A stretch of DNA of 64,000 nucleotides, from positions 128,001-192,000 of the forward strand of contig JBEKVV010000002.1 of assembly GCA_049513715.1 (NCBI GenBank), in the 5' to 3' direction. This DNA is from Candidatus Bathyarchaeia archaeon (lineage in GTDB: Archaea > Thermoproteota > Bathyarchaeia > 40CM-2-53-6). Shown piece after piece: positions 1 through 64,000 of the stretch. Every line of letters begins with the position of its first letter. Position 1 is the stretch's first letter. Made by a program: the position numbers and the translations under genes. Below the pieces are notes generated by a model that worked only from the letters and a program-made list of their open reading frames with translations, did no database searches and was not told where the DNA came from.

Positions 1-57
1 GACGTTTGCCCGCTATGCGACAATAGTGCGTGTCCAAACTGGAAACCTAGACAATAG
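1..57 (+). CDS. 3' end of a small Cys-rich (Zn-binding) protein, truncated by the window edge
   Basis: Frame 1 reads DVCPLCDNSACPNWKPRQ*, followed by a strong SD (GGAGGTGA, 58-65). Confidence 0.4.
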   Translation, partial: DVCPLCDNSACPNWKPRQ

Positions 58-72
58 GGAGGTGAAACAACC

Positions 73-201
73 ACGCAAGAACACTTCGACGTGTACACCC
101 ATGAACGCTACGAGGTCTGCGAAACATGCGGCAACCCCCTCTCAAAGGATGATGATTCAGAAACATGCCAAACATGCGGGCATGAATTACTACCACCATA
201 A
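73..201 (+). CDS. Small zinc-ribbon protein missed by the ORF track
   Basis: (ACG)QEHFDVYTHERYEVCETCGNPLSKDDDSETCQTCGHELLPP*; two CxxCG knuckles; SD 7 nt before ACG at 73; alternative start GTG at 91. Confidence 0.55.
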   Translation, partial: TQEHFDVYTHERYEVCETCGNPLSKDDDSETCQTCGHELLPP

Positions 202-336
202 CCACATTTCTCGGAGACTTCACACATAGCGAATCAACAAGAGTAATCACGTAATTACCTGCTGGAAGCTAGGTGGATCCTGGGTTAAGGCCACGAAGTA
301 CAGTGCGGGCCACTGGCGCATACCACACCTAACCCC

Positions 337-903
337 TTAAGGTAGAGTGTTCAGTAATCTTTTTAACTGTTTAAAATCTTCTTCCATCACCTGCCTCAAG
401 CTGGCAGTGTAGAGGGCGGCGGCTGGATGGTACATGGGAAAGTAGGTTATGGGCCCTTCATCGAAGGGTATCCCGTGCAATCCTGTGACAGATTTCTCCG
501 AATCGATGAATGCTCGGATGGCGGAGTTGCCCATTGGGCAGACAACTTGGGGTCGGATTAAGACAACCTGCCGGTCTAAGTACGGCCTGCAAGCGGTTGT
601 TTCGTCTTTTCTAGGAGGCCTGTTGTTTGGCGGCCTGCATTTGACAACGTTGGTGATATAGACATCTTCGCGTTTCAGGTTAATTGATCCCAGAAGCTCT
701 GTGAGGAGTCTTCCAGCCGCACCAACAAACGGGCGACCTTGGATGTCCTCTTCCCCACCGGGGGCCTCGCCCACAAACATCACCTTGGCCTTCTTGGCTC
801 CTTCACCGGGGACGGCGTTCTTTCTTGTCTCGCAGAGCCGGCACTTCGTACAAGCATTTACCTCCGCTGCCACTACTTCAAGCGAATCTTCCGTCCGAAC
901 CAA
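337..903 (-). CDS. udg: Family 4 uracil-DNA glycosylase (4Fe-4S)
   Basis: [38 protein letters not shown] motifs; start taken as TTG 903. Confidence 0.93.
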
Positions 904-1001
904 CTCTCCCCGGCACTGACGAGTTGATTCCTTGCGGGCAACGCACTGTATATATGTCTCTTTTCGCTTCACCAAGCGAACTCAATTCAAGGGACAGTTC
1001 A

Positions 1002-1166
1002 ATGCCCATTACTGATGTCGTGAAGAAGCAACTCGCGCAAAAGATTAGGTTGCATTACAAAGTCTGCAGGGACTGTGGCGCACGAAACCCAGGCCCCTCA
1101 AGCCGATGCAGGAAATGCCACGGCCACAACCTTAGATGGAAGAAACGCGAACTCGGCGCCAAGTAG
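1002..1166 (+). CDS. rpl40e: 50S ribosomal protein L40e
   Basis: MPITD...KVCRDCGARN...RCRKC...LRWKKRE, 54 aa from ATG 1002. Confidence 0.95.
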   Translation: MPITDVVKKQLAQKIRLHYKVCRDCGARNPGPSSRCRKCHGHNLRWKKRELGAK

Positions 1167-1190
1167 GTTTAGGGTTCCTTGAGGTTCTTA

Positions 1191-1212
1191 ATGCTGGCAG
1201 CGTGGCCAGCAT
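1191..1212 (+). terminator. Possible stem-loop downstream of rpl40e
   Basis: ATGCTGGC-agcgtg-GCCAGCAT, perfect 8-bp stem; no clear T tract. Confidence 0.3.
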
Positions 1213-1305
1213 CCCACCCGCACCCCGCACTCAAAGGTCAGGGTTCGAATTGTTTACTGGGTGACGATGCATAGAGAAACGCCGAATCGAGGGGTCTAGA
1301 GTTTA

Positions 1306-1545
1306 ATGGTCGATCTTCGAAAATTGTCTGAACAGATTCTTGATTTCTTCCACAAAGAGGATGAGAGGCGAGGCCGACTGAATATTCACATAGCTACGTT
1401 GTACAAGGCCTTCGAGAAAGAAGCTCCGTACGAAGTGATTCAACGCGCAATAGCGTTCTTGGTAGATAGAGATCTCATCGCACCGTCCAGCTACGGCCTT
1501 ACCGCCAAAGGCAGACGAGTACATGGCTTGAGACGAAAGGTCTAG
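1306..1545 (+). CDS. Small hypothetical protein, winged-helix-like
   Basis: 79 aa, helical, ends in a wing-like YGLTAKG motif. Confidence 0.6.
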   Translation: MVDLRKLSEQILDFFHKEDERRGRLNIHIATLYKAFEKEAPYEVIQRAIAFLVDRDLIAPSSYGLTAKGRRVHGLRRKV

Positions 1546-1694
1546 GATTCTGTCGGATGCGATTGCCCATTTCCGCCGAATAATATCGCCGAATCAATAG
1601 GAAGAGAAGCTAAGCTTTCCTACTCGAATCTCAGAACCGCAATTACGAGGCCAAACAATAATCAAAACGGGGAAGGAATCGTGGGCTAAGCCGC

Positions 1695-1994
1695 CTACGC
1701 GATTCCCATTTGGGCCTTGGCTTCTTCACTCATCTTGTCTGGGCTCCAAGGCGGGTCGAAAACTAAGCTTACTTCAGCGTCCTTAATGCCATTCAACGCC
1801 TTCAGCTTCGCCTTGACCTCATCAGCAATCATCCCACCCATCATGCAGCCCGGCGCGGTCAGGGTCATTTTGACCCCCACTTTCTCGCCGTCAATGTTGA
1901 TGTCGTAAACCAGGCCTAAGTCCCAGATGTTGAGAGGAATCTCTGGGTCGTAACAATCCTTCAATACGGTAATGACTTCGTCTTTCGTAACCAT
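1695..1994 (-). CDS. DUF59/SufT/MIP18-family Fe-S cluster assembly protein
   Basis: DPEIPLNIWDLGLVY, MTLTAPGC, FDPPWSPD. Confidence 0.92.
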   Translation of the reverse strand: MVTKDEVITVLKDCYDPEIPLNIWDLGLVYDINIDGEKVGVKMTLTAPGCMMGGMIADEVKAKLKALNGIKDAEVSLVFDPPWSPDKMSEEAKAQMGIA

Positions 1995-2119
1995 ACTACT
2001 ATTCACCCCCACGATTCGGCCTTTGCTTTCTCCTACGGTGGAACTCCGCGTCTTCCTTACCTATTAATCTTAGTTTGAACTCGCGGCAAGTCGGATATCC
2101 GAATGGGGTACCCTTATTG

Positions 2120-3286
2120 CTACTTCTGCTTCGACCATGCTATTGGCATGGCTCCGGGAATTGGTTCAAGCAGTTTCGCTGCGTTAACCCTGACCGCGCT
2201 GGTTATTTCCTCGAATAACGGGTTCACGTAGTCCTCAATCTTCCCCGCGTCTGCTAGCCTCGCGATTTCAGGGTCTATTGGAATGGCGCCCAGGTACGGA
2301 ATTCCCGCTTTCTTTGCTGCTTCTTGGGCTTTGCTTGGGCCGAAGATTTCGGTTTTCCATCCACAGTGTGGGCAGATGGCGTAGCTCATGTTCTCCATCA
2401 AACCCAGAATCTTTACCGCGGCGAGTTGTTCGCTAAGTGTTTTGGCCATGTTGATTGCTTTCCCAACCACCATCAACGCCAAATCCTGCGGGGTCGTCAC
2501 CACGATCACTCCCTGCAATGGGAGTGATTGGAAAACAGTAAGCGGGGCATCAGACGTTCCCGGAGGGAGATCTACCAGCAGGAAGTGTAGCTCTCCCCAT
2601 TCTATGTCTTGAAACATTTGGCGGATGACGCTGTTGATGATTGGGCCGCGGACTATGACGGGCATTTGCGGTTCCTCGAGAATTAGGTTCATTGAGACGA
2701 CCTTGATTCCCAATCGGCTCGCTGCTGGTAAGACGTGTTTGTCCGCTGTGACGAAGAGCGGGCCTTTGAGGCCAAACATCTTCGCTATGCTGGGCCCAGT
2801 TATGTCCGCATCAAGAATTCCAACCTTGTACCCCAGCCGTGTCAGCTGAACAGCTAGAAATCCTGTCACGAAGGACTTACCTACTCCGCCCTTTCCAGAC
2901 ATGATAGCGACGACATTTCGGATGCCTTTCCTCTCTAGGCGGTTGATGCCAGGAGGCATACCCGATCCAGTAGCTGGCGCTTGTCCTTTTTGCGCGGCCA
3001 TCCCAGACTGAATCTTAACACGAAGTTCCTCAAGCTCCTGCTTGGTCATGACTGTTGTATCGACGTCTACGTGCTTGATCCCAGGTACCGTCAGCAGGGT
3101 CTTCTCAATGTCGCCAGAAATTGTTTTGGAAAGGGGGCATCCGCCAACAGTTAGGGCCACCTGGACTTTGACCTTGTCGGCTTCGATGTCGACCTTCTTG
3201 ACCATTTGGAGGTTGACTATCGAGATGTGAAGTTCTGGGTCCATGACGTCCTTCAGTTTCGCCATGACCTCGTCTTTTGAAACCAC
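2120..3286 (-). CDS. mrp: Mrp/NBP35 (ApbC) Fe-S carrier ATPase with N-terminal DUF59 domain
   Basis: DPELH...TVGGCP N-domain; SGKGGVGKS; DADITGPS; DLPPGTSD; ENMS...CPHCG. Confidence 0.93.
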   Translation of the reverse strand: MVSKDEVMAKLKDVMDPELHISIVNLQMVKKVDIEADKVKVQVALTVGGCPLSKTISGDIEKTLLTVPGIKHVDVDTTVMTKQELEELRVKIQSGMAAQKGQAPATGSGMPPGINRLERKGIRNVVAIMSGKGGVGKSFVTGFLAVQLTRLGYKVGILDADITGPSIAKMFGLKGPLFVTADKHVLPAASRLGIKVVSMNLILEEPQMPVIVRGPIINSVIRQMFQDIEWGELHFLLVDLPPGTSDAPLTVFQSLPLQGVIVVTTPQDLALMVVGKAINMAKTLSEQLAAVKILGLMENMSYAICPHCGWKTEIFGPSKAQEAAKKAGIPYLGAIPIDPEIARLADAGKIEDYVNPLFEEITSAVRVNAAKLLEPIPGAMPIAWSKQK

Positions 3287-3405
3287 TGTTCTATTCCTCG
3301 AGCTTTCCGGACACAGGAAAAGCGTGCCATATTAATCGTTGTTCGATGCGTGTACTCTGGAAATGGTGTCTGTTGGATGATTAACGTAACATTCTGGTTC
3401 GGGTT

Positions 3406-4725
3406 TTAGGGGAGCAGTCGTTCTGGTGTTCTTGGGAAGAGTGTTGTTTCCCTCACGTTTTCTTTGCCCAAGAAGCTCATGGTGAACCTCTCTATTCCTA
3501 GGCAAAAGCCGCCGTGTGGTGGGACACCGAATTTGAAGGGCTCGGTGAACCATTTCATGCCTTCAGGGTTCACGTTCTTCTCTTTCATTTGCTCCATGAT
3601 TTTCTCGTGCCGGTGTTCCCTCTGTCCGCCTGAAGATTGTTCAACGTCTCTGTAGACGAGGTCTACGCTTCGTGCCCATTGTGGGTCGTCGTCTACGCGC
3701 ATTACGTAGAAGGGTTTCACTTTGAAGGGGAACCTGTTGATGAAGAAAATCTCAGCACTGTGTTTCTCTTTGACGTATTTACAGAGGATTTTTTCTCCTT
3801 CCTTATCGATGTCGTTACCGTAAGGAATCTTCTTTCCGTACTCCTCGAGGATTTTGTAGATTTCTGGGAATCTCAATTCAGGAAAGGGTGTGCTTGGGAT
3901 CTCTGGTGCTACATGCGCTCGTTCCAGTTGACCGGAGCATTCGTCCTTTACCTTCGTCATTGCTGCAACGATGAGCTCCTCCTCAACTCGCATCATGTCT
4001 GTTTCGTTGTTCATGAATCCGAACTCCACGGCCATGCCCCTGTGCTCGCAGAGGTGTTGGGTTGTGTGGGATTGTTCGGCTCTCCAATTTGGCCCAAGGT
4101 CGTAGACTTTGTCAAAGCCTGCAGCGATGCACAATTGTCTGTGTAATTGTGGGTCTTGTCTGAGGAATGCTTCTTTGCCGAAATAGTCAGTTTTGAAAAC
4201 TTCTGAACCTCCCTCCGATGTTCCGCCCAGGAGGCATGGGGTGAATACTTGCATGTACCCGTGTTTGTTCAGGTACTCAACCATTCCCTCCACGAGTTTC
4301 GATTGTATTTGGAATATTGCGAGGTTCTCTCTTCTTCTAAGGTCGATTACTCGCCAATCAAGGCGTGCGTCAAGGTTTGACTCAATATTACCGGAAATGT
4401 CTAGAGGTGCTGCTGCTTGGGCTTTCACAATCAATTCAATTTTGGTTGGAGTTATTTCGGCGCCAACCTTCGCGATTCGCTCCTTCACCGGTATGCCTTC
4501 GACGGCGATGACATCCTCTTTTCCTAGTGTCCCGGATTCCTTGAGAATTTCCGGGGTTGCCTTTGATTTGATAACGGTAACTTGCGCAACGCCATGACTG
4601 TCCCTGAGCAAAATGAAACGTGCCTTTGCCAGGTCCCTTATGTCATGGACCCAACCTGCAAGCACGATCTTCTCTTCTTTTGCGCCTTCAATCTCGTCTG
4701 TGTAGTGTGTTCGTTTGAGCGTCAA
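3406..4725 (-). CDS. aspS: Aspartate--tRNA(Asp/Asn) ligase
   Basis: OB-fold GWVHDIRD, RLDWRVIDLR, EGGSEVF, SSGGQREH, PPHGGFCLGIER. Confidence 0.93.
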   Translation of the reverse strand: MTLKRTHYTDEIEGAKEEKIVLAGWVHDIRDLAKARFILLRDSHGVAQVTVIKSKATPEILKESGTLGKEDVIAVEGIPVKERIAKVGAEITPTKIELIVKAQAAAPLDISGNIESNLDARLDWRVIDLRRRENLAIFQIQSKLVEGMVEYLNKHGYMQVFTPCLLGGTSEGGSEVFKTDYFGKEAFLRQDPQLHRQLCIAAGFDKVYDLGPNWRAEQSHTTQHLCEHRGMAVEFGFMNNETDMMRVEEELIVAAMTKVKDECSGQLERAHVAPEIPSTPFPELRFPEIYKILEEYGKKIPYGNDIDKEGEKILCKYVKEKHSAEIFFINRFPFKVKPFYVMRVDDDPQWARSVDLVYRDVEQSSGGQREHRHEKIMEQMKEKNVNPEGMKWFTEPFKFGVPPHGGFCLGIERFTMSFLGKENVRETTLFPRTPERLLP

Positions 4726-4828
4726 GGGCAGCCTTTCCGCTTAACGTTCGAGGCTGGCGCTATTAACTAGATATGTCAGGCGACGTTCGGTAATTGTGGT
4801 TGCGAGGATTCTTCCGCGGTATGCTGCG

Positions 4829-5695
4829 TTACTTTAGCAGTTTCGCGATTTCCCCGGGTCTAAGAGCAATCTTCACACCAGCATCTCGTAGTGATTGGAT
4901 CTTTGTTTCAGCCGTACCTGCTTTTCCAGTGATGATGGCGCCTGCGTGGCCCATTCGTTTTCCTGGTGGTGCAGCTCGTCCAGCAACGTAAGCCGCGATC
5001 GGCTTAGGGTATTTCGTTTTCTTGACATACTCCGCTGCCATCTCTTCAGCGTTGCCGCCGATTTCACCGATCATGGCGATTGCTTTCGTCTGAGTGTCAA
5101 TCCTGAACATCTCGAGGACGTCGACAAAGTTCAACCCCACGACTGGGTCGCCTCCGATACCGAGGCATGTGGACTGCCCGAGGCCTGCGTTAGTTAGGCT
5201 TGCGGCTATCTCGTAAGTTAACGTTCCACTTCTGGATACGAGGCCAATCTTACCGGGTTTGAATATGTGCCCAGGCATGATGCCGAGCTTGCATTCGGAA
5301 GGAGTAATGATGCCTGGCGTGTTCGGACCGATGATCGTTGTGCCTTTGAGCTTGGCCACCTGCATGATTTGAATCTCGTCTTTGACTGGTATTCCCTCGG
5401 TGATCACGATTATTGGGTTTAGGTCAGCTGCTATCGCCTCGAGCACCGGGTCCTTCGCGAAGGGGGCCGGAACGAAAACGATGGAAGCGTTCACACCGAA
5501 CTTGTCCTTCGCCTCCTGGACGGTATCGAAAACTGGGAGCCCTTGAGACGTCGTTCCTCCCTTTCCGGGTGTAACGCCTGCAGCGATCTTGGTACCGTAT
5601 TCAAGCATGAGTTGCGTGTGGTAGCTTCCCTGTCCTCCAGTAATGCCTTGCACTATTGCCTTCGTTTCTTTTCCAACTAGAATTGGCATTTTCAC
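4829..5695 (-). CDS. sucD: Succinate--CoA ligase subunit alpha
   Basis: VQGITG, GVTPGKGG, IGPNTPG, SRSGTLTYE, RMGHAGA. Confidence 0.96.
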   Translation of the reverse strand: MKMPILVGKETKAIVQGITGGQGSYHTQLMLEYGTKIAAGVTPGKGGTTSQGLPVFDTVQEAKDKFGVNASIVFVPAPFAKDPVLEAIAADLNPIIVITEGIPVKDEIQIMQVAKLKGTTIIGPNTPGIITPSECKLGIMPGHIFKPGKIGLVSRSGTLTYEIAASLTNAGLGQSTCLGIGGDPVVGLNFVDVLEMFRIDTQTKAIAMIGEIGGNAEEMAAEYVKKTKYPKPIAAYVAGRAAPPGKRMGHAGAIITGKAGTAETKIQSLRDAGVKIALRPGEIAKLLK

Positions 5696-6837
5696 TTCAC
5701 CTTGGCCGCTAATTCCACGGCCTTTGCCGCTGCATCCTCCATCGTATTTAGAGAAGGAATGTTGGCGGCCGCGAGTATCTTCTGCCCTTCCTTTTCATTG
5801 GTGCCTACTAGGCGTATTACCATGGGTTTTGTTATGCCCATTCTCTTCTGAATATCTAGAATGGCGTTCGCGACGTCGTCGCATCGTGTGATGCCGCCCA
5901 TTATGTTGATGAAAAGCACTTTGACTTTAGGGTTGGCGAGCACAATTTCCAATGCTGCCGCAGTTCTAGCTTCATCTGCCCCCCCGCCTACATCGCAGAA
6001 GTTTGCGGCCTTGCCTTTGCAATCCAATATCATGTCCAATGTCGCCATTACCAGCCCCGCACCATTCCCAATAATCCCAACATCGCCGTCAAGCTCAACA
6101 TACGCGAGCCCCTTCTCTCGGGCCTTCACCTCGAGTGGGGTCATGTCTGGTTCGAATGTCTTCATGCGTTCCAAGAACTTGGGGTGCCTGAAGAGTGAGT
6201 TGTCGTCGACGAGAATGCGCAGGTCCGCGCAGACCAGGTCGCCGCTCTCAGTTTCGATGAGCGGGTTGGACTCGATCAGCTCCGCGTCGAGGTCTAACGT
6301 TATTTGGAATAGCTTGCCGATGACCGACATTACCTGTCCCATCTGCTTTCCTGAGTACCCAAGTTGTTTGGCAACCATTCGACTTTCGAATTCCCGCAAA
6401 CCGAACAGAGGGTCGATCTTGCGGCGGATTATTTTCTCAGGATGTGCTCCGGCAACCTGTTCGATGTCAACTCCACCCTCAGTTGAACATAGAATCGTGT
6501 AGCACCGTGAAGCACGGTCTACTACAATGCTGACATACCGTTCATGCTTGCTGGCCAGTCTCTGTTCGACAAGAACCTTTGCAACTTTCTCGCCCTTTAT
6601 TGACATTGAGAGCAGGGATTGAGCAACCTGAGCTGCCTCGTCACTGCTTGAGGCAGGCTTGATTCCTCCGGCCTTTCCGCGCCCAGCAACGAGAACCTGA
6701 GCCTTCACCATGGAAGGTTGGTTCAATTTCGAGAAGGCGTCTTTCGCCTCTTGAGGAGTTGAGGCAACGAAGCCCTTCGGGACTGGTAGGCCGTACTCTT
6801 GTGCTATTTGTTTGGCTTCATATTCGAACAGTTTCAA
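5692..6837 (-). CDS. sucC: Succinate--CoA ligase subunit beta
   Basis: MKLFEYEAK, KAQVLVAGRGKAGG, GNGAGLVMATLD, GGITRCD; 4-nt overlap with sucD. Confidence 0.96.
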   Translation of the reverse strand: MKLFEYEAKQIAQEYGLPVPKGFVASTPQEAKDAFSKLNQPSMVKAQVLVAGRGKAGGIKPASSSDEAAQVAQSLLSMSIKGEKVAKVLVEQRLASKHERYVSIVVDRASRCYTILCSTEGGVDIEQVAGAHPEKIIRRKIDPLFGLREFESRMVAKQLGYSGKQMGQVMSVIGKLFQITLDLDAELIESNPLIETESGDLVCADLRILVDDNSLFRHPKFLERMKTFEPDMTPLEVKAREKGLAYVELDGDVGIIGNGAGLVMATLDMILDCKGKAANFCDVGGGADEARTAAALEIVLANPKVKVLFINIMGGITRCDDVANAILDIQKRMGITKPMVIRLVGTNEKEGQKILAAANIPSLNTMEDAAAKAVELAAKVK

Positions 6838-7069
6838 TTTTAGTCAACGCTCGCGTGACGAATCGGCCTTAGACTGTTCAGTTCAGTAATAAAACAGTCG
6901 CCGAATTTTCGCAGTCACAATTGATTGCCCGCGCCCGAAGTTTGGTGAAGAAGCGGCGTTTGAAATGCATCATCTTCAAATAGGCTGGGGACCTCGTGCT
7001 CAAACATAGCGCGGGTACCAGAGCGCTCGGTTGAAGGGCTGTCCCGGGAAACAGATAAGATGAGACCGA

Positions 7070-7585
7070 ATGGTAAAGACGATATTAGACGCTTTCTGCG
7101 TGAAGTCCGGCATACTCTGCAGACGTTGCGAGGAGAAACTGGACAAGGGCCAAATCACAGAGCTGGACTTGAAGGTTATTCAGAGAATTGTGGAACTTGA
7201 GAAAGAGAACCCCGTGCTTGAAGACGTGACTTACCACAGGGCCGTTGAGGCCGATGACATGATGGTTGTCCTTGTCGACAAGAAGGACATGCCGAAATTG
7301 TTGGGTGGGGGAGCGAAGGTGGTTAGGGATCTCAGTGAGACATTCGGGAAGAGAGTGAAGCTCATCAGTTTCGGTGGTGACGACCGGGGATTCCTCGAAG
7401 ACCTCTTCAGCCCATTATCGATTCTCACGATAAACACAATTTGGATTCCGGATGGCACGACGGAGACGAAGGTCATCTTGACTGGGAGAGAGCCGAGGAA
7501 TATGCCTGTGAACTTGGACATGGTGCGCAAGATTGCCCAAGATTTGAAGGGCATGACGCTTCGCGTTGAATTCGAGCGCAATTAG
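7070..7585 (+). CDS. Archaeal NusA-like KH-domain protein with N-terminal Cys cluster
   Basis: FCVKSGILCRRCE; KH-like LLGGGAKVVR; INTIWIPDG. Confidence 0.8.
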   Translation: MVKTILDAFCVKSGILCRRCEEKLDKGQITELDLKVIQRIVELEKENPVLEDVTYHRAVEADDMMVVLVDKKDMPKLLGGGAKVVRDLSETFGKRVKLISFGGDDRGFLEDLFSPLSILTINTIWIPDGTTETKVILTGREPRNMPVNLDMVRKIAQDLKGMTLRVEFERN

Positions 7586-8922
7586 GCTTTCAGGTCGTAT
7601 CTTCGCCCTTTGGTGGGTTGCTCTATGGCCGTGATGTCGGACATGTACTTGGCGTAGAGCCCCGGATATTCTGTGTGGATCGGAAACAGTTTCTTCGGTT
7701 TGATTTTCTCAACCGTCTTCTTCAGCTCGCTTGGCATTATGTGCCCTGAACAGTGGACATGGTACATTGGCAATCCGAAATGATCCAACCAGTTCTGTAA
7801 GCGTTGAAATTCGAACTCTTGCTCCTCATTGAATGGTTCCGACATTGATAGAACGAAGACGCTGCCCGGGTCTGGCCGGATGTCGACGAGTTCCTTGAAA
7901 TCTGGTGTTGAGAATGCTACAATGAACTTTCCTTGGTTTTTTCTGAGTTCTTGACTGTCGATCGTCGTGGCGTGCTTCATCACTTCTTCCTCCCAACCGT
8001 AGTACCTTTTCTTTGCTCTCCTGAACACGACCAAGTTTTCTTCGGATTCGGCTATTTCGGGTAGGTTTAGGGTTCGGTCTTTTGCGAGGTCGCTGAGGAT
8101 GTGTGCCTGTTTTAGTGAGATCGCTAGGACTCGGTCATTCTCTTTTGCCACTTGGTAGAAGGTCCGCACTCTGTCAACGTCGACGTTTGAGAAGTTGGCG
8201 AGGACAATGTTCTTCGTTCCGGACACGATCGAGTTGAGTTTCGATTCCACCTCCGGCTCGCTCGAAACTTCGCCGCCGAGAATGTTCGTTCCCTCTGCGA
8301 GGAATACTGCTGGGTCTGCCTTGGCGGCCAATTCAACGAAGTCGCTTGTCATCTGAGGTTTAGTTCCATGAAGTCTGAAGTCAGCTGAATACACAACCGA
8401 GCCTTGCGAGGTTTTCAGTATGAACCCATACGCGCCTGGAATTGAGTGGTCAACATGGCAGGGCGTGACTTCGATGGAGCCGATCATAAGGGATTTGCCG
8501 GTCCTGAATGTCTGGAGCTCGACTCCGCGCATGTCTGATTCGAAGTGGCGGACCTTTGAAGCTGATACAGCTTTCAGTATCTGTGCGCAGGTCTCGCCGC
8601 AGTAGATTGGAATGCTCCTCTTCAGGAAGGATGTGTATCCCCAATGGTCGCCGTGCGCGTGCGAGAGGACTACGGCATCGATTGAGGGTTTTGAGTCTTC
8701 GAACTCGTAAATTCCTTTGATGGTGGGGAGAATGCCCAACTCAAGGAGGTCTCGTTCGTCGCCGGGTGAAAGCATCGGGTCGAAGAAGAATTTCCGTCGG
8801 TCTGAGTAGCTCATTCCAAAGTCGAGCATTACCCGCGTGCCTCTGTCTTCTATGAGGATCTTATTTCCACCGATTTCGTTCACGCCGCCGTAGAAGGTGA
8901 TGCCGGCCTGGGTTGTTGGCAT
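7582..8922 (-). CDS. MBL-fold/beta-CASP hydrolase (RNase J-like)
   Basis: GGVNEIGGN, SHAHGDH, VDHSIPG, HCSGH, PIHTE. Confidence 0.88.
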   Translation of the reverse strand: MPTTQAGITFYGGVNEIGGNKILIEDRGTRVMLDFGMSYSDRRKFFFDPMLSPGDERDLLELGILPTIKGIYEFEDSKPSIDAVVLSHAHGDHWGYTSFLKRSIPIYCGETCAQILKAVSASKVRHFESDMRGVELQTFRTGKSLMIGSIEVTPCHVDHSIPGAYGFILKTSQGSVVYSADFRLHGTKPQMTSDFVELAAKADPAVFLAEGTNILGGEVSSEPEVESKLNSIVSGTKNIVLANFSNVDVDRVRTFYQVAKENDRVLAISLKQAHILSDLAKDRTLNLPEIAESEENLVVFRRAKKRYYGWEEEVMKHATTIDSQELRKNQGKFIVAFSTPDFKELVDIRPDPGSVFVLSMSEPFNEEQEFEFQRLQNWLDHFGLPMYHVHCSGHIMPSELKKTVEKIKPKKLFPIHTEYPGLYAKYMSDITAIEQPTKGRRYDLKA

Positions 8923-9032
8923 TTACCGCACGATTCTGCCCTGTGAGGGGGCTTGCTTATATCAAGTGAGCCGTGGGACTAAGGGCTGCGATAAAGAGTT
9001 ATGAATTGCCGCGTCTCCTTTCCGACTGGAGC

Positions 9033-9797
9033 GTGGTGGAGTTGCTTCGGGCTGTCGTCTTCGACTTGGGTGATACACTAGTTCACTTGAGTCGTCCTTG
9101 GGATGACGTTTTCCGCGACAATCTTAAGGCAGCCCACAGCTACCTCACAAAGTTGGGGTTGAAGCTAGATTTTCAGCAATTTGCAGAAACATTCATGCGG
9201 CAATTCAATGACGCATCTGAGAAGGCGGGTCTGTACAAAGTCGAGATCCCCATGCAGGAAATCATCGCAAAGACCCTACGTAAAGCCAAGTTGGAAGTTC
9301 TGGGAGTAGACTTGGTTCAGAATGCGATGATGGAATTCTACCAGCCGGAAATTGAAGCTTGGCAACTTTACCCAGACACGATTAAAACATTGGAAACCCT
9401 GCGCGAGCAAGAATTGAGGATGGGCCTGATATCGAATGCGAAGAGCGATTGGTTCGTCAGCGCGATTCTTGAAAAGTTCAACCTTCGGCAGTTCTTTGAT
9501 GTAGTGATAACATCTGCCGAAATAGGGCTAAGAAAACCACGGGCGGATATTTTCATGAAAGCGCTAAGTTCACTGAACATCAAAGCTTCAGAAGCTGTCT
9601 TCGTTGGCGACTCATTGCATGCAGACATCCTAGGTGCCAGAGCGGTTGGAATACAATCAATTCACTTGGTACGAAAACCCCTGGATGACTGCCACGTTCC
9701 TGACCGCTATGTCGGTGTGGCAAGCCTTACTGAGGCCTTGGACCAGATTACCAACTGCCAGAATGCCTCACTTGGCAACGTTCGAGATCTTAGATGA
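9033..9797 (+). CDS. HAD-superfamily hydrolase
   Basis: VFDLGDTL, ISNA, RKP, FVGDSLHADI; start estimated at GTG 9033. Confidence 0.9.
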   Translation: MVELLRAVVFDLGDTLVHLSRPWDDVFRDNLKAAHSYLTKLGLKLDFQQFAETFMRQFNDASEKAGLYKVEIPMQEIIAKTLRKAKLEVLGVDLVQNAMMEFYQPEIEAWQLYPDTIKTLETLREQELRMGLISNAKSDWFVSAILEKFNLRQFFDVVITSAEIGLRKPRADIFMKALSSLNIKASEAVFVGDSLHADILGARAVGIQSIHLVRKPLDDCHVPDRYVGVASLTEALDQITNCQNASLGNVRDLR

Positions 9798-9810
9798 GAT
9801 TTGGTTCCGG

Positions 9811-10284
9811 TCATGTGTCGAAGAACTCGGCGAGTTTGGTTTGAGAAGTGCCCTTCGACTCGCGAATTAATGATTTGAATTGTCTCTCCACGACCGTCTT
9901 TGCCTGCTTGATTGTGGCTCTCCTTTTCGGAGGAATGAGTGCGTGAAATGCAGAGCCCTGATGTTGCCAAACCCCAAAACCAGACCGTTTGAAACGAGCG
10001 AAATATCTGCTTCGCGTGACGCGGTATCGGTCTGCGACAATCACCACGTAGTTGAACGCTGTCGCATAGGCAGAGCATTGTTTAAGCCCTCGCCGGATGG
10101 AGTCAGTTCTTGACTTGTATTCGAACGCGCAGTAGTCTTGGCCCTTGATTGCGGCTACATCCACCCAGCAGTGGTTGGGGGTTGGGCAGAATACCTCGCT
10201 AGGGTGAACGGTGTAGCCTTGTGTTTGGAGGAATGCGATTAACTGTTTCCTTGCGGCGGGGTATCCTCGATGACATGTTGACAT
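9811..10284 (-). CDS. Putative PD-(D/E)XK restriction-endonuclease-like protein
   Basis: EV...WVDVAA...AFEYKS...GLKQC..Y catalytic-like pattern; overlaps the upstream gene. Confidence 0.65.
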   Translation of the reverse strand: MSTCHRGYPAARKQLIAFLQTQGYTVHPSEVFCPTPNHCWVDVAAIKGQDYCAFEYKSRTDSIRRGLKQCSAYATAFNYVVIVADRYRVTRSRYFARFKRSGFGVWQHQGSAFHALIPPKRRATIKQAKTVVERQFKSLIRESKGTSQTKLAEFFDT

Positions 10285-10607
10285 GATTCGATGGAGGTTG
10301 CAGGTGGTGGCTGTAGAAACTTTTCGATACCTTTAGGTTCTTTTTGGCTTTCGGGCGTCTTGATTCTTTCAATCTCCGCGGCTAACTCTAGAAGCCGTAT
10401 ATGGTGGTCAAACAAAATTGACATGAACACCGCTTCGAGCACGACAGGCCTGACTGCCATGCCTCCAGCCGAAGCGTAGAGCTTAGACCGCAAAAGCATG
10501 TTCTCAAAAATGTCTTTCTCGGGTTTTCGTAACGCGTCCCTGAAAGGTTTCCATTTTGCGATTTCCATGTCGATTGCCATCCGATAGGAAGGAATCGTAC
10601 GTCCCAT
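10239..10607 (-). CDS. Small helical protein of the family usually encoded with PolB2 (arCOG07300-like)
   Basis: MGRTIPSYR...W..FR.ALRK..K..F..M signature recognised from recall; SD GCGGTGA before ATG 10607. Confidence 0.75.
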   Translation of the reverse strand: MGRTIPSYRMAIDMEIAKWKPFRDALRKPEKDIFENMLLRSKLYASAGGMAVRPVVLEAVFMSILFDHHIRLLELAAEIERIKTPESQKEPKGIEKFLQPPPATSIESCQHVIEDTPPQGNS

Positions 10608-10659
10608 CAAAGTCACCGCGTAGGTTCTGGTACGTGAGAATTTAGGTGGAAGAGAGAAG

Positions 10660-10670
10660 TGAAAGTGACA
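10660..10670 (-). promoter_or_regulatory. Putative DNA-damage-responsive element TGTCACTTTCA
   Basis: 10/11 match to the recalled Halobacterium UV motif TTTCACTTTCA; contains ANTTTC; 53 nt upstream of ATG 10607. Confidence 0.45.
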
Positions 10671-10732
10671 GAGCTCAGCGGCAACTGGTTCAGGGTTACG
10701 ACGGCCGAAACGGATATCGCAGGGCGTGATAG

Positions 10733-11236
10733 ATGAATGGAGCAACCGTTGGTGTCTGTTTGAACGAGGAAGATCTCGTGCCAAAGAACTTCAGTTGGCT
10801 CGAGCCATCTAAACTGGCCGGATGTGCCCGGCCAGAAAGTGAAGCGGAGTTGAAGGCCGTGAGGGAGCAAGGGATTCTTGCTATCGTCTCGTTGACTGGG
10901 ACACCACTCATCCCAGATGTTGTACGCCGGCTAGGTTTCGATTATCTGCATTCACACATGTCCGGGTCGCCGACCACCAAGCAATTGGAAGAGCTGGTCA
11001 AGTTCATAGAGCGCGAAAACGCCCAATCCAAACCTGTTTTGGTTCATTGCGGTGAGGGTAAAGGGCGTACTGGAACAGTCTTGGCTGCTTACCTGGTGAA
11101 ACATGGCCTAGGGGCTGATGATGCCATTCGATTAGTACGCGAAAAGCGGCCGGGGTCGATTCAAACGATCGAACAAGAAAATGCGCTAAAAGAATTCGAG
11201 AAAATTCGCGATTCCAGGCAACCCACACCCACTTGA
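10733..11236 (+). CDS. Dual-specificity protein phosphatase
   Basis: VHCGEGKGRTG (CX5R), RPGSIQT; true start may be TTG 10760 or GTG 10778. Confidence 0.92.
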   Translation: MNGATVGVCLNEEDLVPKNFSWLEPSKLAGCARPESEAELKAVREQGILAIVSLTGTPLIPDVVRRLGFDYLHSHMSGSPTTKQLEELVKFIERENAQSKPVLVHCGEGKGRTGTVLAAYLVKHGLGADDAIRLVREKRPGSIQTIEQENALKEFEKIRDSRQPTPT

Positions 11237-11281
11237 GTTAGTGTGTGCTGAAGAAGGGGCTTTTGCGGCCGTGTCAGGTTC

Positions 11282-11614
11282 TTAGACTGACTGCCCAACG
11301 ATGTTTAGAATTTGTTGTGCAATGTTCGCATCGTTGGTGCTGATGTTTTCTTCTGGTGGGATTACGATGGACCAATCCATCATGATTTGGCCGTCGTTGC
11401 CGTATTGGAAGACTGATTGAGCTTTCAGTATTCCGGTCTTTTTCATCAGGTTCTGGGAGGCTAGCAGGAGCTGTAGTTGCTTCGTACCGATCGCGAAAGT
11501 TGGTGGGCTTGTGGCTTGTACAAGTTGGGGTAATTGTGGTAGTGCTGCCAAACCGACAGCGCTTCCAAGCAGGATCTTTGCCGCCTTCGTGAAGAAACTT
11601 CTTCTGTCTGACAA
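11282..11614 (-). CDS. Small secreted protein with Tat signal
   Basis: SDRRSFF twin-arginine motif, hydrophobic stretch, VQA cleavage-like site. Confidence 0.7.
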   Translation of the reverse strand: MSDRRSFFTKAAKILLGSAVGLAALPQLPQLVQATSPPTFAIGTKQLQLLLASQNLMKKTGILKAQSVFQYGNDGQIMMDWSIVIPPEENISTNDANIAQQILNIVGQSV

Positions 11615-12181
11615 GATACGTCGAAATGTAATTGGTATTTCCGGTAATATCCTTTCCGAGGAAGGTAGGCGTCCATGGATGGTCTTGGCCGTCCGATAAT
11701 GTCAAGAATGAGCAGAACAGTCGGCACAAATCCACAGAGTAGAATGCATGGGGTTGTTACTCTGTTGAACCGCCATCATTAATGTTTAATGTTAAACGTT
11801 AGAACCCCTTTGGTTCCATTGGCCGTTTTCGATCTCAGAACGACCACTGGGCCAGCAGTCTACTGGAGCAGTTTCTTGATGAAATTGAGCAAGCATCAAC
11901 GCCATATGAAGTTGATGGTGAATCCTGAACGAAAGATGGGGAGCCAAGATCAACCCAGTGCTGTTCAGGTGATGGGTCGGAGCGTGGTTGTTAATGGTCT
12001 ACATGTTTCGAGGCTGCGTGTCGAATTCGCGCTAAGGTTTGTGGAGGGATTGATGTTTGCGAATTGGAAATTTGCGACAACGAAAATTCCGGGGTGCCTC
12101 GCAGGCTGGCCGGGTCGGTTTTCAGAACCCTATTAAATGAGGAGAAGGCTGTTCTCACAAAATCTCACACTGGTGATTGAT

Positions 12182-13663
12182 ATGTCCCAAGGCGCCTACG
12201 GCCACAGCTCCGAGCGAGTTCCAATTAACAGGGTAGACACGTACATTTGGGAGATTCCGAAGGATTCTCAGCGCGGCATGCGTGTTCCAGGCCGAATATA
12301 CGCCGATGAAGCATTGATTGGCAAAATGCGAACCGACGCCACACTCCAACAATGCGCAAACGTCGCAACCCTCCCCGGACTCTACAACTGGTCCATTACG
12401 ATGCCAGACGGCCACGAAGGCTACGGGTTCCCGATAGGTGGAGTCGCAGCAAGCGACTACGACGAAGGCATCGTAAGCCCCGGGGGTGTCGGTTACGACA
12501 TAAATTGTGGAGTCAGATTGATCCGAACGAACCTGACGGAAGCTGATGTTCGTCCGGTTTTGGGTAAATTGTTGGATGCTATGTTTGTGAATGTTCCTTC
12601 TGGTTTGGGTAGTCGAGGGAAGGTTGGGAGAATTTCTGCTGGGGATTTGGAGAAGGTTACGCGTGAGGGTGTTGAGTGGGCCGTTGACCACGGTTACGGT
12701 TGGGCAGAGGATCAGAAGCATTGCGAGGAGAATGGTTGCTTGGAAACCGCAAACCCCGACAAGGTTTCTGGAACAGCCAAACAGAGGGGGAGCCCACAGC
12801 TCGGCAGCCTAGGGAGCGGTAACCATTTTCTTGAGATTGAGAAGGTCGACAAGATCTTTGATCAGCCTGTGGCAGAGAAGCTGGGGATTCGAAAGGAGGG
12901 TCAGATTCTGGTTCTGGTTCATACTGGTAGTCGTGGGTTCGGTTACCAGGTGTGCAGCGATTACCTGCGCGTTATGGAAAGGGCGGTACACAAATATGGT
13001 ATCAATTTGCCGGATAGGCAATTGGCTTGCGCCCCAGCCAAAAGTAATGAAATTGAAGATTACATCGGTGCAATGTCGTCGGCGGCGAATTTCGCTTGGG
13101 TCAACCGACAGATGATCACTCATTGGACGCGGGAGTCTTTCGAGAAAACCTTCGGAAAATCCGCTGACCAGCTTGACATGGGCTTGATTTACGATGTGGC
13201 CCACAACATCGCTAAAATCGAGGAACATGCAGTGGACGGTGGAATGAAGAAAGTCTACGTTCACCGCAAAGGAGCCACACGAGCATTTCCGCCAGGACAT
13301 CCGGCAGTTCCTGCGGAGTACCGGGAAATTGGCCAGCCGGTCTTCATTCCTGGCAGTATGGGTACTGCGTCTTGGGTTCTGATTGGGGCACCGAAGGCTA
13401 TGGAACTCAGCTTTGGTACCACGGCCCACGGTGCGGGTAGGTCCATGAGTCGAACCGCAGCGAAGAGACGAAACCCTGCCCGGCAGGTAGAAGAGTTGCT
13501 AGCGAAGAAGGGAATTATGATTCGAGCTGAGAATTTCGGGACAGTGAGCGAAGAGGCTCCTGAGGCGTACAAGAATGTGGACAGTGTGGCTGAGGTGAGC
13601 CACCAGCTCGGCATAGCGACCAAAGTGGCAAGGCTAGTCCCGATTGGTGTAACGAAAGGTTAG
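12182..13663 (+). CDS. rtcB: RNA-splicing ligase RtcB
   Basis: MPDGHEGYGFPIGG, GYDINCG, GSGNHFLE, HTGSRG, HRKGATRA, HGAGR. Confidence 0.97.
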   Translation: MSQGAYGHSSERVPINRVDTYIWEIPKDSQRGMRVPGRIYADEALIGKMRTDATLQQCANVATLPGLYNWSITMPDGHEGYGFPIGGVAASDYDEGIVSPGGVGYDINCGVRLIRTNLTEADVRPVLGKLLDAMFVNVPSGLGSRGKVGRISAGDLEKVTREGVEWAVDHGYGWAEDQKHCEENGCLETANPDKVSGTAKQRGSPQLGSLGSGNHFLEIEKVDKIFDQPVAEKLGIRKEGQILVLVHTGSRGFGYQVCSDYLRVMERAVHKYGINLPDRQLACAPAKSNEIEDYIGAMSSAANFAWVNRQMITHWTRESFEKTFGKSADQLDMGLIYDVAHNIAKIEEHAVDGGMKKVYVHRKGATRAFPPGHPAVPAEYREIGQPVFIPGSMGTASWVLIGAPKAMELSFGTTAHGAGRSMSRTAAKRRNPARQVEELLAKKGIMIRAENFGTVSEEAPEAYKNVDSVAEVSHQLGIATKVARLVPIGVTKG

Positions 13664-13706
13664 TTTACCGCGATTTTGCGGCGGTAGTGTTGTTGTTCGA
13701 GTCAGC

Positions 13707-14126
13707 CTAGGCTTTGATGACCACTGTCTTGGCGAATCGGTCGCCGAGCCGCTGTTTCTTATCTGACCGTGCGATGAGAATGATTCCGATGATATAGAAG
13801 AATGGTAGAGCATCGATTATTCTGAGTATGTTGCGGACGATGGCTGCGCCGAACCCACAAGCTGACCCATCCTCACGGACGACCTTAATTTTGAGAAGTT
13901 TCTTGCCAACTGTTGCTCCCATTGCTCCCTCGAGGACGACGAAGTACAGGAAAGTGATCAGACCGTATGCGCCTAGGAATGGGGATGCAGCTGCCCCTTG
14001 GTAATCAAACGTGAACGAACCTGACATTGCGAATCCAACGAGGAAAAATAGGATGAACAGGATTACGCCATCGACGATTTGCGCCACAAGCCTGGTTCCG
14101 ATACTTTGGTACTTATTGGCAGTCAT
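13707..14126 (-). CDS. RDD-family membrane protein
   Basis: RLVAQIVD, GATVGKK, RNILRIID, QRLGD. Confidence 0.9.
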   Translation of the reverse strand: MTANKYQSIGTRLVAQIVDGVILFILFFLVGFAMSGSFTFDYQGAAASPFLGAYGLITFLYFVVLEGAMGATVGKKLLKIKVVREDGSACGFGAAIVRNILRIIDALPFFYIIGIILIARSDKKQRLGDRFAKTVVIKA

Positions 14127-14331
14127 GCCCGACAAAAGCCTGCTATCGCATAAGAAGATTTGCAGTCGACTCAACCTCAGTGTATAGCATAGTCTAGACA
14201 TCTTTTCTGCAGGCCAATGAAAGCTGAAGTCCAGGTATGGGATCAGAATCGGGGTTTCTACGGCTTTTTTTCCGATCAATCTAAAAGCGCGCGTAGGTTC
14301 AACTGACTCAGCGTTAACGCTTGATTGGGCT

Positions 14332-14598
14332 ATGGTGACCGACTTGGGTGGGAAGCTGCGGCGTCACGGAATCTGGTCAGTTCTCGTACCAGTCGATGTT
14401 ATGATGGTGATTTTGCTGATTCTCTTGAACTTCGAGAGCAAGTCCGGCGTGACGATAGCGGACAGCGGGATGAAAGTTGAAGCTGTCGCCTTCACGGCTT
14501 TGTTGACCGTAGGATTACTAGCGCCATTCGCCTGGCGATGGTGGCTTAACCTCAAGAAATCCCCTGCCGCTCCAGTAGAGGTCAAGGTTGAGAATTGA
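14332..14598 (+). CDS. Small two-TM membrane protein
   Basis: Two hydrophobic helices; 4-nt overlap with the downstream HAD gene. Confidence 0.6.
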   Translation: MVTDLGGKLRRHGIWSVLVPVDVMMVILLILLNFESKSGVTIADSGMKVEAVAFTALLTVGLLAPFAWRWWLNLKKSPAAPVEVKVEN

Positions 14599-15266
14599 AA
14601 CCCGAATGGGTCACGTTTGATTGTTATGGAACTCTGGTTGATTGGGAAACAGGAATCAGAACTGTTCTCAATCAGATAATCAGTGAGAAGAAGGCCAAAG
14701 TGCGCATTGACGATTTGCTGAAGGCCAGAGAAGACGCTGAGTTTGAACTGATTCAAAGCCCATACAAAAGTTACAGGGAGTTCTTGCACCTTAGTTTGCA
14801 GGAGGCCTGCAGGCGGTTCCACGTACCTTACTCTCCCCGGGACGGGGTGAGGCTGGCCGAGTCGATTCCAACATGGCCGGTCTTCAAAGAAACCAAACCA
14901 GCACTCGAACAACTCGCAGAGAAATGCAAGTTGGGGATCATTTCAAACATTGACACGGACATAATCGAAGCGACCAAAGCCAAGGTCGGAGTCCAGTTCG
15001 CGTTAACGGTTACCGCCCAAGAGGTTGGGGCCTACAAACCAAGCACAAAGCCTTTCGAAGTGACCCTGCAAAAACTTGGTTGCCCACCTGACCGGGTCCT
15101 TCATGTTTCATCCGGTTTCAAGTACGATATTCCACCCGCACACAGGATCGGTTTCAGCACGGCTTGGGTAAACCGAAAGAAGGAAGCTAAACCTTCAGGC
15201 CTGCAAGCCGATCACGAGTTCAGGAGCCTCACCGAACTGGCCGAATATGTCACTGAGACCTCCTGA
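14595..15266 (+). CDS. Haloacid dehalogenase type II-like HAD hydrolase
   Basis: TFDCYGTLVDWE, ISNID, YKPS, LHVS...YDI. Confidence 0.9.
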   Translation: MKPEWVTFDCYGTLVDWETGIRTVLNQIISEKKAKVRIDDLLKAREDAEFELIQSPYKSYREFLHLSLQEACRRFHVPYSPRDGVRLAESIPTWPVFKETKPALEQLAEKCKLGIISNIDTDIIEATKAKVGVQFALTVTAQEVGAYKPSTKPFEVTLQKLGCPPDRVLHVSSGFKYDIPPAHRIGFSTAWVNRKKEAKPSGLQADHEFRSLTELAEYVTETS

Positions 15267-15290
15267 GCCCCTGACAGCGAAGAGACCGCC

Positions 15291-15553
15291 TTGCTCCAAG
15301 CCACTCAACGAGTGGCCAAGCAACCTGAAAACTAGCCAGCACCACAAACTCGAATGTAGTACCCTAGTAATACATTCGAAATAATATCCCTACCATACCC
15401 CCCAACATACCCCTATGCTGGAGTGTATACACCCAACGTTTGGGTGTATACACCCTGACAAGGAAGGTGTGTGATGTCACCTCACTCTCGGGCGAGACTT
15501 GGGTGCTGGCTGTTACTGTCACACTCGGTTAGACCCCTCTAATACTACATTCG
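15291..15553. repeat. Palindrome- and inverted-repeat-dense intergenic element
   Basis: GCCACTC/GAGTGGC stem; TCGAATGTA/TACATTCGA stem (15350-15379); GTGTATACACCCAA-cgt-TTGGGTGTATACAC (15423-15453); long-range complementary pairs. Confidence 0.7.
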
Positions 15554-15582
15554 CATTAGTTCGGTTTGGTTGTTGTTGGTCT

Positions 15583-16101
15583 TCATTTTGTTGCGGGTTG
15601 TTTTCTGAGGTGAGCGGGTAGTCTGCCTTTCTGCATCATCTCTTTGCCCCGCTTGATGATTGGGTTGGCGGGGTTGATTTGCAGAGCCTTTGCGATTGAT
15701 TGCGAGGATGCTTCAGCCTTTCCGGTCAAGTATTGTGCCCACGCAAGGTTGAACCAGGCGTACTCATTGTTCGGGTTCACTTTGACCGCTCGCTCCAACG
15801 TCGGTATGGCATCATGGGCTTTCCCTAGGTCGATGAGAGCCCACCCTTTGCTCACGAGCGCGATGTCATCGTCAGGATTCAGAGTTAAGCTCCGTTCCGA
15901 GTGTTCCAAAGCGTTTTCCGAGTATTTCCATTCCCGGCGAGCGTTGGCGAGTCTGTTGAGGGCATAGGCCTTGAGGGCAAGTGCTTGGCTGTTTTCGGGT
16001 GTGACTTTGATGATGCGGTTGAGCTGCAGGATTGCTTGCTCGGGTCTGTTCTGCGAATAGAGCAAATAGAATATTTCATCTCGGAGGTTTGATGGTTTCA
16101 A
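15583..16101 (-). CDS. Tetratricopeptide repeat protein
   Basis: Repeated TPR turns (TPENS, LNPDD, VNPNN, INPAN); SD AGGAGG. Confidence 0.88.
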   Translation of the reverse strand: MKPSNLRDEIFYLLYSQNRPEQAILQLNRIIKVTPENSQALALKAYALNRLANARREWKYSENALEHSERSLTLNPDDDIALVSKGWALIDLGKAHDAIPTLERAVKVNPNNEYAWFNLAWAQYLTGKAEASSQSIAKALQINPANPIIKRGKEMMQKGRLPAHLRKQPATK

Positions 16102-16375
16102 GGCTGCGACGTCCTCCTGAGGATAAACTTCTTGATGGGCATATCGGCCTAAGAGATAACTGTCTGTTCACCAGAGGTGGACGCCGCATTATTGGAGTTT
16201 AGCTGTTCCTTTTCCAGTTCGATTTTCGGCAAGCCTTCTGTCAATTCAAGGATAGCTCTCACACTTGAGTCGAACATTCGCAGTCTGGTTTCGTTTGGTG
16301 GGCTGGTATTTCTAACACCCCGACAAAAGGCAGATGAAGCGGCCTTGATGATCAACCACCCAAGGGCGTTAGGCT

Positions 16376-16585
16376 TTGACCCCAAAGGAACGCGAGTTAC
16401 TTCAGGGAATGGCTAATTGCTACAAAGCGTGCCACGCGACTTTCGAAGAAACAGTGGGCATGGTTGGGTCTGCCCGAGGCCTCACCTCTGCTGAAGTCAA
16501 GGAAATGTTGGAACGATTGAAACATGAAGGTGGGGAGGAGTACATGGCGCTTAGGCGAAAGCTTCCTGGCGATTTCCCACTGTGA
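16376..16585 (+). CDS. Small hypothetical protein with CxxxCH-like motif, first gene of a three-gene operon
   Basis: 69 aa, NCYKACH; stop adjacent to the next gene. Confidence 0.65.
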   Translation: MTPKERELLQGMANCYKACHATFEETVGMVGSARGLTSAEVKEMLERLKHEGGEEYMALRRKLPGDFPL

Positions 16586-16602
16586 GATTGGAGGCCTCAC
16601 GA

Positions 16603-17499
16603 TTGACAAAATGCTCAGTATGCGGAGAAGCATTCGCTAGGGGAGACTACAGCAGCCTTGCAAGCCACTTGTATGAATTTTCTGAAAGAAGCGATGTGGA
16701 GCACGTGATGTGGCTGAACAAGAACATCACGAAGAAAAAAACGAAGGCGGCAGAGCTTTCACAACTGATGGGTGAATACTTCGACACGCATGACGACCTG
16801 AAAGGTTGGATTAAGAAAAGATTCATTGAGAGATTCTACGGACCCAACCCACACCCCTTCGTGCTCGCCCTCCAACACCCCTCAAGGGCCACGCTGTTAG
16901 GCTACGTCGTGGAGCACCAACATTTCCTGAGGCAGTGGACTCGTTCGTGCGCTTACATTATTGCGAAAACCGATAAGGTCGACGTTACGCTTTACGAACT
17001 TGACAACATAAACACCGAATTCGGCGGCAGTGGTGTCGGAAAACCGTCGCATTATGAGCTGCTGTTGCGAATGGGCGAAAGCCTGGGCCTGCCAAGGGAA
17101 AAAGCCCTTGCAACACCACCGCTACCTGATACGGCTTCGGCAATCAATACCTGGAACAGTATCGCCGAGAAGGACCACTGGTTGGAGACGATGGTGGCGA
17201 TGCATGGGCTCGAACTGATAGCCGACCGGAACCTAACGAACGAAGGGGCCTCGGTTCACTACTTTGACCCTGAGGTCCTGAAGGGCAAGGACGTAACGGA
17301 AGGAACCAAGAACTTCCTCAGGGAAGGCTACGAGGCCGACGTCAAGCACTCTGAAGAAGCCCTGAAACTTGTTGACAAGTACTCCGCAGAACTCGGTATA
17401 ACGGAGAACGTTCAGGCAACGTTCCTAAAATCCATCCATGCCTTCGACTATTACTTAATGGCCCGTTTGGAGAGAGGGAAGCAGTTTGAAGGTTCCTGA
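16603..17499 (+). CDS. C2H2-type Zn finger fused to a heme-oxygenase-like diiron (PqqC/CADD/TenA-fold) domain
   Basis: CSVC...H...H; HPF, DNINTE...SHYELL, HGLE, EADVKH metal-ligand pattern; start TTG 16603 (or GTG 16582). Confidence 0.8.
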   Translation: MTKCSVCGEAFARGDYSSLASHLYEFSERSDVEHVMWLNKNITKKKTKAAELSQLMGEYFDTHDDLKGWIKKRFIERFYGPNPHPFVLALQHPSRATLLGYVVEHQHFLRQWTRSCAYIIAKTDKVDVTLYELDNINTEFGGSGVGKPSHYELLLRMGESLGLPREKALATPPLPDTASAINTWNSIAEKDHWLETMVAMHGLELIADRNLTNEGASVHYFDPEVLKGKDVTEGTKNFLREGYEADVKHSEEALKLVDKYSAELGITENVQATFLKSIHAFDYYLMARLERGKQFEGS

Positions 17500-17782
17500 A
17501 GGCTGCGCCATTTGCGGGGCCACGTGGGGCAACCACTGGGCCGAGGTGGAAGACCAACGAATGTTCTTCTGCTGCAAGATTTGTGAAACGGAATTTCGCA
17601 ACATGATTGACCAAGTCAAGGCCAGGACCGGCTGGAGCACAATAGATGAAATCAAAATTCAAGGAGACCAAAGGAGCAGGCTGTGCACAGCGTTCTCCGG
17701 CAATAACACATACAAATTCACCATTAGCTTCAACTCGCAGGGGGGAATTCGAACCTTCGAAATAGGCCCTTCCCAAGCTTAG
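17486..17782 (+). CDS. TA0938-family Zn-binding protein
   Basis: GCAICGATWG..W..V....FFCC.IC motif; overlaps the upstream gene. Confidence 0.8.
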   Translation: MKVPEGCAICGATWGNHWAEVEDQRMFFCCKICETEFRNMIDQVKARTGWSTIDEIKIQGDQRSRLCTAFSGNNTYKFTISFNSQGGIRTFEIGPSQA

Positions 17783-17794
17783 GCCAACTGCAAG

Positions 17795-18254
17795 GATGAC
17801 CAGACAAGGTTTTTGGATTGCTCAAGAAGTAGCTGACACGAAGTACACCGCCGACCTAAGGCCACTTTTCAAGCTAGGCAAAGCGATTACAGAGAAGCAG
17901 CCTAAGACGCTCGTATCTGATGGTGCGATGAATTTCCATGTGGCATACAAAAGCGAGTTCCGCACAGCTAGGCTTGAGAACCGAACAGAACACATACGAC
18001 ACCTCAGACTCTAAGGCGATTACAATAACAACAAGATGGAGCGCATGAACGGGGAAATCCGAGACAGAGAACGAGTAATGCGAACCTTAGAAAGGAAAGA
18101 CACACCGATACTCACTGGTATCCAGATATTCCACAACTACATAAGACCGCACATGGCACTGAAAGGGAAACCCCCTGCGGAAGTTGCAGGAATCAAGGTT
18201 GAGGGGGAAAACAAGTGGCTCACGATAATTCAAGACGCAAGTCGAAACGGGTAG
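17795..18254 (+). pseudogene. 5'-truncated IS6-family transposase with an in-frame nonsense codon
   Basis: Close to the C-terminal half of 20091-21215 (TRFWIAQEVADTKYTAD...NNNKMERMNGEIRDR); TAA at 18012-18014 interrupts the frame; N-terminal part absent. Confidence 0.9.
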
Positions 18255-18375
18255 TTCTCTCTCACTTCTTGTTTGTCGAACTATATACGTGCACTTGGTA
18301 ACTTATGAGGGGGTTGATCCTCGTTGCGTAAAGTCTAATTGCCATTATACAAATGTGCGTAATGTGCGTTGATAG

Positions 18376-18900
18376 TTGCCAGATGCTAAGCCTGTACCGT
18401 TGAAGACGCTTGACAAAGACGCAGAAACAGGCCTAATCGTCGAGAGCATTAGCGGCGAAAAGGTCGTTACATTCCGAACCAAAACCTTCCTGCAATTGAT
18501 GGATAGGCTCATGGAATTACTAGGGGGCACGGTTGGTGCCACTGTCCTTCATCAGATGGGTATCGACGTAGGTCGAAGCTTGTTCGGCTATTTGAAAGAC
18601 GAAGTGAAATCTGAAAGCGATCTGGCCAGTGCGATGGACATTGTGATGGCGGAAAGAGGTTGGGGAAGATGTAGGGCAATAGAGAAGCTTGAGATGAGAG
18701 GTTTAGCATACAGCATAAGAACCGAAGGCAATCCGATTTCTGGTACGCATGGGAAAAATGAGCCCATGTGCCACTTCATCCGAGGAAACTACACAGGCTT
18801 TCTTGAAGCATACCTACACAAGAAGGCAAAAACTAGCGAACAGGTCGCTTGCACAGCACTCGGCGCACCATATTGCACCTTTGAAATAACATTCGCTTAG
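18376..18900 (+). CDS. V4R domain protein
   Basis: GWG, PMCHFIRG, EQVAC...G..YCTF. Confidence 0.88.
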   Translation: MPDAKPVPLKTLDKDAETGLIVESISGEKVVTFRTKTFLQLMDRLMELLGGTVGATVLHQMGIDVGRSLFGYLKDEVKSESDLASAMDIVMAERGWGRCRAIEKLEMRGLAYSIRTEGNPISGTHGKNEPMCHFIRGNYTGFLEAYLHKKAKTSEQVACTALGAPYCTFEITFA

Positions 18901-19027
18901 TGGAAGATCGACAAGCTCACAATACTGGATGGCCCATCAACCGTGAAGGTAACGTTACCTTACGTAAGGTAACGTCACTTCTGCGTTTGGTGAAAGCATC
19001 TCGTAGCTGTGTAACAATTCGTTTGGT

Positions 19028-19513
19028 TCAGTAGCGTCTTTCGTAGCGAGAAAGTTTAATCTTCGCCTTGGCTGGCCTGAGAATTGTGCGTTGTATGCGT
19101 TCCCTGAAAGTTATGTCAAATTTCAAGAAGACTGAATCCCGACCCAGTACAGTATACGGTATAGCCTCTGGATTGACTGGGACGAAGACAGGCATGTCTG
19201 CGAAAGTTGCTATATTATTTCCCGCTTTCAAGACCTCGATGGTGAGGTTGAAAATCACTGTGTCGAACCCGCCGCCTGCACCTATAGATGGTGTTGCCTT
19301 TTTGGGGTCTATTTGGAGACCTAAGATTTCTGCTAGGTCTGTTGGGACGAATGTATTGGTCGCTCCTGAATCAACAAGACCTAAAGTTGTTAGACTTGCT
19401 GTTGCTGTCCTAAGTCTGACATGGAGAAGCGGAACCCTAAACGCTCGCTTAAGCAGGGGATGATAATATGAAAGATAACGATTTACTACAGCACCTTTGA
19501 AAAGAGAGGACAA
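19028..19513 (-). CDS. Retropepsin-like aspartyl protease (passenger)
   Basis: GLVDSGAT catalytic motif and VLGRD. Confidence 0.88.
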   Translation of the reverse strand: MSSLFKGAVVNRYLSYYHPLLKRAFRVPLLHVRLRTATASLTTLGLVDSGATNTFVPTDLAEILGLQIDPKKATPSIGAGGGFDTVIFNLTIEVLKAGNNIATFADMPVFVPVNPEAIPYTVLGRDSVFLKFDITFRERIQRTILRPAKAKIKLSRYERRY

Positions 19514-19519
19514 GTTAGG

Positions 19520-19714
19520 TTACAGCAGCATTACGGTGTCGGACGGAATTTTCATAACGAATGGCTCCTTGTCTGGATACCTTCGTTTGGCTTCCGCGAA
19601 CACTTCTTTTCCGCTGTCACCAGATGCAACAAGTTCCTTGCCAACGAGCGCAATCCATTTGCCTACATACTCGCGTAGATCGCCCATTGACATTAGGTAG
19701 TTCAAATAGTCCAT
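19520..19714 (-). CDS. DUF5678-like small protein (passenger)
   Basis: YVGKWIAL...VASG...EA...P..EPFV.KIP. Confidence 0.8.
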   Translation of the reverse strand: MDYLNYLMSMGDLREYVGKWIALVGKELVASGDSGKEVFAEAKRRYPDKEPFVMKIPSDTVMLL

Positions 19715-19784
19715 TTTTCTCTACTCCTGAAAAATAACAACTGTACATTTAACCCTGTTGTTCGCCTATCCAATGTTACAGTCG

Positions 19785-19982
19785 TTAATCCTCTTTCCTT
19801 CTAACAGTTTTAGACGGGTCGGCGCTAATCCAGAGAACAATGGCTTCCTCGACAGCTTCCGAGATGTTGCCTTTTTTCATGCCTTTACGCTTGAAAACCT
19901 CTTCTTTGAACCGCTTTTCTCTGTCTGCTGGCAAATACACATCTATTCGAGATTTGCCTTTTGGGACGCTTGGAGACACCAT
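19785..19982 (-). CDS. Ribbon-helix-helix/CopG-like DNA-binding protein
   Basis: RIDVYLP...FK...KGNISEAVEEAI.LW. Confidence 0.8.
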   Translation of the reverse strand: MVSPSVPKGKSRIDVYLPADREKRFKEEVFKRKGMKKGNISEAVEEAIVLWISADPSKTVRRKED

Positions 19983-20009
19983 CTAGCCCTCAGAAAGCAT
20001 ATAGACACA

Positions 20010-20083
20010 TTACCACTTATAACCTTTACCCCCTTACCACCAGCTTTATCTAGGAAAGAGGCGTATAGGTGTTTAAGTGGTAA
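20010..20083. promoter_or_regulatory. Divergent promoter/operator between the RHH gene and the transposase
   Basis: TTACCAC at 20010 and 20034, TTACCCC at 20026; perfect 10-bp IR TTACCACTTA (20010-19)/TAAGTGGTAA (20074-83) overlapping TATA-like boxes. Confidence 0.6.
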
Positions 20084-20090
20084 ACCACCA

Positions 20091-21215
20091 ATGCAAGTCC
20101 TCAGAACTCGTGAAGAAAGGGGCCGAATAATTGCCGAAAAGTCTAACCAAATTGTTCGATTGGATGAACGGTTCTACCGTGTAACTTCTCAGTCTGGCAA
20201 TGGAATGTATGATGTGACCAAGCGCAAGGTCGGTGGATGGTTATGTACTTGCCCCGACTTCGAGTTTCGTAACGTTCAATGTAAGCACGTTTGGGCTGTC
20301 CAATTCAGCCTAGCCGTAAGGAAAGAGGTCGAGGCTAGAGTCATTGAGCCAATAACAGACATACACGCTTGCCTATTCTGCAAATCCGAGAACATAATTC
20401 GCTGGGGCTTACGCCACAACAAGTACGGCGACATTCAGAAATTCTCCTGCAAATCATGTGGCAAATTCTTCACGATCAATCTAGGCTTTGAGAAGATGAA
20501 GCACAGCCCTCAAGCGATAACGACAGCCATGCAACTATACTTCTCAGGCGAAAGTCTACGGAATACGGCTAGATCGCTACGCTTGATTGGAGCGCAAGTG
20601 AGCCATCAGACAATCTACAGGTGGATAGCCAAGTACACGACATTGATGGAGAAATATCTGGACAAGATTACGCCTCAAGTCTCGGACACTTGGGCCACAG
20701 ACGAATTATTTCTGAAGATTAAGGGGAACATGAAGTATCTCTACGCTATGATGGATGAGCAAACACGGTTTTGGATAGCTCAAGAGGTTGCGGATACGAA
20801 ATACACGGCTGACGTTCGACCACTATTCCAACTCGCCAAGCAAATCGCAGGCAAGCAACCAAAGACGCTCGTCTCTGACGGTGCGGCCAATTTCCATGAA
20901 GCATACCTGAAAGAGTTCCGCACAGCCAAACTTGAGAACAGAACCGAACACATACGACACATCAGACTAGCAGGAGATTACAACAATAACAAGATGGAGC
21001 GCATGAACGGGGAAATCAGAGACCGAGAAAAAGTGATGCGGGGCTTAGAAATCAAAGACAGCCCAATACTCAAGGGCGTACAAATCTACCATAACTTTGT
21101 GAAGCCGCACATGGCACTAGACAACAGAACACCCGCTCAAGCAGCGGGAATAGAAGTCAAGGGCAAAGACAAATGGCTAACAATCATACAGAACGCTAGT
21201 CAAGAGAAAACCTAA
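20091..21215 (+). CDS. IS6-family DDE transposase with N-terminal SWIM and Zn-ribbon domains
   Basis: CTCPD...CKH (SWIM); CLFC...CKSCG; HTH TIYRW; WATDELF...YLY..MD; SDG; NNKMER. Confidence 0.92.
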   Translation: MQVLRTREERGRIIAEKSNQIVRLDERFYRVTSQSGNGMYDVTKRKVGGWLCTCPDFEFRNVQCKHVWAVQFSLAVRKEVEARVIEPITDIHACLFCKSENIIRWGLRHNKYGDIQKFSCKSCGKFFTINLGFEKMKHSPQAITTAMQLYFSGESLRNTARSLRLIGAQVSHQTIYRWIAKYTTLMEKYLDKITPQVSDTWATDELFLKIKGNMKYLYAMMDEQTRFWIAQEVADTKYTADVRPLFQLAKQIAGKQPKTLVSDGAANFHEAYLKEFRTAKLENRTEHIRHIRLAGDYNNNKMERMNGEIRDREKVMRGLEIKDSPILKGVQIYHNFVKPHMALDNRTPAQAAGIEVKGKDKWLTIIQNASQEKT

Positions 21216-21246
21216 TCCCAGTTCTCGATAAACTTAGGAAGTCTTG

Positions 21247-21480
21247 TCAAGTCTTGTTCGGCGACTTGAGGAGAGCTATCCAGTCAAGCGCCCTCTTCTT
21301 CACCTCACCAACCGAGGCTTTTTCACCGATTTCGATTAACGCAGGTATAGCAGTTACACCAAATGCGGCGACAGCGTTAACTGCTGATACTCTAGCTTCA
21401 TAATCTGCCCATTTCGCATACGTAGGCATAGATTGTAGAGCTACCCCCTTCAGTCTATCTATCTGCTCCTTCTCTGACAA
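21247..21480 (-). CDS. Small HEAT-repeat-like hypothetical protein (passenger)
   Basis: ARVSAVNAVAAFG..AIPALIE...VKKRAL pattern. Confidence 0.6.
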   Translation of the reverse strand: MSEKEQIDRLKGVALQSMPTYAKWADYEARVSAVNAVAAFGVTAIPALIEIGEKASVGEVKKRALDWIALLKSPNKT

Positions 21481-21679
21481 TGCTGAGCACTTCCTCTATC
21501 CCTTTTCTATATGGATGATTCATGTACCATGCCAGAAAAGCCTTTGCGTCATTTCCATCCATTTTGAGTATGATCTCGAAGAAGCCAAGCTCGTTCCGTA
21601 GATGCCTCGTCACACGCCATCTTAACCACCGATTTACAAACGCTCTACGCCACCGACCAAACGGTTTGTTACAGCCCAA
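21455..21679 (-). CDS. Small hypothetical protein (passenger; start uncertain)
   Basis: Fills the space between the right TIR and the HEAT-like gene, which it overlaps. Confidence 0.4.
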   Translation of the reverse strand: MGCNKPFGRWRRAFVNRWLRWRVTRHLRNELGFFEIILKMDGNDAKAFLAWYMNHPYRKGIEEVLSIVREGADR

Positions 21680-21728
21680 AAAAATCGGTCTACCAAACTA
21701 AGACGTTACGTTACCTTACGTAACAAAA

Positions 21729-21757
21729 TTTATATCTGTCTGTTACTAATGGTAACA
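21729..21757 (+). promoter_or_regulatory. hsp20 promoter: TATA box and palindromic operator
   Basis: TTTATAT 21729-21735; TGTTAC-taatg-GTAACA 21741-21757; SD GAGGTGA 21768-21774. Confidence 0.7.
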
Positions 21758-21777
21758 AAGTGTAAGTGAGGTGAAGC

Positions 21778-22395
21778 ATGAAAATGTCATCAGACGATGA
21801 GTTCTTCCCCGATTGGTTTAGGTCGCGCCGTGGGCGCAGGTCGCCGTTCGGTTGGATGGACCGTTGGTCAAGTGGTTTCGACGAAGTGTTCGAGCGCATG
21901 TTCCAAGACATGGCTAAAGGCATGCCCAAAGACTTCATGAACGAAAAGAAACTTCCAGACGGGTCCACCGTTCGCCAATTCGGCCCCTTCGTGTACGGTT
22001 ACTCTATGACCATGGGCCCAGACGGGAAACCCATAATCCAAGAATTCGGCAACGTCAAACCATCCAAACGGCCAGGCGCATTCGGCATCGAGCAACCCGC
22101 CCTAGAGCCGGCAGAGGCCAGAGAGCCATTGGTCGACGTGATCAATGAGGCCGAACAAGTGCGCGTTCTCACTGAGCTGCCAGGCGTAGAGAAATCCGAC
22201 ATCAAGACCAGCATAGCCGAAGACACGCTAACCATCAAAGTGGACTCAGCGGCCCACAAGTACTACAAGGAAGTCCATCTCCCATCAAGCGTTGACCCCG
22301 ACAGCTCCAAAGCGTCCTACAACAACGGCGTCCTAGAAATCATACTCCGAAAGACGCACCCAAAGCCTCGGGGCAGAGAAATCAAAATCGACTAG
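21778..22395 (+). CDS. hsp20: Archaeal small heat shock protein Hsp20
   Basis: GPFVYGYSMT.GPDGKP...EFGNV, REPLVDV, ELPGV.K.DI, A.YNNGVLEI. Confidence 0.95.
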   Translation: MKMSSDDEFFPDWFRSRRGRRSPFGWMDRWSSGFDEVFERMFQDMAKGMPKDFMNEKKLPDGSTVRQFGPFVYGYSMTMGPDGKPIIQEFGNVKPSKRPGAFGIEQPALEPAEAREPLVDVINEAEQVRVLTELPGVEKSDIKTSIAEDTLTIKVDSAAHKYYKEVHLPSSVDPDSSKASYNNGVLEIILRKTHPKPRGREIKID

Positions 22396-22540
22396 GAGAG
22401 CAGCGCCTCTCCAGCCCCCCTTCTTTTCTTGCGTTTCTATCGTCCCAGCTGCAATTGATGTTACCTCGTTTTGAGAACGAACGTTGAATGTTAGAGAAAA
22501 AAGAGGATTGGAGTGCCTGTTGGCTCTGGCTCTAGTTGTT

Positions 22541-22933
22541 CTACTTCTTGGGTTTTAGAGCGGCGGATCCTACGATTCCAACCAAACCAAGAAGTGCGGT
22601 AACTCCACCGATGGACTCCATTACTAAACCATGCGGTTGCATTATTGGGAACAATGGGCCGCCAGGTGCGAGAAGGGCGAAAACGATGCCCAGTACGACG
22701 CTTAACACTGAGATTCCTACAGTCACTTTGCTAACCTTCTTGTATACCGCAAGACCGCTGAGGCCGAAAAATATCGCGAATGCTCCTCCGATGTAGTGTG
22801 TATTGGCGTGCGCCTCAACAGACATCATGTCGCCCTCCATCACTGGCACATAGAGCGGCCCAGCAGGAGAGAAAAGGTAAATGATGATCCCGGCTAGGAG
22901 CACACCGATTGCCAAATCATTTCTCGATACCAT
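22541..22933 (-). CDS. Four-TM membrane protein with internal duplication
   Basis: SPAGPLY...IGG and APGGPLF...IGG halves; His/Met-rich loops. Confidence 0.75.
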   Translation of the reverse strand: MVSRNDLAIGVLLAGIIIYLFSPAGPLYVPVMEGDMMSVEAHANTHYIGGAFAIFFGLSGLAVYKKVSKVTVGISVLSVVLGIVFALLAPGGPLFPIMQPHGLVMESIGGVTALLGLVGIVGSAALKPKK

Positions 22934-23003
22934 GTGAAATCAGCCCTAACCGTAGCAATTCCGCGGTGTTGAATAATCAAACTCGAGCTCTGCGACCCAA
23001 GAT

Positions 23004-23474
23004 TCAGAGTTTGCTCAGGGCAGCCTTGATTTCCTCGTAGTTCGGCTCTCTACCTGGGTCCTCGGAGGTCCATTTGTAACGTACTACCCCTTGTTCGTCG
23101 AGAATGAATACGGACCGCTTTGCAACAGTGTACCCCTTCAACCCTGCGAAGTCGTTGTGGAAGAGGTTGAATTTCCTAACGGTTTCCCTCGAATAGTCGC
23201 AAAGGAGAGGGAAGGTCAGTTTGTTCATGTCGGCGAAAGCTTTGTTCGTCCATGGATCGTTCACACTAATTCCCACAACCTGGGCGTTTAGAGCTGTGAA
23301 GCCCTTCAACGAATCCCGAAAGCTGCACATTTCGCGCGTGCATACCCCCGTGAAGGCGCCCGGGAAGAACGCCAGCACAGTCTTCTTCCCAAGGAAATCT
23401 TTCAACGAGCGCTGATTCTTATCCTGGTCAGGTAATTGAAAATCAGGCGGCTTCTGCCCTTCACTCACAGACAT
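23004..23474 (-). CDS. Peroxiredoxin (BCP/AhpE-like)
   Basis: FFPGAFTGVCTREMC, AKRSVFILD. Confidence 0.93.
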   Translation of the reverse strand: MSVSEGQKPPDFQLPDQDKNQRSLKDFLGKKTVLAFFPGAFTGVCTREMCSFRDSLKGFTALNAQVVGISVNDPWTNKAFADMNKLTFPLLCDYSRETVRKFNLFHNDFAGLKGYTVAKRSVFILDEQGVVRYKWTSEDPGREPNYEEIKAALSKL

Positions 23475-23545
23475 TTCTGACTCACAGTCATAGCGAAAGT
23501 ATACCTGGAATTAACTGTTACTCGGAATCTGCCAAGATCCATTGG

Positions 23546-23875
23546 TCACTTACTCTGAATTGTTACTTCGAAATTTCTTCCAATCTTAAGTTCGTGCCAG
23601 TCTCTGTCATGGGATACGTCGCGCATGCTTCGAATCCGGATTAGGTCCTTCGTGGATTCACCTTCATCAACCAATCTGAGATCAATGGCTCCGTCGTAGG
23701 CGGCTTCTAGCTGCTTATATGCCCACTCGCTGTGTACCCCTCTTAGTACGCCGTCTATGCTTGTAGATTTGCGCGTGTAGGATGAGGGAATCGCTCTGGT
23801 AAGGGCGAATTCTATCCATGCCCTTTCATCGTTGAATCGGGCTTGGGCTGAAGCATTATCCATGATTCGGAGGTT
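23546..23875 (-). pseudogene. C-terminal remnant of a KaiC/RecA-superfamily protein
   Basis: LRIMDN...GVHS...QLEA..DG.IDL...IRIRSMR; in-frame stops directly upstream; no Walker A. Confidence 0.6.
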
Positions 23876-23958
23876 GCGCTATTCCCATCAGCGCCGGGCT
23901 CTGCACACGATGACAAAGAATTCCGATACGATGTCGGTTGCGACATGAGTCGCCTAAT

Positions 23959-24516
23959 TCATTCTTCTAATTTGGAAGAGAATGACTCTGAGATTGTTGG
24001 GTTTGAACTGGCACGACGAATTAGCTCAATTCTGTCTCCGGCTCCTAGATCACCTTCTTTTACAACAGAAAGGTAGAACCCACAACGGCCGCTTGCCTGA
24101 AATCTCCTAACCATTTCCATTGTTTCGAATTTGACCCCTAGCTTGTAACATGGAAAACGGGGTTGTGTAATCTCCATACTGGCCGTGCCGATACTAAACT
24201 CATCTCCGATACGTACGCTGTTTTCCAGAAGTCCTTGTGTTGTCAAGTTCTCACCAAACATTCCCCAAGGTAAGGCCTCACGACCCAACTCTACTTTCCA
24301 GTAGGCGTAGTGTTCTGAGGGATACGCGTAGACTGCCTTCATGGGTCCCCCATGAACCGTAGGGTCGGCCTGTTCATCACCCTCCACCCCTAGCCTCCGC
24401 ACCTTTACCCGACCGGCGACCGGTTCTTTGAAGATGCCAGTAGTCACGTTCCGGTCTTGCCCGTGAACCTTCCCAGCTTTTCCCACATTAACGGAGACAA
24501 CAAATCCGTCGATCAC
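23959..24516 (-). CDS. MOSC domain protein (YiiM-like)
   Basis: TGIFK, GDEQAD..VHGG..KAV, FGENLT, QPR.PC.K. Confidence 0.93.
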   Translation of the reverse strand: MIDGFVVSVNVGKAGKVHGQDRNVTTGIFKEPVAGRVKVRRLGVEGDEQADPTVHGGPMKAVYAYPSEHYAYWKVELGREALPWGMFGENLTTQGLLENSVRIGDEFSIGTASMEITQPRFPCYKLGVKFETMEMVRRFQASGRCGFYLSVVKEGDLGAGDRIELIRRASSNPTISESFSSKLEE

Positions 24517-24615
24517 GAGTGGTAACCTAACCTCGGCATGTTGCTAGAAGGTTGACTTGTGCCGTTCCATCTGGACAGCTTTGCATTTTCGTGGTTGTGG
24601 CAATTCGCAGCACAG

Positions 24616-25026
24616 TTAGGGAGGCGTTGTTTGACCTGGTGCGGGTAGCCCCTTGAAGGTTGGGTCAATCTTTGCTACCAGACTCCACGGGAGGATCCAA
24701 GGGTTCTGAATCTCTCCGCTGACTTGAATTTTCTTGGCGTTCAATGCGTCAATGAGCTCCCTCAACCCTCCGCAGATGGGATTAACGTAGTCCTTGTGAG
24801 GGCCTGTCGCGATTGCCTCCAGGTTCACGAATCTCACGGACTGCGGGCTAGCCTTCTCTATCTCGTCCAACAGGCTCTTGACGAATTTCTTCTCAACCGC
24901 GTCAAACACCTGACCAGGGAGCATGTGGTGAAGCTGCGCCGTAGGCTGAGTGGCTTCGAAGTTGTACTGCTCGAGCAACTTGTTCACAGCAACGCCGTCG
25001 ATCACGTACTCGTTCGCTTGGGACAC
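24616..25026 (-). CDS. Hypothetical protein
   Basis: Natural-looking globular sequence from GTG 25026; no family recognised. Confidence 0.65.
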   Translation of the reverse strand: MSQANEYVIDGVAVNKLLEQYNFEATQPTAQLHHMLPGQVFDAVEKKFVKSLLDEIEKASPQSVRFVNLEAIATGPHKDYVNPICGGLRELIDALNAKKIQVSGEIQNPWILPWSLVAKIDPTFKGLPAPGQTTPP

Positions 25027-25188
25027 AAAGACACCCGACCGAATTACGGACCCGCCTACACACAAAATCACCGTAATAGACGTTTTCCAGTGGCCAGAGC
25101 GATAAAGTGCGAAAGGAGCTAAACATTGTAATGTCCCAATCCATGAAAGTGGAATACGCATAATTCAGTCTCCTGAGATGTAGAGAGC

Positions 25189-25770
25189 ATGCGCTTCCTC
25201 GTAAGACTCGAAAACAAACAGTATTCCCCCGCCGACAAGAGGCGGCTCACTATGGTCGCATACAACGTAGTCAAAGGCCTCGGGGCTGATATCGGAAACC
25301 TTCGCGTCAGCAAATCCGCTATAGAACTCGATCTCTTGCTGGAATCCGAAGCGAACCTAAAGGATGCGATGGTGTTTCTGGAGAAAAACATAGGCCCAGC
25401 GGTTACTCTGAGAAAATTGGATGTTGAAGGCCCGGAAATTGGTGAACGAGAAGCTGTCAGGCTTGGGCTTGAGTTGTTCAATGGGGAACGGTACTGGGAG
25501 AGCCACGAAGCACTTGAGGTAGCTTGGAGGAAGGCCTCAGGTACCGAAAAGGAAATCCTTCAAGGCATAATTCTCTTAGCCGCGGCACTGGTTCACCTTC
25601 AGAAGGACGAGCCCGACATAGCACTGTCCGTGATGAGGCGCGCCCAAGAAAAATTGGAACGCCATGCAGGGAATTATGGCGGAGTGGACCTCGATACGAT
25701 CAAGTCGCAGGTCAGTGTAATGCTTGCCGCTTCTCAACCGAAGTTCTTCAAGATCGACCTTGGTGCGTGA
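25189..25770 (+). CDS. DUF309 domain protein with N-terminal extension
   Basis: LFNGERYWESHEALE..W, LQGII..AAALVH. Confidence 0.88.
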   Translation: MRFLVRLENKQYSPADKRRLTMVAYNVVKGLGADIGNLRVSKSAIELDLLLESEANLKDAMVFLEKNIGPAVTLRKLDVEGPEIGEREAVRLGLELFNGERYWESHEALEVAWRKASGTEKEILQGIILLAAALVHLQKDEPDIALSVMRRAQEKLERHAGNYGGVDLDTIKSQVSVMLAASQPKFFKIDLGA

Positions 25771-25775
25771 CTGGT

Positions 25776-26315
25776 TTATCGCGCTCGAGTGTAGTCCAGC
25801 GCGCGAAAGAGTCCGCACACAGTTTTAGCATCATGTATCTCGCCAGATCGCACTTTGTCCAATGCGAGAGTGATGGGCAGTACCTCAACCTTGATGTGCT
25901 CGTCTTCCTCAGTTTTCTTCACAGACTGCTGGAGCTTCTTCGCGAGGTAGAAGTGAATCTTCTCGCTGCTATAGCCCGGCGCAACATAACACTCTAGGAT
26001 CTTGCTTAGTTCGTTGCACTTGTAACCCGTTTCCTCCTCTAGTTCACGTCTAGCGCAGATTTCAGGTTCCTCACCGATCTCTAATGTTCCAGCGGGGATC
26101 TCCAGCAAATCCGAGCCTATTGCATACCGGTACTGCCGGACAAGAACGACCTTGTCATCATTCAGGATCGGGACGATTGCAGCTGCGCCGCGATGTTCGA
26201 CTACTTCACGTACAGTTGCCCGACCATTCTCCAATGAAACCTGGTCAACTCGCAGGTTCAGAATTCGCCCCTCGTAGAGCCTAGAAGAGGATGTGCGCTT
26301 CTCCAATTTGACCAA
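25776..26315 (-). CDS. NUDIX hydrolase (ADP-ribose pyrophosphatase-like)
   Basis: EIPAG...E...ARRELEEETG Nudix box, VRQYR, I.DAKT; start TTG 26315. Confidence 0.92.
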   Translation of the reverse strand: MVKLEKRTSSSRLYEGRILNLRVDQVSLENGRATVREVVEHRGAAAIVPILNDDKVVLVRQYRYAIGSDLLEIPAGTLEIGEEPEICARRELEEETGYKCNELSKILECYVAPGYSSEKIHFYLAKKLQQSVKKTEEDEHIKVEVLPITLALDKVRSGEIHDAKTVCGLFRALDYTRAR

Positions 26316-26610
26316 CTGACTTTGAGGCTGTGCCCGCCATAAGAGACGTTCGGCGGTTTCAAGTTCCAGTCTTGAAGAGAGCGGCGAATCGCAGTTGCGA
26401 CACTGGTGCACCCAAACCCGCCTTGTCATCGGATTCACGGAGAAGGTAACTCACCAAAGCTTGAGTCGCTAGGGTTCCAGAGTGTGTATGATTCTGACGG
26501 TATCGTCATACGTTTTCCAGCCAGCTCGAATAAATCAGAGGCGAATTGCGGTTTGGTACTGTTTTTATGGACAACGCCTTACTGGTAGCAACAATAGGAT
26601 TCGTTAACAA

Positions 26611-28419
26611 TTGACACAGAAACTCATTCCGGATACATCAATAATTATTGATGGAAAGGTTCCGAACATTATTGCCAAAGAAGAGTCCACAGACATAGAG
26701 ATCATAATCCCTCGAGCAGTCCTCGACGAACTTCAGGCCCAGGCTTCAAAGGGCCGCGAGCCAGGTTTCGTTGGTTTGGAGGAAATCAAGAAGCTCCGAG
26801 TGTTCTGCGAGAGCAAAGGGATCAAACTCACGTTTCTGGGAGAACGGCCAGGCTTTGACGACATCAGGCTCGCACGAAGTGGACGCCTAGACGCACTCAT
26901 CACCGACGTCGCCAGAACAGAGAACGGAATTCTACTCACCGCAGACTACGTGCAGGCTCTGGTAGCGGAAGCTTCCGGCGTGCAAGTGAAGCATGTCCCC
27001 GGTATAGTCAGGACTACAGACCTAACGTTTGAGAAACTCTTCACACCCGATACCTCTAGCATTCATGTAAAGGAAGGAACGAAACCGCTAGCTAAGCGGG
27101 GTAAGCCCGGTAAGTTTGAGCTAGTAACGATCTCAGAATCGCTCAGCACAACCAGCGAGATTGAGCAGATAATTCGTGAGATCACCGAAGCCGCTAGGGC
27201 CAGCCGGGAGGGCTTTGTGGAAATCAACAGGCCGGGGGCCATGGTAATTCAACTTGGCCGCTTCCGCATCGCCATCACAAGGCCCCCACTTTCAGACGGG
27301 TTAGAGGTAACCATCGTTCGGCCGGTGGTGAGCTTGACCCTTCAAGACTACAAGCTCTCAGAAAAACTGATGGAGCGGCTTGGAACTCGCGCGGAGGGCA
27401 TCCTGATTTCAGGACCCCCAGGGTCTGGTAAAACAACTTTCGCGTCTTCATTGGCAGAATTCTATTGGAAGCAAAACAAGATCGTCAAGACACTTGAGTC
27501 ACCGCGAGATTTGCAGGTCGGCCCTGAGATTACTCAATATGGTCCGTTAGAGGGCGATTTCGAAAAGACAGCTGAGATTCTCTTGCTCGTCAGGCCTGAC
27601 TACACGGTCTTTGATGAAATCAGGAAAAGTAAGGACTTCATGATTTTCGCAGACATGCGCTTGGCTGGCGTGGGCATGATTGGTGTTATTCACGCGAGTG
27701 AAGCGATCGATGCAATTCAGCGCTTTATCGGGCGAGTTGAGTTAGGTATGATCCCGCACATAATCGACACAATCATTTTCATTCAATACGGCGAAGTGCG
27801 AAACATATACACGCTAAACCTAACCGTAAAGTGTCCCACAGGCATGACCGAGGCCGACCTCGCTAGACCTGTAGTTGAGGTTCAAGACTTCGAAACAGGA
27901 GCTCTGCAGTTCGAAATTTACACTTTCGGAGAAGAGAACGTAATCATCCCAGTTTCGGACGCGAAGCCAGCAACAAGTGGCGCGCGGAAGCTTGCTGAAG
28001 AACGGATTCTGCAGGAAATCAGAAAGTTCGACCCTGACGCGGAAGTCAAAATGGTCTCAGACAACAGAGTCCAAGTACGCGTGGATAACGAAATCGTGCC
28101 AATCATCATCGGAAAGAAGGGCGTAACCGTCACCAAACTCGAGGAGAAGCTTGGCGTTAAGATCGACGTTGAACCTCTCGCAGCGAACGTGTCAGGAAAA
28201 GAGGTACGCTATGAGATCAAGGAAGTGGGTAACCGTATTGATCTGGTCTTCGGCGAAGAACTCACAGGTGAGGTGGCCAATGTCTACGTCGGGGACGAAT
28301 ACCTTTTCTCCGCAACCATCGGCAAGAGAAGCCAGATTCACGTTTCAAAGAAATCTGATTTGGGACGCAGCCTTCTAAGAGGTCTGGTTTCCAAGCAACG
28401 AATCAGGGTCATGATTTGA
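26611..28419 (+). CDS. PINc/VapC-family ATPase with KH domain (PINA-like)
   Basis: PIN domain PDTS; GPPGSGKTT; ESPRDLQ; RPDYT.FDE; RLAGVG; KH IIGKKG. Confidence 0.93.
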   Translation: MTQKLIPDTSIIIDGKVPNIIAKEESTDIEIIIPRAVLDELQAQASKGREPGFVGLEEIKKLRVFCESKGIKLTFLGERPGFDDIRLARSGRLDALITDVARTENGILLTADYVQALVAEASGVQVKHVPGIVRTTDLTFEKLFTPDTSSIHVKEGTKPLAKRGKPGKFELVTISESLSTTSEIEQIIREITEAARASREGFVEINRPGAMVIQLGRFRIAITRPPLSDGLEVTIVRPVVSLTLQDYKLSEKLMERLGTRAEGILISGPPGSGKTTFASSLAEFYWKQNKIVKTLESPRDLQVGPEITQYGPLEGDFEKTAEILLLVRPDYTVFDEIRKSKDFMIFADMRLAGVGMIGVIHASEAIDAIQRFIGRVELGMIPHIIDTIIFIQYGEVRNIYTLNLTVKCPTGMTEADLARPVVEVQDFETGALQFEIYTFGEENVIIPVSDAKPATSGARKLAEERILQEIRKFDPDAEVKMVSDNRVQVRVDNEIVPIIIGKKGVTVTKLEEKLGVKIDVEPLAANVSGKEVRYEIKEVGNRIDLVFGEELTGEVANVYVGDEYLFSATIGKRSQIHVSKKSDLGRSLLRGLVSKQRIRVMI

Positions 28420-28422
28420 AAG

Positions 28423-29685
28423 TCAGGAGACTAGCACCTTTACGTTGGAATCGGCCAGTTTGCGGGCATACGCCTCAATCTCCTTGGCCAATGTGTTAAT
28501 CTGCTCGTCGAGTTTGCGTTCGCTATCCCGCACTCGTTGGAGCTCTGCCTGCAACTCCTCCTTCAGGTTACGGGTTGCCCGGCCTTTCTTGAGTAATTCA
28601 CGGTATCTTTGTACGAGGCTGGATGTTTCAGCGTCAGCCAATTGGTCATCGTGAACGCGTTTGAGTTCCTTCGCTTGAGCGTGAATCTTTGCGAGAAGGT
28701 CCCCTGATACAACTTGCTCCGCTCGCTCAACGACTTTCTTCGCCTCGCGTTGCTTGAGCGCTAATTTGCCACTTGATACTGCCTTCGATAGAGCGGACAT
28801 TACGGCCTTCAGGCCTGGTAATCCGTCCTGCTCTTTCAGGAATGTGGCGAAAGGTTTCCTAGTGTACTCCTTGGCTCGTTCGCGGACTTCAATCGGAGTC
28901 GGGTATTCGCCGCGCTCGGATATTGACATGAGCCTCTTGAGTGGCCTCCCGAGCCTGCTGAACCCGGTTCTTAGCAGTTCGCTTCTGAGGTCGCGCAGTT
29001 GAGCGTCGATTTGCATGTAGTCTTTGATTTTCGGGTTCTGGCGTATTCTTACTGCCTCCTGCTTGAGCGAGTCTATCTCTGTTTGGGCTTCCTCAAGTTT
29101 CCCTTCAGCTGCGTTCTTCTGTGCAGTTATGGAATCACGTGTGCCCTGGACCCGGGTTAGTGATTCAATTCTTGTATCGAGGTCTTCTAGTGAGTGAAGG
29201 AGTGCGCCGCGGCCGATTAGGAATGTGTGGAGTTCGTCGCTGAGCCGCCGAACTTTGTCTATGTTGCCGCCTAGTGTCATCATGTCGAGGATGTAGTATG
29301 GCCTGATCTGGTGAAGCCATTCTTCTCTGACTCTAGCGGCCTCCGTGGCGAACTTCGATGTATCCCGCTGGAGGGCTCTGAGGCTGACCGTATCCTTCAC
29401 TACGGGAACATTGACGCCCGTGCATATCCCTGAGATGATGCTCGTCAGGCGTCCAACGGCCTTAGCCGCTCTATACTGTGCCCTATTGTCGCGCTTCGAT
29501 TCCATATCCTGTTCGGATTTGCGACCCAGTTGCGCGCAATATTCCGGGAGAGAAGTCAAGACGCGACTTGTCTCGGTCAAGAGTTTATCGCTCTCTCTTT
29601 CTACATGTGCAAGTTCGGATGAGATGGACTTCCGGACCCAGTCGCGTAGTTTGCTTACTGGAACTTGTTCGGTCATTGAGGACAC
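28423..29685 (-). CDS. Coiled-coil-rich hypothetical protein
   Basis: 420 aa, heptad-rich charged helices. Confidence 0.75.
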   Translation of the reverse strand: MSSMTEQVPVSKLRDWVRKSISSELAHVERESDKLLTETSRVLTSLPEYCAQLGRKSEQDMESKRDNRAQYRAAKAVGRLTSIISGICTGVNVPVVKDTVSLRALQRDTSKFATEAARVREEWLHQIRPYYILDMMTLGGNIDKVRRLSDELHTFLIGRGALLHSLEDLDTRIESLTRVQGTRDSITAQKNAAEGKLEEAQTEIDSLKQEAVRIRQNPKIKDYMQIDAQLRDLRSELLRTGFSRLGRPLKRLMSISERGEYPTPIEVRERAKEYTRKPFATFLKEQDGLPGLKAVMSALSKAVSSGKLALKQREAKKVVERAEQVVSGDLLAKIHAQAKELKRVHDDQLADAETSSLVQRYRELLKKGRATRNLKEELQAELQRVRDSERKLDEQINTLAKEIEAYARKLADSNVKVLVS

Positions 29686-29758
29686 TGAGGTCTGCGGATG
29701 AGAGTGGTCGCAGGTATGACCGTGTCTTTTGGGTATAAGTGGGTTGTTTTCGGGGAGC

Positions 29759-31474
29759 CTAACGGGCTTCTTCTCGCAACGTTATCAGAATCGTTTCCAT
29801 GGTTTCTTGCGCTCGGTCAATGCGCTTGTTTATGTCTTTGACCATGGAATCGTAGGTTTCCCGCGTGAACTTTGCAGCCCTGTATTGGCCCCTTATTTGA
29901 TTCATGCTTGCTCGTGAAGCGTCTATTTCGGCCTCTGCTCGGTCGATTCTGCGTATCAAATCCTCGTACCTTGAACTGATTCCGCGTAGCTCGCTCTTCA
30001 CTTCCATCAAGGATTTGTTCAATTCGTCGAGCCTTAGTTCCATCACTTTCGATCTCCTTCTAAACTCGTGCTTGACCAAGCTTCCCCTGCTCACGTCCTC
30101 ATCCATTATGACTAACTCTCGAGTCAATGCAAGCCTCTCGTCATAGAGGCCAACAAACTCTCGAAGCCTTTCAACGGGGATTGGGACTTCCACCTCAGGG
30201 CCGCGTTGGATTTTGAGGACCACCGCTGCTGCGAAGATGATTATTTCGAGCGCAAGTATCCAAGGTAAGACTGGGAAGGCTGCCCAGAATGCTGAGTAGC
30301 TGAATGTCAACCCGAACGAAAGGGGATTGAGGTCGGTGACTCTTTGAAGGTTAATCGTTCTGTCGTTCTGTCCGATTTGAATGGGGTTTGCAACGGGTGA
30401 TTGCGGGATCGTCTTCAACTCACTGAGTTTGAACCCGCTCGGCGCATCAATATTGACTGTTGCTTTGTCGAATATGAAGTCGTCTTGGTTGTTGAGAAAA
30501 CTCAGTGTGAGGTTGTAGGTTCCCCACCAGTTCAACTGTTTCAGGTACTTTGACTGTGGAAGGTTGTATGTTAGAGTGAAGTTGAATGATTCTTGCGTCC
30601 TGATGCCTGAGCCATACCTTGGTGACACTGTGACTTGTGCTGGGATGCCGGGGGTTTGGGGAGTAGTCCACAGGGCGCCAACCACGTCATACGCCATTAC
30701 ATTGTTCGCACCGTCGGGTAGGGTTATCGAAAAAGCTGTAACATCTGTCGAAGGGTTGTAGATGTAATACTGATCCTTCACGCGTAGTGAGCCGTCGTTG
30801 CCAATCATTATGTCTCGTTGCGCCCATCTTATGTTAAGGATGTCCTGGTTGACGGTGGCATAGGGCGCAACAAACTCTTCCTTCGAGTAGGCCTTCCATG
30901 GCGCATAATAGCGAACCGCAGCTGGGATACCCGCAACATCAGTTACTCCGTAGGTCGTGTTGAGGGGGAACTTGAAGTTGGACGCGGAGGCAGAGATGAA
31001 AGTGACGTTCGCCAGGTGTGCATCTTGCGTCAGAACGGGGGCCGCTGTAAAGTTAAACTCAAACCCACCTGAAACTGGGGTTATGACGTTTCCAAGAACT
31101 GACGATACTGTGAAGAAATATCTCTGTTCAGAGGTAAGGTCATTCGCGAAGTGGACCCGCATCATATAGAAGTCTGATGTCTGGTTCACGTCAGGATCTA
31201 TGGTAAGCTCGTGTCCTTGGTTGTCCTTTGCGTCAACGTAGTACACGTTGTTTTGGAATTTACGGGCAAAACCTACATCAAGGTATGAAACGGGTGTGGT
31301 TCCATTATTGAGTAACTTGAAGTCGTCGGTAACATGCACGACACCGTATTGCCCGCTCTTCATTGTGCGCACTATGTCTATGACGAGTTTAGGTTGATCT
31401 TGCGCATGAAGCGGAACCACAACCGTGGCGGCAACCATTAGCAATAGGAATGCTACGATGATTTTGGACTTCAA
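29759..31474 (-). CDS. Ribophorin I (Ost1)-like single-pass membrane protein
   Basis: Signal peptide; two beta-rich domains; AYDVVG...VSPRY...F.LTYNLP resembles RPN1 YRDEIGN...PRFP...YNLP; one TM; helical cytoplasmic tail. Confidence 0.6.
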   Translation of the reverse strand: MKSKIIVAFLLLMVAATVVVPLHAQDQPKLVIDIVRTMKSGQYGVVHVTDDFKLLNNGTTPVSYLDVGFARKFQNNVYYVDAKDNQGHELTIDPDVNQTSDFYMMRVHFANDLTSEQRYFFTVSSVLGNVITPVSGGFEFNFTAAPVLTQDAHLANVTFISASASNFKFPLNTTYGVTDVAGIPAAVRYYAPWKAYSKEEFVAPYATVNQDILNIRWAQRDIMIGNDGSLRVKDQYYIYNPSTDVTAFSITLPDGANNVMAYDVVGALWTTPQTPGIPAQVTVSPRYGSGIRTQESFNFTLTYNLPQSKYLKQLNWWGTYNLTLSFLNNQDDFIFDKATVNIDAPSGFKLSELKTIPQSPVANPIQIGQNDRTINLQRVTDLNPLSFGLTFSYSAFWAAFPVLPWILALEIIIFAAAVVLKIQRGPEVEVPIPVERLREFVGLYDERLALTRELVIMDEDVSRGSLVKHEFRRRSKVMELRLDELNKSLMEVKSELRGISSRYEDLIRRIDRAEAEIDASRASMNQIRGQYRAAKFTRETYDSMVKDINKRIDRAQETMETILITLREEAR

Positions 31475-31576
31475 CCTCAGCTTAGCTCCGCTTTCATCGG
31501 GTTACCGCGATTAGACTGCCCCGTCAATGCGAAGTTCAATATTTATTCATTCTGCTAAGGCCGGGCACTATCAAAA

Positions 31577-32356
31577 TCACAAGAATTTCGAGCGCCAGTC
31601 ATCAGGGACATCCCGCAGCTTCTTTGCAGGGATTCCAACGAAAACTGTTTTGGGCGGAACATCCGAGTTGACCATGGCTTGGGATCCGATAACCGCACCT
31701 TCACCGACCGTCACACCTGGGAACAGGAGTGCATTGGCGCCGATGCTTGCCCCTTTCTTGACTGTCGGTCCAACCAACCTGAAGGGCTTTTGGGCAACAT
31801 ACTTGTCGTTTGTGAAAACGCAACAGGGACCCAGAAAAACAGCGTCTTCGACCGTGGAAAAAGTGCATATGTAGACGCCCGTCTGAACGGAGACTTTGGC
31901 GCCTATCTTACTCCACCCGTCCACCACGGTGTTCGTTCCGAGCTTTGACCCACTCCCAATGCTCACTTCCTCTCTAACCATGACGTTGTGGCCGAACTGG
32001 ACGCCGTCGCCAACATTGACGTTCGAGTAGATTGTACTGCCGGATCTCACGATGCACTCTTCACCAATCGTAGTTAGTTTCTTCTTCACCGTACGTCCCT
32101 GGGTTCGAATATCGTTGAGTTCTTCGAGGGTCGGAGATCCAACAACGCAATTCGGTCCAATGTAGGTGCGCCGACCAATAGTCACAGGGCCCAAGATGAC
32201 TGCGTTCGAATCGATAATGACTCCTTCACCTGCTCTTACTTCGCCGGTCAACCTAGCACCACCGCGGATTTCTGTACCGGCAGCAAGGAGTTGTGCGTTC
32301 TCGACAGAGGCGGTTAGGTCTTTCTTCCGTGAACTCAACAGGATCGCCATCGCCAC
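31577..32356 (-). CDS. Hexapeptide-repeat N-acetyltransferase (WbpD/WxcM-like)
   Basis: Left-handed beta-helix repeats, FLGP..VFTND, GASIGANA...PG, G.PAK. Confidence 0.88.
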   Translation of the reverse strand: MAMAILLSSRKKDLTASVENAQLLAAGTEIRGGARLTGEVRAGEGVIIDSNAVILGPVTIGRRTYIGPNCVVGSPTLEELNDIRTQGRTVKKKLTTIGEECIVRSGSTIYSNVNVGDGVQFGHNVMVREEVSIGSGSKLGTNTVVDGWSKIGAKVSVQTGVYICTFSTVEDAVFLGPCCVFTNDKYVAQKPFRLVGPTVKKGASIGANALLFPGVTVGEGAVIGSQAMVNSDVPPKTVFVGIPAKKLRDVPDDWRSKFL

Positions 32357-32466
32357 AATAGCCGGAGCAGGCGCTTAATTCACTTTATGAGAGAAGTTGT
32401 TCCCACCATGCTTCACGAACCATAACTGAATAATATGAACCTCCCATAACAACTCGCGCCATAGGT

Positions 32467-33864
32467 GTGGCAGCTTTGCCGAAAGCACATCCCTACATTC
32501 CGAACAGCAACGACGCGATAGCGCACCAGATGCTCAGCGAAATTGGTGTCGCTTCAGTGGAGGAATTGTTCAAGGATATCCCTTCCGCGATACGGTCAAA
32601 GGCAGGTCTGACGATTCCGCCCAAGATGTCGGAGATGGAGGTTCGGCGACATGTTGAAAACCTCCTTAGCAAAAACCGCTCGACACGGGATTTTCTATCA
32701 TTCCTCGGCGCTGGTGTCTGGCCTCACCACATACCCGCGGCTGTTGATGCAATTGTCAACAGAAGCGAATTCCTAACCTCCTACACGCCCTACCAGCCCG
32801 AAATATCTCAGGGAATGCTCCAATCGATGTTCGAATACCAGAGTTTGGTATGCGAACTGACAGCAATGGAATACGCGAACAGTTCGATGTATGACTGGTC
32901 AACTGCTCTAGGTGAAGCTGCAAGGATGACTGTTCGCCTTACAGGCCGGAATGAATTCATCGTTCCGCATTACATTCACCCAGAGAGACTCTCAACGTTG
33001 AGAGTCTTCACCGAACCCGCGGACATCAAGATCGTTGAAGTCGCCCAAGACAGGAAGACCGGCATGATCGATCTTACAGATTTGAAAAAGAAGCTTGGTC
33101 CGAAAACAGCGGGGGTGTATCTGGAATACCCCTCCTTTTTGGGTTTCGTTGAAGAGGCAGCAGACAACATAGGCCAAATGGTTCACGGGAACGGGTCCCT
33201 CTTCGTCGTTGGCGTTGAACCCGTCTCCCTTGGCGCCCTAAAGCCCCCGGGCGAATTTGGGGTCGACATTGTTGTGGGTGAGGGCCAACCCCTGGGAAGC
33301 CACATGAATTACGGCGGGCCTCTCCTCGGGATCTTCGCCTGCAGAGGCGATACCTTACTCCGACAGATGCCGGGACGAATCATTGGAAAAACAACCACTC
33401 AAGACGGGAAACAGGACGCATACTGCATGGCCCTCCAGACCCGTGAACAACATATCCGAAGAGAGAAGGCAACTTCAAACATTTGCACTAATGAGGCCTT
33501 GTTGGCGCTGGCAGCATCAACCTACCTCTCCCTAATGGGGCCAAAAGGGATCGAAGACCTTTGCTCAACAATCATGGACCGCTGCCAATACGCAACAACA
33601 AAGCTTCAGGAAATCCAAGGAATAACCGCTCCCTCCTTTGATGCGTTCCACTTCATGGAGTTCACTGTGAATTTCGACAAGACCAGGATGAAAGTTTCCG
33701 AGATAAATGAGGGATTACTGAAAGAGAGCATCCAAGGTGGCTTGGATGTTGGGAGATATTTCCCTGAACTAGGCGAAACCGCTCTCTACTGTTTCACTGA
33801 GATTCACAGTCGCGCCGACATTGACACGCTGGCAGACAAACTACGTCAAATCGTGGGGGCGTGA
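32467..33864 (+). CDS. gcvPA: Glycine dehydrogenase (decarboxylating) subunit 1
   Basis: SFLGAG, YTPYQPEISQG, TREQHIRREKATSNICTN. Confidence 0.96.
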   Translation: MAALPKAHPYIPNSNDAIAHQMLSEIGVASVEELFKDIPSAIRSKAGLTIPPKMSEMEVRRHVENLLSKNRSTRDFLSFLGAGVWPHHIPAAVDAIVNRSEFLTSYTPYQPEISQGMLQSMFEYQSLVCELTAMEYANSSMYDWSTALGEAARMTVRLTGRNEFIVPHYIHPERLSTLRVFTEPADIKIVEVAQDRKTGMIDLTDLKKKLGPKTAGVYLEYPSFLGFVEEAADNIGQMVHGNGSLFVVGVEPVSLGALKPPGEFGVDIVVGEGQPLGSHMNYGGPLLGIFACRGDTLLRQMPGRIIGKTTTQDGKQDAYCMALQTREQHIRREKATSNICTNEALLALAASTYLSLMGPKGIEDLCSTIMDRCQYATTKLQEIQGITAPSFDAFHFMEFTVNFDKTRMKVSEINEGLLKESIQGGLDVGRYFPELGETALYCFTEIHSRADIDTLADKLRQIVGA

Positions 33865-33869
33865 GAAGA

Positions 33870-35363
33870 ATGGCATTTGCCCAAGCCAGATGGAACGAAC
33901 CTTTAATCATCCAACTGTCCCACAAAGGCAAAGTGGGATTTCACGAGTCACACCCCACCAGCAAACTAGGATCAATTCCTCAACAAATCCGGCGCACAAA
34001 CCCACCGCAGTTGCCCGAAGTCTCCGAAATTGAGGTCATCAGGCATTACACTAGACTCTCGCAGGAGAACTTCGGTGTCGACCTGGGAATCTACCCCCTA
34101 GGAAGCTGCACTATGAAGTACAACCCCAAGATCTGCGATGCAATCGCAGCCTCTGACAAGATTGCGGATGTGCACCCGTACCAGGATCAGAAAACTGTCC
34201 AAGGGATTCTGCAAATAATGTACGAGACAGCTGGTTTTCTCGCAGACATCGTCGGAATGGATAAGATAACGCTGCAGCCAGCCGCTGGCGCGCACGGCGA
34301 ATACACAGGTGTCATGTTGATTCGGGCCTATCACCACGGTAAGGGAGACCAGGATCGCGACGAAATCATCGTCCCCGATTCGGCACATGGGACAAATCCT
34401 GCAAGCGCGGCAATGGCCGGCTACAAGGTAGTTGAAGTTCCTTCAGATTCGCAAGGCTGCGTTGACAAGGAGGCACTGAAAAGCGCGGTTGGCCCACAGA
34501 CCGCGGGGTTGATGATAACTAACCCAAATACGCTCGGCATCTTTGAACGAGACATATTGGAGATCGCGGGAACCGTTCACGACGCTGGAGGCTTACTCTA
34601 CTATGACGGCGCGAACCTCAACGCGATCATGGGCAAGGCCAAGCCGGGGAATATGGGCTTCGACGTAGTTCACATAAACCTTCACAAAACCTTCGCAACC
34701 CCCCATGGCGGAGGCGGGCCGGGAGCCGGCCCAGTCGGTGTGACCAAACGCTTGGCTGGCTTCCTCCCTGTTCCCACAATCGAATTCGACGGTCACAAAT
34801 ACTACTTGGACTACGACCGACCCAAGAGCATTGGCAAGGTCAGGGCTTTTCAGGGGAGCGCGGCCGTCATTCTCCGAGCCTACGTCTACATCCTGTTGCA
34901 TGGGAAGGAAGGGTTGGAGACGGCCTCCGAGATAGCTGTTCTCAATGCGAATTACATGGCACAGAAACTTAGGAAAGTTCGAGGCTTCTCTCTCCCGTAC
35001 GCTGAAGGGATTCCGAGAAAGCACGAGTTCGTTCTATCTGCGTCAACATTGGCGAAGGAAACTGGTGTTACTGCTTTGCAGGTCGGCAAGCGATTGCTTG
35101 ACTTTGGCGTCCACCCACCAACAATCTACTTCCCATTGATTGTTGAAGAGGCAATGATGACCGAGCCTACCGAAACTGTGGGCAGGCAGGAACTCGACAA
35201 AATGATTCAAGCCTTCGAAACAATAAGCCAAGAAGCCTACGGGAAATCAAATCAGCCTGCGACGAGCCCTCACTCAACCAGCGTGACGAGAATCGATGAG
35301 GCTCGGGCGAATAGGCCGAAGACGATACAGCTGAATTGGAGAAAGACCCTCGCGAGCAATTGA
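33870..35363 (+). CDS. gcvPB: Glycine dehydrogenase (decarboxylating) subunit 2
   Basis: YPLGSCTMKYNP, SAHGTNPASA, HINLHKTF.TPHGGGGPG. Confidence 0.96.
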   Translation: MAFAQARWNEPLIIQLSHKGKVGFHESHPTSKLGSIPQQIRRTNPPQLPEVSEIEVIRHYTRLSQENFGVDLGIYPLGSCTMKYNPKICDAIAASDKIADVHPYQDQKTVQGILQIMYETAGFLADIVGMDKITLQPAAGAHGEYTGVMLIRAYHHGKGDQDRDEIIVPDSAHGTNPASAAMAGYKVVEVPSDSQGCVDKEALKSAVGPQTAGLMITNPNTLGIFERDILEIAGTVHDAGGLLYYDGANLNAIMGKAKPGNMGFDVVHINLHKTFATPHGGGGPGAGPVGVTKRLAGFLPVPTIEFDGHKYYLDYDRPKSIGKVRAFQGSAAVILRAYVYILLHGKEGLETASEIAVLNANYMAQKLRKVRGFSLPYAEGIPRKHEFVLSASTLAKETGVTALQVGKRLLDFGVHPPTIYFPLIVEEAMMTEPTETVGRQELDKMIQAFETISQEAYGKSNQPATSPHSTSVTRIDEARANRPKTIQLNWRKTLASN

Positions 35364-35403
35364 ACCAATAGCGGAGAGCGTGGGTAGGAGAGAGATTCGC
35401 AAG

Positions 35404-35691
35404 ATGAAGGTCAAAGCTCAGTATTTCGCTTCTCTAAGGGAACTCCTTGGTCTTCGGGAAGAGGTGCTGGATGTGCAGAACGATATCGATGTGACGGGGT
35501 TGCTGGAATTCTTAGCCGAACGGCACGGCCCCAAGCTGAAGACATACCTCTTCGACGCGAACACCGGAACCCCCAAACAATACCTTCAGTTCATTATTGA
35601 TGGGTCATCCATATCGAGCCTCCAAGGGTTCGCGACGAAACTCAGCGACGGGTCAACCTTTGCCGTAATCCCGCCTGTCGGAGGAGGATGA
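35404..35691 (+). CDS. MoaD/SAMP ubiquitin-like protein
   Basis: YFASLRE, C-terminal PPVGGG. Confidence 0.9.
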   Translation: MKVKAQYFASLRELLGLREEVLDVQNDIDVTGLLEFLAERHGPKLKTYLFDANTGTPKQYLQFIIDGSSISSLQGFATKLSDGSTFAVIPPVGGG

Positions 35692-36193
35692 CAAGAAGAA
35701 TTCTTGCAGAATGTGCTGTGATGGAGTTCACATGACGTAACGCGCACGTGCCGATCTTATGCCATGTTTCTTGGCCACGAGCCCCAAAACAGCACCAAAC
35801 TGCCGAACGAAACACGAAACATGCTTGTCCGCAGCTCTAGCTTTCTATTTTCACCCGCCACCATGCTCGCTGAGGCATTGTCGTGATTGTTCCAGTGCAC
35901 ATGGCAGAATTGTCAGCAAGATGACATGTGCTTGCCAATGGCCTTCAGAGAGAAATGCACTCCGCGCCCGCATTTCCCTGCCCAATCAAAGTCCAGTGAG
36001 TTGTTGTGTTTGCTTCAATGGTGTTTCTTTAACTCGACTTGTGCCGCGTTGCGGCTCTGGTTCGTAGCTTGGCATCCACGTGTGAGTGCGCCAGCCGTAT
36101 TCTGAGATTTTCCTTCGTGAGAGCTTTACGTGAAGTTGTGAGGGTGCCGGAAAAACAAGGTTCTGATGACTCCTCCACCGATTCCTGTAGCAG

Positions 36194-36931
36194 ATGAAAA
36201 GTATGCGAACAATGTTGCTATTGACAATCTGCCTTCTATCAGTGATTCTACCGATTTCGACTACGACTATGGTCTTGGCTCAAACCCATCGCCAAGCTTT
36301 GATCTTGTCCTCCGTCGAGAAGACTGATCCTTTCGATATGAGGAGCAATGTCGAATCAAGCTTGACGAGCATAGGCTACCAAGTAACTTACTTGCACGAC
36401 ACAGAGGTCACACTCGACGTTCTATTGAACCAGCTCGGCAATTATGATGTAGTGTTTTGGAGAACGGACGGCTACGCGAGGCTTGACCATGCAACCTACT
36501 TCTTTGTTGGAGAGTATAGCAGCCCAGCCGCGGTCGCCCCCTACGCAGCAGATCTCGCTACGGGAACGTTGGACAACTCACTTGGACTTCTTGGCATCAA
36601 CAGCAACTTTCTGCGCGCCCACCTTGGACCGAACTCCCTCAGCCGCATCAAATTGATGGTGCTGATAACGGGCAATCTGGGCGATTTCGCCAAGACAATG
36701 CTAAGTCTAGGTGTCACAGCAGTAGTAAACACATACGGCTACTTCGCGTTCACCATAGTTGACCCCGCAGTGGCTCAAGTCTTCTCCTACCTTGCACAGG
36801 GCTTAACTGTACGCCAATCAGTGATGAAGTTGCTGAACCCGTTCTACGCCTACCTTGTTGGGAGCGAAATCAACCAAGCCGAGTTTCCGCCGATCTGGTA
36901 CAGCGGAGATTCGACCATAACCATCTCGTAA
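36194..36931 (+). CDS. Secreted hypothetical protein
   Basis: Sec-type signal; alpha/beta pattern ALILSS, YDVVFWRT. Confidence 0.75.
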   Translation: MKSMRTMLLLTICLLSVILPISTTTMVLAQTHRQALILSSVEKTDPFDMRSNVESSLTSIGYQVTYLHDTEVTLDVLLNQLGNYDVVFWRTDGYARLDHATYFFVGEYSSPAAVAPYAADLATGTLDNSLGLLGINSNFLRAHLGPNSLSRIKLMVLITGNLGDFAKTMLSLGVTAVVNTYGYFAFTIVDPAVAQVFSYLAQGLTVRQSVMKLLNPFYAYLVGSEINQAEFPPIWYSGDSTITIS

Positions 36932-36960
36932 CAGCAAGACTAAGACAACTACCCTCCCAG

Positions 36961-37007
36961 CTTTTCTTTTTTCACGGCCGCGGAGCAGTGGTCCGCGGTT
37001 ATTTTTT
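36961..37007 (+). terminator. T-rich tracts with a GC hairpin
   Basis: CTTTTCTTTTTT, then CCGCGGA-N7-TCCGCGG (36978-36998), then TTATTTTTT. Confidence 0.5.
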
Positions 37008-37264
37008 AAGGCGCAGCAACATGGACGAACAGAGTGTTATTCCGCGGACTCACGTTGTGCCTACTCTTGAGCATTATCGTAGCAATCAGAATTAACACGC
37101 CATGAAATCTTTCGTACTTTGTGGAAAGAAAACATCGCTCAAATTCTACAAACGCCCACTCGAACCGTTCCCGGACGAGGGTAATGGCGTTTCAGACGTA
37201 ATAGGCACTTGAGCGGACTCGCCTAGGTTGAGCATCGAACCCTCGTTACTGGTTAGAAGGTGGA

Positions 37265-38350
37265 TTGTCCACGACGAGTTCCCTTCAGGAAAAGTTACGG
37301 CCAGAGCCCGATTACGGTTACCGAGCCCTAGCCATGGGTTTTGGAGGAGCCGGCAATGATGCTTTGACCCACCTGATGGACGCAGGCGTCAAAGGGATTC
37401 ACTGCGTTGCCGCAGATACAGATCGGTATCATCTCCACATAACCAAGGCACATTCCAAGATCCTTTTGGATGCAGCGCCAGGAACTGATGGTGGGACGAG
37501 AGGGAATGTGGACGTCGGCAAGCAAGCCGCGATGGGTGCTCTTCCAAGGATCAAAAGCGCGGTGGACGGAGTGGACTTGGTTTTCATTCTTGCAGGCATG
37601 GGTGGCGGAACCGGAGGAGGGGCAGCCCCAGTGGCTGCGGAACTTGCCCGTGAAAGCGGTGCCCTTGTTGTAGGATTGGTGACGAAACCGTTCTTCCCTG
37701 AAAGAGTCGACTTGGCCGTGGATAGCCTTAGAGCTCTGCTGAGAACATGTGACACTGTAGTTCTAGTTGACAATCACGGCGCGGGGGCAGCATCGCATGC
37801 GCTACCCTTCCCGTTTGATCTGGATACTGCTGGGCAAACGACTTGTTCACTAGTATCATCGATTACCCGCAGCTTTCACAATCCGAGCAGCTTAAGCTCC
37901 GACATTAGCGATCTTCGAGAAATGCTGAGGCAAGGCGGACTAGCGAAGGCTGGTGTGAGCGACTGGTGCTCCTGCGGCGGCGTCGAAGAAGCGGCTCTGA
38001 CAGCGATTAGGGATATTGTTCCTCACTGCGATCTTGCAAAGGTCGATGGTGTTTTCCTCGGCATATTGGGTGATGGTGGTCTTCACGAATCAGACCTCGC
38101 TCCAACTCTGGAATTGGTTTCTCGGAGGATTAATCCTGACGCTGACTTTCTCTATGCGCATCATGTGGAACACGATGGGCTGGGGCTGACGAGAATCAGC
38201 CTTCTCGCCACGGGCGTTTCATTTCCGTACACTTGGGGTGGATACCGGCGCGTTCCGGCTGAGATCTTTGAGATGGAGCCAGAATCTGGCAACGATGACC
38301 GCCTCAGCATTAAACTAGAAATGCCCCAGCTCGAGGCGTTATTAGACTAA
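37265..38350 (+). CDS. ftsZ: Divergent FtsZ paralog
   Basis: GFGGAGN, AGMGGGTGGGAAP, VTKPF, VDN; T7 loop degenerate (SSDISD). Confidence 0.8.
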   Translation: MSTTSSLQEKLRPEPDYGYRALAMGFGGAGNDALTHLMDAGVKGIHCVAADTDRYHLHITKAHSKILLDAAPGTDGGTRGNVDVGKQAAMGALPRIKSAVDGVDLVFILAGMGGGTGGGAAPVAAELARESGALVVGLVTKPFFPERVDLAVDSLRALLRTCDTVVLVDNHGAGAASHALPFPFDLDTAGQTTCSLVSSITRSFHNPSSLSSDISDLREMLRQGGLAKAGVSDWCSCGGVEEAALTAIRDIVPHCDLAKVDGVFLGILGDGGLHESDLAPTLELVSRRINPDADFLYAHHVEHDGLGLTRISLLATGVSFPYTWGGYRRVPAEIFEMEPESGNDDRLSIKLEMPQLEALLD

Positions 38351-38973
38351 GTGAACTTGAACTTCAGCTTACGCAACTTGTTAACTGCTGACGTTGCATG
38401 GCCTTCGGGACGCACTCGACCCATTCTAATCGCGCCAAGCACATCTTTCACATCTCGACTTGTTGAATCCACGACCGTGTACGCGTCCCCAATTGATTGT
38501 GGTATGTGGGAATCGCTTCCACCCACTTGCGGGAGTCCTAACCTCCGCGCGTCCCTCTCAGCAAACCAGTTCGAAAGGTAAAACGAGAGCGCGTCCGCGT
38601 TCATGGTTTCAACCGCGTCCGGCATCACCTTCAATCGCGCCAGTTTAACACACTCACATACGGGGTCGTATGGGTGAGGAACAATTGCGATGCCCCCAAG
38701 TTCATGGATCCTCGTAATGGTTTCATCCGCCGTAAGCCCCGGTGGAACAGCTTCTCCAACCCCGAGTCCTATGACATGGCCGTCGCTGGTGCTCACTTCA
38801 ATACCGGGTAGAATAAGGGCGTCAACTTTCGGCGGGTCAAAGTTATCGTGCTCAGTGACGGCTACGCCGTCCAATCCTTTTCGTCTGATTATGCCCGGCA
38901 AGTCCTCAATTTTCGTGTGCGCATCCTTTGAGCGAATCGTGTGAACGTGCATGTCAATCTTCAGAAGTGGCAT
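38347..38973 (-). CDS. PHP-domain metal-dependent phosphoesterase
   Basis: DMHVHT, TEHD, GIEVST..GH, PHP, GGSDSH. Confidence 0.9.
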   Translation of the reverse strand: MPLLKIDMHVHTIRSKDAHTKIEDLPGIIRRKGLDGVAVTEHDNFDPPKVDALILPGIEVSTSDGHVIGLGVGEAVPPGLTADETITRIHELGGIAIVPHPYDPVCECVKLARLKVMPDAVETMNADALSFYLSNWFAERDARRLGLPQVGGSDSHIPQSIGDAYTVVDSTSRDVKDVLGAIRMGRVRPEGHATSAVNKLRKLKFKFT

Positions 38974-38982
38974 TATCCGACC

Positions 38983-40623
38983 TCACTTGACCGCGGGAAC
39001 GGACACCTTATGGAAGAGTGGTTTGGCTTCACCGATCATGTGGCCCGGTTTCAGGTTCAGTTTTCCTGCGTTCCACCACTTCCCAGATTCTTCGTCTAGG
39101 TTGAGTTGTTTCGTGATTTGCTCTGCGGTTTCAGGCAAGAAAGGTGAAATTAGAATCCCTATTGTGTGGACTAATTGGATGGCAAGATAGAGGGTTGTGG
39201 CTGTCTTCGTTTGGTCTTTCTTTATCAGGTGCCACGGTTCGCGTTCGCTAAGATACTGATTCCCGGTTCTCGCCAGCCCGATTATCGCAGCCAAAGCCAC
39301 CTTCAGTTGGAATTGGTCGAGGAGCGAGTTGACCTTTGTCGGCGTGGCCTCGATCTCTTTCTTGAGGGCTTCGTCCTTCTCGTCAAAGCCGTGAGGCTCG
39401 GGTACTTTCGATTCGAAGGATCTGTTGATGAATGTGAGAGTACGGTGTACGAAGTTCCCAAGCACATCATTCAGTTCGCTGTTCACATGTGCTTCAAAAT
39501 CCCTCCACGTGAAGTTTGCGTCACGCGCTTCGGGTCTTATTGCCATAAGCACATACCTCCAATACTCTCCTGGCGCGACCTTCAATGCGTCATCTATCCA
39601 TACGCCAATTTGCTTGCTCTTCGAGAACTTCTGCCCATCGAATAGTATGAATTCCGTTGAGGATACTTGCCACGGAAGAACATAGTCCTCGTGCGTGGCG
39701 AGTAGAAGCGCGGGAAATATGATCACGTGGAAAGGAATGTTGTCCTTCCCGATGAAATGCACGTTCCTCGTTGCTTTGTCAAACCAAAAATCCTTCCACG
39801 CTTCTGGCTTACCTGATTTCTCAGCCCATTCAATTGAGGCGGAAACATAGCCCAGAACCGCCTCGAGCCAAACGTAAATGGTCTTTCCTTCCGCGCCCGG
39901 AAACGGTGCGGGGATTCCCCATTTATTGTCGCGCGTTAGAGCCCGTGGTTTCAACCCTTCCTCAAGCCATCGAAGGGAGAAATTTCGAGCATTTTCGGGA
40001 AGTTGCTTGTTGTTTTGGACGCTGTCCAACAGTTTGTCCCGGAACTTTGGGAGGTCGAAGAACCAGTGAGTGGACGTCTTCACGGTTGGTGTTGTCCCGC
40101 AGAAAACGCACTTGGAAGTTTTCAACTCAAGGGGATCTAGCACGCGCCCGCAGGAGTCGCATTGGTCTCCTCGGGCTTGCTCGAAACCACAGAAGGGGCA
40201 TGTGCCTTCAACGAACCTGTCCGGAAGAAACCTTTGGTCCTTCTCGCAGTACGGCAGATTCACGTTTTCAGTGTACACGTACCCGTTCTGGTAGGCCTTC
40301 TTGTAGAGGTCTTGAGTGAATCGAATATGGACGGGATTTTCTGTTCGCGTGTAGTTGTCGAACCGTATGTTGTAGGCTTCGAGTAGCCTGCATATCTCGC
40401 TATGAATCCCGTCCGTTAGTTGCTTCGGCGGTATGCCCCTTTTGATGGCTTCCACTTCAATTGGGGTTCCATGCTCATCGGAGCCTGTAACCGCTATAAC
40501 CTGTTCCCCTTTCAAGCGGAGGTACCTGGAGTAGACATCGGCGCTGACAAGATGCAGGAACGTGCCAAGGTGCGGAACAGAGTTAACGTAGGGCCAGGCA
40601 GCGTTTACAATCCATTTTCCCAT
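38983..40623 (-). CDS. metG: Methionine--tRNA ligase
   Basis: PYVN..PHLG, GSDEHG, Zn knuckles, FIGKDNIPFH, KFSKS. Confidence 0.96.
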   Translation of the reverse strand: MGKWIVNAAWPYVNSVPHLGTFLHLVSADVYSRYLRLKGEQVIAVTGSDEHGTPIEVEAIKRGIPPKQLTDGIHSEICRLLEAYNIRFDNYTRTENPVHIRFTQDLYKKAYQNGYVYTENVNLPYCEKDQRFLPDRFVEGTCPFCGFEQARGDQCDSCGRVLDPLELKTSKCVFCGTTPTVKTSTHWFFDLPKFRDKLLDSVQNNKQLPENARNFSLRWLEEGLKPRALTRDNKWGIPAPFPGAEGKTIYVWLEAVLGYVSASIEWAEKSGKPEAWKDFWFDKATRNVHFIGKDNIPFHVIIFPALLLATHEDYVLPWQVSSTEFILFDGQKFSKSKQIGVWIDDALKVAPGEYWRYVLMAIRPEARDANFTWRDFEAHVNSELNDVLGNFVHRTLTFINRSFESKVPEPHGFDEKDEALKKEIEATPTKVNSLLDQFQLKVALAAIIGLARTGNQYLSEREPWHLIKKDQTKTATTLYLAIQLVHTIGILISPFLPETAEQITKQLNLDEESGKWWNAGKLNLKPGHMIGEAKPLFHKVSVPAVK

Positions 40624-40770
40624 CGAAGCTCCCTCCAAGAGGCTGAATCCATAGGTGGAGCCTCCTTGGTTCTATAACGTTGTTCTTGGTTTCGATTGGT
40701 TTCTTCTTTCCAAGCGGAAAAAGGGAACTGACAAATAGGGCCCTGCAAATGCTGTTCTCGGAAATCAAAC

Positions 40771-41181
40771 TTGAGTGTAGATTACGCTAAGCTGCTGGAC
40801 AGAGCATACGAGAAGTTGCCAGCCGTAGTGGGTACTGGGGAGAGATTTGAGATTCCGAAGGTAGTAGGGATCAGGATGGGTAGGCGAACTATCCTCCAAA
40901 ATTTCGGTGAGATAAGCAGCAGAATAAACAGGGACCCACACCACTTGCTGAAATTCCTTTCAAAGGAGCTGGCCACAGCAGCATCATTAGACGGTGCTAG
41001 GGCGATCTTCCAAGGAAGATTCGATGTTCAAACAGTAACACGCCTTTTGGGCATCTACGCGCAACGGTACGTCATATGCCCCATTTGTAGGCGGCCGGAC
41101 ACCAAGATTGAGAAGGAGGGCCGCTATCTGTTTCTTAGATGCGAAGCCTGCGGCGCTAGGTCGTCAATACTCCAAACCTGA
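40771..41181 (+). CDS. eif2b: Translation initiation factor aIF-2 beta
   Basis: ERFEIP, NF, KELAT, CP.C.RPDT, CEACGA. Confidence 0.95.
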   Translation: MSVDYAKLLDRAYEKLPAVVGTGERFEIPKVVGIRMGRRTILQNFGEISSRINRDPHHLLKFLSKELATAASLDGARAIFQGRFDVQTVTRLLGIYAQRYVICPICRRPDTKIEKEGRYLFLRCEACGARSSILQT

Positions 41182-41195
41182 GAAAGTGCAGCCTC

Positions 41196-41495
41196 GTGAG
41201 CGGAGTCTTTCTCCGAGTCTTCAATGGCCCAGACCACACACTCGTTGCAGCATGCGACGCAGAACTGCTGGGGGAGACATTCAAAGAGGGAAAGCTCAAG
41301 CTCGAAGTGAAAGAGGGCTTCTACAAAGGCATCCAGACCAGCATCCCAGACGCTCTTCGCGCCATCGACGAAGCAGACATCGCCAACCTCGTAGGGAAGG
41401 CAATCATTGAAGCTGCCGTAAGGGAGAGACTGGTTGACCCATCCGCAGTTGCCCATATCGGCGGCGTTCCACACGTGCAGATCGTTCGAATGTGA
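41196..41495 (+). CDS. DUF424 family protein
   Basis: VAACD.ELLG, FYKG, ANLVG, GVPH.Q. Confidence 0.9.
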   Translation: MSGVFLRVFNGPDHTLVAACDAELLGETFKEGKLKLEVKEGFYKGIQTSIPDALRAIDEADIANLVGKAIIEAAVRERLVDPSAVAHIGGVPHVQIVRM

Positions 41496-41570
41496 CCAGA
41501 TGCCGTATCCAATCTACTACGCTTATTTACTCTAACCCAATATTCAGCGTAACTTAACGTCGGTGAAAGA

Positions 41571-41876
41571 TTGGGGAAGAAGAAGGTTCTGAGTGAGGGC
41601 GACCTCCGAGAGATGGTTATGCCTGGCGAGGGGCAGATGCTGGGGATTGTAACTCAAATGCTCGGATACGACCGGCTCATGGTCAAATGTGGCGACGGTC
41701 ACGAAAGGGTTTGCCGGATCAGGGGTAAGATGAAACGTCGGGTCTGGATCAAGATTGGGGATGTTGTTTTGATGGCTCCATGGGACTTCCAAACAGACAG
41801 CAGAGGAGATATTCTTTGGCGATATACGGAAAGCCAGGCAAACTGGCTTCGCAGCAAAGGGCAACTCGCGGTCTAG
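41571..41876 (+). CDS. eif1a: Translation initiation factor aIF-1A
   Basis: RIRGKMKRRVWI..GDVV...PWDFQ, WRY. Confidence 0.96.
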   Translation: MGKKKVLSEGDLREMVMPGEGQMLGIVTQMLGYDRLMVKCGDGHERVCRIRGKMKRRVWIKIGDVVLMAPWDFQTDSRGDILWRYTESQANWLRSKGQLAV

Positions 41877-41899
41877 CAATCTGTCAATGACTTCGAGGG

Positions 41900-42706
41900 T
41901 TGGTTAAAGTGGAGTCCACAGCTGAGCGGAAGCTACGTAGAAAGGTAGTTCACTACGAAGTCAAACGATTGATGAGGGAAAAACGCAGCGAGGAAATGGA
42001 ATCCCTTGAGGAAGTCTTCGACCGGTCAACCTTGATGATTGTCTACCGTCTCCTAAACCGTGGCTACATCAAGAACATCAATGGAGTCGTGCGGTCGGGG
42101 AAAGAGGCTAGGATATACTGGGGAATGGGCCGTCGACACAAACTAGTAGCGATAAAGATTTTCTTAACTACGTCCCACCAGTTCAAGAAGGGCAGAATGA
42201 TGTACATTCAGGGAGACCAAAGGTTCAGGAGCACAAGGAAGGATACGCGGTCCCTTGTGAACCTCTGGGCATTGAAAGAATTCAGGAATCTTCAACAGGC
42301 TCAGTATGCGAAGGTTAACGTGCCGGTTCCCCTGAAGGTCGAAGGAAACGTTCTGTTGATGGGGTTCATTGGTAGAAATGGAGTTCCCGCCCCGCTCTTG
42401 AGGGAATCCCCACTGGACCATCCGGGTAGGGTTTATGACAAGATTGCCGAATCTATCAAGAAACTCTATCAGAAGGCACACCTAGTCCACGGTGACCTAA
42501 GTGAGTACAACATCATGATGGTTGATTCGGACCCACTCTTCTTCGACTTCGCGCAAGCTGTTCCCCCAGAGCATCCCATGGCACGGCAGTTCCTCGAAAG
42601 AGACCTCATCCGAATGAACGAGTATTTCACGAAAATTGGTGTGACGGTTGTTCCGATGGAGAGACTGGTTCCTTGGGTGACTGGTGAAGATGGAAACGAA
42701 AGTTAG
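41900..42706 (+). CDS. rio1: RIO1 serine kinase
   Basis: SGKEA, WA.KEFRNL, VHGDLSEYNI, DFAQAV. Confidence 0.94.
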   Translation: MVKVESTAERKLRRKVVHYEVKRLMREKRSEEMESLEEVFDRSTLMIVYRLLNRGYIKNINGVVRSGKEARIYWGMGRRHKLVAIKIFLTTSHQFKKGRMMYIQGDQRFRSTRKDTRSLVNLWALKEFRNLQQAQYAKVNVPVPLKVEGNVLLMGFIGRNGVPAPLLRESPLDHPGRVYDKIAESIKKLYQKAHLVHGDLSEYNIMMVDSDPLFFDFAQAVPPEHPMARQFLERDLIRMNEYFTKIGVTVVPMERLVPWVTGEDGNES

Positions 42707-43262
42707 CGCCATGATCCCCCTTGAACGACTAGGGGTACTGATCGGAAAGGAAGGTTCAACGAAAAGCAAAATCGAGCACGCCTTCAACTCACATCTCCAA
42801 GTCCAGAGCGAGAGCGGCGTCGTAGACATAGTCCCGAAAGAGAATTCCGAAGACCCAACCACAGTCCTACGAGCAAGAGACGTGGTGCTCGCAATCGCAC
42901 GCGGTTTCTCACCTGAACGAGCGTTGAAACTCGTGGACGACGACATCGTTCTGGACATCATCGACCTTCGGGAAACGTTTGGGAGAAACGAACGCGACAT
43001 CGCTCGCCTGAAGGGTCGAGTGATTGGGCGCGAAGGAAAGATTCGCAGGTTAATAGAAGAGATGACTAGTGCGCGGGTCTCGGTTTATGGCCACACGATC
43101 TCAATGATCGGCGTCTATGAGGACGTCACTGCCGCGAGGGAAGCAATAGAAATGTTGCTCAAGGGCAAACAACATTCCACCGTGTACAAACTCCTTAGAA
43201 AGATAAAAAGCGAAAGCAAAAAGCGAGAAACCCTTGAACTCTGGCAGAAACCACCAACATGA
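42690..43262 (+). CDS. KH-domain ribosome biogenesis protein (Dim2/Pno1)
   Basis: LIGKEG, AIARGFS, KGRVIG.EGK, H.TVY. Confidence 0.92.
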   Translation: METKVSAMIPLERLGVLIGKEGSTKSKIEHAFNSHLQVQSESGVVDIVPKENSEDPTTVLRARDVVLAIARGFSPERALKLVDDDIVLDIIDLRETFGRNERDIARLKGRVIGREGKIRRLIEEMTSARVSVYGHTISMIGVYEDVTAAREAIEMLLKGKQHSTVYKLLRKIKSESKKRETLELWQKPPT

Positions 43263-43319
43263 CAGTCAGCAACCACCATCAGCTTTATTCCAGATGCCCG
43301 AGAATGTAGGCGAACCCTG

Positions 43320-44870
43320 ATGTCCCTTCAAGAAGTATTCCAAGAAATATCCGCGGCAGACTTCTTCTACCGAAACAGGGACATTGCCGGATTCACAAAC
43401 CCATCCAGAGCGATTTACTCCACCATTCGTGAACTCGTTGAGAATTCTTTAGACGCCTGCGAACTTCGACAGATACCCCCGGACATCTACCTGCGCGTCG
43501 CCCATGAAGCTGGTCCAACGGACGGCCCGGGAACTTACAGAATTCACATCGAGGACAATGGGATAGGAATCCCACACGATATCATACCCTCAGCATTCGG
43601 CCAAGTCCTTTTCGGCTCGAAGTACAAACTCCGTCAGACCCGAGGGACATTCGGCTTGGGCGGAAAGATGGCCATCCTCTATGGTCAGATTACAACTCAT
43701 GGAATTGCAACAATAATGTCCAGCACAGGGCACACAAAGATCCACCAATACGACTTGACAATCGACATTCAGAAGAACAAACCCGACATAATCAGACACA
43801 AAACACACCCGAACGAAAACCGCTGGCACGGAACTGTCATTGAATTCTCCACTGAGGCCGATTACACGCGGGCGATGTCCAAGATTCTCGATTACTTGAT
43901 GGAAACCGCGATCGTGGCTCCTTATGCAACAATAACCTACGTTGACCCCAGGGGTAGGTTGTACAGGTTCGAGCGGGCCACGACCCAAATGCCGAAACCA
44001 CCGCATGAAACCCTGCCCCACCCGTATGGGGTAGATGTTGAAACAATGAAACGGCTCATCGACCTAACGCAAGAGCGCACCATGGTCGGGTTCATGAAAA
44101 CACACTTTCACCGGGTTGGAAGAACGATTGCCACCGCTTTCCTGCAACAGGTCGAAGTTGCCGGCAAGAAGAACCCGAAGAAGCTAGAACCGGAAGAAAT
44201 CGTCCGCATCGTAAACGCGATGAAAAGCTACAAGTTTCTGGCTCCAGACGCGAGCTGTCTATCACCGCTCGGTGAGGAATTGCTTGAGGCTGGGATAAAG
44301 AAAGAACTCTCACCGGAATTCGTGGCTGTTTATCAAAGGAAACCATCTGCCTACGCGGGTTTTCCGTTCATTGTGGAGGTGGGAGTAGCCTACGGAGGAC
44401 AAATCCAGGCCGGAACAGGCATTAAGCTCTATAGGTTCGCGAACAAAATCCCGCTTCTCTTTGATGAGGCAAGTGATGTCTCATGGAAGGTTGTCAGCAC
44501 TGAGATTGACTGGCGGCATTACAAGGCCAGCGCCGACATGCCAATCGCGGTCTTCGTTCACATTTGCTCTACGAAGGTTCCCTACAAGACTGTGGGGAAG
44601 GAGTTCATAGCCGACAGGCCAGACGTTGAGCGAGAGGTCCTTAACGCCGTTCGCGAGGTCGCGCGCCGCCTCTCACTTTTCCTATCCAAGAAAATTCACT
44701 TGGCGCACGACAAGCATAGGCTTGATGTTTTCCAGAAATACCTCCCGAAAATAGCCGAATTCTCCGCCAAACTCTCCAAGAAGGGTAAGCCGCCTGATGT
44801 GTCACCGTTACTGAGGAGTGTGTTAAGGTATGAAAAAGAAGAAGACGAAGACAAGCAAGACACAGAGTAG
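43320..44870 (+). CDS. top6B: DNA topoisomerase VI subunit B
   Basis: RELVENSLDA, EDNG.G, RG.FGLG, RFANKIPLL, STKVPY. Confidence 0.96.
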   Translation: MSLQEVFQEISAADFFYRNRDIAGFTNPSRAIYSTIRELVENSLDACELRQIPPDIYLRVAHEAGPTDGPGTYRIHIEDNGIGIPHDIIPSAFGQVLFGSKYKLRQTRGTFGLGGKMAILYGQITTHGIATIMSSTGHTKIHQYDLTIDIQKNKPDIIRHKTHPNENRWHGTVIEFSTEADYTRAMSKILDYLMETAIVAPYATITYVDPRGRLYRFERATTQMPKPPHETLPHPYGVDVETMKRLIDLTQERTMVGFMKTHFHRVGRTIATAFLQQVEVAGKKNPKKLEPEEIVRIVNAMKSYKFLAPDASCLSPLGEELLEAGIKKELSPEFVAVYQRKPSAYAGFPFIVEVGVAYGGQIQAGTGIKLYRFANKIPLLFDEASDVSWKVVSTEIDWRHYKASADMPIAVFVHICSTKVPYKTVGKEFIADRPDVEREVLNAVREVARRLSLFLSKKIHLAHDKHRLDVFQKYLPKIAEFSAKLSKKGKPPDVSPLLRSVLRYEKEEDEDKQDTE

Positions 44871-45936
44871 AGTCAAGCAAAGACAGCAACTAGTGCTGTC
44901 TAGCCTAAGAAACCTCGGAGAGGAATGGTATTCCCAACTTACCCATAAGCAATGGCCCTGGGTACGTATGCCCAGCCGTTCGATAAACAACATCCGCTAT
45001 GACCAGAAGGTTAGACAGTATGTACTCGGGGAGAACTACGTTCGACGGAGCGCCCGAAACATCAGGCACATACGCCCCTTGACGCAACTGGTCTGGACCG
45101 GGTCATTCGTGGACGAACTAACACAGCAGGGGAAGACTTCCACTCTGCGAGACGTGTTCTACTCAGCGCAGGCATATGACATGAGCTTCGCGGATCAGGC
45201 TGAGAGCGACGACATTATCACGGACTTGGAGACGGTGCTGGGTTATGCCCGAGAGGACTTCAATGTGTACCCGGAAGAGCGCAGTGCAATTTTCGGCGAC
45301 TTAACGATCCAATACACGGTTCGAGGTTATGAAGGGAAAAGGCTCAACCTCGCTTCCCACCCTGATGGCATGATGATTGGCCCCGCATTGACGAACTCGG
45401 AATTCGTGGATTGCAAAGCCGACAAGATCATTGCCATAGAGAAAGGCGGCCTGTTCACGCGTTTCATTGAGGAGGGGGTTCACGAGAAGTACAAGGCCCT
45501 ACTGATTCACACTGCTGGCCAAGCGCCTCGTGCAACTAGGGCGTTGATCAGAAGAATGAGCCAAGAGCTGAAAATACCCGTCTACATATTTTGCGACGCC
45601 GACCCATGGGGCATGCACATCGCAAACGTTATAATTTCCGGCTCAGCCAACGCGGCACACCTGCGAGAACTGAACACGCCCGACGCGAAATGGGCGGGGG
45701 TTTATGCATCGGACATCGTCGACTACAAACTCCCTAGCGACCCGCTGACTGACCTTGACATAAAGAGACTCTATGAGCTCCAGAAGGATCCAAGGTACAA
45801 TTCACAACTCTGGAAGGACGAGATTGACACATTCCTCAAAGTCAAACGCAAATCCGAGCAAGAAGCTTTCAGCCGATACGGTCTCGCATTCATAGTGGAC
45901 AAGTACTTGCCCGCAAGGTTGAAAGAGCTAGGCTGA
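44830..45936 (+). CDS. top6A: DNA topoisomerase VI subunit A
   Basis: STLRDVFY, IEKGG, D.DPWG, K.EQEA. Confidence 0.96.
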   Translation: MKKKKTKTSKTQSRVKQRQQLVLSSLRNLGEEWYSQLTHKQWPWVRMPSRSINNIRYDQKVRQYVLGENYVRRSARNIRHIRPLTQLVWTGSFVDELTQQGKTSTLRDVFYSAQAYDMSFADQAESDDIITDLETVLGYAREDFNVYPEERSAIFGDLTIQYTVRGYEGKRLNLASHPDGMMIGPALTNSEFVDCKADKIIAIEKGGLFTRFIEEGVHEKYKALLIHTAGQAPRATRALIRRMSQELKIPVYIFCDADPWGMHIANVIISGSANAAHLRELNTPDAKWAGVYASDIVDYKLPSDPLTDLDIKRLYELQKDPRYNSQLWKDEIDTFLKVKRKSEQEAFSRYGLAFIVDKYLPARLKELG

Positions 45937-45957
45937 GACGAAACATCCCTCGTCTGG

Positions 45958-46995
45958 TCAAGGGTTGCCGTCCGGGCCCGTATCAATGAGGCTCCCATCA
46001 TCAGAGACTTTGTAAGGCCTCCAAGTGCTGAGATGCTTCGCGCCAACCATCTTAAGCACTCGTAGCGATCGCTCAGCGCCACTCTGAGTTTCTTCCATCT
46101 TCAGCTCAATCACCCCTTCAGCGACGTCTTGAGCCGACGCGACAACTGCTGGATGGAACGCCTTCCTGTTCATGGTCAGGAGGCTTAGGCACTTCGCTTG
46201 GCGGCTACGGGCGACGAGGACGCGGAGGAATTCAATAGCTGAGTGGCCACCCCTCTTCCGAATTAGAGTGTTGAAAGAGTCGATTACGATCATTGAGATT
46301 GCTCTCTTGCTCATTATGTCGGAGAGGGCGATGTTGATTCCCGTGAGGTTGTCGGGCTCAACTGCTTGCTCTTCCTCGCTTTCAACACCAACCGTCCTCG
46401 AGTAGCAGTCCACGAAGAATAACGATCCCCAACCTGGGGTGTCCTTAGACATATAGAATTGGAAAGATTGGCGAACGTTGGCTGGGAAATTATCTAGAGT
46501 AACGTACGCAATCGACTTCCCCGCTTCCATTTGTTGGGCTACGAAATGCGCCAATAGATGTTCCTCCCCTGCCCCCGGGTCGCTAAGAATCAAGATCGTG
46601 TTCACAGATGGTAATCCGTCTGGAAGCACGTCGTCCAATATCTTAAGTCCAGTTGGCATCTTAGGAATTTGAACAGCCGATGCCTTTGAGGCCTCTGCTT
46701 GGATGCTCTCTGGAAGTTCTCCGAGTGCTAGTTGTTTTGATATGGCGTCTTGGATTTCCTTATCCCTGTCTACCCCGAAAGAAAAGACTTCGACTTTTCT
46801 CAGGATACCGAGTTCTACTAGGTCCTCTAGCTCTCGTTGGGCCTCGGTGGCGTTTCGCCCAATTCTCTTAGCAAGTCCCTCCGAGGTATCGGCCAGGTGC
46901 GCGTTATTATGGAATAGCGTCAACAGATCTGCTTTCACGTCTGAATCCAATAACCGCTCGAAGAGTTTCATTGAGCGCTTCATGTCAGGCAGCAC
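45958..46995 (-). CDS. wHTH fused to a KaiC/RAD55-like domain with degenerate Walker A
   Basis: N-terminal HTH (LAKRIGR...LEDLVELG); TG...LD, DPGAGEE, DCYS, IDS, GVIEL, RSLRVLKM. Confidence 0.85.
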   Translation of the reverse strand: MLPDMKRSMKLFERLLDSDVKADLLTLFHNNAHLADTSEGLAKRIGRNATEAQRELEDLVELGILRKVEVFSFGVDRDKEIQDAISKQLALGELPESIQAEASKASAVQIPKMPTGLKILDDVLPDGLPSVNTILILSDPGAGEEHLLAHFVAQQMEAGKSIAYVTLDNFPANVRQSFQFYMSKDTPGWGSLFFVDCYSRTVGVESEEEQAVEPDNLTGINIALSDIMSKRAISMIVIDSFNTLIRKRGGHSAIEFLRVLVARSRQAKCLSLLTMNRKAFHPAVVASAQDVAEGVIELKMEETQSGAERSLRVLKMVGAKHLSTWRPYKVSDDGSLIDTGPDGNP

Positions 46996-47157
46996 CTAGC
47001 TTAAGATTGACAGGCTATCTATGGGAAGCAAGAGGCTCTTTTCGAGTTACTTTAATCTGATGGGCGACGTGAAGTCGCGGGTACGCGTTTGAGGCCAAAC
47101 AGGCGGCCGCAACGTGCGGTTCTGAATATGTTCTGTTGCACCCGAAGCGGTTCTGGG

Positions 47158-47880
47158 CTAGAAACGGATCTGCCTCAGGGTTCTGTATATTCCGGCGGCT
47201 ATAAATGTAGAAACTGCAACGATTGTAAATCGCTCCGTGGGGTAGAGCCAGAATATTACGCGCCAGACCTGTTGAAATGCATTTGGGTCAATTCCACCGA
47301 CATACCCCGCCGCGATTTCGTACAGCAAGCCACCTGTGAGATGTTGGGCCATTGTGCCCACGAACGCGAGAAGGGCTATCGAAACTAGTTGATACGACTC
47401 AGTTCGCCTCAGCCAAATCGGAATCTTAGATGCAAGAGGGGAAATCAGAATGATGAATGCGAGAATATGCAGCCATGTGTACGGTATCCGGACGTAGGCA
47501 AAGAGTAAGCTGTAAGGGCTCAAAAGAAAGACAGCTAAAAGGATACCAAATATTGCCCGCGCTGTTTGCCGTTTGTTTGATAGAATGGACCCTAGGATTA
47601 TTACGTCGACCGCCCCAGGTAGAAAATCCAGCCCGAAGAATGTCGGCGGTCTGACTCCATAAGCAAGAACCGTTCCAATGATCACGGAGAGGGCGCCGGC
47701 CCATGGCCCTGCGACAAGTGCTATGGCCGGGAGCATGAAGTCGCCCGCTGTGAACCGTGACGGAAAACCAACCATTTCGAATGTTGGGATGCTTCTCAAA
47801 ACGAAGTAGACCGCGGCAAATACTGCGGCCATTGTGATTTGACGTGTTCTCGACTTGGGGGTCAGCATGACATCGGCCAA
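47158..47880 (-). CDS. ECF-transporter S-component-like membrane protein
   Basis: AVFAA, GP..G, multiple TM helices, YPTER. Confidence 0.7.
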   Translation of the reverse strand: MADVMLTPKSRTRQITMAAVFAAVYFVLRSIPTFEMVGFPSRFTAGDFMLPAIALVAGPWAGALSVIIGTVLAYGVRPPTFFGLDFLPGAVDVIILGSILSNKRQTARAIFGILLAVFLLSPYSLLFAYVRIPYTWLHILAFIILISPLASKIPIWLRRTESYQLVSIALLAFVGTMAQHLTGGLLYEIAAGYVGGIDPNAFQQVWRVIFWLYPTERFTIVAVSTFIAAGIYRTLRQIRF

Positions 47881-47890
47881 CGAGGCGGTC

Positions 47891-48754
47891 TTAATCCAAG
47901 CTTCCTACTGCGTCAGCAAACGCCTCATAACTCTTAGTATTCGCATTGGGCCCTAAAGAAGCAATGAAGTAAGCCGTCCGGGGATCGGTTTTGCCGGCCA
48001 GCTCCGCCCTAAACCTTTGAACAATGATCGGATAAGTCTCCTTGCTTTGAGGTGTTAGTGAACCAGTCCAAGAGTAGATGATTTCATTTTGATCCCTGCC
48101 GATTCGTCTGCATTGGTCGGACAAATAGTTGACCCGTTCCTTAGCCTCTGCTTGATTCAAATTCCAGTAATTCCACCCATCAGCTAACTCAGCGACTACA
48201 TCGAGGATTCTCTGATGTTTTCCTCCGACCCAGACGGGTGGGCCAGGCTTTTGCAGTGGTTTGGGCAGATTGATTGCTCCGGATATCCTGTAGTACTCTC
48301 CCTCGTAGAATACTGGTTCCTGTGTCCACATGGCCTTCAACACCAAAATAGTCTCTCTCAGACGCCCCACTCTTTCCTCGATGCCGTGGAATTTGTAGCC
48401 GTGCGAGGTCAGCTCGACTCGGCTTAGCCTGTCACCGGTGCCGAGACCGACGATTAACCTGCCGTTGCTGATTCTATCCACCGTGCTGGTCATCTTGGCA
48501 AATAGTGCTGGGTTTCGAAGATTCACATTCGTGACAAGGCTGCCCACCTTTATCTCCTCGGTGAGCTCCGCAATAGCTCCTAGAACCGTCCATCCTTCAA
48601 GACATTGTTTTGATTTGATCCAGAACGGAGCTAGGTGATCGTAAACCCAAACGCTGTCGAAACCGAGCTCCTCACAAGCCCTGGCAGTTTCGACTAACTG
48701 GTCGAAGTTGTCGGTTTCTTGCGGGAGTTGACAACCATACTTCAGTCTAGTCAA
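47891..48754 (-). CDS. LLM-class (F420-dependent-like) oxidoreductase
   Basis: GFDSVWVYDH, RNPA..AK, S.GRL..G.G.G, P.P.Q..PPVWVGG. Confidence 0.92.
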   Translation of the reverse strand: MTRLKYGCQLPQETDNFDQLVETARACEELGFDSVWVYDHLAPFWIKSKQCLEGWTVLGAIAELTEEIKVGSLVTNVNLRNPALFAKMTSTVDRISNGRLIVGLGTGDRLSRVELTSHGYKFHGIEERVGRLRETILVLKAMWTQEPVFYEGEYYRISGAINLPKPLQKPGPPVWVGGKHQRILDVVAELADGWNYWNLNQAEAKERVNYLSDQCRRIGRDQNEIIYSWTGSLTPQSKETYPIIVQRFRAELAGKTDPRTAYFIASLGPNANTKSYEAFADAVGSLD

Positions 48755-48814
48755 CTAGCATAGCCCTGGAGAGCATTTCGCAACCTGTAGTTCTTGTTGC
48801 TATGGGGTTCTTGC

Positions 48815-50125
48815 CTATCTGCGTAAACCTCGCCTTCTTGGCGCGTAAATGGCGAAGACGCCCTTCCACATTGCATCATAAGCTCTGCTCATCGTTTCAA
48901 TGAAGCGCTTACTGTTTGTCCAGAAGCCCACGTCCGCGCCAACATCGGCGCTATTGTCGTCTGGGAGGCGTTCGTAGAGCATCAATTCACGCTGGTCAGC
49001 TATGGCAATTCCTGCCGGCCCCAAGGCCTCTGAATAACGAAGCTCTGACACCGGAACCAACTTGCGGGCTCCCTCAGTATTCTCACTGGTAATGGGTGCC
49101 AATATGCGAACTTTTGTGCCCCGTGCCTTCGTTTCCTTGAGTTGCTCGAAATGAAAGTCTGCCAGAGCTTGGATGCCCCTCATTGTAGTCCAGATTTCAA
49201 CGCTTTCGTTGGACGAGGCAATCATCTCGTTCAACTTTCTGGAGACCTCGGTCCTACCTTTGAAGATCCTGAGGTCTTCAGACGGTATCCCTTTCCGAAG
49301 AACCTCTATTCGCCCATCGGATGGTGTGCCAGAATTCCACATTTCCTCGAAATATGCTTGGAGGTTTCTTACGAAAGCGTGGCTGTTTATCCACAGGGCA
49401 ACCTCTTCGCCCCCGCGTTGGGCTTCGTCGGTTGTTGTTATTTCGAACAGAGCTTCTTTGTCGTCTATTATTGAGACTCGCGGTATCGGTTTCGTCTTCA
49501 AGTCCAGATGCCTGATTTCGATGCCTTCACGAAGGCGTGCGACAATGTTTAGGTTTGATTGGTTGATTTCGGTGATTACTCGGACGCGTAGGCCACCTTT
49601 GGCGGCTTTGGTTAGCATATCAAGAAGTCCCGACGTGTCTGCACGCACGATTTCCGAGGGCGATAGAACCGTCATTACGGATTTTTGGCCTTGGGCGTAC
49701 ATGCTTTGGAGTCGCTGCTCAATTCGAATTCGGCCTTCAACCACCTGAAAGCGGTCAACTTCCTGCGTGACCCGCTCCACTCGTATGCCCTCGAATAGGT
49801 GGCGCAGGTTTTCGCCGCGCTGTTCGAGTATTCGAAGCCTCGCCTTCCTCTCATCAATTAGAACCTGCAAGCACTTGTCGAACGGCACCGACTGAAACCG
49901 AATCGGTCTTTCCAGAGTCGCTTCCACCAGACCACGACGTTGGAGGTTTCTGATGGTCCGGTAGGTTTCGGTTCTGTTGATCTGAACCGCGCGTGCAACT
50001 TCGCTTGCTTTCGAGGGCCCTGTCTTGGCGAGGAAGACGAGTACGCGTCCCTCGTTTCCTGTCAGGCCGTATTCCTGCAGCTCCGCGACAATGTCGCCTA
50101 CGGTTTCGCCCTGAAGTGAGCTCGT
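48815..50125 (-). CDS. TrmB-family regulator with two PLD-like sensor domains (start uncertain)
   Basis: YGLT.NE.RV HTH; RTETYR..L...GLV; two RVRVIT/KVRIL...I.D..E domains. Confidence 0.88.
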   Translation of the reverse strand, partial: TSSLQGETVGDIVAELQEYGLTGNEGRVLVFLAKTGPSKASEVARAVQINRTETYRTIRNLQRRGLVEATLERPIRFQSVPFDKCLQVLIDERKARLRILEQRGENLRHLFEGIRVERVTQEVDRFQVVEGRIRIEQRLQSMYAQGQKSVMTVLSPSEIVRADTSGLLDMLTKAAKGGLRVRVITEINQSNLNIVARLREGIEIRHLDLKTKPIPRVSIIDDKEALFEITTTDEAQRGGEEVALWINSHAFVRNLQAYFEEMWNSGTPSDGRIEVLRKGIPSEDLRIFKGRTEVSRKLNEMIASSNESVEIWTTMRGIQALADFHFEQLKETKARGTKVRILAPITSENTEGARKLVPVSELRYSEALGPAGIAIADQRELMLYERLPDDNSADVGADVGFWTNSKRFIETMSRAYDAMWKGVFAIYAPRRRGLRR

Positions 50126-50254
50126 GGATTGCGCCCCTAAATCATTGTCTGGTACGGAGGCGACACGGCCAAATATAAACAGAAACTGGAACAAAGTGAC
50201 GTCAGTAATATCAGAAAGCAAGCCGAGGGCGCGAAACCTGTCGAAACAGGAAGT

Positions 50255-50467
50255 GTGGGTCTCAGAGATGTGAGCTCAGAGAGTGGCATGCAAGGGGCCA
50301 TGAAGGCTACGGAGTATCTTGCTGTTGAGTTTTTGGCTGCGTGGTGTCCACGGCGTGATAGGCGAATTGGTGGGCTACATGCTCGGCCCAGGTTGAAGGC
50401 TGAACTCGACCGAGCCCTGCAAAACCTGAGAGAACGCCTAAGCAACGGCTCCTCGGTTCAACTCTGA
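50255..50467 (+). pseudogene. Internally deleted thioredoxin remnant
   Basis: AVEFLAAWCPRR (degenerate WCxxC) joined almost directly to a C-terminal-like helix RLKAELDRAL. Confidence 0.5.
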
Positions 50468-50496
50468 TTTCGCGGCAAGTGCTTTGTGGGGCTTTG

Positions 50497-52515
50497 TTAT
50501 GCGATGCCGGTCCGAACACGCGTGTAGACTCTTTCTGCGCCGTATGGTTTGAAGGCAGTTCCGCTCCCTGAGTAGAACTTGAGGAACCACTCTACCCAGT
50601 GAAGTCGAAGCGACTGCATGAAAACAAACGCCGTTTCTAGGATGAATATGAGCACGATGCTCAGGGCTGCGAAGAGTGCATACCCAATTGCGTCGCCGGC
50701 AATTGATCCCCATGCCACGAAGAACACTAGAACGCCTAGGAAGAGCCGGTAGAATACGTCCTCGATAAGTTTCATGGCCAGAATTCGCACGTAGGATATT
50801 GTGTGTGATAGCGACGCTAGAAGCGATTCGAAAGCGCTCATTCCGCCCATGGGGCCCTCAGCCCATATTTTCAACGCCACCATCGCAATCAGGGGGATAC
50901 CCATCCTAAGGAATATGTCAACCGTGTTGGCGGAGTTGAAGAGGTAGTTGGGGAATCTCAAGCCGTACTGTAGTAGCGTGATGCCGAAAGCGCCGTAGAA
51001 CCAGAGCCACACAACTGGTCCAGATATTAGCTCACGGTATTCGCGCACGTAGACCTTATTGATTATGTCGAGCACGAGGCCGGACATTATGTGAATCACT
51101 CCAATTGTGATGGATAGCCGGAGCATGAGTCGAATGTTGTCGAATGGTTCAAACCACAAAGGCCCGGGCAGGCCTGTTAATTGCTTGAACCATTCAATGT
51201 TTCCGAAAACCGTTCCGTATAGGAAACCGATGACCATTGCGGCGGCGCCACTGAATATCAGTAATCCTGAACCTTGAACGACCATGTTAAAGACGCTGCC
51301 CATTCCGCCATACGCCGTGTCTGATATGACGAGCCCTCGGCGTTTGTAATAGTAGATGATTGATGAGATTATCATAACTACGATGCCATTACCTACGTCC
51401 CCGAACATGAAACCGAAGAAAAGTGGGTAAGTGATAACCCAAAGAACTGTGGGGTCGATTTCGTCACTCTTCGGAATCCCAAAACCAACAGTGAGTTTTT
51501 GGAAGATGGAGACACGTTTCGGGTTATTCATCTGAGTCGGCCCATTCTTACCCGCCCAGTCCCTCATGATCACCTCGCCCTCGCACATCGTTTGAAGGTT
51601 CGAGCCGATCATTTTGACTTTGGATGTGGGCATCCATCCCTCAATCATGTAGGTTGATTCTGTTTTCCCGCAGTACCCTTTTGCCTGTTCAAACGCACGC
51701 TCGGCTGCAACAACCTCTCGATTGACTAAGAGGAATTCACTGTCTTTCTGGCTGATGTCGGCGAGTTTCGCCTTCAATAGCTCTAGGCGTCTCTTAGATT
51801 CCTCGATTCGGCTGGTCGGCTCATAGGAAAAGTGCTTGCTTTTCGAAATGGCCTTCAGTTTCAGGTTCAGGGTTTGTGTGATGGTGTCGGCGATGGCTGC
51901 TTCGTCGCGTTTCGTAGCCATGATTTTGACAACGTTATCCGCGATGTCATTCACGACCGCGTCTTCCAATGCCTTCGCTTGAATGATCTCATTCAGGACT
52001 CCGGCGGGCTTGATTTCGGAGGGTTTCAGAGTCTGGAAGATGCCTGATAGAATCTCTTCCAGCTTATGCCTCCCCTCAGGAGAATTTACGTCCTCGATTT
52101 CGGAGATTTCCTCAATGTTGATCTTGAGCTGTCGCTCGGCGTAAGTGATTAAAGATTCAAGTGCCTGCACCTCATTCGTCGCAGAGGCTACCTGCTGTTC
52201 GATCTCTGTCACTTTCTTCTCTACCGACGCGATCTCATCATCAGACATCCGGGCATTGACTTGAACTGGCTCGGCGTGAATCGGATCAATTCCCAATGAT
52301 GCGATTACTGAGCTGATCTTTGACTCGAGTGTGGTAAGGCGATAGAGTCTGTCCGAGACGTTGGCGGAGGTTACTCCTCCTCCATAACCCTTGATCATTT
52401 CTTTTACGTCGAGGAGCTCGAGGGTGTTTTGTTCACGGAGGTAGAGCATTGTGTCTTCGTATTTTCTTTGGGGGATGATTATTTCGACTCGTCTCATTCT
52501 TGTCGGTAGAAGCAA
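50497..52515 (-). CDS. atpI: A/V-type ATP synthase subunit I
   Basis: EIDPT, FFGFMFGDVG, SYVRILA (essential Arg), LRLHWVE...KFY. Confidence 0.92.
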   Translation of the reverse strand: MLLPTRMRRVEIIIPQRKYEDTMLYLREQNTLELLDVKEMIKGYGGGVTSANVSDRLYRLTTLESKISSVIASLGIDPIHAEPVQVNARMSDDEIASVEKKVTEIEQQVASATNEVQALESLITYAERQLKINIEEISEIEDVNSPEGRHKLEEILSGIFQTLKPSEIKPAGVLNEIIQAKALEDAVVNDIADNVVKIMATKRDEAAIADTITQTLNLKLKAISKSKHFSYEPTSRIEESKRRLELLKAKLADISQKDSEFLLVNREVVAAERAFEQAKGYCGKTESTYMIEGWMPTSKVKMIGSNLQTMCEGEVIMRDWAGKNGPTQMNNPKRVSIFQKLTVGFGIPKSDEIDPTVLWVITYPLFFGFMFGDVGNGIVVMIISSIIYYYKRRGLVISDTAYGGMGSVFNMVVQGSGLLIFSGAAAMVIGFLYGTVFGNIEWFKQLTGLPGPLWFEPFDNIRLMLRLSITIGVIHIMSGLVLDIINKVYVREYRELISGPVVWLWFYGAFGITLLQYGLRFPNYLFNSANTVDIFLRMGIPLIAMVALKIWAEGPMGGMSAFESLLASLSHTISYVRILAMKLIEDVFYRLFLGVLVFFVAWGSIAGDAIGYALFAALSIVLIFILETAFVFMQSLRLHWVEWFLKFYSGSGTAFKPYGAERVYTRVRTGIA

Positions 52516-52545
52516 TTTGGTGAATCTCCTGAGTTCTTTGAGAGA

Positions 52546-53721
52546 CTATTCGGTTGTTTCGGGTGCTTCCCTCTCACGGTCTCTGCGGCGGCTTTGTTTT
52601 TGGGTCATTAATCGTTTAAGCCTGTCCGTTATTAAATCGTACACCGCGGGAAGATCCCAGCCTTCTTCTGAATAGGTGTACGAATCCGTTGATGTCCTAA
52701 TGTGCACGTTCACCTCGTATCTTCCCCGTTCCTTTCCAGGCTTTGTGAACTTGGATTTTATCACCGATCTTGCTTCGAGAATGTCCGGAAAGATTCGGTG
52801 CAAATGATTAATTGTTCGTTTGAATTTGGCCTTGGTCGCTTCTGCTTCAAACGGGTCATCGGGTAGCCCCACCATGAAAACTGGAACCTCTGTATTGGGC
52901 TCCGGCTCCGCGAGCAGAGTCATGAAGTCCCGGTGGGTTGCGATTTCCTGTATCTCCTCCCACTGGGTGACCAGAATATACGTTCTTGCGCTCTTCAGCA
53001 TGCTCTCTAGAGCCTGTTCTACGCTCGTTTCTGGGGTGCATGTCAATGGAGTCAAGTCCATAGCATTGCCGACGGGAAAGTCCAAGGGTCCCCGTGTTTC
53101 GGGCCTTATCGATTTGGGCCCCATCCTCTTTGACTGGGCCATTCGCATTACAACGTCTGTCGAGGTCAGCATCCCCGCCAACCGTCCAGTTCGTGTCACG
53201 GGGAGGTGGTCGACGCGTTTTCGAACCATCAGGTCCCTAGCCTTGGCGGCCGATGCTTCCGCATCTATGGTGAACGGCTTCTTGGTCGCAATGGATGTGA
53301 CCCGCAAATCCTGCCCGAGCTTTCCCTTCAATTGCTGAAGCAGCTCTATGCTGTTCACTTGGCCGATGATTTTGTGTTCGTCCGAAACGGGAACTGCCCT
53401 GATTCGGTAGTCTGACATCAACCTCGCGGCCTCTCCGATGACAGCTTCCTTTCTCAGAACCGGCACGTATGACATTAAGTCTGGCAGTTTTGTGGTCTCA
53501 ATACTCGTCCGCAGAACGTTTCGGGCTGAGATCACTCCGCACCTGTTGCTTTCAGGAAAGAATACCTCGTAATTGCCCCGTTCAGATAGTAAACCGATGA
53601 CCTTGGAGAGGTGGCTGTCCGGGCGGGTCTGTATGAGCTCTGAAACGAAGGGCTCAATTGGTTGCTCTCGTAAAGCCTCCACGTACTTCGGCAACCTTGT
53701 GACAGGCAAAGCAGACCTCAT
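52546..53721 (-). CDS. Four-CBS-domain protein with archaeal C-terminal extension
   Basis: Repeated CBS motifs (A..LM...IRAVPV, VDHLPV...G.LT..D). Confidence 0.88.
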   Translation of the reverse strand: MRSALPVTRLPKYVEALREQPIEPFVSELIQTRPDSHLSKVIGLLSERGNYEVFFPESNRCGVISARNVLRTSIETTKLPDLMSYVPVLRKEAVIGEAARLMSDYRIRAVPVSDEHKIIGQVNSIELLQQLKGKLGQDLRVTSIATKKPFTIDAEASAAKARDLMVRKRVDHLPVTRTGRLAGMLTSTDVVMRMAQSKRMGPKSIRPETRGPLDFPVGNAMDLTPLTCTPETSVEQALESMLKSARTYILVTQWEEIQEIATHRDFMTLLAEPEPNTEVPVFMVGLPDDPFEAEATKAKFKRTINHLHRIFPDILEARSVIKSKFTKPGKERGRYEVNVHIRTSTDSYTYSEEGWDLPAVYDLITDRLKRLMTQKQSRRRDREREAPETTE

Positions 53722-53739
53722 TCCATGCTATTGATTCGC

Positions 53740-55203
53740 TCAGCTTCCTCCTGAAAGACCGTGTTCCCTCAAATATGTTCCGTAGTAGATCAGCGCCCAG
53801 AGGGCCCGGGAGGCCCTTTCGGGGACCGAGTACGATGGTACTCCTCGCTTCTCGAAGGCGGATCGCATAGCTTCAGCCATCTCGGTTCCACCCATGTCAC
53901 AGACCGTGACTGGTTTCTTGTATCTTGGCAGCGTTTCCGCTATAACCCCAACCGCATCATCCAGAATCGTTGGGGCGTGATGAAGTGCGATTACTACGGC
54001 CCCCCCGATTTCAGGATCCTCCAAAATCGTAGACAACGCCAACGAAAACATTTCACTTGAAGCTTCAGCGGACAAGTCCATCGGATTGAAACCTGAAAGT
54101 ACGGGTAGGAGAAGATTCTTGGCCTTGTAATCGGCGAATTTAGACAGGATGCGTTCCGGGAACTTGTCCACCCTGAGGCCTGAGCTTTCTAGAGCGTCTG
54201 CAGCTATGATTCCCGGCCCTCCGGCGTTGGTCAAAACTGCCACGGATTTCGAGTAGCCTGGTGGCTGTAACGTTAGGGCCCGCCCGAAATCAAAGAGTTC
54301 CTCAACGTCATGGACCCTGATTATGCCTGCCTGCCTGAATGCACCATCGTAAATCGCATCCATTCCAGCTAAGGCGGCTGTGTGCGAAGTGGCTGCTCTG
54401 GTTCCGGCAGTTGTTTTGCCTGACTTCAAAGCCACAACAGGTTTTTTCGCTGAGGTGGTCTTTGCTTTCTCGATGAATTCCCTGGCTTTCGCCAAGCCTT
54501 CCACATACATTAGAATGACAGCAGTCTTATCGTCCTGCCCGAAATACTCGAGCAATTCGTCCTCGGTTACGTCGCATCGGTTTCCGTAGCTCACGAAACC
54601 TCGTATTCCCATCCCGTGGCCTGCCATGTAGTCAAGTGCGGCTGCGCCGAACGCGCCGCTCTGCGTGAGAAATGAAACCGACCCTGGCCTTGGCCTTGGG
54701 GTTGCTACCACTTCGCGTCCATCTGAGAGGAACTTCGTTTCTGGCAGAAACAGAGTATCTATTCCCGTGTAAGCGTCGTAGATTCCTAGGCAATTCGGCC
54801 CGATTATTCTCACATCGTACTTTCTAGCTATGTCTACTATTTGGTGTTCGAGTTCGTGGTTTCCGATCTCTGCGAAGCCGGAAGAGATTACGATCGCTGC
54901 CTTGGCCCCCGCTTTCCCAGCGTCATCAATGACGCCCGGGACTAGGTGTGCAGCGACAGCCACAAGAACTGTCTCAACGGGTTTTGAGATCGCTGAAACG
55001 GTAGGATAGCATTTGTCACCGAGGATTTCGGTGTGGTTGGGGTTTACTAGGTAGACTTGGCCTTTGAAGAGACCTCTATTCCTGTTCGTAACCATGTTTT
55101 GGGCCATTACGTAGCCGATTCGGCTCGGCGTAGATGAAGCCCCAACTATTGCCAGGGATTTTGGTTCGAAGAACGAGTCTAGGCGACTACCTTCTTTAGG
55201 TAT
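53740..55203 (-). CDS. ADP-forming acyl-CoA synthetase (ACD) subunit alpha
   Basis: LDSFFEPKSLAIVGAS upstream of the first ATG; ISSGFAE, IGPNCLG, QSGA, SHT.ALAG, TNAGGPG; probable ATA start at 55203. Confidence 0.9.
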   Translation of the reverse strand: MPKEGSRLDSFFEPKSLAIVGASSTPSRIGYVMAQNMVTNRNRGLFKGQVYLVNPNHTEILGDKCYPTVSAISKPVETVLVAVAAHLVPGVIDDAGKAGAKAAIVISSGFAEIGNHELEHQIVDIARKYDVRIIGPNCLGIYDAYTGIDTLFLPETKFLSDGREVVATPRPRPGSVSFLTQSGAFGAAALDYMAGHGMGIRGFVSYGNRCDVTEDELLEYFGQDDKTAVILMYVEGLAKAREFIEKAKTTSAKKPVVALKSGKTTAGTRAATSHTAALAGMDAIYDGAFRQAGIIRVHDVEELFDFGRALTLQPPGYSKSVAVLTNAGGPGIIAADALESSGLRVDKFPERILSKFADYKAKNLLLPVLSGFNPMDLSAEASSEMFSLALSTILEDPEIGGAVVIALHHAPTILDDAVGVIAETLPRYKKPVTVCDMGGTEMAEAMRSAFEKRGVPSYSVPERASRALWALIYYGTYLREHGLSGGS

Positions 55204-56273
55204 TGAATGTCTCCCCCGCTTTTCCGCTCTTTCCAGAATTGACAGACTGCGTTGTTGCTTTCAAGATAGCGGTTCATGGCGACCTCGGAGACCATTTGAG
55301 CAGAGCGGGAGATTTCCGCGAGATTCCACACGACCCCCCTGAGGGCTAGTGCGACTTTGCGGTCCTGAACATTCACGACGACTTCCTCTGTGAGGGTCTT
55401 TTCCATCTCCTCAATGTGTCTGGTTCGTTCAATGACCCGATTTGCGAGGTCGACGTCGAGCACGCTTAGGGCATCCATGGCGCCTTTGGCGATTGCTAGG
55501 GATTCGACGCCGAACTTGCAGACGTCATCGATCGTTGCGGAGAATTGTGTGTACTTTTCGTCTGCCAGGGACAGTATGAGATTTGCAATAGACTCGCTGC
55601 AATCCGCCATCTCTTCTAGGTATTTCGAGACAGCTCTGTAACCGATAGCATGCGTCGCAGATTCTATCCCAACGTGTCGTGACAACGGGATCTTTGAGAC
55701 GGCGCGGAATATTTGCCGCAGAATAAGCCAATAGAGCCTATCTGCTTCATTCTCGAGTTCCAAGACCTCTAGGGCCAGTGAGAACTTCCTATCCGTCAGG
55801 GCCTGCATCGCTGTCTCTAGCATTGAGACTGCGACTTTGTGCAGCCGTCCAAGGAGTCCCGTGATCGGGAATTTTGTGGGGTCCAAGAAGCATTGAATCA
55901 CTGCTTCCTTCGGAGTCTGCTCTACTATTCCCAGCCCGCTCAGCCTTCGAGTGGAATCGCGGATTTCCGCGAGTTGTTCGGGGGTAAGTTCGTTGGAGGA
56001 AGAGATTATGATTGTGTCGCGGCCGAGGATGTAATTCCCTGTAATCATTCTCTCTAGGAGTTCGCGGTCTTTGCATGCGTCTGCGTTGATCTTGCAGACA
56101 GTCATCTCCTCGGATTCCATTTCGCTGCCAGGGGTTACGACTAGCTCGCCGAATTCGGAGAGGCGAAGTGTGACTACGCCTCCTTGCTTTAACCCCACTT
56201 GCCTAACCCAATCTCTTGGTAGTGATACGGTTAATGTCGAGTGGCCGACTCTCTGGACCTTTCTAATCTCCAA
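55179..56273 (-). CDS. phoU: AbrB-PhoU phosphate uptake regulator
   Basis: RKVQ.VG.ST..VSLP..W; two PhoU repeats (E.EADRLY, LEEMAD). Confidence 0.9.
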   Translation of the reverse strand: MEIRKVQRVGHSTLTVSLPRDWVRQVGLKQGGVVTLRLSEFGELVVTPGSEMESEEMTVCKINADACKDRELLERMITGNYILGRDTIIISSSNELTPEQLAEIRDSTRRLSGLGIVEQTPKEAVIQCFLDPTKFPITGLLGRLHKVAVSMLETAMQALTDRKFSLALEVLELENEADRLYWLILRQIFRAVSKIPLSRHVGIESATHAIGYRAVSKYLEEMADCSESIANLILSLADEKYTQFSATIDDVCKFGVESLAIAKGAMDALSVLDVDLANRVIERTRHIEEMEKTLTEEVVVNVQDRKVALALRGVVWNLAEISRSAQMVSEVAMNRYLESNNAVCQFWKERKSGGDIQYLKKVVA

Positions 56274-56427
56274 TATTTTTTCACTTTGACGTGAGGCCTA
56301 GTAGATGTCTAGTGCCGAACTAGGCTGGGGTGGGTAGTGCTGTTATATATTTCGACGGCATTCTATATAGAGAAAGCACGACACGAATCACGCAACCAAA
56401 CAAGCATGAACTTTTGGTACCTCTAAA

Positions 56428-56826
56428 TCATTGAACTTCCGCTTTAGCCTCTGAAGGAAGCACCATCCGAACCTTTGTTATTACGCACTCATCACCCCCT
56501 TCGATAGCGAGGGGGTTTCCGCACTTTGGGCACTCCAATCGCGGCAGCCCGTAGTGGAACAGCGGTGGATCCTCAGGATTGAACTCCTCTCGGTAATTGC
56601 AGGTTGAACAGTGAACAGTGCCATTGGTTTCCTCCGTAATCAGCCTCGAGCCCTCCAACACTGTTCCTTTCGCAAGGATCTCGTAGGAGAACTTCACCTG
56701 CTCGACCGATAGTGCTCTGAGCTTCCCGACTTTCAGGTGGACTTCCAGCACCTGCTTCGGGCCCTGCTGCTTAACCAAGTCTAGTAGTGCTTCGACCAGG
56801 TATGTTGTGATTGTGAATTCATGCAT
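56428..56826 (-). CDS. hypA: Hydrogenase nickel metallochaperone HypA
   Basis: MHE, CSTC, CPKCG. Confidence 0.93.
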   Translation of the reverse strand: MHEFTITTYLVEALLDLVKQQGPKQVLEVHLKVGKLRALSVEQVKFSYEILAKGTVLEGSRLITEETNGTVHCSTCNYREEFNPEDPPLFHYGLPRLECPKCGNPLAIEGGDECVITKVRMVLPSEAKAEVQ

Positions 56827-56844
56827 GCGATGCGCCATCTATGC

Positions 56845-57528
56845 CTAGCTCAGGCCGAGATGCTTGATGACCTCGTCCACCCCTAGCCCGGTTTTGCAGC
56901 TCGTCGGAACTGCTTTTGCTTTAGGGTTGAGTCTTGCAATGTCATCCATCAACTTCTCAGGTTTCACATCCATGGCCTCTGCAAGGTCGACCTTGTTTAT
57001 TGCAACTACGTTTGCGCCCAAAAAAATCATGGGGTGCTTGAGTACCATGTACGGCCCCTCGGTTACGCTGATGACGACTAGGCGTTTGTCAGCTCCTAAC
57101 GGGAATTCGGAGGGGCAGATGAGGTTTCCAACGTTTTCGATGAAGATAAGATCGAGCTTGTCCAATGGGATCTTGTCCAGTGCTTTCTTGATGAGGTTTG
57201 CGTCCAAGTGGCACTCTTTGCCCGTGTTTACTTGAACTGTGGGCACGCCCTCCTCAGCGATGATGTCGGCGTCTATGGTGGTTGTGACGTCCCCTTCAAT
57301 CACTGCCAACCGATGCTTCTTCTTCAACCGAGAAACAACCGCTTTGATTAGCGAGGTTTTTCCAGAACCCACTGACCCCATTACATCGATGGCGTGAACC
57401 CCGTGGGATTCGAGGCGTTCTTTGTTCTCGTTTGCCAAGCGTTGATTCTCTCTTAGAATATTGATTTCGAGCTCGACATCGTATACTTCGCCTTCGGAGG
57501 CGGTGATGACGTCAGTTAGTTTGGTCAA
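56845..57528 (-). CDS. hypB: Hydrogenase nickel incorporation GTPase HypB
   Basis: GSGKT, IEGD, ECHLDA, ENVGNLICP, NKVD; start TTG 57528. Confidence 0.95.
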   Translation of the reverse strand: MTKLTDVITASEGEVYDVELEINILRENQRLANENKERLESHGVHAIDVMGSVGSGKTSLIKAVVSRLKKKHRLAVIEGDVTTTIDADIIAEEGVPTVQVNTGKECHLDANLIKKALDKIPLDKLDLIFIENVGNLICPSEFPLGADKRLVVISVTEGPYMVLKHPMIFLGANVVAINKVDLAEAMDVKPEKLMDDIARLNPKAKAVPTSCKTGLGVDEVIKHLGLS

Positions 57529-57701
57529 TGTGATCACGATTCGGAAGTCCGTCGTCCTCGTTATGAACGTGATTGCTGGTTTCCTCAGCAATGGGGCATC
57601 GAGGATATATTGGTCGAGGAGTTGGCTTCATCCCATTTGTGGGTATGGCGTCACAAACATATAGCTATGACATATGAAATGTTTTGTGGGATGCAGTCGA
57701 C

Positions 57702-57941
57702 GTGTGCCTCAGCTTTCCAGGAAAAATAATGGAAATCAACGGGGAACTGGCCACGGTCGACTATGGTGAAGACGGCGTTAGGAAAAACGTTAACGTATCT
57801 CTCGTGGAAGCTCAGCTCGGAAGCTACGTTCTCGTTCAAGGAGGATTCGCCATTAGAGTCCTTCCCGAAAAGGAAGCCCTAGAGACGCTTGAGACTTGGA
57901 AGATGGTTCGAGAACTGCAAAACTCGCCGGAGGTGCCTTAG
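57702..57941 (+). CDS. hypC: HypC/HupF chaperone (conserved His replaced by Gln)
   Basis: (M)CLSFPGKI...G.YVLVQGGFAI. Confidence 0.88.
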   Translation: MCLSFPGKIMEINGELATVDYGEDGVRKNVNVSLVEAQLGSYVLVQGGFAIRVLPEKEALETLETWKMVRELQNSPEVP

Positions 57942-57943
57942 AA

Positions 57944-58720
57944 TTGCCGTCTCGAACGGACGGAGCGATTCTAGCCGCACGTCACAGTTTCATGCCCAAC
58001 CGCCTCGGCTATTGCGGCCCGGATGAGAATGATGTCTTGCTCGATGCCTGCGTAAACAACCGCAGCAGCAAACCGCTAATCGAGGCCCTGAAGGGGTTCC
58101 AGGCTGCGTTTCCTTACCTGAAATTCATCGCCCAATCTCTGGGCATAGATGATCCATTCAACTACCGGGTAGTTGAGGCGTACTGGATTGGCAATGATGC
58201 CCTGCAAAGGATACCGCTGGACGGGTTCTATGATCACTTGAGGGAGCGATTGAAGGCCAAGTTCACGAAGGAGCAGGTCAAGAAACTCTTCGAAGCACAA
58301 CCATACGCACCGTTCCCCCATCACGCATTGCACGTCTTCAACGCATTCTCCACAATGGGTACGGTTCCGGACTCGTTTGCAACTGGGACTGGACCCGACG
58401 ACACAGTTGGGAAGATGATGGATAAGTGCAAAATCTCTTGGGGAAGAATTATCGGCCCCGATGATAAGGGCAATTTGATCGTAGAATACGAACCCGTAGA
58501 ACGACATGACGGGAAGCTGTCATTGGGTCAGCCCGCTAAAGCGAAAGTCGCATTCGAGGCCCAAGGCCGAAGCTTCGTCAACGGCGCGAAGCCTGGTGAT
58601 TGGATTTCATTCCACTGGGGCTTTGCTTGCACAACTCTTACCCCGTTGCAAGTAGCTAATTTGAGGAAATACACTTTAGCCGACATGGCTCTATCAAACA
58701 GAGTTCCCATCCATCAGTAA
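57944..58720 (+). CDS. DUF6390 family protein
   Basis: PN.LGYCGP, VVEAYWIGN, PHH..HVF, C.ISWG, HWG..C; SD GGAGGTG before TTG 57944. Confidence 0.82.
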   Translation: MPSRTDGAILAARHSFMPNRLGYCGPDENDVLLDACVNNRSSKPLIEALKGFQAAFPYLKFIAQSLGIDDPFNYRVVEAYWIGNDALQRIPLDGFYDHLRERLKAKFTKEQVKKLFEAQPYAPFPHHALHVFNAFSTMGTVPDSFATGTGPDDTVGKMMDKCKISWGRIIGPDDKGNLIVEYEPVERHDGKLSLGQPAKAKVAFEAQGRSFVNGAKPGDWISFHWGFACTTLTPLQVANLRKYTLADMALSNRVPIHQ

Positions 58721-58744
58721 ACCGAATTCGGTGGGTTTCGAAAA

Positions 58745-59968
58745 ATGTCTTTGCGTAACCGTTGGGCAATTGCCACGTTGACCAGTGCTGGCGTCTTCGT
58801 TACCTACATGCTTCGCTTCAATATTTCACCGATTGGGCAGCTAATCTCAACGGACCTTCATCTTTCTGATTTTGAGCTGGGACTAGTTCTGTCTGGGTCG
58901 CTTTGGATTTACACTCTCATGCAGCCTGTTGCAGGCCTGATTACGGATCGGTATGGAGCGAAGCTGAGTCTCCTCTTCGGAGGGATGGCCACGTCGGTTC
59001 TAACGGTAGCTTCCGGTTTTGCAGGTTCATTTTACGCGCTCCTCGGTATGCGAGTTATCATTGGGGCGACGCAGGCCCCGAATTTTGTCACTGGTGCGAG
59101 CGTAACCTCTTCCGAATGGTTCAATAAGAGTCAGAAAGCTCGTGCTACTTCAATTTGGATTTCTGGCGGACGATTCGGCCAGGTGTTGACGCTACCTTTC
59201 GCAGCTTGGTTAGGGGTGGTCTATGGTTGGCAGTGGGCTTTCTTTGTGACGGGGTTGTTCGGAATCGCTTGGTGCACTGCCTGGTACATTGGGTTCCAAA
59301 ACAACCCTCCAGAGTCGTCACGAAGAAAAGAAGGGCCCGCGAGGAAGAGCCTAAGCATTCGCCAAAGTCTTCTCGCTGTACTTACCCCGTTAGGGTTTGG
59401 GTTCGCGTTGGCTAGCTTCGGCCAGGGCTACGTGGCATATTATCTGAACCTGTGGTTGCCCACGTACTTGGTAAGGCAGCAGAAGTTCACGATACTTAAT
59501 GCTGGAATCTTCTCGACCCTGCCATTCATTGCGCTTGTGGTCACGTTACTTCTCATAGGTGGGGTTGCTTCCGATTATGTTGTGAAACGCGGTGCCTCAC
59601 CCGTGGGGTTTCGGCGGAATCTTTTCTCAGTCGGCATGGTATTGACGGCGATCATGCTTTTCGCCTCTGCCTACGCTCCGGACCCGTACACTGCTGTGGC
59701 CGCAATCAGCGTAGCAGGCGCGTGTTTGGGTTTCTCGACGCCATCTTTGTGGGTGGCGATGGTTGAGTCAACTCCGAGGGAAGTGACCGGGGCGATGGGA
59801 GGGATTCAGAACCTTGGTGGTAATCTTGCCGGGATTGTGGTTTCTATTTTGACGGGATATCTTTTGCAAGTTACGAAGAGTTTCTTCTTGGCCTTGCTCG
59901 CGGGTGCGGGCGTGGCGTTGCTTGGCGCGGTGGCGGCATTTGTGCTGATCAGGCCGAGGAAGAAATGA
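58745..59968 (+). CDS. MFS transporter (ACS-like)
   Basis: About 12 TMs, G...DRYG, WF, WLPTYL, SD. Confidence 0.92.
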   Translation: MSLRNRWAIATLTSAGVFVTYMLRFNISPIGQLISTDLHLSDFELGLVLSGSLWIYTLMQPVAGLITDRYGAKLSLLFGGMATSVLTVASGFAGSFYALLGMRVIIGATQAPNFVTGASVTSSEWFNKSQKARATSIWISGGRFGQVLTLPFAAWLGVVYGWQWAFFVTGLFGIAWCTAWYIGFQNNPPESSRRKEGPARKSLSIRQSLLAVLTPLGFGFALASFGQGYVAYYLNLWLPTYLVRQQKFTILNAGIFSTLPFIALVVTLLLIGGVASDYVVKRGASPVGFRRNLFSVGMVLTAIMLFASAYAPDPYTAVAAISVAGACLGFSTPSLWVAMVESTPREVTGAMGGIQNLGGNLAGIVVSILTGYLLQVTKSFFLALLAGAGVALLGAVAAFVLIRPRKK

Positions 59969-60134
59969 GCCTTCAAGTGAACATCCAAGCGGTTTGCTGC
60001 GAAATCGTTGATTTGACTGACCGAATGTAGATGTCACGTTGTCGGCAGATGTAGTAGATCGGTAGCTATTTTATATAGAATACCAACAGAACTCCTAAGA
60101 GTAATTACATTCGGTTCTCTCGGATGGCGAGCGT

Positions 60135-60554
60135 ATGCGAAACCAGCAGTTAATGGCACTTTTAAAAGACCAGCTCGACCACGAAGAGCAAGAAACCGAG
60201 GTCTACGCGCGCAAAATCCGAGAAACCAAGCACTCAGTCGCAAAACTAGTCTTCGCTAAGCTAATGAGAGATTCAATGCAACACGCTGACGTCTTGAACG
60301 GCGCAATCTTGTACTTGGCTAGGGATCAGTGGGAGGCACTGGCCCCCGTCAAAGAAACGCGCGAGGAGATGCTTCGGCTTATGGAAATGGGGGAGAAAGC
60401 CCTTAGACTATTCACATCAGCAACCACGCAGGTGAGTGATCCACATTTGAAGTCGCTGCTGACAATGCTCGCTTTGGACGAGGAGGAACACTACGGATTG
60501 CTCCGGTATGTGCTAGAGAATTTCGTTGAAAAGAAAGAGGCAGTAAAAGCATGA
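60135..60554 (+). CDS. Ferritin/rubrerythrin-like four-helix protein
   Basis: E..E...Y, DS.QH, DEEEH repeats; ATGA overlap with the ferredoxin. Confidence 0.8.
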   Translation: MRNQQLMALLKDQLDHEEQETEVYARKIRETKHSVAKLVFAKLMRDSMQHADVLNGAILYLARDQWEALAPVKETREEMLRLMEMGEKALRLFTSATTQVSDPHLKSLLTMLALDEEEHYGLLRYVLENFVEKKEAVKA

Positions 60555-60799
60555 GTCAAACGACTGTTTTTCACCCACGAGCTAACGTCAAGATTCTAGA
60601 TGAAAGTTGCAAGGCTTGCGAGCTTTGCGTTGTAACGTGTCCGCAAGGCAACTTGAAGTTATCAACAAGACTGAACCACGCGGGCTTTCACCCCGCAGAA
60701 TTCACGTACCAAGGAACCAAAGGGCAATGCACGGGGTGCGCAATTTGCTACTGGGTTTGCCCAGATTTCGCGATCCATGAAGTACAGGTTGCTGTATGA
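60551..60799 (+). CDS. 2x[4Fe-4S] ferredoxin (oxidoreductase delta subunit)
   Basis: CKACELC...CP and CTGCAIC...CPD. Confidence 0.93.
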   Translation: MSQTTVFHPRANVKILDESCKACELCVVTCPQGNLKLSTRLNHAGFHPAEFTYQGTKGQCTGCAICYWVCPDFAIHEVQVAV

Positions 60800-60800
60800 T

Positions 60801-61877
60801 ATGGCCAAAGAACGAGTCTATTTGAAAGGTAACGAGGCTCTAGCGTACGGTGCGTTGGAAGCAGGCCTGAACGCATACTTTGCTTACCCGATCACCCCGT
60901 CCAGCGAAATCCCAGAAACATTAGCAAAGGAATTCGGGAGCAAGAAATACCCAGAGTTCAAGTTCTTTCTTCAAGCCGCCAGCGAGCTTGAAGCGATAAA
61001 TATGGTCTTGGGAGCCGCCTCCGGTGGGGTGCTAACAATGACCGCCACATCAAGCCCCGGCTACAGCTTGAAACAGGAAGGCCTTTCCTACGCTGTGGGA
61101 ATGGAGTTGCCGTTCCTGATTACTGATATTTGCCGAGCTGGGCCAGGTTTGGGCAACCTCGGACCAGAGCAAAGTGATTACTTCCAAGCGACTAAGGGCG
61201 GTGGCCACGGCAACCATCGATTGTTCGTGTTGGCGCCAGCCTCTGTTCAAGAGATGGCCCTGTTTCCACGAATTGGATTTGACTTGGCGTTCAAGTACAG
61301 GAACCCCACACTGATTCTAGGTGACGCCTTCACAGGGCAATTGAAAGAAGACGTAGAGTTTCCAGACTTCAAACCCCCAGAATACGATGTTTCGTCATGG
61401 GCAACAACAGGAGCAGATGGGAGAGCGCCCCATATCTTGAACTCACTAGAACTCGACCTCCAGAAACACTACAAACACATTGAGAAGATCTTCGAGAAAT
61501 ACAAGCAAGCCGAAGCGAACGAGGTTCGATTTGAAGATTACATGACTGAAGATGCTGAGACGGTGATTGTGGCGTTTGGAATAGTGTCCCGCATCGCCAA
61601 AGGTGTCGTTAACAAGCTTCGAAAGAAGGGCGTCAAGGTTGGGTTGTTTAGGCCGATAACCCTTTGGCCGTTCCCGCATGTTGCCCTCCGGAAGCTCGCT
61701 TCGCAAGGTAAACGGTTCTTGGACGTAGAGTTGACAACGGGGCAGATGATTGAGGATGTGAAGCTCGCTGTGGGTGATGGTGTTACTGTGGATTTCTTGG
61801 GAAAATGGGGCGGCCTCGTTCCAACGGAAGCGGAGATTGAAAGTAAGATTCGGCGCTTGGAGGTGGTTGCAGCATGA
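60801..61877 (+). CDS. vorB: 2-oxoacid:ferredoxin oxidoreductase alpha subunit (VorB-like)
   Basis: KGNEA, YPITPSSE, SSPG.SLKQE, R.GPGLG, GGGHG, RPITLWPFP. Confidence 0.9.
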   Translation: MAKERVYLKGNEALAYGALEAGLNAYFAYPITPSSEIPETLAKEFGSKKYPEFKFFLQAASELEAINMVLGAASGGVLTMTATSSPGYSLKQEGLSYAVGMELPFLITDICRAGPGLGNLGPEQSDYFQATKGGGHGNHRLFVLAPASVQEMALFPRIGFDLAFKYRNPTLILGDAFTGQLKEDVEFPDFKPPEYDVSSWATTGADGRAPHILNSLELDLQKHYKHIEKIFEKYKQAEANEVRFEDYMTEDAETVIVAFGIVSRIAKGVVNKLRKKGVKVGLFRPITLWPFPHVALRKLASQGKRFLDVELTTGQMIEDVKLAVGDGVTVDFLGKWGGLVPTEAEIESKIRRLEVVAA

Positions 61878-62674
61878 GCCAACTAACCCTCAAAGTAAAG
61901 GCAGGTAAGCTCGAATCACTGACAGACAACCCTACGCACTACTGCGCAGGATGCGAACACGGAACACTAACCCGACTCATCGCCTCAGCAATGAACGAGC
62001 TGGGAATACGAGAAAAAACCGTCATGATTGACTCGGTCGGCTGCAGCGTACTAGCCTACAACTACTTCAACTGCGACCACATAATCGCGGCCCACGGTAG
62101 GGCCCCCGCCGTCGCCACAGGCCTCAAACGCGTCCGACCCGATTTGATGGTCTATACGGTTCAGGGTGATGGAGACGCGGCCTCGATAGGCCTATTGGAA
62201 CTCATCTATGCGGCGAAGAGAAATACACCGATAACTGTCTTCATGGTCAACAACGCAATCTACGGAATGACAGGCGGCCAAATGGCCCCAACCACCCTCG
62301 AAGGGCAGATTACAACAACGACACCATACGGCCGGGACCCAGCACTAACTGGAACCGAGCTCGACGCCTCTAAGCTCGTAGCAGGTCTTGATGGACCTGC
62401 ATACGTAAAGCGCGCCAGCCTAGTTGTCACAGAGCTCTCAACGTCAAGAGGAAAAGTGTACACCATCAAGAACCTGTTGGACGCAAAGAAATCAGTGGTC
62501 AACGCATTCAAAGTACAACAGATGGGGGGCTTCGCCTTCGTGGAATTCCTGAGCACTTGTTCAGTAAACTGGAAGATGTCGGTCCTGGACTCGAAGCGGT
62601 ACGTGCAGGAGCACCTCATGAAGAAGTATCCGTTGGGTCTTTACAAGGACACTTTTGGAGTTGAGAAACAATGA
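61874..62674 (+). CDS. 2-oxoacid:ferredoxin oxidoreductase beta subunit (TPP-binding)
   Basis: HYC.GC.HG, VGCS, HGRA, QGDGD, NNAIYGMTGGQMAPT. Confidence 0.92.
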   Translation: MSQLTLKVKAGKLESLTDNPTHYCAGCEHGTLTRLIASAMNELGIREKTVMIDSVGCSVLAYNYFNCDHIIAAHGRAPAVATGLKRVRPDLMVYTVQGDGDAASIGLLELIYAAKRNTPITVFMVNNAIYGMTGGQMAPTTLEGQITTTTPYGRDPALTGTELDASKLVAGLDGPAYVKRASLVVTELSTSRGKVYTIKNLLDAKKSVVNAFKVQQMGGFAFVEFLSTCSVNWKMSVLDSKRYVQEHLMKKYPLGLYKDTFGVEKQ

Positions 62675-63306
62675 GCAAGACTATGCTTCTGATCGCAGGC
62701 CACGGCGGACAGGGAGTGATGTTGCTTGGCGACTACATCGCATACGCCGCCATGCTCGAAGGAAAACACGTAGCATACACGCCATCATACGGCCCCGAAA
62801 CGAGAGGGGGCAAAGCAAAGTGCTACGTCATAATCTCTGAAGAGGAAGTGGACAACCCAATAGCCGAGGAACCAGACATCGAACTCATCATGAACGAACC
62901 ATCCATGGACTTCCTGAACTACCTTCGCAAGGACGGGATGATCGTATACAACACTTCCCTGGTAAGCACAGGTGTTGACCGAGATGACGTCAAGAAACTG
63001 GGTATTCCAGTCACAGAGATCGCTGAGGCCCTTAAGAAGGAATTGCCCTCTGAGGAGGTTCATGATACGAAGATGTTCGCTAACTCGGTGATGTTCGGTG
63101 CATTCATGGAGCTCTGCGCCCCCCAAATCAGCGACGACCGAATCAAGGAATCCCTCAAACACTTCCTAGCAGGCAAAAAAGAGAGCTTGCTTCCAATTAA
63201 CCACTTAGCGATCATGAAAGGAAAGGAGTACGTTCGCGCACACCCAGTACCTGAAGTGAAGTCTGAGTGGCCGTTTCACTGCGTTCCTAGCTGGGCAGCG
63301 CAGTAG
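62671..63306 (+). CDS. 2-oxoacid:ferredoxin oxidoreductase gamma subunit
   Basis: AG.GGQG, PSYGPE.RGG, N.VM.GA. Confidence 0.92.
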   Translation: MSKTMLLIAGHGGQGVMLLGDYIAYAAMLEGKHVAYTPSYGPETRGGKAKCYVIISEEEVDNPIAEEPDIELIMNEPSMDFLNYLRKDGMIVYNTSLVSTGVDRDDVKKLGIPVTEIAEALKKELPSEEVHDTKMFANSVMFGAFMELCAPQISDDRIKESLKHFLAGKKESLLPINHLAIMKGKEYVRAHPVPEVKSEWPFHCVPSWAAQ

Positions 63307-63315
63307 TAAATTGAT

Positions 63316-63771
63316 TCAACCGCACCAGTAGTGCAGAACGCCCAGTCTGTTCCCTACAACTTCATCATCCTTCTTGTCGATGCAATCGGGGCACAAGTAA
63401 CTATGGCCGGTTCTTGCGAGGCCAAGGTCTTCATCGTGTTTGCTGGTCCAAAACAGTTTGCCGCACCGAATGCACTCATGCCTGGTCGTTTCAATTTTCG
63501 TTCCTAGCTCGCATGCTTTTCTCTCTGCAATCTGCTCTGCGAGAGCTCGATTGACGCCTAGAGCTAGGCATTGCTTTGGTTCATCTGAAGGGAATCCCAT
63601 GTCACTGATGAGAACAGTGTCGTCCTGGTTCAGCCAGACGTCAAATCGCCCGTGCAGCTCACAACGCCCGTCCTCATTCCGCGCCGAAGAGCCATTCAGC
63701 CCAAGTATGCAACAGCCTCCAAGGACACTGCATCCTCCGCCCTGAACGAAATTAAGGCACATTGCATGCAT
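63316..63771 (-). CDS. Cys-rich hypothetical protein with C-terminal Zn ribbon
   Basis: CIRCG...CPDC plus an N-terminal Cys/His cluster; SD GGAG before ATG 63771. Confidence 0.6.
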   Translation of the reverse strand: MHAMCLNFVQGGGCSVLGGCCILGLNGSSARNEDGRCELHGRFDVWLNQDDTVLISDMGFPSDEPKQCLALGVNRALAEQIAERKACELGTKIETTRHECIRCGKLFWTSKHDEDLGLARTGHSYLCPDCIDKKDDEVVGNRLGVLHYWCG

Positions 63772-64000
63772 CTTCTCCGAACTGGGCCTTCGGCTTTGGA
63801 ATCTTGGTCTGCTCATTGCTACAAAGGTTTCGCGGTGGATTACTCACCCTGGATGATAGGCAGGTTGCGCTATGTACTACGAAACTCGGCTCGGTATTAC
63901 GTTATGTGCGAGGGCATGGCCCGTCACAAAATGGTATTTACACTAAATTGGAAATATTATAGCCGTTGCAATGGAATCGGGCCTCAGGAAGCAGGAAAGT

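Follow-up and report, generated by a model that had tools for sequence, protein, structure and literature searches.

Cargo-carrying, IS6-related transposons stacked at a fixed distance upstream of an archaeal hsp20 promoter

Insertion at a fixed position relative to a promoter is known for bacterial sigma-A promoters (PMC3942029) and yeast Pol III genes (PMC8632968). The DDE elements ISLre2, TnGBS and those of the ISKra4 group, with Mutator-type transposases, insert in front of host promoters at a constant spacing, 15–17 bp upstream of the −35 element (PMC3942029). Integration of the yeast retrotransposon Ty3 is base-precise and harmless, is set by a TBP-containing factor and competes with polymerase (PMC8632968). 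For archaeal TATA promoters we found no report of promoter-fixed insertion, and a search with subscription journals and ISfinder outside its scope returned neither a published description of the transposon family presented here nor one of TATA-anchored IS insertion in archaea; in the main text of a 2026 archaeal IS survey (PMC13343696) the terms ‘TATA’, ‘promoter’, ‘SWIM’ and ‘target site’ have 0 occurrences.

The nearest analogues of this family are bacterial ISLre2/TnGBS and yeast Ty3. Like ISKra4-group members with near-perfect ends, it occurs in both orientations, but it differs from these bacterial elements in its IS6-type core, its archaeal BRE/TATA promoters and its multi-element stacks (PMC3942029). 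Ty3 inserts close to the start of transcription, on the side of TFIIIB that faces polymerase, through a protein contact that has been solved, whereas the present elements are DNA transposons on the upstream side, for which a comparable contact is inferred (PMC8632968). The family could serve as a small, single-transposase system for direct tests of TBP/TFB targeting and as a natural safe-harbour delivery vehicle (2–6 kb cargo) for archaea without tools, and it offers an explanation for gene clusters that vary upstream of conserved genes in genomes of Bathyarchaeia, Nitrososphaeria and Asgard archaea.

The archaeal window (64,000 nucleotides, the whole stretch of DNA analysed) holds two cargo-carrying transposons, A then B, end to end directly upstream of hsp20 (Table 1). 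The preliminary description had proposed the layout A-TTACGTAA-B-TTACGTAA, and the 8-mer indeed occurs exactly twice in the window, abutting the right end of A and both ends of B (18968–21715, 2748 bp). Recomputation also agreed with the GG-starting 24-bp terminal repeats of B (20/24 identical), the match of the right end of A to the left end of B (17/24; 16/24 to its right end) and the exact 24-bp palindrome at 18952–18975, which arises because two shared 8-nt tips surround the palindromic duplication. The two transposases are related yet distinct, as had been stated: that of A is a 5′-truncated remnant, 76% identical to that of B over 145 aa, and a left end of A was looked for and not found. 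Five further ORFs accompany the transposase in B. Pfam confirmed the V4R, DUF5678 and aspartyl protease passengers, and the ‘HEAT-like’ label was dropped, with 0 Pfam and 0 NCBIfam matches at E ≤ 0.01. The earlier reading did not include the inner 18-bp repeats (16/18 identical), which give B its two-part ends, or the divergent RHH-like gene, homologues of which occupy the same divergent position at 8 of 155 loci and which is likely the element's own regulator.

Table 1. Features of the stacked elements and the adjoining hsp20 promoter (positions in the window).
Feature	Position	Strand	Remarks
A transposase C-terminal remnant, one internal stop	17805..18254	+	A left end missing
A passenger, V4R-domain protein	18376..18900	+	PF02830, E 3e-9
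A right terminal repeat, GGTAAC tip	18936..18959	-	
8-bp target duplication, distal copy (A–B spacer)	18960..18967	.	
B left terminal repeat, 24 bp	18968..18991	+	
B left-end inner 18-bp repeat (two-part end)	19010..19027	+	
B passenger, retropepsin-type aspartyl protease	19028..19513	-	PF13650, E 8e-7
B passenger, DUF5678 protein	19520..19714	-	PF18929, E 1e-15
Small RHH-like gene, divergent from B transposase	19785..19982	-	atlas 0.94 to RHH_6 cluster
B transposase, intact, 374 aa	20091..21215	+	SWIM, Zn ribbon, HTH, DDE
B passenger ORF, 77 aa	21247..21480	-	no family match; ‘HEAT-like’ unsupported
B passenger ORF, 74 aa	21455..21679	-	no family match
B right-end inner 18-bp repeat	21656..21673	-	
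B right terminal repeat	21692..21715	-	
8-bp target duplication, promoter-proximal copy	21716..21723	.	
Upstream GTTAC-N5-GTAAC box, formed by B tip and duplication; likely heat-shock operator	21710..21724	.	
hsp20 BRE-like stretch and TATA box; insertion-site anchor	21722..21736	+	TTTATA starts 5 bp past duplication
Downstream GTTAC-N5-GTAAC box (host)	21742..21756	.	18 bp past duplication
Host hsp20 gene	21778..22395	+	NF041800 above cut-off

By itself the 8-mer TTACGTAA is weak evidence, because two or more copies are reached in 6 of 100 shuffles (0.41 expected in the window); genome-wide it has 21 copies, 2 of them at element ends. Tabulation of flanking 8-mers uncovered unrelated ones at other copies, an outcome that the preliminary description had named beforehand as counting against its palindromic fixed target. 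An identical copy of B elsewhere in the same genome is flanked by ATCCCGAG, and various elements, with eight distinct 8-mers between them, fill the hsp20 site in 16 of the 18 genus genomes, findings that together rule out TTACGTAA as the recognised target; since the second B copy lacks it, it is a true duplication and no part of the terminal repeat. The insertion site is set by distance from the BRE/TATA box, not by the 8-mer. The wider proposal, an archaeal family with a site preference whose cargo elements accumulate as arrays at one fixed position, is supported, and the predicted empty hsp20 allele exists in two genus genomes (G002 and G003). Ends at the hsp20 site are 18–24/24 identical to ends elsewhere, compared with 9/24 for both empty alleles and 8–12/24 for three outgroups that retain the box described below.

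Contig depth over B was about twice that of the flanks, and a stricter contig comparison returned only the two known B flank pairs, each in 4/4 runs, ruling out an assembly artefact; these runs are possibly the source of this DNA and thus exclude misassembly rather than confirm the locus independently. No joint indicative of circle junctions or of an empty allele in this population was present in the contigs of 7 runs, an absence that carries no weight, contigs being prone to drop rare forms. In one run a loose, mixed end hinted at a third insertion site; it was unplaceable in the genome and disappeared at stricter likeness.

The B transposase combines a SWIM motif (C52, C54, C64, H66), a Zn ribbon (C94, C97, C120, C123), an HTH and a DDE triad (D204, D263, E303), with D204 and D263 invariant in 141 sequences and E303 kept in at least 90%. 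Its catalytic domain is of the IS6 type (PF13610, 52 bits, cut-off 27), among named proteins its closest relatives are IS6 transposases (25–30% identity), and the whole-protein IS6 model NF033587 was the best of 11 families at 110.6 bits, under its cut-off of 125. Mutator-type models scored far under IS6 (IS256, 24 bits, cut-off 150; ISH6, 20 bits, cut-off 240); membership of ISLre2 or p-MULT (Mutator-like) was rejected, the transposase not being Mutator-type and resembling these only in mode of action. IS1 membership was likewise rejected (NF033558, 50.7 bits, cut-off 100), resemblance to IS1/IS1595 being confined to the Zn ribbon (26.2, cut-off 28). A structure model from 141 sequences (pLDDT 83; an earlier 13-sequence model was poor, pLDDT 59) has a predicted integrase-type fold (Z 13.6, rmsd 4.2, 162 aligned), the fold searches matching residues 136–354 only, with the SWIM part outside; in the atlas, SWIM clusters were matched at <0.9 only. 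A predicted complex of TBP, the TFB core and transposase residues 1–135 gave no answer (score 0.00), which is evidence neither way.

The earlier label ‘IS6-like’ holds for the IS6-related catalytic domain, the GG ends and the 8-bp duplication, but plain membership is too simple: the family is IS6-related yet fails several IS6 criteria. It resembles IS6/IS26, especially the long, Zn-finger clostridial clades h and i, in its DDE_Tnp_IS240 domain, GG ends and 8-bp duplication, and most of its tips, GG..CTGT, recall the IS6 cTGTt motif (PMC7986276, PMC6807381). It differs in its 374-aa transposase with N-terminal SWIM, its two-part ends and its 2.0–6.6 kb length with cargo, where IS6 elements are about 0.8 kb (0.7–0.9 kb, transposase only; long clades to ~1.76 kb) (PMC7986276, PMC6807381). 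IS6 ends are short (14–20 bp) and carry cTGTt (PMC7986276, PMC6807381), whereas the tip of the B subfamily, GGTAACGT, lacks this motif of the family majority, and B has 24-bp plus inner 18-bp repeats. Ends start with GG and have G at position 7, reading GGTAACG in A and B and GGTTCTG in most relatives. Promoter-fixed insertion and stacking were not found for IS6 in the excerpts of PMC7986276 and PMC6807381.

In an independent set of 73 family elements from Bathyarchaeia, Nitrososphaeria and Asgard archaea, a TATA-like box starts 3–7 bp past the 8-bp duplication in 55, compared with 2–11 of 73 in seven control windows, 3 of 67 in an eighth, and a mean of 11.4 (maximum 23) in 1000 shuffles. This broader TATA pattern was drawn up after the flanks had been seen; a fixed hexamer, YTTAWA, peaks identically with fewer matches (127 host flanks, 33 starts at offsets 3–7 versus 10 at offsets 8–49). 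The flank logo shows an A-rich BRE-like stretch and then TTTATA at +5, and the TATA lies left of the element in 38 cases, right in 22 and on both sides in 5. The duplication, over 155 loci, is 8 bp in 89, 6 bp in 9, 9 bp in 1 and 5, 7 or 10 bp in 0, and 93 elements span 1983–6554 bp (median 3.25 kb). Downstream ORFs match Pfam families in 26 of 38 scanned cases, including Hsp20, HtpX, thermosome, TBP, TFB, SufB, proteasome, ribosomal proteins and Alba. Promoter targeting is not absolute: a TATA-like flank is missing from 18 of the 73 elements and from a 1.9-kb element at C2:124089, and no TATA box adjoins the second B copy. Such copies would be expected if insertion were random and selection retained only harmless copies upstream of promoters, and surviving insertions, the only ones visible, have already been filtered by selection; we find this scarcely credible, however, as any position upstream of the BRE would then be tolerated rather than a 5-bp-wide peak, and across 16 genomes one and the same base is used by different elements.

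End-to-end spacing across 155 loci peaks at 8 bp (56, versus 1–15 at other spacings). Back-to-back ends spaced exactly 8 bp number 4 in this genome (0.08 expected per spacing) and 37 in 23 genus genomes, versus 13 for a reversed control; in this genome alone the reversed pattern gives 5 versus 4, and it is the spacing histograms that discriminate. This excess would also arise if elements inserted 8 bp away from an end already in place, or from host sequence resembling one, as IS911/IS30 do, with promoters incidental: the empty hsp20 allele has GTTACC, part of the hsp20 box, adjoining the site, and all 16 proximal hsp20 elements bear the matching tip. That explanation is nonetheless highly improbable, given that some 40 unstacked elements (55 minus 15) adjoin a TATA and are bordered by host DNA left and right, that stacks contain mixed tip types, that end-like sequence is absent from the distal flank of a complete thermosome array of three elements, and that stacks are polar. 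In multi-element hsp20 arrays the proximal transposase is intact in 6/7 and the most distal one seen in 0/7, and for elements stacked on one side the TATA adjoins the other, free side in 15/18. Tandem arrays beside resident copies are also known from IS26 translocatable units and from IS911/IS30 insertion by ends, but the targeted route of IS26 is conservative and leaves no additional duplication behind, whereas here the same 8-mer flanks each element and neighbours differ (PMC7986276).

Fixed geometry, a varying 8-mer, stacking and an empty allele are all observed. The locus is probably a stack of cargo-carrying DDE transposons whose duplication ends about 5 bp upstream of an archaeal TATA box and whose transposase docks on the TBP/TFB-bound promoter; that bound TBP/TFB mark the promoter is our inference, with PMC3942029, PMC8632968 and PMC9133787 counted as precedents. 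Docking would place insertions at a fixed distance upstream of the TATA, with the family-specific N-terminal SWIM domain a likely candidate targeting module. Because the duplication regenerates the promoter side, the same spot could be re-targeted, and newcomers would therefore stack beside the promoter while older elements move outward and decay, an order of events suggested by the observed polarity. Element order is not strictly age, because the first and fourth elements of the G017 array are 100% identical (and inverted). Among the points against TBP/TFB docking are the 18 elements without a TATA-like flank and, in three orthologous thermosome promoters, a box distance steadier than the TATA distance, which fits a repressor anchor.

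The box in question is GTTAC-N5-GTAAC, and promoters that carry it are strongly favoured in this genus: it stands at offset 16–20 in 8 of 13 distinct genus promoters (7/12 when chosen by transposase alone) compared with 1 of 550 TATA-like background sites, the genomes of one genus not being independent of each other. Found also at thermosome and htpX promoters (htpX targeted in 3 species, a thermosome gene in 4, with a different 8-mer each time), it is likely the host heat-shock operator, judging by gene context, and is, for this lineage, a candidate motif of the heat-shock regulon. It recalls the 5-N5-5 palindrome CTAAC-N5-GTTAG of HSR1 (Archaeoglobus) at hsp20, though its sequence is different (PMC9133787). 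For a candidate repressor at C1:164578, a profile search gave one weak unrelated match and no family beyond that.

A transposase that itself reads the BRE/TATA DNA or senses its bendability, independently of any host protein, would produce the same geometry and stacking; the BRE-TATA consensus immediately adjoins the cut, the transposase has two extra zinc modules, and the cut falls inside the BRE-like stretch, where it could clash with bound TFB. We consider this rather unlikely, as TATA sequences differ among target sites and the bias to box promoters is hard to obtain from TATA sequence alone. Tethering by a bound host repressor (heat-shock here, others elsewhere), with the TATA offset a by-product of operator spacing, would account for the box at offset 17–19 at many genus sites, for its distance of 18–19 in three orthologous thermosome promoters (TATA distance 2–5), and perhaps for another motif downstream of the TATA that, by eye, several Nitrososphaeria sufB targets share. 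This is very unlikely, however, since just 4 of the 127 host flanks in the independent set contain the box, whereas the TATA offset is kept across the set, and 5 of 13 genus promoters lack the box.

Under TBP/TFB docking, box promoters would be heat-shock promoters under repression, with TBP/TFB in place but polymerase absent, forming a long-lived landing pad; Phr of Pyrococcus keeps polymerase from binding the promoter complex of TBP/TFB (PMC9133787). The hsp20 insertion point lies inside the upstream box, and the GTTACC tip, a derived state within the family, restores its left half base for base; the rebuilt box would keep hsp20 repression intact and the site harmless. The tip is a candidate for a transposon end that host regulation has shaped. 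It is conceivable, though doubtful, that the family lands via TBP/TFB as an archaeal counterpart of Ty3, that one Bathyarchaeia subfamily has altered its tip to copy half a heat-shock operator, enabling it to insert into and rebuild the hsp20 operator, and that the host repressor binds ends and junctions and ties transposition to stress, making a genus-wide polar gene-accretion locus.

Inverted 8-mers occur in G004 and G019, and in G008 a host deletion stops at an element end; with the inverted G017 copies, these are compatible with replicative cointegrate formation (copy-in), and recombination could also explain the inverted copies and 8-mers.

Immediately upstream of hsp20, the arrangement given in the preliminary description, with a remnant of element A followed by TTACGTAA, the intact element B (2748 bp) and a second TTACGTAA, hsp20 lying 54 bp beyond, is borne out on the sequence. 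The terminal ends of B are identical at 20/24 positions and include an inner 18-bp repeat (16/18 identical). Its 374-aa transposase, which combines SWIM, Zn ribbon, HTH and DDE parts and has close relatives in Bathyarchaeia records, which makes a Bathyarchaeon the very probable host, is encoded alongside a divergent RHH-like gene, DUF5678, an aspartyl protease and two ORFs that matched no family. The palindromic 8-mer had been taken as the preferred target, but a second, 100% identical copy of B is flanked by ATCCCGAG; thus, TTACGTAA is a duplication, lies outside the element end and is not required. The same copy rules out TTACGTAA as part of the element end. Depth over B is doubled in the assembled contigs, which under strict likeness show B with these two flank pairs only.

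hsp20 was located in 18 of the 23 genomes of the genus set, and in 16 of these an element ends at the same base upstream of the gene. Those ends match ends found elsewhere at 18–24/24 positions; the 8-mers beside them take eight different forms that have only the last GTAA in common. The empty allele proposed earlier is present in G002 and G003, where uninterrupted host sequence reads GTTTGTTACC, 8-mer, TATA box. Transposases at this site fall into two separate clades of the tree, indicating that it was struck more than once. Seven genomes, that of the window (G000) and G004, G013, G016, G017, G019 and G021, carry arrays of two to five elements at hsp20, with one 8-mer per array.

In de novo calls of end pairs and duplications, most elements had a TATA box immediately outside them. 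A wider test drew on GTDB genomes and metagenomes, from which the 155 top-scoring additional loci were taken among at least 571 and at least 603 relatives; over these best-scoring loci the duplication is 8 bp in 89/155, 6 bp in nine and 9 bp in one, and never 5, 7 or 10 bp. Removing 11 elements already in the genus set and five with a repeated 8-mer from 93 called elements left 77, with host flank in 73. A TATA-like motif starts 3–7 bp beyond the duplication in 55 of the 73, compared with 2–11 in control windows and at most 23 in shuffles, and the fixed hexamer YTTAWA has 33 starts at those offsets versus 10 in the next 42. The flank logo shows an A-rich stretch over the last two duplicated bases and then TTTATA at +5, which is a BRE-TATA arrangement, going by the BRE position in the available text of PMC5512572. 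The promoter-facing end varies (left 38, right 22, both 5). Among the ORFs downstream of targeted promoters, 38 of 48 candidates were scanned against Pfam; 26 matched, representing conserved host genes from families that include Hsp20, HtpX, thermosome, TBP, TFB, SufB, proteasome, ribosomal proteins, Alba and a Toprim protein. Counting against TATA anchoring, however, 18/73 elements, and likewise two in G000, lack a TATA-like flank. At loci L157, L162, L163, L165, L209 and L279, which are sufB and small-regulator promoters from Nitrososphaeria and metagenomes, an ATAAC-type motif directly downstream of TATA is a possible second repressor box.

The palindrome GTTAC-N5-GTAAC, present near the hsp20 TATA, occurs in exact form seven times in G000, against 0–5 for other spacings: at hsp20 (twice), AAA ATPase (twice; presumably CDC48), a thermosome gene, htpX and an uncharacterised gene (once each). 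Its likeness to the HSR1 and Phr regulons, as outlined in the available text of PMC9133787, suggests a putative heat-shock operator. Three genomes of other families have the box at hsp20 without an element end, and the box is therefore older than the elements. The box lies 16–20 bp beyond the duplication at 8/13 distinct target promoters of the genus, or at 7/12 when transposase-selected loci alone are counted, versus 1/550 background TATA-like sites, with the caveat that species are not independent; outside the genus set it is found in only 4/127 flanks. The geometry is thus dictated by TATA throughout, with the box singling out promoters that are favoured in the genus.

At hsp20 the cut falls inside the upstream box, and the top-strand element tip, GTTACC, restores the same six host bases that the element displaces. 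This tip is present in 16/16 proximal hsp20 elements; elements of 86 of the 103 transposases in the tree carry different tips, of which the IS6-like GGTTCTG is the usual one. Elements at thermosome promoters in the same genus also use other tips. Selection for an intact operator is a simple explanation of this pattern. In a quick, midpoint-rooted tree the GGTAAC tip is nested among other tips, with 2 changes versus 16 in shuffles, and judging from these sequences it could have had a single origin; on a bolder reading, the tip may have evolved as a mimic of the host operator.

Because the duplication leaves promoter and target whole, the spot is reusable. Another element end adjoins 22/77 elements, and those stacked on one side have TATA on the opposite side in 15/18. 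An intact proximal transposase is present in six of the seven hsp20 arrays, an intact copy at the farthest observed position in none; part of the distal decay is a host deletion in G008 that stops at an element end. Two identical copies in inverted orientation in the G017 array, and inverted 8-mers at some junctions in G004 and G019, can be explained either by recombination or by copy-in transposition inside the array, and show that array order is not purely one of age. Decayed transposases across many genomes, that of A included, mostly retain only the C-terminal 50–150 residues. A second common array site (loci L039, L044 and L129, three species) lies between genes for an oxidoreductase and an aldehyde oxidoreductase-like protein, with the related 8-mers CATCTGAG, CAACTGAG and CAATTGAG.

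IS6 is the best NCBIfam model for the transposase, with a score below cut-off, and identity to named IS6 members is 25–30%. Measured against the available text of PMC7986276 and PMC6807381, the family agrees with IS6 in duplication and GG start but differs in size, end motif and organisation. It resembles ISLre2/TnGBS and ISKra4 (available text of PMC3942029) and Ty3 (likewise PMC8632968) in mode of working, but is a member of none of them. No description of this family was found in the literature searched, and the elements apparently form an undescribed branch of the IS6-like elements, one that carries cargo and is anchored to promoters.

Beyond the geometry, stacking, polarity, empty allele and box rebuilding, all of them observed, we propose that the transposase would dock on TBP/TFB, that SWIM may be its targeting domain, and that hsp20 repression would stay intact after insertion. 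Since Phr keeps polymerase off promoters bound by TBP/TFB, and polymerase is likewise excluded by Ty3 integration (available text of PMC9133787 and PMC8632968, respectively), repressed promoters could plausibly serve, by analogy, as a stable landing pad.

Coordinates of element copies, junctions and neighbouring features (C, contig; L, individual locus)
Feature	Location	Observation
Element B	window 18968-21715	
Second copy of B	G000:C2:73001-75748	
Genes between TPR gene and A	window 16376-17782	69-aa ORF, zf-C2H2/TenA-like gene, Ta0938; unmatched at the hsp20 loci scanned in relatives; possibly cargo left by earlier elements since erased
Short repeated segment	window 15422-15485	very high contig depth, many loose ends; possibly a small dispersed repeat
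14-bp perfect inverted repeat	window 15423-15453	within the short repeated segment
Family element without transposase	G000:C2:124089-125964	1876 bp, 2 kb upstream of window; ends 20/22; duplication CGCGCGGC; no TATA flank; cargo ORF that we take, from a motif, to be HEPN-like
End-to-end junction	G000:C3:630-6114	8-mers CACTGAAC and CTTTCGGC
End-to-end junction	G000:C9:1858-1919	8-mer CTCGGTTG; ~1 kb upstream of TFB gene
End-to-end junction	G000:C4:198559-201650	8-mer AACTTAAC
Candidate autoregulated heat-shock repressor	G000:C1:164522-165336	box across own promoter in five genomes; winged-helix-like C-terminus; no family match
hsp20-type promoter before unrelated gene	L056:5185-5255 (G012:C4)	both boxes and array; may have travelled together with the array
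Long near-perfect inverted repeat pairs	G000:C1:65120-68882; C3:343869-348793	3.5-4.9 kb apart; unrelated to the family
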